This document shows positions 1 through 20,000 of a DNA stretch of 20,000 nt, one piece after another. Source of the stretch: an uncultured Clostridia bacterium (GTDB taxonomy: Bacteria; CAYTYR01; UBA6262); the NCBI GenBank assembly GCA_964441745.1, contig CAYTYR010000001.1:239931-259930 (forward strand). The letters run 5' to 3'. A program made the translations under genes and the position numbers. The notes below the pieces were generated by a model. The model was not told the DNA's origin. It worked only from the letters and a program-made list of their open reading frames with translations, and ran no database searches. The number at the start of each line of letters is the position of its first letter. The stretch's first letter is position 1.

Positions 1-1480
1 TGATTTTAGCCAATATAATTTCCCGAAGATCAAAGTCACGCCAAAACGGCTTGATGTCCGTTTAACTCAAGAGTTGGGAAGAATAGACAAAACCTTGGAA
101 CATCTCTCAGAAGAGATCAAGAGCCTTAGCCAGAATCTTCCGAAACTTGTCAGCTTAATAGATTATTATCAAAATATCCGGGAAAATAAAATAGTACAGC
201 GCTGGTTCCTGGAGAGCGATAAGACTTTCGTTATTACCGGCTGGCTGCCAGCAAAACAAGAACCTGCTTTTCGTAAAGCCCTCTCCCAGCATTTCCAGGA
301 AGTAGAGCTTATAACTACTATGCCGTGCGCTGACGATCTTCCGCCGGTAGAAATAGAAAACAAAAAATTAATCAAACCTTTTGAGGTGATTACAGAGCTC
401 TATGGCTATCCAATATATACAGGAATAGACCCCACAATTTATTTAGCGCCGTTTTTTGCCTTATTTTTCGGGATTTGCCTGGGTGATGCAGGGTATGGCG
501 TAGTCGTTGCGGTTATTGCTGCTGTCCTGTTATGGAAAATGAGAGCACGCTTAAATCCCGGCTCCTGGCGTTTTTTGACCTTATTCCTGGTGGGCGGAAT
601 TAGTACTATTATTGCCGGTATGGCTATGGGTAGTTGGTTTGGTATATCGGTTAAATACAAGTTATTTGATCCTCTTTCCCAACTGATGCTGTTTCTGGGG
701 ATTGCCCTGGGCTTAGGAGTAATTCATATCTTTACCGGCTTGCTTATAAAAATGAAAGAAAACATTGGTGATAATGGATTTTGGGCTGGACTATGGGATC
801 AAGGGACCTGGATCTTATTAATAATATCTCTAATTGTATATGGTATATTACAAAGCATGGGTTTTTGGCCTGGGATAGCCGCGGCAAGTGCTTTTAGCGC
901 GATCTTCTCCGCTGGCCTGATCGTGCTTTTTCAAGCCCGCAATCAGGATAAAAATGCTACTGATAAGTTAGATAGCTATCAATTATTATATCTTTTACTG
1001 GATCTCGGTATCACGGCCTGGATCTTAAAAATACTTGCGCCGCTGGGGATGATCACTACGGTCGTATTTGGCAGTGCTATTATTTACCGCTGCCGGCATA
1101 ATATAAAGGGATTTTTTGCCAGGCTGGGATTGGGTTTGTACGCATTATATGGGTTTACCAGCTATTTTGGCGATATTTTGTCCTATTCCCGCTTAATGGC
1201 CTTAGGCCTGGTTGGTGGTATCATTGCCATGGTTATTAATATCATTGCCGGTATTGCCAAAGAACTGATCCCCGGAGTTGGTCTGTTAGTGGCTATTCTA
1301 ATTCTCTTAGCCGGGCATGCTTTTAATTTAGTAATGAGCATGCTTAGCGCTTTTGTGCATACAGCTAGATTACAATATCTGGAATTTTTTAATAAATTTT
1401 ATGTCAGCGGTGGGAAAAAGTTTAAACCTTTTAACTGGACCTACAAAAATGTGATCCTGACCGATAACATAAAAAAATAG
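1..1480 (+). CDS. ntpI: V/A-type ATPase subunit I (a), 5' end outside the window
   Basis: Frame is open from position 2. Motifs PFEVITELYGYP, FFGICLGDAGYG, GDILSYSRLMAL and FVHTARLQYLEFFNKFY. First gene of an I-K-E-C-F-A-B-D operon. Confidence 0.95.
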   Translation, partial: DFSQYNFPKIKVTPKRLDVRLTQELGRIDKTLEHLSEEIKSLSQNLPKLVSLIDYYQNIRENKIVQRWFLESDKTFVITGWLPAKQEPAFRKALSQHFQEVELITTMPCADDLPPVEIENKKLIKPFEVITELYGYPIYTGIDPTIYLAPFFALFFGICLGDAGYGVVVAVIAAVLLWKMRARLNPGSWRFLTLFLVGGISTIIAGMAMGSWFGISVKYKLFDPLSQLMLFLGIALGLGVIHIFTGLLIKMKENIGDNGFWAGLWDQGTWILLIISLIVYGILQSMGFWPGIAAASAFSAIFSAGLIVLFQARNQDKNATDKLDSYQLLYLLLDLGITAWILKILAPLGMITTVVFGSAIIYRCRHNIKGFFARLGLGLYALYGFTSYFGDILSYSRLMALGLVGGIIAMVINIIAGIAKELIPGVGLLVAILILLAGHAFNLVMSMLSAFVHTARLQYLEFFNKFYVSGGKKFKPFNWTYKNVILTDNIKK

Positions 1481-1533
1481 TTTAGAATTTAGATATTAGA
1501 ATTTAGAATTTGTATCAAAAGAGGAGGATAACA

Positions 1534-2019
1534 ATGGAATTAGGTTTTATGTTAGCTATTTTGGGAGCAGTAACAGTTGCCGGCCTGGGAGGGATTGGGT
1601 CAGCTACTGGAGTCGCGATTGCTGGCGCCGCGGCCAGTGGAATATTAAGTGAAGAACCAGAAAAATTCGGTAACACGATTGTTCTAGTCGCTTTACCAGG
1701 AACACAAGGTTTTTATGGATTTGCGATCGGGGTCATAATGCTATATTATATGGGACTTTTTGCGGCAACACCCAAAAGTATCAGTGTTGCCCAAGGGCTG
1801 GCCTTTCTGGCAACAGGCTTTTTCTGCGGCTTGGTGCAGTGGTGGTCAGCAGTATATCAGGGTAAAGTTTGCGCGTCAGCCGCCAGTATTGTGGCTAAGA
1901 ATCCGGAACACTCTATGAAAGGCGTGGTTTACGCAGTTATGGTAGAGACATATGCTGTCTTGGCATTCCTGACCGCACTGATCGTCATATTAAAAGGAAT
2001 AGTCCCGGGATTGCAGTAA
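1534..2019 (+). CDS. ntpK: V/A-type ATPase subunit K (c), 4-TM proteolipid with Na+-type signature
   Basis: SD GAGGAGG at 1521-1527 favours ATG 1534 over TTG 1510. Four hydrophobic helices with LPGTQGFYG, YQGKV and VETYA motifs. Confidence 0.95.
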   Translation: MELGFMLAILGAVTVAGLGGIGSATGVAIAGAAASGILSEEPEKFGNTIVLVALPGTQGFYGFAIGVIMLYYMGLFAATPKSISVAQGLAFLATGFFCGLVQWWSAVYQGKVCASAASIVAKNPEHSMKGVVYAVMVETYAVLAFLTALIVILKGIVPGLQ

Positions 2020-2043
2020 ATTTAGCGATTTTTGGAGATAAGA

Positions 2044-2646
2044 ATGTCATTGGAAAAAATTATTGAAAGAATTACCCAGGAGTCGCTGGCCCAAGCCAAC
2101 GAAATAATAGGACAAGCCAGGCATCAAGCTTCGGTGATCCTGTCTCAGGCCAGGGCCGAAGCCGCGAGCCAGGCAAAAAGCAGAGTAGAGCAAGCCCAGC
2201 GTGAAGCAGATAACCTGGCCCAGCGGGAAAAAGCTATCGCCCAATTGGAATTACGTAAAAATATGCTGGCCGCTAAACAGGAATTAATTAGTGCCATCTA
2301 TAAAAACGTAGCAGAAAAAATAGCAACGATGCCGGATAAAGAATATGTCTTGTTTATCAAAAATCAAGTACTGAACGCAGTGGAAACAGGTAAAGAACAA
2401 ATTATCTTTTCCCCAACAGAGGCCAGCCGGGTAGGAAATAAATTTATCTCCGAAATAAACCAGGAATTAAAAAAAGCAGGACGGGCAGGGGAATTAACCG
2501 TGGGGCCGCCAAGTAACCAGATGACCCGGGGGTTTTTATTACTACAGGGGCCAATAGCACTGAACTATTCCCTGGATTCTATCCTGGTCCGGCTGCGTGA
2601 AGAAACCGAGTTAAAAGTGGCCGAGATCCTTTTTAAGGAGAAATAA
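2044..2646 (+). CDS. ntpE: V/A-type ATPase subunit E
   Basis: GGAG SD before ATG 2044. N-terminal MSLEKIIERI, Ala/Glu/Gln coiled coil, C-terminal GFLL...NYSLDSIL; operon position. Confidence 0.9.
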   Translation: MSLEKIIERITQESLAQANEIIGQARHQASVILSQARAEAASQAKSRVEQAQREADNLAQREKAIAQLELRKNMLAAKQELISAIYKNVAEKIATMPDKEYVLFIKNQVLNAVETGKEQIIFSPTEASRVGNKFISEINQELKKAGRAGELTVGPPSNQMTRGFLLLQGPIALNYSLDSILVRLREETELKVAEILFKEK

Positions 2647-3588
2647 ATGAGCACAGCGTATGTACAGGCTGTGGCTAAAATCAGGGCACTCGAGTCTAAG
2701 CTGTTAAATAGCCAGACTTTAGAGCAGTTGGCTAATACAGCTAATTTTGGCGATGCTCTCAATGAAGTCAAACCACGGCTCTATGGCGTTGCCACGGAGC
2801 GGATACAAAACCTGCCGGAGGCATTGGATAGTATTAACCAGGAAGAAAAATACCTGTTTGCCTGTACGGCACAACTGGTAAATGATCCTGTTCTGGCTGA
2901 GCTCATGGCTGGGTATAACCGTCTAACAGGCATAAAAGAAATAATTAAAAATACCCTCAGCTCCCGGGAACAAGTACCGTCTGTAATAAAAACCTGGCCA
3001 GAATATATCAAAGAAGCCTGGATCATGGCGCAAAAACAATATAGCGAGGCGGCTGATCTAAAAATCGTTGATTTTATCATTGACACTTACTACTGGCAAG
3101 CGCTGCAAGAAGCCTTCGGACAGCGCCGCTCTTTCTGGCTAAAAGATCTCTGCCGGTTGTCCGTAGATTTTTATAATCTCAAAGCCTGGCTCCGGTTTAA
3201 AATAAATGCCATTGCGCCTAAAAATATTACGGTTTTATTTTTAAGAGGCGGTGAAATTGACCGCACCATATTCCTAAAATCGATGGAGATGGCTGCGGAT
3301 GATTTTATTCAGGTACTAAAGTATAAGCCATACGCGCCTGAATTAACAGCAGTCTGGCAGCAAGTTAAACAAAATGGAGAGTGGCAGCCGCTAGATCTTT
3401 TTTTTACTAATTACCTGATCAAGTACCTGCGCGCAACAAAGCTGGTCTATGACGGGCCTGAACCAGTATTGGCTTATCTGCTCGTCAGGCTGGCGGAATT
3501 GAATAATATTAAGGTGATCCTGAGCGGGAAATTCTATAATCTGCCTAAAGAACTTATTACCCGTCGGTTGAGTAAAACCTATGTCTAA
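2647..3588 (+). CDS. ntpC: V/A-type ATPase subunit C (d)
   Basis: AVAKIRALESKLL N-terminus, GPEPVLAYL...ELNNIKVILSGK C-terminus; abuts the subunit E stop codon. Confidence 0.9.
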   Translation: MSTAYVQAVAKIRALESKLLNSQTLEQLANTANFGDALNEVKPRLYGVATERIQNLPEALDSINQEEKYLFACTAQLVNDPVLAELMAGYNRLTGIKEIIKNTLSSREQVPSVIKTWPEYIKEAWIMAQKQYSEAADLKIVDFIIDTYYWQALQEAFGQRRSFWLKDLCRLSVDFYNLKAWLRFKINAIAPKNITVLFLRGGEIDRTIFLKSMEMAADDFIQVLKYKPYAPELTAVWQQVKQNGEWQPLDLFFTNYLIKYLRATKLVYDGPEPVLAYLLVRLAELNNIKVILSGKFYNLPKELITRRLSKTYV

Positions 3589-3898
3589 AACAGGAAAAAT
3601 TTGCTTTATTGGTGAAAAAGCGGTGGTCAGTCCATTTCGGGTTTGCGGCGCAGATGTATATTATTTTAGCCCGGACACATGGCCTGATACTACTAAAAAA
3701 ATAGCGGAGCAAGACTATCAAATTATTTTCATTACGGAAGAAGTTGCTCCTTACATGATTAAGGCGCCTGAGACCAATATTGTTGTTTTGCCTAATACCG
3801 AAAGTATGTTTTTTAAAACAGGCAAAGCCAGCCAGGGTGCGGAAGAATTACGGCAGATTATTATTAAGGCGGTCGGGACGGATATACTGGTAGAATAA
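3581..3898 (+). CDS. ntpF: V/A-type ATPase subunit F
   Basis: 105 aa, KICFIGE..., IIFITEE, IIKAVGTDI; overlaps the subunit C stop. Gene nomenclature for this subunit varies (ntpG in Enterococcus). Confidence 0.85.
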   Translation: MSKTGKICFIGEKAVVSPFRVCGADVYYFSPDTWPDTTKKIAEQDYQIIFITEEVAPYMIKAPETNIVVLPNTESMFFKTGKASQGAEELRQIIIKAVGTDILVE

Positions 3899-4049
3899 AA
3901 AGGTTGTTGGTTTTAGAAGTAGGTATGGAAGTAAGTCTTAGGTTTGAGGCTTAGAGACTAACTTCCATAGACTTCAGACCAAACTTACTTCCAAAACATA
4001 CACCTAATAACTTTTCTCTAATTGACAAGAGTATTTAGATGGAGGAATC

Positions 4050-5795
4050 ATGAGTGGCGGGAAGATTGTAAAAGTTTCCGGGCCGCTGGTAATTGCCAGC
4101 GATTTAAATGAGGTTAAAATGTATGATGTCGTCAAGGTTGGGCTGCCCCAATTGATCGGTGAAGTTATCGGCCTTGATGGCAACACTGCTTTTATCCAGG
4201 TATACGAAGAAACCTCCGGGATCGGGCCTGATGAACCGGTAATCAGTACCGGGGCGCCGCTTAGTGTAGAATTAGGACCTGGCTTGATCGGCGGTATCTA
4301 CGATGGTATTCAGCGTCCCTTGACCGTGATCCAGCAAATGAGCGGAAGCTGGATCGCCCGGGGTATTGATATCCCCAAGCTGGACCGGAAAAAGAAATGG
4401 CCTTTCCAGGCTAAAGTAAACAAAGGGGACCAGTTAATTACCGGAGATATCATCGGGACAGTCCAGGAAACAGAACTGGTAGAACAGAAGATCATGGTGC
4501 CTCCAGGTTTGGCCGGAGAAGTGACCATGATCAAATCAGGCGATTTTACTGTGGAAGAAGTGGTGTGTCAATTAAAACAGGATGGACAAAGTATAGATAT
4601 AAAAATGGCTCAACACTGGCCGGTTCGCGCGATGCGCCCGATCAAGGAAAAACTGCCTCCAATCGAGCCTCTAGTAACTGGGCAGAGAGTTATTGATACA
4701 TTTTTCCCGGTAGCTAAAGGCGGCACAGCTTGCATTCCTGGCCCCTTCGGATCCGGTAAGACCGTCGTCCAGCACCAATTGGCCAAATGGGCTGATGCGC
4801 AGATAATTGTTTATGTAGGATGTGGGGAACGCGGCAACGAAATGACCGATGTTTTGCAGGAGTTCCCTAAACTGAAAGATCCACGCAGTGGAGAACCACT
4901 GATCAAAAGAACGGTCTTGATCGCCAATACCAGCAATATGCCAGTTTCCGCGCGTGAAGCCTCGGTTTATACCGGGATAACGATCGCAGAATATTTCCGG
5001 GATATGGGCTATACTGTTGCTTTAATGGCTGATTCTACCAGCCGTTGGGCAGAAGCGCTCAGGGAAATGTCTGGCCGCCTGGAAGAAATGCCCGGCGAAG
5101 AGGGATATCCGGCCTATTTATCGATGAGGCTGGCTGAATTTTATGAACGGGCGGGCAGGGTAAATTGCGCCGGCAGCGAAGAACGCGAAGGAAGCTTATC
5201 CGTGATCGGAGCAGTCAGCCCCCCTGGCGGCGATCTTTCTGACCCAGTGGTCCAAAGCACTCTGCGGGTAGTTAAAGTATTCTGGAGCCTGGAAGATAAG
5301 TTGGCTTACAAACGGCATTTCCCGGCTATTAACTGGCTGAATAGCTATTCTTTATATTTAGATAATATTAGCGCATATCTGGGGAAAAAGATCGGCCCTG
5401 ATTTCCTGGTTTTACGGCGGGAAGCGATCAAACTTTTGCAAGATGAAGCTTCTTTAGAGGAAATTGTGCGTCTAGTCGGTGTGGAATCATTGTCTCCTAA
5501 TGACCGGCTGACTTTGGCTACAGCTAAAAGTATCCGGGAGGATTTCCTGCACCAGATGGCTTTTGACCCGGAAGACACCTATACTTCCTTGCAAAAACAG
5601 CGCCTGTTACTGAAATTAATCATGCATTTCCATTATCTGGCCAAAGAAGGCATTGGCCGTAAACTTAATCTTGATGATATATTGAAAGATAAAGTTAAGG
5701 AAAAAATTGCTAAGGCTAAATATATCCCTGAGAATAATCTAAATGTTTTTGATGAAATATCCAAAGAAATCGATAATGTTTTTAAAGCGGTGTAA
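4050..5795 (+). CDS. ntpA: V/A-type ATPase catalytic subunit A
   Basis: Walker [38 protein letters not shown]. Confidence 0.98.
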
Positions 5796-5863
5796 TTTTT
5801 TAAACAGTCATACCTACTTCTACAACTTTTAACTTACTGCTATCTTTACAAGGAGAAAAAGGC

Positions 5864-7261
5864 ATGTCCAAGGCTAAAGAATATTCAACAGTCACCAGTA
5901 TTACCGGCCCTTTGCTGATGGTCGAGCATACGGCCGGGATAAAGTATAGCGAAATAGCAGAAATAGTCCTGAAAAACGGGGAAGTGCGTCATGGCCGGGT
6001 GCTCGAAATAAATAAGGATAAAGCCCTGGTCCAACTATTTGAAGGTTCGATGGGTTTAAATTTAGCCGACAGCCGGGTTCGTTTTTTAGGCAAAAGCTTG
6101 GAATTGGGAGTCAGCCTGGATATGCTGGGACGGATCTTTAACGGGCTAGGCCAGCCGATCGATAAAGGGCCGAACATTATTCCTGAAATAAAACTGGATA
6201 TTAATGGACAGCCGATCAATCCTTGTGCCCGGGATTATCCAAATGAATTTATCCAGACCGGGATTAGCGCTATTGATGGAATGACTACCCTGGTCCGCGG
6301 TCAGAAACTGCCGATTTTTTCCGCCTCAGGATTGCCGCATAACGAATTAGCGGCACAAATAGCCCGGCAAGCTAAAGTATTAGGCCAGGATGAACAATTT
6401 GCCGTAGTTTTTGGCGCGATGGGCATCACTTTTGAAGAAGCGGATTACTTTATTACTGATTTTAAAAAAACCGGCGCTATTGAACGGGCTGTTTTGTTTA
6501 TGAACCTGGCTGATGATCCGGCGATTGAACGTATTGCCACTCCACGGATGGCGCTGACCTGCGCTGAATACCTGGCTTTTGAAAAAGGCATGCATGTGCT
6601 GGTCATTCTTACCGACATGACTAATTTCTGCGAAGCCTTGCGCCAGATCTCCGCGGCCAGAAAGGAGATCCCCGGCCGCCGTGGTTATCCCGGGTATATG
6701 TATACCGAATTAGCTACTATTTATGAACGGGCCGGCAGGATCATCGGACAGAAAGGATCTATCACCCAGTTCCCGATCCTGACTATGCCGGATGATGATA
6801 AAACCCACCCGATCCCTGACCTAACCGGCTATATTACTGAAGGCCAGGTAATCTTAAGCCGTGAATTACACCGCCGCGGCGTTTACCCGCCAATTGATAT
6901 TCTGCCTTCATTATCACGTCTAAAAGAAAAGGGTATCGGTGAAAACAAAACGAGGGGTGATCATGGCAGTGTTACCAGCCAGATCTTCAGCTCTTATGCC
7001 CGCGGCAAGGAAGTAAAAGAGTTAGCAATAATTTTAGGGGAAGCGGCCTTGTCCGAAACAGATAAGCTCTATGCCAAATTTAGCGATGAATTAGAAGGCT
7101 CCTTTATCAGTCAGAAAGAAAATGATGAACGCAGTATTACGGAGACTCTGGATCTGTGCTGGAAACTTTTACTGCAATTCCCGCGTAATGAATTGAAGCG
7201 GATCAAAGATGCGGATATAGAAAAGTATTTTCTGAAAGGCCAGCAATCCGAGGATAAATAA
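5864..7261 (+). CDS. ntpB: V/A-type ATPase subunit B
   Basis: [42 protein letters not shown]. Confidence 0.98.
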
Positions 7262-7890
7262 TGCGGCTTAATGTCAATCCTACCAGGATGGAACTAATTA
7301 AATTACGCCAGCGGACAGCTATTGCCCGGCGTGGGCATAAGTTATTGAAAGATAAACAAGATGAGCTGATGCGCACTTTTATGGAATTAATTACCAAGCT
7401 TAAAAATAGCCGGCAGGAGGCGGAAAAGGCACTGCAAGAAGCAACCGCCAGCTATATCCTGAATAAAGCGCAAATCGGCGAAAAAACGATTGACCAGCTC
7501 TGGCAGGGGTTAAAAGCAGAGGTAGAAGTGACCTGGAGCTGGGAACCGCTAATGAACTTGAAATTACCGCGTTATCAGGTAGTTGCTAAGGCCCAGGATA
7601 TCAGCTCTGGTTACCTGCAGCCAACCTTTGCCCTGGACCAGATGACTGAACAATATAAAAAACTTCTGGCGCAACTGGCAGCCTTGGCTGAGCAGGAAAA
7701 AGTTATTAAATTGCTAGCTGAAGAAATAGGGAAAACCCGCCGCCGGGTCAATGCCCTGGAATATATTTTGATCCCGAATCTGATAGAAACCATGCGCTAC
7801 ATTAACATGAAGCTCATTGAAAACGAGCGCGGGACAATTACGAGATTGATGAAAATCAAGGATCTAGTTCATAAAAAAGCAGCTACTTAA
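7261..7890 (+). CDS. ntpD: V/A-type ATPase subunit D
   Basis: PTRMEL...RGHKLLKDKQDEL, KTRRRVNALEY; TAATG overlap with subunit B. Confidence 0.97.
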   Translation: MRLNVNPTRMELIKLRQRTAIARRGHKLLKDKQDELMRTFMELITKLKNSRQEAEKALQEATASYILNKAQIGEKTIDQLWQGLKAEVEVTWSWEPLMNLKLPRYQVVAKAQDISSGYLQPTFALDQMTEQYKKLLAQLAALAEQEKVIKLLAEEIGKTRRRVNALEYILIPNLIETMRYINMKLIENERGTITRLMKIKDLVHKKAAT

Positions 7891-7940
7891 ATAATCGTCG
7901 GAATCCGGAATATTTAGAGAGACAGAGAGACAGAATTAAG

Positions 7941-7969
7941 TTGACACAGCGCTAAAACAGGGGTATTTT
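7941..7969 (+). promoter_or_regulatory. Putative sigma70 promoter for the HD-GYP gene
   Basis: TTGACA (7941-7946), 17-bp spacer, TATTTT (7964-7969). Confidence 0.5.
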
Positions 7970-8069
7970 TATATTGGGGTATAGTTGAAAAACAGATAAG
8001 GGAGGCAGGCATAATATAGAACCGTTTTTATTAGTAGGTGAGCCCGGATTAATAGGAAGGGTCTATTTT

Positions 8070-9260
8070 ATGTCTTCTTTATTTTATAACTTAATCATTG
8101 TTTTTGGCGCTATTGCCGCTTCCTATATAATCCTGCGGCATTTGTGGAAAAAGGAATCTACCGAAGAAAACGAAAACATTCTTTCTCAACTGGATGAAGC
8201 CAGGAAAAAGATCCAGACCTATTCTTCAGAATTAAATGATCTTTTAGGATTGATGAGTTCTTTTCACCGCGTGAATTCCGCGCCAACCACCTTGAATATG
8301 GATGAAGTAGCCTGGTTGGCCTTGGATAATGCCCTGAAAATATTAGGGGCAATAAAAGGTTCTTTGTTTGTAATAAATAAGCGGACCAATCAGCTGGAAC
8401 TTAAGGCAGCGATTGGTTATGACCTGAACAATTTACCAGGGGCGAATTTATCTGTCGAGCAAGTTGAAAATGGGGCACACCCGAAAGAATCCTTTCCTTC
8501 CACCCCCTCTAAAAAGGGTTCTTTTATTAGCGTGCCGCTAAAGGTCCAGAACCGTATTATCGGCATTATTAATGTTAATGAAAAGATCGACGACAGGCAG
8601 TTCGCCCCTGAAGATTTACGCGTCTTAACCGCTCTCGCCGACCAAACCGCCATTATTTTAGAAAATCTGACTTTATATAAGGATTTACAGCAAGTATATT
8701 TAGGCGTGATCAAAACGCTTTCTTTGGTTGTGGACGCCAAAGACCATTATACATTCGGGCATTCAGAACGGGTGACCAAATATGTAGTGGAAATGGCCAT
8801 AGAAATGAAATTGAGCCCGGAGCTGAAGAAATTAGCTGAAGCAGCCGCGATCATCCATGATATCGGCAAGATTGGCATTAAAGAAGAGATCTTGCTTAAA
8901 ACCGGCCGCCTGACAGACAGCGAATTTGAAGAAATAAAGAAACATCCAGTCATCGGACGGGATATGGTCAGGCCAATGGAGTTCCTGAGCGAATTGGCGC
9001 CATTAATATATTATCACCACCAGCATTTTGATGGCGGTGGATATCCGGATAAGGCTAAAGGGGACCAAATACCACTGGTCGCCAGGATGATCACGATAGC
9101 GGATTCTTTTGACGCGATGATCAGTGACCGGCCGTACCGGAGCGGATTACCCGTAGAAACCGCTATTAAAGAGCTCAAGCGGTGTTCCAGCACACAATTT
9201 GATCCTGACCTGGTAACTGTATTCCTGAAAGTCTTAAGACGTAATTTAAAGATAGCGTAG
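8070..9260 (+). CDS. Membrane-anchored GAF + HD-GYP cyclic di-nucleotide phosphodiesterase
   Basis: N-terminal TM helix, GAF-like SVPLKVQNRIIGIINV, DAKDHYTFGHSERV, HDIGK, HHQHFDGGGYP, ADSFDAM, QFDP. Confidence 0.92.
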   Translation: MSSLFYNLIIVFGAIAASYIILRHLWKKESTEENENILSQLDEARKKIQTYSSELNDLLGLMSSFHRVNSAPTTLNMDEVAWLALDNALKILGAIKGSLFVINKRTNQLELKAAIGYDLNNLPGANLSVEQVENGAHPKESFPSTPSKKGSFISVPLKVQNRIIGIINVNEKIDDRQFAPEDLRVLTALADQTAIILENLTLYKDLQQVYLGVIKTLSLVVDAKDHYTFGHSERVTKYVVEMAIEMKLSPELKKLAEAAAIIHDIGKIGIKEEILLKTGRLTDSEFEEIKKHPVIGRDMVRPMEFLSELAPLIYYHHQHFDGGGYPDKAKGDQIPLVARMITIADSFDAMISDRPYRSGLPVETAIKELKRCSSTQFDPDLVTVFLKVLRRNLKIA

Positions 9261-9268
9261 AGGAAAAG

Positions 9269-9415
9269 ATGTCTTGCCCTTTCTTGAAAAAAATGGAAAC
9301 AGATCTCTGTATTGCCTATCCAAACCGCCCCATCGTAGTTAATGACGGGTGTAAATTAAGCTTTTGCGAAAGTAAGAATTATGTGCAGTGCCCCACTCTA
9401 AAAGAAAGAAAATAA
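9269..9415 (+). CDS. Small 48-aa Cys-rich protein (putative metal-binding), not in ORF track
   Basis: AGAGGA SD-like sequence upstream. MSCPFLKKMETDLCIAYPNRPIVVNDGCKLSFCESKNYVQCPTLKERK fills the gap between the HD-GYP stop (9260) and the rsmI ATG (9419). Confidence 0.7.
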   Translation: MSCPFLKKMETDLCIAYPNRPIVVNDGCKLSFCESKNYVQCPTLKERK

Positions 9416-9418
9416 AAG

Positions 9419-10093
9419 ATGAGCTTATATGTCGTTGCCACCCCCATCGGTAATTTGGGGGATATTACTTTCAGGGCGATAGAAACCCTGAAAAAAGTCA
9501 ACCTGATCGCGTGTGAAGATACACGGTATACCAGGAAATTGCTAAGCCATTATGATCTTCATACGCCGGTGACCAGCTACTATGAATATAATAAGATAAA
9601 AAAACTTGATTATTTACTTGAGCAATTGATCAGCGGCAAAGATATTGCCCTGGTTTCCGATAGCGGGACTCCCGGGATTTCTGATCCCGGATTCCTGATT
9701 ATCAGCGCAGCGATTAAAAACAAAATACCAGTAATCTCCATCCCCGGGCCGGCCGCGGTCATCAGCGCCTTAGTTACGGCCGGATTACCCACTGACAGTT
9801 TTGTCTTTGAAGGATTTTTGCCGCGTAAAAAAGGAAAGCTGAAAAAAGCCTTAACCGAATTAGCTGCTTTGGAAAGAACCATCGTTTTTTACGAATCTCC
9901 ATATCGTATTACAGCCACGCTTAAAATCATGCAAGAGGCCATCGGTAACCAATATGTAGTAATAGCCAGGGAGCTGACGAAACATTTTGAAGAAGTACTG
10001 CGCGGTGATTTAGCTGCTCTGATCCCCCGCCTGGAAGCACAGCCGCTTAAAGGAGAAGTGGTAGTTTTATTTAATCCTTCTTTTACTAATTGA
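9419..10093 (+). CDS. rsmI: 16S rRNA (cytidine1402-2'-O)-methyltransferase
   Basis: LYVVATPIGNLGDIT, ACEDTR, VSDSGTPGISDPG, FYESPYR, ARELTKHFEE. Confidence 0.97.
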   Translation: MSLYVVATPIGNLGDITFRAIETLKKVNLIACEDTRYTRKLLSHYDLHTPVTSYYEYNKIKKLDYLLEQLISGKDIALVSDSGTPGISDPGFLIISAAIKNKIPVISIPGPAAVISALVTAGLPTDSFVFEGFLPRKKGKLKKALTELAALERTIVFYESPYRITATLKIMQEAIGNQYVVIARELTKHFEEVLRGDLAALIPRLEAQPLKGEVVVLFNPSFTN

Positions 10094-10118
10094 ATCCTGC
10101 CAGCAAACCAGCTATAAT
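10090..10118 (+). promoter_or_regulatory. Putative sigma70 promoter in front of the tRNA-Arg 5' relic
   Basis: TTGAAT (10090-10095), 17-bp spacer, TATAAT (10113-10118); 25 nt upstream of GCGCCCTTAGCTCA. Confidence 0.65.
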
Positions 10119-10143
10119 AAATAAGATTATGTAGTGAAGTGAT

Positions 10144-10265
10144 GCGCCCTTAGCTCATCCGCCAGCGCTAAACATCTTGCCGCTAAACGCGGCTATTCAC
10201 CGCAGCGACAACATAGCTTCGGCGGACAAGGTTGTCTGCCTGCCGACAGGCAGGGAGCGAATGAC
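10144..10265 (+). pseudogene. tRNA-Arg 5' relic disrupted by palindromic inserts
   Basis: GCGCCCTTAGCTCA (10144-10157) equals nt 1-14 of the tRNA at 16668. After hairpin inserts, GAGCGAATGAC (10255-10265) matches GAGCGACTGAC at 10/11. Confidence 0.75.
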
Positions 10266-10417
10266 GGAGTTTACCCGCCGGTAATAGTGGCGGGAAACCG
10301 ATCAAGAAGGATCCGGAAAACCCCGAGAAATAAAGGAATTGATTGATATATAAAGGAAATTCAAAGCCTGCCAGTTTGTACCAATCCGTATGAATTTGCC
10401 TCTTTTTAGCCCTCACA

Positions 10418-10435
10418 TGGACACTTTTTGGACAC
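10418..10435 (+). repeat. TGGACACTTTTTGGACAC, direct repeat copy 1
   Basis: 17/18 identical to 16488-16505; contains two TGGACAC units at 11-bp spacing. Confidence 0.75.
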
Positions 10436-10549
10436 CAAACCGAGCGACTGATTATATAGTCGGATTTTCATCATTTATTGACCGTTGGACACGCTACCTG
10501 AAAAACCATGGTAATCAAAACATTAGTAAGGATGGGTCAAAGGATAAAA

Positions 10550-12490
10550 ATGAAAAGCGAATTTATCAACTGGTTTATTAAAGAAGAAAAATACTTACAG
10601 AATTACCCTTTAGAAACAAATGAATTTGTGAGATTGTGCCAAAGAATGGGTGTTTTTGTAAGCGCAGTTGATCTGGAAGAATATGAGAAATCTAAATTAA
10701 TTTATCCAATATTAAGATTTAATAGGCCCATATATGAAGAAGAGGGGGTTGAGTTCAGAAGAAAAGGGCAAGTCCTTAGGGCACACGCAGATTACGTAAT
10801 AAATGCTGATGAAGAATTCATAAGAAAGTATAAAGAAAAAAAGTATTCTAGTTATAGTTTTGGAGAGCATGAATGGCTGGTAAAATGGGTAGATGCAGGT
10901 TTACTATATGACCCGAGTAAGAGACGCTTTATTCCTTGGGTAAATTTTAAGGCAAAAAGATTAAGTTATGATAATCAGAAAATTTTAAGCTTTTATTCAA
11001 ATTTTCAATTGCTTTGGATTGATTTAATTAAGGAGAAAAGAGCTTTCTTTAAAACAATATACAAAGAAAAGGCCAATGAGCATTTATTAGGAGAAATTAG
11101 AAAATATGATAAATATTTAGAATTCTTGCTTTCAATTCAAAGTGTATATTACCCTTATGCACATTCTGATTCAAGAACAATTAGTATTACTGGAATAGAT
11201 GAAAAGAAATGGCTTCTGAAGAAAAAGGCATTTAACTATAAAAGGATTCTTCAGCTTTCAAATATGAGAGAAAAAGATGTTTTGGAATTATATAGGTTAC
11301 TATCCGAAAAAGCTTTAAGTATCCTTGGTGTTCATACCAGTGATTGGGTATATCTTTGGAAAAGTATTTCCTGGAATAGGAAAGATGAATTAAAAGGACA
11401 AATTAGAAAAGGTATTGAGTACTTCCAATGGGCTGTAATGATAAAAAGAGTTATAGAGGAATATTATAAAAAAGAGATTCCTGATTTGGAGGAGATAAAA
11501 ACTATTTATGGTAGCAATATATTAAAATATATAAAACATGACTTTAATAAGGTAAAAAGCTATCATTTGCAGAAAAAAAGTAGATATTTCGATGATAAAA
11601 ATAATATCGACTATTATCATGACAAATATAAAAGATTGTTTTATCTTTCAAACGATTTCAAGTTAGATTATCAGCCAAAGGTTTTAGTTTTCGTCGAAGG
11701 GGGGACAGAAGAATATATTTTCGCCCGTATATTTAAATGGTATTATGGCTCTCCTGAACATTTAGGTATAAACTTTATCAATTTTAAAGGTGTAGATAAG
11801 CTGCTATCTACTGCTAAAAACATGGAAAGGCTTAGAAAATTTATCATAGGCCTACAAAAGAAATTAAGAAGCAGAGTACTTTCTGACGATGAAAGAAGGG
11901 AATTAAAACAGCTCATAAGAAAGTTTAGAAACTTAGACATAGTGGTTTCTAATTGGACATCTTTTTTGAGTTATAACTTGGAAAAATGGCAAATAATACC
12001 TTTTTTTGTTTCAGATAATGAAGGGGGAATAAAGCATTTTCTGGAAGCTGAAAAGCCAATAAGATTTGCTAATGTAGTATATAATATCCCTCTTAAATGG
12101 AAGTTCTTATGGGGTATTGATAATGATAATAAGCCATTTAAGGGCAGCAGTTTGGAGCTTGCAAATTTTAGCGATGAAGAATTATCAAAATCTATTGGGG
12201 CTATTTTGCATAAAACTATTGATAAATCTCTAATTGAAAGAATAAGAGAAAAGGATACAGGCATAAATAAGATTGACCCTGAGGTTAAAATAAACAAAAT
12301 GAAGATAGTGAAATTACTTTTTGATAATCTATTTATAGAATTTAAAGGCAGGGAAACAGAATTATTAAGAAGGCCAATATTTAATGTTGTTGAAAGAATT
12401 ACTAACTTATCAGTGCTTAATCATCTTCCTGTAGATACAAAGATTGAATTAGAAAATAAAGAGTTTATTAAAAAAGAACTAAATTGTTAG
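10550..12490 (+). CDS. Uncharacterised protein with C-terminal OLD-like TOPRIM motif; candidate defence nuclease
   Basis: AAGGA SD favours ATG 10550 (the ORF track starts at 10508). VLVFVEGGTEEYIF...GINFINFKG...FFVSDNEG resembles OLD-family TOPRIM; very AT-rich. Confidence 0.6.
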   Translation: MKSEFINWFIKEEKYLQNYPLETNEFVRLCQRMGVFVSAVDLEEYEKSKLIYPILRFNRPIYEEEGVEFRRKGQVLRAHADYVINADEEFIRKYKEKKYSSYSFGEHEWLVKWVDAGLLYDPSKRRFIPWVNFKAKRLSYDNQKILSFYSNFQLLWIDLIKEKRAFFKTIYKEKANEHLLGEIRKYDKYLEFLLSIQSVYYPYAHSDSRTISITGIDEKKWLLKKKAFNYKRILQLSNMREKDVLELYRLLSEKALSILGVHTSDWVYLWKSISWNRKDELKGQIRKGIEYFQWAVMIKRVIEEYYKKEIPDLEEIKTIYGSNILKYIKHDFNKVKSYHLQKKSRYFDDKNNIDYYHDKYKRLFYLSNDFKLDYQPKVLVFVEGGTEEYIFARIFKWYYGSPEHLGINFINFKGVDKLLSTAKNMERLRKFIIGLQKKLRSRVLSDDERRELKQLIRKFRNLDIVVSNWTSFLSYNLEKWQIIPFFVSDNEGGIKHFLEAEKPIRFANVVYNIPLKWKFLWGIDNDNKPFKGSSLELANFSDEELSKSIGAILHKTIDKSLIERIREKDTGINKIDPEVKINKMKIVKLLFDNLFIEFKGRETELLRRPIFNVVERITNLSVLNHLPVDTKIELENKEFIKKELNC

Positions 12491-12511
12491 TTATTTGCCC
12501 TATGGATTTTC

Positions 12512-12540
12512 TTGAAGTTTAGCTAAAGAGATGATAAAAT
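12512..12540 (+). promoter_or_regulatory. Putative sigma70 promoter (extended -10) for the AlbA_2 gene
   Basis: TTGAAG, 17-bp spacer, TG-n-TAAAAT. Confidence 0.5.
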
Positions 12541-12567
12541 ACAGCTTAGATAATATTAAGAGGCACT

Positions 12568-13950
12568 ATGACCAAAAAAGAAATTGAAAGTTTACTTAAG
12601 GAAAATGAAAACATTGAACTCAAATCCTCTCTTGCCGTAATGGAGGAAATCATTGAGTCTGTTTCTGCTTTTGCCAATACCAGAGGCGGAAAGATTTTAA
12701 TTGGCGTTGACAATGCGAGTAGAGTTATTGGTTTGCAAATCGGCAAAGGAACGTTAGAAACCCTTGCTAACCGGATCGCCCAAAATACCGATCCTAAAAT
12801 CCATCCGCATATCAGTGTTGAAAAGATAGACGGCAAAGAGATTATAATTATAGAAGTCAAGGAAAGCCTGGACCGGCTTGTTCTTGCTTTTGGCCGTCCT
12901 TTCAAAAGAGTGGGCAAAGCCACGGTTAAGATGAGCAAAGATGAGTACGAGCGGCTGATACTTGAAAAGCACAAAGATAAATTCCAGTTTGATAAGCAGC
13001 TTTGCGAGGAAGCCAAACTTGAAGACATAGACCAAAAAAAGATTAAAACTTATCTTAAATTACGTCAGAAAAACAGAAATATATCCTCGCAAATAAAGAT
13101 GCCGCTTAACCAGTTTTTAGCCAATTTAAAAGCCGTAAGCGGTAAAAAACCCACCAACGCCGGCATTTTATTCTTCGGTAAGAATCCTCTTAACCTTATT
13201 TCTCATGCTCAGCTAAGATTGGTGCGGATCAAAGGAGTAAAGATATACGGCAACATTTTAGACAGGTTGGATTGCGAAGGCACGTTATGGGAAATGGTTG
13301 ATCAGGCTGAGGATTTTCTCAGAAAAAGCATTCGTTTGCTTGGTTTCCGGACCGAGCAGAGTTTTCGGAGAGAGGACAGGTTTGAATATCCCATCAGGGC
13401 GTTAAGGGAAGCCATTATCAATGGCCTGATACACAGAGATTATTTCAATCTGGCTGATGTGAGAGTCTTTATATTCGATGATCGGATTGAAATAGTCAGC
13501 CCCGGGCCCTTTCCCGAAGGAGTAAGCCCTAAAAAACCAGAACATAAACCGGTAAATAAAATTCTTTCAAGCTTGATGTATGATATTGGCTATATCGAAA
13601 AATATGGTTCGGGAATATACTTGGAAAACGAACTCTGCCTCAAGAACAAAAATCCCAAGCCTATTTACGAAATAGATCCCGTTCAAACAAAAGTAATATT
13701 CAAATCGCAGGTTAAGGACATTACCGTGATTGAGATTGATGAAACAATAATGAGCCAAATAAATGAGAGACAGAAAAAAGCGGTGGCATACATTAGAGAA
13801 AGAGGAAGTATAAAAAGAGAAGAATACATTAAGATAAATAATATTTCTCATACTATCGCTTCAAAGGAATTAAAGAACTTAACTAAAAAGAATATCTTTA
13901 AAACAACAGGAAAAGGGAAATACTTAAAATACGAGTTGACGCAAGGTTGA
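12568..13950 (+). CDS. Schlafen/AlbA_2 domain + HATPase_c_4 (RecG-C-like) + winged-helix protein
   Basis: ENENIELKSS, VSAFANTRGGKILIGVD, EYPIRALREAIINGLIHRDY, FDDRIEIVSPG, IEKYGSG, C-terminal NERQKKAV...wHTH. Confidence 0.9.
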   Translation: MTKKEIESLLKENENIELKSSLAVMEEIIESVSAFANTRGGKILIGVDNASRVIGLQIGKGTLETLANRIAQNTDPKIHPHISVEKIDGKEIIIIEVKESLDRLVLAFGRPFKRVGKATVKMSKDEYERLILEKHKDKFQFDKQLCEEAKLEDIDQKKIKTYLKLRQKNRNISSQIKMPLNQFLANLKAVSGKKPTNAGILFFGKNPLNLISHAQLRLVRIKGVKIYGNILDRLDCEGTLWEMVDQAEDFLRKSIRLLGFRTEQSFRREDRFEYPIRALREAIINGLIHRDYFNLADVRVFIFDDRIEIVSPGPFPEGVSPKKPEHKPVNKILSSLMYDIGYIEKYGSGIYLENELCLKNKNPKPIYEIDPVQTKVIFKSQVKDITVIEIDETIMSQINERQKKAVAYIRERGSIKREEYIKINNISHTIASKELKNLTKKNIFKTTGKGKYLKYELTQG

Positions 13951-13967
13951 CGCAAGGTTGACGCAAG
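13935..13967 (+). repeat. Perfect tandem repeat (GTTGACGCAAG)x3
   Basis: Read directly; spans the TGA stop of the AlbA_2 gene. Confidence 0.95.
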
Positions 13968-14043
13968 AAAAAGAAGAGACACAGCTTATCAACTGAGCCA
14001 ATTTCTTGAGACAGAGAACTTTATTATTTAAGGGATAAAAGTT

Positions 14044-14193
14044 ATGCTAAAAGACGAAAATATTCATCAATTAATTTTCAAGCTACAAGCAAAAATAGAA
14101 CATGCAGAAAATATGTCATCCGGAAGCATTGAAGACGAAAGCCAGATTGATGATTTACGCCTCGAGTTTTTAAAAATAGAGGAAGCTATATAA
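14044..14193 (+). pseudogene. 49-codon ORF, possible gene remnant
   Basis: MLKDENIHQLIFKLQAKIEHAENMSSGSIEDESQIDDLRLEFLKIEEAI with AAGGGA upstream; no recognisable family. Confidence 0.3.
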
Positions 14194-14454
14194 AAGAATA
14201 ACATATTTCTATGAGGTTTTGGCCCATACATAGGTGAGATATTAAAAAGGTTGTATGAGTTCTTAATTGGATGCATGTCTGCCAGTTCTCTGATGATAGA
14301 AATATCATTAATACTGGAGGTGAAAACGATGTTAACCGTAACGGCGGGGACAGTGCTCCTGGGGTGACCTGGTGACAAATGTTTCCAATATTACGAAGAG
14401 GACTATATAACTGATTCAATTAATCCCCGTTTTCCTCAAGGTAAAAATTAGGCC

Positions 14455-14490
14455 TTGACATCTTATTTCATATATGATACACTTTTGTCA
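14455..14490 (+). promoter_or_regulatory. Promoter/operator of the AbiE pair
   Basis: TTGACA (14455-14460), 17-bp spacer, TG-n-TACACT (14478-14483). Inverted TGACA...TGTCA brackets the promoter. The predicted leader before ATG 14496 is very short and has no SD. Confidence 0.6.
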
Positions 14491-14495
14491 TAATT

Positions 14496-15134
14496 ATGAA
14501 AAGCAGTAGTAATCTAATTGAACAGTTAAAATCTCTACCGTACTTCAGTAAAAGTACGGTAAAACAGCTTGGTAAGCAGCTTGGGCTTAAAAAGGCTTCG
14601 GTTGATACCTATATCAGCCGTTTTCTCAAGCGTAAAGAGATTATCCAGCTTAAAAAGGGTCTTTATGTCGCCACTGATTTTTACAATAAAAACAGGAGCG
14701 ATATTTCCTATTCGTTTTATCTCGCCAACATCCTGCGGACGCCATCGTATGTAAGCTCTTGGACGGCGCTCCAGTATTATAATTTAACCACCGAATCGAT
14801 CTATACCATAACCTCGATTACCCGAAAGGTCACCCGGACATATAATACAAAGGCAGGAACCTTTGCTTACCAGTCAGTGAAAAAGGAATTATTTTCTGAT
14901 TTTTCCTTGGTTAAAGGATCTCTCGAATCGCCGACAGGGAAATTTGATTTTTTCATCGCGTCTCCCGCCAAGGCGCTTTTTGACCTGCTATATTTTAAAA
15001 AACATCAGTTTCGCGGGGTGCGATTTGAAGATATAGATAGGCTAATTGAAGAAATGCGCATTGATATTGAAGAAATGGACGAAAAAGATCGGAGCGCCTT
15101 TTTTACCATGATCAAGAATTATTTAAAACTATGA
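14496..15134 (+). CDS. Type IV TA antitoxin, AbiEi-like transcriptional regulator
   Basis: N-terminal wHTH with IIQLKKGLY, then PSYVSSWTALQYYNL, ITSIT and IASPAKALFDLLY; ATGA overlap with the toxin gene. Confidence 0.85.
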   Translation: MKSSSNLIEQLKSLPYFSKSTVKQLGKQLGLKKASVDTYISRFLKRKEIIQLKKGLYVATDFYNKNRSDISYSFYLANILRTPSYVSSWTALQYYNLTTESIYTITSITRKVTRTYNTKAGTFAYQSVKKELFSDFSLVKGSLESPTGKFDFFIASPAKALFDLLYFKKHQFRGVRFEDIDRLIEEMRIDIEEMDEKDRSAFFTMIKNYLKL

Positions 15135-16399
15135 GTGAACAGATTCTCGCCACATTAAAAAGAAAGCTCGATGATCTTTCCGCTTATGGCGAAGTTGATG
15201 CGGAAACGAAACGTAACGCCCTTAAAGAAGAGCTGCAGTTTTACGTTCTTAATTTTATTTATCATCACCCGGAGTACGGCAAATGGATTATGTATGGTGG
15301 TTCCGCGCTTCGCATCTGCCATGAACTTGACCGAATGTCGGTTGATTTAGATTTTGAAGTTACGCAGGCGATAACTGAAAAGTTTTTAGAAGAACTGAAA
15401 AAGGAAATTGAAAAGCACTTCGCCAGCACTTACGGTACCGAACCCGATTTTCTCACCATAAAAACAACCACCGGCAGAGGACTCCTTCTTAAATTCCATG
15501 TTGGCAAAGAATTAATCATCGGCCATCCTTCTACGCAAGTACACGTTAAAATTGACCTTAACCATTTTACTGCCCCAAAGACAGTAACTGAGCGCATACC
15601 GATAAATCGCGACCAGTTTTCCTTTGTCATTACCACCTATAATATGTCCGCGCTTATGGCCAGCAAAATTGCCGCGATTTTCCTGCGCGGGACCCGTGGT
15701 GTGGGAGAAGCGGTGTATGAGGAAAAAGGGCGCGATATTTATGACCTTCTCTGGTATATGACTAAAAAAATAATGCCTGACCTTGATTACCTCATCGCCA
15801 AAGGCATTGACGTAAAGGATCCACGAGCGCTTTTTGACAAGCTTACGCTGCAGATGAACAAAGTAAGCGACGTTAATCTCAAACATGATCTCCGGCCGCT
15901 CTTTGTAAATCAGACATATATTGAAAACTGGCTGAAAAACTGGCGGGAAAGCTACTTGCGGCTCCTGGAAGGATATAAAATCACCACAGTGACAACATTG
16001 GAAAGCGTAAGGATACAGCAGGAATTTTATACGGACACTCGTTATTTTGCATATTGGTATAAAACAGAAGATGGAAAATCAGCGCGGATAGTTTATGCTC
16101 TAAGCGACTATTGGATTATGTACGGAGAGGGTGATTTGCCGACGAAAATAAACGATCAAATTATCCAGCTGGTTGCGGATGACATAAAAGATAAGCTTAA
16201 TGACAAAATAAAACAGTATATAACCTTGTTTTATGAAAAATCAGAGGCCTATTTCAAGAAAACAAACAGGATAATGCTTGGCGATAGCATAACCACCAAA
16301 CTTATCAGAATGACGGCTGATAAACTAAACCAGAAGGAGCAGATTGTGCTTAATAGATCTGCTCTGCTTTCCTGCGAGCTGGATGATTTATTGAAATAA
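15131..16399 (+). CDS. AbiEii/AbiGii-family nucleotidyltransferase toxin with C-terminal extension
   Basis: MYGGSALRICHELDRMSVDLDF (Pol-beta NTase), ASKIAA, KGRDIYDLLWY. Confidence 0.9.
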   Translation: MSEQILATLKRKLDDLSAYGEVDAETKRNALKEELQFYVLNFIYHHPEYGKWIMYGGSALRICHELDRMSVDLDFEVTQAITEKFLEELKKEIEKHFASTYGTEPDFLTIKTTTGRGLLLKFHVGKELIIGHPSTQVHVKIDLNHFTAPKTVTERIPINRDQFSFVITTYNMSALMASKIAAIFLRGTRGVGEAVYEEKGRDIYDLLWYMTKKIMPDLDYLIAKGIDVKDPRALFDKLTLQMNKVSDVNLKHDLRPLFVNQTYIENWLKNWRESYLRLLEGYKITTVTTLESVRIQQEFYTDTRYFAYWYKTEDGKSARIVYALSDYWIMYGEGDLPTKINDQIIQLVADDIKDKLNDKIKQYITLFYEKSEAYFKKTNRIMLGDSITTKLIRMTADKLNQKEQIVLNRSALLSCELDDLLK

Positions 16400-16487
16400 G
16401 GGGTTAGCCTGACTTTCCATAGTCAAAGGATGTTAAAATTCTTTTTGACGAAACCGTGAAGTTATGGTATATATCAGTGTTACCTAG

Positions 16488-16505
16488 TGGATACTTTTTG
16501 GACAC
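16488..16505 (+). repeat. TGGATACTTTTTGGACAC, direct repeat copy 2
   Basis: 17/18 identical to 10418-10435; 60 nt upstream of the tRNA-Arg relic. Confidence 0.75.
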
Positions 16506-16565
16506 TAGAGGTAAAAATAGACATCACGGTCAAAAGCTAGATTTGAAATTTCTCTTATATATAAA

Positions 16566-16633
16566 GCGCCCTTAGCTCAGTTTCAGCCTGAGGCTGATCC
16601 GCCTCTGGCGGAGGATTAGAGCGACTGACTACG
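16566..16633 (+). pseudogene. tRNA-Arg(ACG) 5' half with 30-nt double-hairpin insert in the D-loop
   Basis: Removing 16583-16612 leaves GCGCCCTTAGCTCAGTT-GGATTAGAGCGACTGACTACG, identical to nt 1-38 of the tRNA at 16668 and ending exactly at the anticodon. Confidence 0.9.
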
Positions 16634-16667
16634 TTGACACTAGTAATATTCAGAAATGATAACACAT

Positions 16668-16745
16668 GCGCCCTTAGCTCAGTTGGATTAGAGCGACTGA
16701 CTACGAATCAGTAGGCCACAGGTTCGAATCCTGTAGGGCGCGCCA
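16668..16745 (+). tRNA. tRNA-Arg(ACG)
   Basis: Acceptor GCGCCCT/AGGGCGC, anticodon arm ACTGA-CT-ACG-AA-TCAGT, T arm ACAGG-TTCGAAT-CCTGT, encoded CCA. Confidence 0.97.
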
Positions 16746-16868
16746 TTTACTCTCCTAGAATTTATTATTAAGTAAAAAGTAAATGGCCCGCCGACGCTTA
16801 TTGGCGGGCAAACCACAGATTAGGAAAAACAGATTACACAGATTAAAGCAAAATCCGCTAAATATTTT

Positions 16869-17303
16869 ATGGCTGAGGCGCTGAAAGAAGCGAAAAAAGC
16901 AGCGCTTAAAAACGAAGTACCAATAGGCGCTGTAGTAGTGCATAAAAACAAAATAATTGGCCGTGGCCATAACCTCTCGATCAAGAATAACAATCCGACA
17001 GCCCATGCGGAAGTATTAGCCTTAGGGCAGGCAGCAAAAAAGATCAAGAATTATCGTCTCGTAGATGCGGATATGTATGTGACCATAGAACCATGCGCCA
17101 TGTGCGCGGGAGCGATGGTTTGGGCCAGGATCAGGAATTTATATTTCGGAGCCAAGGATGCAAAAGCCGGGGCCTGTGGCAGCGTGTTTAATATTACTAA
17201 TAATAAGAAACTGAATCACCGCATCAATATACATCAGGGTATTCTGGAAGCAGAGAGCCGTCGGCTTATCCAGGAGTTCTTTAAAAAGAAAAGAAAAAAG
17301 TAA
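16869..17303 (+). CDS. tadA: tRNA adenosine(34) deaminase
   Basis: EVPIGAVVV, PTAHAE, YVTIEPCAMCAGA, GAKDAKAGACGS, LNHR. Start position uncertain. Confidence 0.95.
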   Translation: MAEALKEAKKAALKNEVPIGAVVVHKNKIIGRGHNLSIKNNNPTAHAEVLALGQAAKKIKNYRLVDADMYVTIEPCAMCAGAMVWARIRNLYFGAKDAKAGACGSVFNITNNKKLNHRINIHQGILEAESRRLIQEFFKKKRKK

Positions 17304-17304
17304 T

Positions 17305-17421
17305 GGAAGGGTGGCTCCCGATGTTAATCGGGACTCCCTGCGGTCGCGAGATATAGGGTAGAGCCAGTCTCGCCTGTCCTCCGTGTATGAAGCCGAAGGC
17401 TTCAACGGGGGGAAAACTGGT
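17305..17421 (+). pseudogene. tRNA-Ser(CGA) 5' relic 1 with two inserts
   Basis: GGAAGGGTGGC [31-nt insert] CGAG N13 CCAGTCTCG [40-nt insert] AAAACTGGT; the non-insert blocks are collinear with the tRNA at 17547. Confidence 0.85.
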
Positions 17422-17427
17422 CGTGAT

Positions 17428-17531
17428 GGAGGCGTCGCATAGTGGTTGCCCGCCGTAGGCGGGTAACAGTGCATCCGGTATCGCCTGTCCTCCCTGTATT
17501 GAAGTCGAAGACTTCAAGGGAGGGAAAACCG
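17428..17531 (+). pseudogene. tRNA-Ser(CGA)-like 5' relic 2 (different allele) with two inserts
   Basis: GGAGGCGTCGCATAGTGGTT [hairpin] TAACAGTGCATCCGGTATCG [41-nt insert] AAAACCG. D stem GCA/TGC and anticodon arm CGGT-ATCGAAA-ACCG are recoverable. Confidence 0.7.
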
Positions 17532-17546
17532 AAAATAATATGTGTT

Positions 17547-17634
17547 GGAAGGGTGGCCGAGCTGGTCTAAGGCGCCAGTCTCGAAAACTGGTATGGTCGT
17601 AAGGCCATCGTGAGTTCGAATCTCACCCCTTCCG
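17547..17634 (+). tRNA. tRNA-Ser(CGA)
   Basis: Acceptor GGAAGGG/CCCTTCC, G discriminator, anticodon arm CCAGT-CT-CGA-AA-ACTGG, long variable arm, GTGAG-TTCGAAT-CTCAC; CCA not encoded. Confidence 0.95.
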
Positions 17635-17916
17635 TATTAAATAATTAGTCTGGCAAAAAAATTTAATGTTCTTAACCTTGTCTGCTTGTAAAAATGCGTA
17701 TAAGTATAGAGAAGCAAGGGGATGACCCGCCAAAAAGATCGGCGGGCAGGCAGTGAGTTCTTTTAGATGTCCGGCAAAAAAGTGTTTTTTTGCCGGGTCA
17801 ACAAGAGGAAGGGGTTCAGCGAGCCCGTTCTGTGTGGCGAGCGACGACGAAACAGCCCGCCAAAGTTCGTTGGCGGGCCCTTGTGGAGCGAAACGAGCTT
17901 GCGTAGTGAAGCGACT

Positions 17917-18006
17917 GGAGAGATGGCCGAGCGGTTGAAGGCGTACGCCTGGAGAGCGTATGTGGGGGTGACCTCACCCAGGGTTCGAATCCCTGTCTCT
18001 CCGCCA
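17917..18006 (+). tRNA. tRNA-Ser(GGA)
   Basis: Acceptor GGAGAGA/TCTCTCC, anticodon arm TACGC-CT-GGA-GA-GCGTA, long variable arm, CAGGG-TTCGAAT-CCCTG, encoded CCA. Confidence 0.96.
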
Positions 18007-18211
18007 TTACTTCACATTTTTCTCCCCCTGTCTTCAGAAACTCCCCAAACCCCGCTCAAAGGGGCTACCGCCCCTATTGCGTTCGCTCGGCTGATTTGCC
18101 AGCAAATCAAGCCGCCGGCTCACTATTACCCCTTGGGAAGTTTCCCAAAATCTCCAAATGTGAAAAAACGCGGAGCTTTTTAACCGAAATTCGAACTTTC
18201 TTCGAAGAAAA

Positions 18212-18412
18212 TCCTTCGACTTAGCCCTTCGATAAACTCAGGGTTCGCTCAGGACAGGTCCCTTCGGAAAGCTCTTAGAAAGTGAGTTGTCATGCTCCCT
18301 CCTACGGAGCCTGTGCGCTCACATCTCGCGCCCGTTGCTGGCTAAGTGCTCCTTCTTCGTCGCACCAGCAACCCTCTTTTCCGTTCGCTCCTCCTTCGAC
18401 TACGCTCAGGAC
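18212..18412 (+). repeat. REP-like TCCTTCGACT(A/T)CGCTCAGGAC units, one nested
   Basis: Intact copy at 18392-18412. The copy at 18212-18255 is split by a related unit CCCTTCGATAAACTCAGGG (18225-18243). Confidence 0.75.
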
Positions 18413-18521
18413 TTCGCTCTCTTGGTTCGCCCCCGCTCTGCGGGGTCGTAGGGCTTAAGTACTAAGACATGGTTCCGGTCAAAAATTCCTTCCCCACAAA
18501 AATTATTTTTACAATATTAGC

Positions 18522-18589
18522 TTCCAAACAGGTTTGTTTTGGTGTATAATAGTTTTAGAATAATACATATATTACAATACTTGTATTAT
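18522..18589 (+). promoter_or_regulatory. Putative promoter and operator for the XRE-SIR2 module
   Basis: TTCCAA, 17-bp spacer, TATAAT (18545-18550); downstream inverted repeat ATAATACA-N14-TGTATTAT (18560-18589). Confidence 0.55.
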
Positions 18590-18617
18590 AATATCATTTA
18601 TTTAGGAAGTCAAGGAA

Positions 18618-18833
18618 ATGTTGGCTCAAAACATAAAGAGATTAAGAAAAAAGAAAGGTATTTCACAAGAGAAACTTGCTCGTCTTGCTGACATTTCGTA
18701 TAACACTATAGTAAAAATAGAAGCAGGAAAGGCAAATAATCCAACAATAGACACACTATCCAAAATAGCTGATATTTTCAAGGTTTCAATAGATGAGTTA
18801 TTAGGAAGAAACAACAAGAGAGCTGAAATATAG
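18618..18833 (+). CDS. XRE/Cro-C1 family helix-turn-helix regulator
   Basis: NIKRLRKKKGISQEKLARLADISYNTIVKIEAG..NPTIDTLSKIA. Confidence 0.92.
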   Translation: MLAQNIKRLRKKKGISQEKLARLADISYNTIVKIEAGKANNPTIDTLSKIADIFKVSIDELLGRNNKRAEI

Positions 18834-18874
18834 TAATCAAAACAGAATTCAAGCTTGGTCAGAAAGAGCATAAA

Positions 18875-19957
18875 ATGTCGAATCCGGTTTTTGTTTTAGG
18901 AGCAGGTTTTTCAAGGCCAGGGGGTATTCCTGTTCTAAATGAATTCTTTGACGAAGTGAAAAAGCATATAAACGAGGTAAATTCGGACAAAGAACGGAAG
19001 AGATTTGAATATACTCTAAAACTAGAAAATTATATTATTCAAAACAAAATAAAAGAAAGACCAGATATGGAATCAGCGTTTGTTTTTATAGATGATTTAC
19101 AGAAAGAGAAAATACAAAAATTACCCGGGTTTGAAATAACAGTAGAAGAGCTTCGGCGCCATTTTCTTTATACCATTTTTAGAACATTTAGTCTGTGCTG
19201 GATTCATGATAGTCCTCCATATGGACGAGGGAATAAATATAAGGATAAGGGAAAGGAATTTGTAATAAAGCATCTATATAAAAATTACATTTTTAGTCTA
19301 CTTAGGACTAATGCTACAGTGATTACTTTTAATTATGATCTAATAATAGATAATTTATTAATGATGAATGATATTGTTCCAAAATATTCTAATAATAGAG
19401 TTGAATATCTTAATAAAAAAGATATTGAAGATAAAGGTCACAATTTGGAATTTTCTAATAATTTTAAGCTCCTTAAACTTCACGGATCTCTTAATTGGTT
19501 TATATGTAATAAATGTAAAAGAATTTATATTAAAATAGATGTAGAAGATAACTACTCGACAAACGGAGATGATTATACTGCAACTTCAGGGGATATATGC
19601 AAGTGTGGGCAAAGAATGGATTTTATTATTATTCCCCCCGCAGGGGGAAAGTCTAAACCTGAAAAACCAGAGTTTTTAAATAATGCATGGACTATTGCAG
19701 AAGAAGAATTAAAAACTGCTAACGAAATAACATTTATCGGTTATTCATTTCCTCACACCGATGAAAATATTAGAGAATCTTTCCAAAAACTTATTAATGA
19801 GAATAGTTTACTAAAAAGGGTAAGAGTAATCAACAAAGAAATTAATGATGAACTTGTATCAAAATACGAATGTGTGTTTGGAGAAATAAATAAAAGGAAG
19901 ATTGAATATTATCAAACATCTTTTGAAGATTGGATGATTAACTCATTAGGCGATTGA
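18875..19957 (+). CDS. SIR2-like (SIR2_2 type) domain protein with Zn-ribbon insert; candidate antiphage NADase
   Basis: FVLGAGFS, ITFNYDLIID, LKLHGSLNW, CNKC...CKCG, IIPP, FIGYSFPHTD. Confidence 0.85.
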   Translation: MSNPVFVLGAGFSRPGGIPVLNEFFDEVKKHINEVNSDKERKRFEYTLKLENYIIQNKIKERPDMESAFVFIDDLQKEKIQKLPGFEITVEELRRHFLYTIFRTFSLCWIHDSPPYGRGNKYKDKGKEFVIKHLYKNYIFSLLRTNATVITFNYDLIIDNLLMMNDIVPKYSNNRVEYLNKKDIEDKGHNLEFSNNFKLLKLHGSLNWFICNKCKRIYIKIDVEDNYSTNGDDYTATSGDICKCGQRMDFIIIPPAGGKSKPEKPEFLNNAWTIAEEELKTANEITFIGYSFPHTDENIRESFQKLINENSLLKRVRVINKEINDELVSKYECVFGEINKRKIEYYQTSFEDWMINSLGD

Positions 19958-20000
19958 TTAAAATATAAAAGGCATAAATACGTGCAGGTATGATATGAAA

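Follow-up and report, generated by a model that had tools for sequence, protein, structure and literature searches.

The window analysed here, a stretch of 20,000 nt, belongs to a 39-contig draft metagenome-assembled genome (G000). It contains intact tRNA genes for Arg(ACG), Ser(CGA) and Ser(GGA), and the first two are preceded by truncated 5′ copies of tRNA genes, which we call relics. The following features were identified:

10090..10118, + strand: promoter-like site P0 (TTGAAT-17-TATAAT, 10/12 consensus positions), the native tRNA-Arg promoter
10144..10265, + strand: Arg relic A, with orthologous relics in G001 and G002
10266..10441, + strand: left-end module of the island, common to G001, with a CCCGCC hairpin at 10274-10294
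10442..10454, + strand: 'fifth scrap' GAGCGACTGATTA, 10 nt of which equal tRNA-Arg 22-31 (10/10)
10508..16399, + strand: ORFs of a low-GC defence island, a recombinase being absent by Pfam scan of the ORFs
10508-12490, + strand: OLD-like TOPRIM ORF of the island
12568-13950, + strand: Schlafen AlbA_2/HATPase_c_4 ORF of the island
14496-15134, + strand: AbiEi-like ORF of the island
15131-16399, + strand: AbiEii ORF of the island
16488..16505, + strand: second TGGAyACTTTTTGGACAC motif, 17/18 identical to 10418-10435, near the right end of the island
16566..16633, + strand: Arg relic B, sharing 94% identity with the G003 unit of relic plus tRNA
16634..16667, + strand: spacer P1 (34 nt; TTGACA, 18 nt, GATAAC) that separates relic B from the intact tRNA-Arg
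16668..16745, + strand: intact tRNA-Arg(ACG), clean (ARAGORN, Rfam; 70.9 bits)
16869..17303, + strand: tadA-like tRNA adenosine deaminase, its stop codon marking the original site of tRNA-Ser(CGA)
17305..17425, + strand: Ser relic 1 (alpha body), beginning 2 nt past the tadA stop
17428..17531, + strand: Ser relic 2 (beta body), laid out as Ser relic 1
17546..17635, + strand: intact tRNA-Ser(CGA), alpha body, clean (58.6 bits), identical in G003 and G004
17917-18006: intact tRNA-Ser(GGA), clean (ARAGORN, Rfam; 58.2 bits)

A low-GC SIR2_2 segment follows tRNA-Ser(GGA).

The original prediction of four truncated Arg and Ser 5′ copies, carrying GC-rich hairpins and lying upstream of clean intact tRNAs, was confirmed. 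Arg relic A, at which P0 is now directed, starts with positions 1-14 of tRNA-Arg(ACG) and continues with a long TCCGCC...GGCGGA palindrome (10158-10226), a CTGCCTGCC...GGCAGG hairpin (10236-10254) and the sequence GAGCGAaTGAC, which corresponds to the 3′ strand of the D stem plus the 5′ strand of the anticodon stem. Its match to tRNA positions 1-14 (14/14 nt) has an E-value of 0.42 on its own (BLAST), and we identified this relic because the orthologous relics of G001 and G002 occupy the same place after rsmI. In Arg relic B positions 1-17 (16566-16582, 17/17) and 18-38 (16613-16633, 21/21) are separated in the D loop by a 30-nt double hairpin, TCAGCCtgaGGCTGA + TCCGCCtctGGCGGA (16583-16612), the BLAST E-values being 0.007 and 2.8e-5. 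The spacer P1 behind it has homologues in G002 and G003 and is missing in G004; a consensus scan made no promoter call for P1 in G000, and the G002 copy reads by eye TTGACA-18-GATAAT.

The two Arg relics flank the 6.3-kb defence island, at both ends of which there are thus direct repeats from a part of the tRNA (10144 and 16566), namely from the 5′ and not the 3′ part. The left-end module terminates in the motif TGGACACTTTTTGGACAC (10418-10435), and directly behind it lies the possible fifth scrap. This scrap coincides with the junction of a 4-kb cassette missing from G001, and the islands of G000 and G001 diverge exactly there, but its 10/10 match is not significant alone (E 0.18).

Ser relic 1 consists of positions 1-11 of tRNA-Ser(CGA), a TCCCGA hairpin (17316-17333), a D-arm remnant and an anticodon stem, into which a 40-nt hairpin (17373-17412) is placed between positions 35 and 36; behind this hairpin lies AAAACTGGT, with the 3′ strand of the anticodon stem. 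Ser relic 2 comprises positions 1-21, a CCCGCC hairpin (17449-17463) and an anticodon stem with a 40-nt hairpin of the same kind (17484-17525). In correction of the original description, its body is unlike that of the adjacent gene and matches tRNA-Ser(TGA) 1-21 (20/21) as well as the intact Ser(CGA) of G006, a member of another genus. The relics have neither a T arm nor a 3′ acceptor strand and give no Rfam match at E <= 1, and on these grounds an intron-containing tRNA of the group I type was rejected as a candidate.

Comparison with the congeners shows where these genes originally stood. After rsmI, P0 directly precedes a clean tRNA-Arg in G004 but a relic in G000 to G003, and tRNA-Ser(CGA) of G003 and G004 starts 2 nt past the tadA stop, which is the site of Ser relic 1 in G000. 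Because the congener genes occupy the relic sites, the original genes appear to survive in place as the relics, and the downstream working copies to be newer. Judging from these alignments the relics are most likely the disabled fronts of the original tRNA genes at their native positions, in support of the earlier proposal that they are displaced 5′ parts and that the 5′ half has been supplied again downstream. The comparison of the loci across species also revealed that the relics are polymorphic: the Arg locus has no relic in G004, one relic in G002 and G003, and a relic plus island in G000 and G001. The G001 locus aligns up to 10441, resumes at 14450 and has only the AbiE part of the island. 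Relics of Ser(CGA) are missing from G003 and G004, and at Ser(TGA) G003 has a single relic, G000 a pair. Across the copies the tRNA-Ser bodies alternate between alpha and beta. Such alternation requires replacement of the whole gene and counts against a simple re-supply of the 5′ part.

G000 contains 176 GC-rich hairpins in six stem families (among them 66 TCCGCC, 55 CCCGCC and 34 CCTGCC hairpins), of which 142 lie in non-ORF DNA. Their density is 15.4 per kb in the relics versus 0.51 per kb in other non-ORF DNA (about 30-fold). The relics were thus further colonised by the REP-like GC hairpins of the genome, as had been proposed for a separate micro-palindrome population, and the equal density in all intergenic DNA that would have spoken against this was not seen. 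None of the eight Y1_Tnp matches in G000 has these hairpins within about 1.2 kb.

The double hairpin resembles two related units on opposite strands, and in 33 of 33 listed units the loop of the first hairpin ends in A and that of the second begins with T. All four double-hairpin relics of G000 have a D loop of the type ..CA(A/G)TT, and six more intact tRNAs of G000 with this loop have no relic. The double hairpin at 17/18 combined with a CCTGCC hairpin at 22/23 is found in the ORF-bearing relics of G003 Arg-TCT and His, and the same pair recurs in relics with no ORF (G002 Arg, G000 relic A and L031). Away from any tRNA the double hairpin was met in 8 of 12 inspected loci of the genus and class, and in 10 viral contigs carrying it no tRNA was called from 300 nt before to 500 nt after. 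Given these occurrences it may be an independent mobile unit. The insert of the Ser relics differs from the Arg double hairpin in being an anticodon-loop hairpin, for which no ORF-bearing relative was found, a point against the element proposed below.

A search for the pattern 'D stem plus double hairpin' matched 23 loci of genome_contigs and 20 of metagenome_contigs, altogether 45 instances from public genomes and metagenomes labelled as several phyla, in all of which this insert occupies one and the same place in the D loop. An intact same-strand tRNA lies just downstream in 36 of the 45 (the call for L086 being doubtful). Among the nine relics without one, the contig ended within 143 nt in seven, and in two a stretch of 900-2500 nt contained no such tRNA. 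The relics represent at least 13 tRNA species. The relic is always upstream of its tRNA and on the same strand, the unit length is mostly 64-125 nt, and similarity between the spacer and the upstream flank is low in 31 of 32 units, the exception (L036) being a stack; in the 32 units of other lineages the spacers measure 3-261 nt and contain no trace of an island. In this class the marker sits at D-loop position 17/18 and the tRNA homology stops anywhere from position 22 to 55; a break that is always near the anticodon, as originally assumed, is therefore not borne out.

As noted at the outset, no responsible enzyme is visible in the window: in whole-genome searches for integrases, GIY-YIG proteins, Y1 transposases, reverse transcriptases and serine recombinases, every match lay outside it. 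In what appear to be complete versions, a GIY-YIG ORF (Pfam PF01541) of about 85 aa (about 80-90 aa) lies between relic and tRNA (L026, L037 and G003 Arg(TCT)), or, at G003 His, has the intact gene on one side and a pseudo-tRNA bearing a hairpin on the other. Class-wide, 12 of 19 small GIY-YIG ORFs are located 20-200 nt from a same-strand tRNA, and the remaining seven form the best-scoring, housekeeping-like group. Homologues were found in five genomes of other lineages; at E <= 2.6e-12 there are nine loci, of which eight directly adjoin a tRNA on the same strand, and each of the seven of these loci that were inspected in full follows a hairpin-interrupted 5′ relic of its own tRNA. In G045 (Ignavibacteriales) there is an array of four identical 326-nt units, each made of Ser(GGA) 1-21, the double hairpin, positions 22-30 and the GIY-YIG ORF, and the array is followed by the intact tRNA-Ser(GGA). 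The GIY-YIG enzyme, one of those suggested at the outset, is therefore the best associated candidate in the complete relatives, the link to the nuclease being one of association. Several observations count against it: a GIY-YIG ORF is within reach of only 4 of the 45 double-hairpin relics, G008 has the double hairpin and lacks the small GIY-YIG, four tRNA-adjacent GIY-YIG genes (L058, L054, L070, L066) have no detectable relic, and the protein is essentially the catalytic domain alone with no DNA-binding domain. At the Arg(ACG) and Ser(CGA) loci no GIY-YIG gene was found in any congener examined.

We lean slightly towards the view that a tRNA-targeting selfish element broke the resident genes and supplied working copies downstream, the relics being the dead fronts. 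The anatomy of the relics, their native position, their presence and absence among species, their recurrence across phyla and the association with the nuclease were shown. The element would break the resident tRNA gene, and either its 5′ part or the entire gene would be supplied anew a few tens of bases downstream, so that tRNA output could continue, presumably by RNase P cutting the tRNA from a longer transcript. In tRNAs with the D-loop AGCTCAGTTGG the conserved 30-nt double hairpin at 17/18 marks the relic. As the regenerated gene would retain the target, repeated cutting and misaligned repair could add further units and so build the stacks. We infer that the nuclease makes the break and that repair creates the duplication; the copies in the window would once have carried the ORF or have arisen in trans. 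There the nuclease ORFs would have been lost; REP-like hairpins have moved in, and the Arg relic is now present in two copies around the island.

It is conceivable, though rather doubtful, that these units constitute an undescribed cross-phylum class of selfish elements acting as a 'DNA-level pseudo-intron' of tRNA genes; our literature search found no description of such an element. The minimal nuclease of about 85 aa would ride in the tRNA transcription unit, flanked by relic and regenerated gene, with the tRNA promoter expressing the nuclease and RNase P freeing the tRNA. The double hairpin could serve as a cis-acting end and immunity mark, and its one C-NNA-G mini-hairpin per strand might be recognised in single-stranded or cruciform DNA by a structure-specific nuclease. 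If so, the relic stacks would be a fossil record of repeated self-homing, and the relics would then act as safe landing pads for defence islands.

Several other explanations have to be weighed. A second tRNA could have been gained by local duplication or horizontally, with REP-like hairpins independently inserting into the dispensable copy and decay following; there would be no dedicated element, and the GIY-YIG genes would be unrelated passengers favouring tRNA neighbourhoods. This is in line with the genome-wide distribution of the hairpins, with the double hairpins outside tRNA contexts in congeners and in the 10 viral contigs, with the scarcity of GIY-YIG ORFs near double-hairpin relics and with the six relic-free ..CA(A/G)TT tRNAs, as expected if only spare copies tolerate insertion. 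We nevertheless regard it as unlikely, since the spacers between relic and gene are not copies of the upstream flank, the layout is stereotyped, the same insert pair occupies the same two positions in unrelated tRNAs, and none of the eight Y1-transposase genes in G000 has such hairpins at its flanks. Alternatively, the relics might be att-type direct repeats of integrase-mobilised islands with attachment in the tRNA 5′ half and a carried replacement 5′ half, the short relic/tRNA pairs being islands with a deleted interior. Relics A and B do flank a low-GC defence island whose left junction is common to G001 and which has an 18-nt motif near both ends, and tRNA loci of G000 are island hot spots: next to tRNA-Ser(TGA) there are type I R-M and SIR2/HerA genes together with a large serine recombinase, and the SIR2_2 segment follows tRNA-Ser(GGA). 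Against this, a recombinase is absent from island and window (the PF00589 and PF00239 matches all lie outside), the three tyrosine and one serine recombinase genes of G000 are all elsewhere, the one at Ser(TGA) is on the 3′ side of the tRNA and the relics are on its 5′ side, the spacers in the Ser stack and between relic B, P1 and the tRNA are only 14-34 nt, and the 32 units of other lineages are free of island traces. Such an origin thus seems decidedly improbable.

The relics could also be functional RNAs (tRNA-like leaders, decoys or guides) co-transcribed with the tRNA. Compensatory changes maintain the stems of the Ser inserts: when 6 copies from 3 species were compared, both partners had changed in 4 of 20 pairs. 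Shuffled sequences fold far less well than Ser relics 1 and 2 (z -3.3 and -4.5), and since only 14-20 nt separate the Ser relics from the unit that follows, their co-transcription with the tRNA is probable. Mobile palindromes also keep their palindromy, however, so that the compensatory changes do not discriminate. Congeners whose loci are identical in all else lack the relics (Arg in G004, Ser in G003 and G004), the truncation points vary from position 22 to 55, relic B folds no better than shuffles (z -1.05), and the stems of the double hairpin do not covary but keep an unchanging sequence. We consider a functional RNA very unlikely, and the original idea of decoy or guide RNAs gained no support. 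Finally, an artefact of metagenome assembly might be suspected in a 39-contig draft. Logan contigs from a different assembler, built for two runs that may represent the source samples, reproduced 9900-16602 and 16585-17900 with 0 differences; their sole contig break falls inside the repeated double hairpin, with no single bridging contig. As the same architecture occurs in congeners and in 43 loci from unrelated assemblies, an artefact is hardly credible.

The selfish element that we favour shares traits with several known systems. Integrase-borne islands and prophages also target tRNA genes, leave partial tRNA copies flanking the insert and restore the tRNA, with the island between the partial copies. 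Here the 5′ part is repeated, the relic is upstream, the island has no integrase and most relic units contain no island; an integrase-borne island was rejected, as there is no tyrosine or serine recombinase gene at the island end (Pfam; PF00589 and PF00239 genome-wide). The usual scar of tRNA integration by tyrosine integrases is a 3′ fragment. The reverse geometry originally pointed out holds for the relics, which are 5′ parts lying upstream, but the same genome has 3′ fragments downstream of seven tRNAs (BLAST). REP, BIME and REPIN sequences are likewise short GC-rich palindromes scattered between genes, where they often form mosaics with short AT-rich motifs. Many dispersed intergenic copies are present here, and none of the palindromes flanks a Y1 gene as in REPIN-RAYT systems; the double hairpin differs by its conservation across several labelled phyla and viral contigs and by its precise site in the tRNA D loop. 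Group I introns in bacterial tRNA anticodon loops are selfish insertions into tRNA genes that keep tRNA production intact, and G000 itself has one in tRNA-Arg(TCT). The relics contain no ribozyme, and a duplicate at the DNA level, not splicing, preserves function. Stand-alone 5′ halves ending near the anticodon are known from the split and permuted tRNA genes of Archaea and algae. A split tRNA gene was rejected, since BLAST of all 42 tRNAs against the genome found no isolated 3′ half of either Arg(ACG) or Ser(CGA), and intact genes are adjacent. The host is bacterial (tadA, tmRNA), unlike the Archaea and algae with split tRNAs.

A further comparison is with the GIY-YIG homing endonucleases. 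A nuclease beside its target and presence or absence among close relatives, as in free-standing homing elements, were found, and the window itself encodes no GIY-YIG nuclease domain. The phage enzyme SegB is much longer than about 85 aa and has a DNA-binding part. In the available accounts SegB of T4/T6 is a free-standing GIY-YIG homing endonuclease in a tRNA gene cluster and is treated as site-specific (PMC13096335; PMC2330249). In phage T6 it is described as cutting inside tRNA genes and driving tandem 718-bp tRNA-Tyr+segB repeats (PMC13096335), a precedent in favour of the proposed element; the repeats involve microhomology between the tRNA 5′ end and the 3′ end of the nuclease gene (PMC13096335; PMC2330249). 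A GIY-YIG gene among tRNA genes and tandem units of tRNA plus nuclease are, as far as these accounts go, common to both systems. SegB as described there is phage-borne, whereas the present genes lie on the chromosomes of bacteria that carry the labels of several phyla, and their ORFs, with putative cleavage activity, stand between a disabled 5′ copy carrying the conserved double hairpin and a working tRNA.

All four relics that the original prediction had placed in the window were found, each a truncated 5′ copy of a tRNA gene with hairpin inserts lying upstream of an intact tRNA (Arg relics A and B, Ser relics 1 and 2). The window lies at one end of contig C1, in a draft genome of 2.07 Mb (39 contigs, 42 tRNA genes, completeness 98%). 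Upstream of the relics there are genes for the A, B and D subunits of a V/A-type ATPase (4050–7890), an ordinary lineage context. The features of the two tRNA loci are (window coordinates):

10090–10118, native tRNA-Arg promoter
10144–10265, Arg relic A, palindrome-filled, with just 14 identical bases kept
16566–16633, Arg relic B: tRNA-Arg positions 1–17, a 30-nt double hairpin, tRNA positions 18–38
16634–16667, 34-nt spacer between relic B and the intact gene
16668–16745, intact tRNA-Arg(ACG), clean by ARAGORN and Rfam
17546–17635, intact tRNA-Ser(CGA), clean by ARAGORN and Rfam
17917–18006, intact tRNA-Ser(GGA), clean by ARAGORN and Rfam

Both tRNA pieces of relic B are identical to the intact tRNA-Arg gene, and the double hairpin that separates them in the D loop reads TCAGCC-tga-GGCTGA followed by TCCGCC-tct-GGCGGA. 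A consensus scan called no promoter in the spacer behind relic B. Relic A could be identified as an Arg relic because the orthologous relics of two congeners (G001 and G002) occupy the same place. In each Ser relic the 5′ strand of the acceptor is followed by a D region into which a hairpin has been inserted and by the anticodon stem, with a 40-nt hairpin in the anticodon loop between positions 35 and 36. Ser relic 2 differs in its body from the gene beside it and matches the intact tRNA-Ser(CGA) of another genus (G006). Logan contigs from two runs recovered 9900–16602 and 16585–17900 with zero differences, the sole break falling inside the repeated double hairpin.

Comparison with the congeners indicates where the genes originally began. 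In G003 and G004 the intact tRNA-Ser(CGA) starts 2 nt after the tadA stop codon. In the genome of the window exactly this base is the start of Ser relic 1, and 240 nt beyond it follows the intact gene, whose sequence equals that of G003 and G004. At the Arg locus all species compared have the consensus promoter after rsmI. It is followed by a clean tRNA-Arg without relic in G004, by a double-hairpin relic, the 34-nt spacer and the intact gene in G002 and G003, and by a relic and then an island in G001 and in our genome, so that the presence of a relic varies between species within one genus. From the native positions and the promoter we therefore infer that the relics are displaced 5′ fronts of the original tRNA genes. 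Two sequence bodies of tRNA-Ser(CGA), alpha and beta, are arranged as fragment, alpha relic and beta intact gene in G006 vs alpha relic, beta relic and alpha intact gene here; thus the two bodies have replaced each other.

In a sample of 41 relatives every one of the six genomes of the genus has the double hairpin, as does G008, and G021 has two further matches with a mismatch, one of them in apparent coding sequence; the reversed-pattern control gave zero matches in this sample. An exact search with the pattern AGCTCAGTT + double hairpin retrieved 23 loci from species genomes and 20 more from metagenome contigs; the public records of the species genomes carry the labels Omnitrophota, five CPR groups, Ignavibacteria, Bacteroidetes and Elusimicrobia, among others. 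An intact tRNA on the same strand is present in 36 of 45 instances, starting 32–417 nt (mostly 64–125 nt) after the relic start, and in seven of the nine instances without one at most 143 nt of contig remain. The downstream tRNAs are Val, Ala, Arg, Thr, Ile, Met, Gly, Pro and Asp, and the homology of the relic ends variably between positions 22 and 55. In all 33 listed units A is the last base of the first loop and T the first base of the second, and therefore the two hairpins are mirror images on opposite strands. Congeners and 10 viral contigs also have copies of the double hairpin that are not next to a tRNA. A tandem duplication including the upstream flank was rejected: flank similarity was seen at a single locus (L036), where it is a further stacked unit.

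At two other loci (L026 and L037) a GIY-YIG ORF of ~85 aa occupies the gap between relic and tRNA, in L026 overlapping the first 25 nt of the tRNA. The ~85-aa proteins match the catalytic GIY-YIG domain only, with weak matches to phage homing-endonuclease families. The nine genomes of the class contain 19 small GIY-YIG ORFs, of which 12 are 20–200 nt away from a same-strand tRNA, the remaining seven being the best-scoring, housekeeping-like group. tRNA fragments flank seven of the 11 tRNA-adjacent loci inspected, and for Cys this holds in four of four genomes. Among five genomes of other lineages a same-strand tRNA adjoins eight of nine homologue loci (E ≤ 2.6e-12), and each of the seven printed in full follows a hairpin-broken 5′ relic of the adjoining tRNA. 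One Ignavibacteriales genome (G045) has four identical 326-nt units, each composed of tRNA-Ser(GGA) positions 1–21, the double hairpin, positions 22–30 and the nuclease gene, and then an intact tRNA-Ser(GGA); this array is a stack made of complete units. The His locus of G003 has the mirror order of intact gene, nuclease and hairpin-bearing pseudo-tRNA. On contig C5 of our genome (35568–36140; L067/L140) an intact tRNA-Cys lies between a GIY-YIG ORF, itself next to a pseudo-tRNA-Cys with three hairpins, and a second pseudo-tRNA-Cys. Within the end of this ORF 13 nt repeat the 3′ end of tRNA-Cys perfectly in inverted orientation (E 0.002), which also occurs in G003 and G005.

When all 42 tRNAs were compared with the genome by BLAST, further 5′ relics appeared upstream of Ser(TGA), Arg(CCG), Val(GAC), Thr(CGT) and Cys, Ser(TGA) having two copies with the same anticodon-loop hairpin as the Ser relics of the window. 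There are also 3′ or internal fragments downstream of Glu(CTC) (two), Asp, Leu(CAA), Gly(CCC), Cys and Pro(CGG). The reverse geometry that had been predicted, with the fragment upstream, is therefore true of the 5′ relics and not exclusive. Downstream of tRNA-Glu(CTC) (C1:87814–87941) two extra 64-nt units each join the final 19 nt of the tRNA to 24 nt of the flank behind it and to a TCCGCC hairpin, which looks like repeated hairpin insertion with a 36-nt target duplication. An apparent clean relic at C10:36223–36245 proved to be the 5′ exon of tRNA-Arg(TCT), whose anticodon loop contains a group I intron of ~230 nt (C10:36000–36260; L139:379–575, minus strand; Rfam RF00028, 47.5 bits, E 5.5e-10, slightly below the gathering score of 50); ARAGORN misses the gene because of this interruption. 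In G003 the gene is intron-free but has a relic and a GIY-YIG element, the latter between relic and tRNA as in L026 and L037.

The commonest perfect 6-bp hairpin stems of the genome are TCCGCC (66 copies), CCCGCC (55) and CCTGCC (34). Like REP/BIME arrays, these hairpins form intergenic mosaics with short AT-rich motifs. Twelve relic intervals, delimited post hoc after having been seen, cover 1235 nt and contain 19 hairpins from six families, i.e., 15.4 per kb vs 0.51 per kb in the remaining 276 kb without long ORFs; the equal density everywhere that would have refuted the original prediction was therefore not seen. The exact Ser anticodon-loop hairpin occurs, among nine genomes of the class, in ours, G003 and G006 only. 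A RAYT/Y1 transposase was rejected as the mobiliser of the hairpins. None of the eight Y1_Tnp genes is flanked by them, and in the class the distributions are mismatched, G008 having the double hairpin without Y1_Tnp and G006 the reverse; a reverse-transcriptase origin was dismissed on zero RVT_1 matches in the 98%-complete genome. The 82-nt REP-rich spacer after tRNA-Arg (16748–16831) is replaced by 30 other letters in a contig from an independent sediment run (X3), hence hairpin spacers differ between populations, and between G003 and our genome the repeat modules in orthologous intergenic spacers are wholly different. A MITE-like repeat of ~110 nt with terminal inverted repeats AACACCCCAAGGGG...CCCCTTTGAGCGGGGTTTGGGGTGTT lies after tRNA-Ser(GGA) in the window (18030–18140), with further copies at C10:26330–26430, C28:10003–10110, C3:34220–34330 and C34:6430–6540; one copy precedes the Arg(CCG) relic.

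Between relics A and B, where the GC content drops to 29%, there are genes for an OLD-like TOPRIM protein, a Schlafen AlbA_2/ATPase protein and an AbiEi/AbiEii pair, and no recombinase was found in this island. Bracketed by relics A and B, the island thus sits in a relic and not in a working gene. G001 has the same left junction and the AbiE part only; the extra 4 kb of our genome start directly after an 18-nt motif, a second copy of which lies close to the right end. The island may have arrived via recombination between relic copies, and the arrangement in G002 and G003 resembles what would be left by its loss or would have preceded its arrival. Beyond tRNA-Ser(GGA) the GC content falls to 27–31% (18480–20000), and this segment, probably a further defence island that is cut short where the contig stops, contains:

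18618–18833, small ORF of 71 aa
18875–19957, SIR2_2-domain ORF

At tRNA-Ser(TGA), whose 5′ side bears a relic stack, there is a recombinase-borne defence island (C1:204350–213360; L142), in which a large serine recombinase of 441 aa (Resolvase, Recombinase and Zn ribbon) neighbours the type I R-M genes HsdM and HsdS and a SIR2_2/HerA pair. Lying on the 3′ side of the tRNA, this recombinase fails to explain the 5′ relics.

We consider a selfish element that targets tRNA genes, related in kind to free-standing GIY-YIG homing endonucleases, the most likely cause of the relics, and put slightly better than even trust in it. If so, the window holds just the ORF-less remains of this element, either decayed or made in trans. 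The element would break a resident tRNA gene and be copied in by repair, and the old 5′ part would remain behind the native promoter, disabled by a hairpin that would also destroy the target. Because the element would terminate in a fresh tRNA start, a working gene would be regenerated. In this gene the target would again be present, and further units would be gained whenever it was cut once more and the break repaired out of register, which would account for the stacks. Against such an element speak the ORF found in only four of the 45 double-hairpin relics, the existence of the double hairpin on its own and a protein that has no DNA-binding domain. Moreover, the Ser-type insert has no ORF-bearing relative by exact pattern in nine genomes of the class, and the alternating Ser bodies demand whole-gene replacement. 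The original prediction, which had proposed recombination near the anticodon or expressed tRNA-half RNAs, was sound in its observation and only partly right in its interpretation.

Should the reading of a tRNA-targeting element hold, many upstream “tRNA pseudogenes” and partial tRNA matches in uncultivated bacteria would be the footprints of one element family and not noise or misassembly; public records label the affected contigs as CPR groups, Omnitrophota, Ignavibacteria and an Elusimicrobia-labelled clade. tRNA-gene turnover would then be tied to the accumulation of defence islands at tRNA loci. Searches of openly accessible full texts yielded no account of small tRNA-embedded GIY-YIG genes in bacteria, of this double hairpin or of 5′ tRNA relics in stacks. 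The nuclease would be a naturally minimal GIY-YIG enzyme whose DNA target, the part of tRNA genes that is most conserved, seems well defined, and it may be useful. Besides self-splicing introns and the att duplication of integrases, the element would represent a third route by which a selfish gene can reside in an essential RNA gene without killing its host. An experimental precedent for the proposed cutting of tRNA genes and tandem growth of units is the GIY-YIG enzyme SegB of phage T6, which cuts within tRNA genes and drives tandem repeats of tRNA-Tyr and segB (PMC13096335).

Follow-up and report, generated by a model that had tools for sequence, protein, structure and literature searches.

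The window analysed here is a stretch of 20,000 nt (G000:C1:239931-259930) from a 98%-complete, 2.07 Mb draft assembly (G000, the window's own genome). About 240 nt between a TadA-like ORF and a tRNA-Ser(CGA) gene contain no gene called by any tool, and the initial annotation described in this interval the same covarying hairpin, inserted at TCG^AAAAC (^ marks the insertion point), in two different tRNA-Ser relics. The question raised by the locus is what such a hairpin represents, and how it came to occupy the same place twice. Hairpins A and B are probably copies of a lineage-restricted, non-coding family of mobile hairpins of about 40 nt, of the REP/PATE kind, that has repeatedly entered copies of tRNA-Ser. 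The comparison sets comprised 61 genomes overall and 9 genomes within the phylum; the window's own family is designated f1, genomes G002, G003 and G004 belong to the genus of G000, and G006 belongs to a different genus.

Locus Layout and Anatomy of the tRNA-Ser Relics

All features tabulated for this section are on the plus strand. A tRNA-Arg(ACG) gene (16668..16745; ARAGORN, and Rfam tRNA at 70.9 bits) is followed by an ORF of 144 aa (16869..17303) that matches the Pfam families MafB19-deam (135.6 bits) and dCMP_cyt_deam_1 (100.9 bits). The name TadA is a likely assignment, based on the deaminase family and the neighbouring tRNA-Arg(ACG). Two intact serine tRNA genes, found by both ARAGORN and Rfam, lie downstream: tRNA-Ser(CGA) (17546..17635), the anticodon loop of which retains the target sequence CTCG^AAAAC, and tRNA-Ser(GGA) (17917..18006), with a loop lacking the target motif. 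The 3′ CCA (17633-17640) is not encoded by the intact tRNA-Ser(CGA) of G000, and is encoded by the G003 orthologue (L010).

The two relics, A (17305-17427) and B (17428-17531), occupy the interval from the TadA-like gene to the intact tRNA-Ser(CGA); the stop codon of the TadA-like gene precedes relic A by 1 nt. Both relics are tRNA-Ser(CGA)-like and truncated at their 3′ ends, and neither is called a tRNA by ARAGORN or Rfam. Candidate identities such as SRP RNA, other known RNAs and ribozymes were rejected for the region 17304-17545, where Rfam returned nothing, either at the gathering threshold or at E<=10.

Relic A starts with the first 11 nt of a tRNA-Ser(CGA) gene (17305..17315), which match, letter for letter, the beginning of the intact gene (17547). 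In G003, the intact tRNA begins exactly at the start position of relic A after tadA. The D-arm is replaced by a member of another repeat family (17316..17362), consisting of a GC hairpin (17317-17332) and the motif ACTCCCTNNGGTCGCG (17333-17348), for which there are 8 matches in the G000 genome. The 5′ strand of the anticodon stem and the loop as far as ...CTCG follow (17363..17372, identical to 17576-17585 of the intact tRNA), and then hairpin A (variant alpha; 17373..17412), which scores 64.9 bits with covariance model (CM) R1 and is made up of a CCTG foot, a basal stem of 8 bp, a GTA bulge, an apical stem of 7 bp and a GAA loop. The final part (17413..17427) holds the rest of the anticodon loop and the 3′ strand of its stem (17413-21), then 6 nt, 5 of which match the start of the T-stem. 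When compared with 17586-17635 of the intact tRNA, relic A lacks the variable arm, the remainder of the T-arm and the 3′ strand of the acceptor stem.

Relic B opens with the 5′ half of a tRNA-Ser (17428..17483) that, by sequence comparison, has the body type of the UGA gene but ends in ..TCG. A 19-nt GC hairpin (17449-17467) interrupts its D-loop between TTG and AG. Hairpin B (variant beta; 17484..17524) scores 69 bits with CM R1; a single indel distinguishes it from the G006 array's second hairpin. Hairpin B is followed (17525..17545) by AAAACCG, comprising what remains of the loop and some of the 3′ stem, and then by the A/T-rich 14-nt leader of the intact tRNA. Relic B likewise has no variable arm, T-arm or 3′ acceptor strand. 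Both relics, as well as the first unit of the tRNA-Ser(UGA) locus, which has a D-loop insert resembling that of relic B, were struck again later by further mini-elements in the D-arm.

Each of the two inserts is bounded by ...TCG on the 5′ side and AAAAC on the 3′ side, within an anticodon-stem-like helix, corresponding to a junction at G35^A36. The base preceding each insert and the last base of the insert are both G, and for this reason the junctions of A and B could be placed one base leftward, whereas the copies at the tRNA-Ser(UGA) locus have an unambiguous junction at G35/A36. The surrounding tRNA bodies are of two types, with relic A starting like the tRNA-Ser(CGA) of G000 and relic B having the tRNA-Ser(UGA) body, which upholds the original view that simple tandem duplication fits poorly.

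Fold and Covariation of the Hairpins

When folded as DNA, hairpins A and B have energies of -11.4 and -11.8 kcal/mol (z = -4.55 and -4.84), values reached by none of 200 shuffles. The whole stretch from 17300 to 17550 folds with z = -4.71. Between A and B, two pairs are changed on both sides, one in the basal stem (G-C to C-G) and one in the apical stem (C-G to U-A); a third pair is changed on one side (U.G to U-A), and the bulge of one has an extra T. Position, fold and paired changes of the two hairpins thus all agree with the initial annotation. Among seven distinct copies from two genomes, all 103 of 103 cells form standard pairs, and 5 of the 15 pairs change on both sides. The covariation score of these copies was not reached in 500 shuffles, and pairing fell to 61-63% when the partner was shifted by one column; both are lenient controls, as the structure was derived from those same sequences.

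A Dispersed, Lineage-Restricted Hairpin Family

Searches with BLAST and CM R1 found two copies directly upstream of tRNA-Ser(UGA) and many more at non-tRNA sites in G000. CM R1 gave 22 matches in this genome at E<=1 (with 150 of 349 candidates scored), and a scan for the foot plus the fold gave 23 copies. The family is recognised by a CCTG(T) foot, a C-rich/G-rich basal stem, a bulge of 3-4 nt on the 5′ strand and a loop of 3-4 nt. Foot, basal stem and bulge are common to all copies; the apical stem varies between subfamilies and always pairs. At E<=1e-4, CM R1 matched 6 of the 61 genomes, all of them in family f1, and none of the 54 genomes outside f1. Within the phylum set, 6 of 9 genomes have matches, with at most 30 per genome. 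A loose pattern search of genome contigs returned at least 120 matches, nearly all of them due to chance, and L068, L074 and L126 are family-like among the matches listed; a stricter pattern applied to metagenome contigs found one contig (L209), identical to the G006 locus.

The eight tRNA-associated copies all belong to one subfamily (apical stem TGAAGYC) that is seen nowhere else in these genomes, which fits better with local spread or descent than with random draws from the genome at large. Another subfamily always occurs within arrays of CCTGAT-like heptamers, in three species of the genus (G000 C9:40041; G002/G003 L152, L156 and L162). Apparent copies in long open frames are mostly upstream of the true start codon. 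A 45-nt copy at G000 C25:2272-2316 may be in frame within a 617-codon open frame, near an apparent N-terminal signal region; the protein gene may have tolerated this insertion.

Insertion Sites and Target Preference

Filled and empty versions of the same site reveal how the hairpins insert. A 46-nt copy at G000 C14:15753 is located between AATCGGTG and TAATC, and the orthologous site of G003 is an uninterrupted 13-mer. The site at G000 C14:26889 is also filled, and its orthologue in G001 is empty (TTTG|TAG). One of four paralogues of a TIR-bounded MITE is filled, at GGCTG^AAA, and the other three are empty. Neither the two orthologous pairs nor the paralogous MITE set shows duplication of target bases; the insertions are precise and non-duplicating.

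The flanks of the 23 copies, against a background base composition near 22-28% for each base, favour Y at -2 (21/23), G at -1 (16/23), A at +1 (16/23), A or T at +2 (20/23) and A at +3 (16/23). Insertion is mostly right after YG and before A/T-A. The initial annotation had proposed a site-specific, structure-constrained mini-element that targets the anticodon loop. The constraint on structure and the selectivity for site both stand, but targeting of the anticodon loop as such does not, since copies occur at many non-tRNA YG^(A/T)A sites. It had also regarded copies at unrelated target sequences as evidence against its proposal. These exist in part, in that the dispersed copies have no more than the short YG^(A/T)A context in common.

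The commonest host site of the hairpins is the 13-mer AATC[TG]GTGTAATC, which has 165 occurrences in the 2.07-Mb genome. It is often found as pairs about 22 nt apart, in intergenic positions near gene starts, and looks like a promoter or operator motif of the lineage. The window has copies of the 13-mer at 16833-16844 and 16814-16822 (both on the minus strand), and in the second a GC hairpin follows right after ...CTGTG.

Copies are also nested, one lying within the loop of another in 5 of 20 loci of relatives, and once doubly so. Landing in loops appears to be frequent, whether those of other hairpins, the MITE stem-loop or the tRNA anticodon loop, and is known from individual examples. Only 3 of 42 tRNAs have YGAWA in the anticodon stem-loop, i.e., Ser(UGA), Ser(CGA) and Phe(GAA), and the two serine tRNAs correspond exactly to the loci that bear hairpin relics. 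As the anticodon, A37 and A38 are unable to change, live Ser(UGA) and Ser(CGA) genes stay targets.

Hairpin-Bearing Relics in Related Genomes

Seven tRNA-Ser units hit by a hairpin were found in three genomes at two loci, CGA and UGA: two at each locus of G000 (one of the UGA units being shared with G003), two at the CGA locus of G006 and one at its UGA locus. All seven lie upstream of an intact tRNA-Ser, all seven lack the 3′ half, and all seven retain at least the anticodon stem and mostly the entire 5′ half. Slow decay does not explain a truncation so uniform, which suggests a link between the insertion event and truncation or partial duplication. The array is absent from the CGA locus of G003 and G004, and the UGA relic is absent from the UGA locus of G002 and G004. 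In another metagenome, 17303 and 17546 are directly joined in a DNA contig of a relative, and a second contig of the same run continues into relic A.

G000 and G003 have one UGA unit in common, with 40/40 identical positions in its hairpin and 56/58 in the spacer after it, next to an upstream gene in which 400 nt align at 300/416. This conservation speaks for constraint (e.g., a promoter in the spacer) or for recent exchange, and not for junk. The CGA arrays of G000 and G006 have the same order of hairpins (alpha, beta) in opposite orders of tRNA bodies, T1-T2-T1 in the former and T2-T1-T2 in the latter. For arrays of independent origin, such agreement would have a probability of 1 in 2; it would also result if hairpins were locally excised and re-inserted at the few YG^AAAAC sites.

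Three models were set aside. Integration of a circular unit (hairpin, spacer and 5′ half as an att-like circle) would give chimeric acceptor stems and leaves the short spacers unaccounted for. A template switch or unequal exchange by way of the tRNA's own leader is an unproven model, and the spacers are not suffixes of upstream leaders. The idea of a tRNA-derived MITE came from the likeness of L126 to relic A, and full MITE copies show that a shared nested sub-element is the source of this likeness; the MITE locus has no Rfam match either.

Alternative Explanations

An insert in the anticodon loop that folds into a compact helix resembles the arrangement in intron-bearing tRNAs, and the initial annotation had raised the possibility of a tiny intron-like unit. 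Removal of an archaeal-type or self-splicing intron from a tRNA precursor is nevertheless hardly credible here. None of the seven host units is a complete tRNA, and all four tRNA-Ser isoacceptors of G000 are provided by uninterrupted genes. The position is 35/36 rather than 37/38, and the same element is present at sites outside tRNA genes. EndA (PF01974) had no match in the 98%-complete genome, with the control positive in 4 archaea, and no Rfam intron or ribozyme was matched even at E<=10; the inserts measure 40-41 nt, against more than 200 nt for a group I core. In addition, a contig from an RNA library that covers 17266-17442 retains hairpin A, at a low depth (2.7) and as a contig that is itself no proof of transcription. 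The chances are just as slim that the relics are att-site remnants left by integrase-mediated integration and excision at tRNA-Ser, with the hairpin as the end of an element. Integrative elements usually leave a partly duplicated tRNA next to an intact tRNA gene, but the part duplicated here is the 5′ half and not the 3′ part, there are only 14-58 nt between relic and gene, and anticodon-stem sequence is found on both sides of the hairpin. The ORF list of the window has no integrase nearby, and no integrated element lies between relic and tRNA in 9 genomes.

More has to be said for readings in which the relics have a function or a single origin, even if none of them is likely. The tRNA-Ser 5′ half, hairpin and spacer might form a functional, selected module of tRNA-Ser operons, with a hairpin drawn from the mobile family. 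Such a module could act as a structured leader with promoter or processing signals, or as a small RNA resembling a 5′-tRNA half stabilised by the hairpin. We consider this unlikely, though it would account for the near-identity of the G000/G003 unit (40/40 and 56/58, beside a gene at 300/416), the presence of units at two tRNA-Ser loci in three species and two genera, the confinement of all three family copies of G006 to tRNA-Ser relics, the compensatory changes that keep pairing, the RNA-library contig over 17266-17442 and the fold of 17300-17550 (z = -4.71). Against it, genomes of the same genus do without units (G003 and G004 at CGA, G002 and G004 at UGA), and the number of units, their spacers and their tRNA body types vary among genomes. 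Further insertions abound in both relics of the window and in UGA unit 1, Rfam gave no match, the promoter and terminator scan was at shuffle level, and the depth of the RNA contig (2.7) is low and does not demonstrate transcription. Less probable still is a single ancient insertion followed by duplication, unequal crossing-over and gene conversion among tRNA-Ser paralogues, by which A and B would not be independent. Its appeal is that all eight tRNA-associated copies are of one subfamily, that the arrays are tandem, that the 5′ halves are (nearly) identical to live tRNA genes, as conversion would yield, and that the hairpins supply 40 nt of homology for exchange. A and B, however, lie in different bodies with matching 5′ and 3′ strands of the anticodon stem, the same hairpin variant occurs in different bodies in G000 and G006, the family inserts de novo at other sites, and close relatives have no arrays. 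On a par with the functional module in probability, and as such doubtful, is a sublineage specific for the tRNA-Ser(NGA) loop, maintained either by a birth-and-death treadmill, in which insertion is coupled to partial duplication or replacement, or as a domesticated leader or small-RNA module. If true, such a specialised sublineage would explain why there is a single subfamily, why 7 of 7 units consist of the 5′ half only, and why a unit is conserved near-perfectly despite a divergence of about a quarter in the gene.

Proposed Mobility and Candidate Enzyme

Repeated entry of a mobile hairpin into tRNA-Ser copies is the preferred reading. The precise, non-duplicating insertion, the short fixed sequence next to it, the footed hairpin and the landing in loops all match what Y1 HUH enzymes of the IS200/IS605 and REP/RAYT kind do, and the hairpin probably moves through single-stranded DNA by means of such an enzyme (RAYT or IS200 type) acting in trans. 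It inserts precisely, usually after YG and before A/T-A, and the invariant loop of tRNA-Ser(UGA/CGA), C-U-N-G^A-A-A-A-C, would be a target of this kind. A tRNA-Ser copy once entered would be dead. Insertion into the sole functional gene would presumably be lethal, leaving as survivors only those cells with a partial duplication or a replacement gene. The long variable arm of tRNA-Ser is the part read by SerRS, and this arm and the 3′ half may be lost fast, as a tRNA that can still be charged but has a ruined anticodon loop would be harmful.

Candidate enzymes are present, with nine matches to Y1_Tnp (PF01797) in G000. In each of the four ORFs examined, the best NCBIfam match is the REP-associated tyrosine transposase (NF047646), above the cut-off in one of the four, and two of the RAYT-like ORFs have a DnaA-like C-terminal HTH. 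The RAYT-like Y1 ORFs of G000 include those at L179:916-1863, L178:1468-2463, L210:299-952 and L182:1291-2016. Y1 genes occur in 7 of the 9 phylum genomes, and are absent from two genomes of f2, both of which are also without hairpins; G004 has Y1 genes and no hairpins. The initial annotation had suggested looking for a nuclease or recombinase gene flanked by the element, and none was found. A CM scan around six of the nine Y1 matches detected no flanking member of the hairpin family (best E-value 0.27). The Y1 genes are diverged paralogues without hairpin-family ends, and carry other flanking repeats. Neither TnpB nor a full-length IS with hairpin-family ends was found, and the single IS110 match is near no hairpin copy.

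All G000 contigs with copies have a very strong GC skew (~0.1 absolute, over 30 kb) and a gene-strand bias of 0.7-1.0, and replication strands can therefore be assigned even in a draft assembly. Nine copies are oriented with the G-rich strand and 14 with the C-rich strand (binomial p = 0.40), and the subfamilies seem to differ. The 9:14 distribution gives no sign of the strand bias expected under lagging-strand targeting.

Comparison with Known Systems

A limited literature search turned up no description of hairpin repeats in the anticodon loops of bacterial tRNAs, and the closest parallels are with several known kinds of element. IS608 and ISDra2 insert without duplication, 3′ of a specific sequence and in a hairpin-dependent manner. 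The present family is like IS200/IS605 elements and PATEs in the lack of target duplication, in insertion directly 3′ of a short specific sequence, in its DNA hairpin and in its precise boundaries. It is unlike them in that one hairpin spans the whole insert of 40-46 nt, in place of separate left-end and right-end hairpins, and in that no autonomous parent or TnpB was found; the orientation of copies (9:14) shows no clear strand bias. The Y1 mechanism of IS200/IS605 is summarised in PMC6006769.

PMC6006769 also describes REP/RAYT systems as having short imperfect palindromes with a canonical GT[AG]G foot, and atypical feet in classes 2.6 and 3. Shared with REP/REPIN and RAYT are the short bulged hairpin, the conserved single-stranded 5′ foot (kept in 23 copies), the dispersed, mostly intergenic and lineage-restricted copies, the existence of several subfamilies, and RAYT-like Y1 genes in the genome. 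On the other hand, the foot is CCTG(T) in all copies and not GT[AG]G, copies are in the tens and not the hundreds, and none of the 23 has an inverted partner nearby, as in REPINs and BIMEs, there being nesting instead. No REPtron for the hairpin family was found among the six of nine Y1 matches scanned. The family is set apart from REPs as well by its clean filled and empty sites, the flanks of which follow a defined preference, by copies nested in loops and by its entry into tRNA gene copies. It is a repeat of the REP/PATE kind that belongs to neither group, since it has no GTAG foot or paired ends, and neither a REPtron, among the Y1 matches scanned, nor a parent IS was found.

Different tRNA genes of the archaeal Thermoproteales carry mobile introns that are short, related to one another and located at one and the same position. 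Hairpins A and B resemble them in this, but are in a bacterium without EndA, their hosts are truncated, the insertion is at the DNA level and also at non-tRNA sites, and the position is 35/36. IS1397-type ISs of the IS110 family target REP hairpins, and Rickettsia palindromic elements (RPEs) are small palindromes that land inside genes. The hairpin family has in common with the former an apparent preference for stem-loop DNA as target, and with the latter a small, palindromic form. IS1397-type elements, however, encode their own transposase, whereas the hairpin is 40 nt and non-coding; RPEs are larger and known from protein genes, whereas the hairpin enters tRNA genes and the loops of its own kin.

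Other Repeat Families around the Locus

At least two further repeat families occur alongside the hairpins. Small GC hairpins of the GCCCGCC-loop-GGCGGGC type form a second family that uses the same kind of site, after TG. Its copies in the window are at 17449-17467, ~17725-17747, ~17855-17878 and ~16784-16813 (minus strand). G003 has a different hairpin at the ~17855-17878 spot, and the stretch with the 17725-17747 copy is missing from G003.

A third family consists of a GC hairpin followed by ACTCCCTNNGGTCGCG, and is represented in the window at 17317-17348 and elsewhere in G000 at C7:91566, C9:69093, C28:15719, C26:22949 and C8:48140. It is a building block of an intergenic MITE of about 250 nt with inverted ends of the ATCAG(G/T)(G/T)AACTG type, and the internal stem-loop of this MITE is a hot spot for CCTGT hairpins. 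At G000 C8:48100-48890 (L210), a RAYT-like Y1 gene of 217 aa (48198-48851) has a TTTCCACC-loop-GGTGGAAA hairpin on both sides, a REPtron-like arrangement for yet another hairpin family. A member of the third repeat family splits the loop of the upstream hairpin.

Implications

REPs are common, and the manner in which they move is poorly documented. The boundaries, flank preference, absence of duplication and self-nesting of the present family can be read from filled and empty sites, making it a handy natural substrate for testing the transposition of hairpins by Y1/RAYT enzymes. The locus also displays a cost of such elements: the invariant anticodon loop of two serine tRNAs happens to match the target. 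Dead tRNA-Ser copies have accumulated in arrays as a result, and the bodies of the genes for the CGA anticodon have apparently been swapped in two genera. For genome annotation, relics of this type account for tRNA-like fragments that are skipped by tRNA finders.
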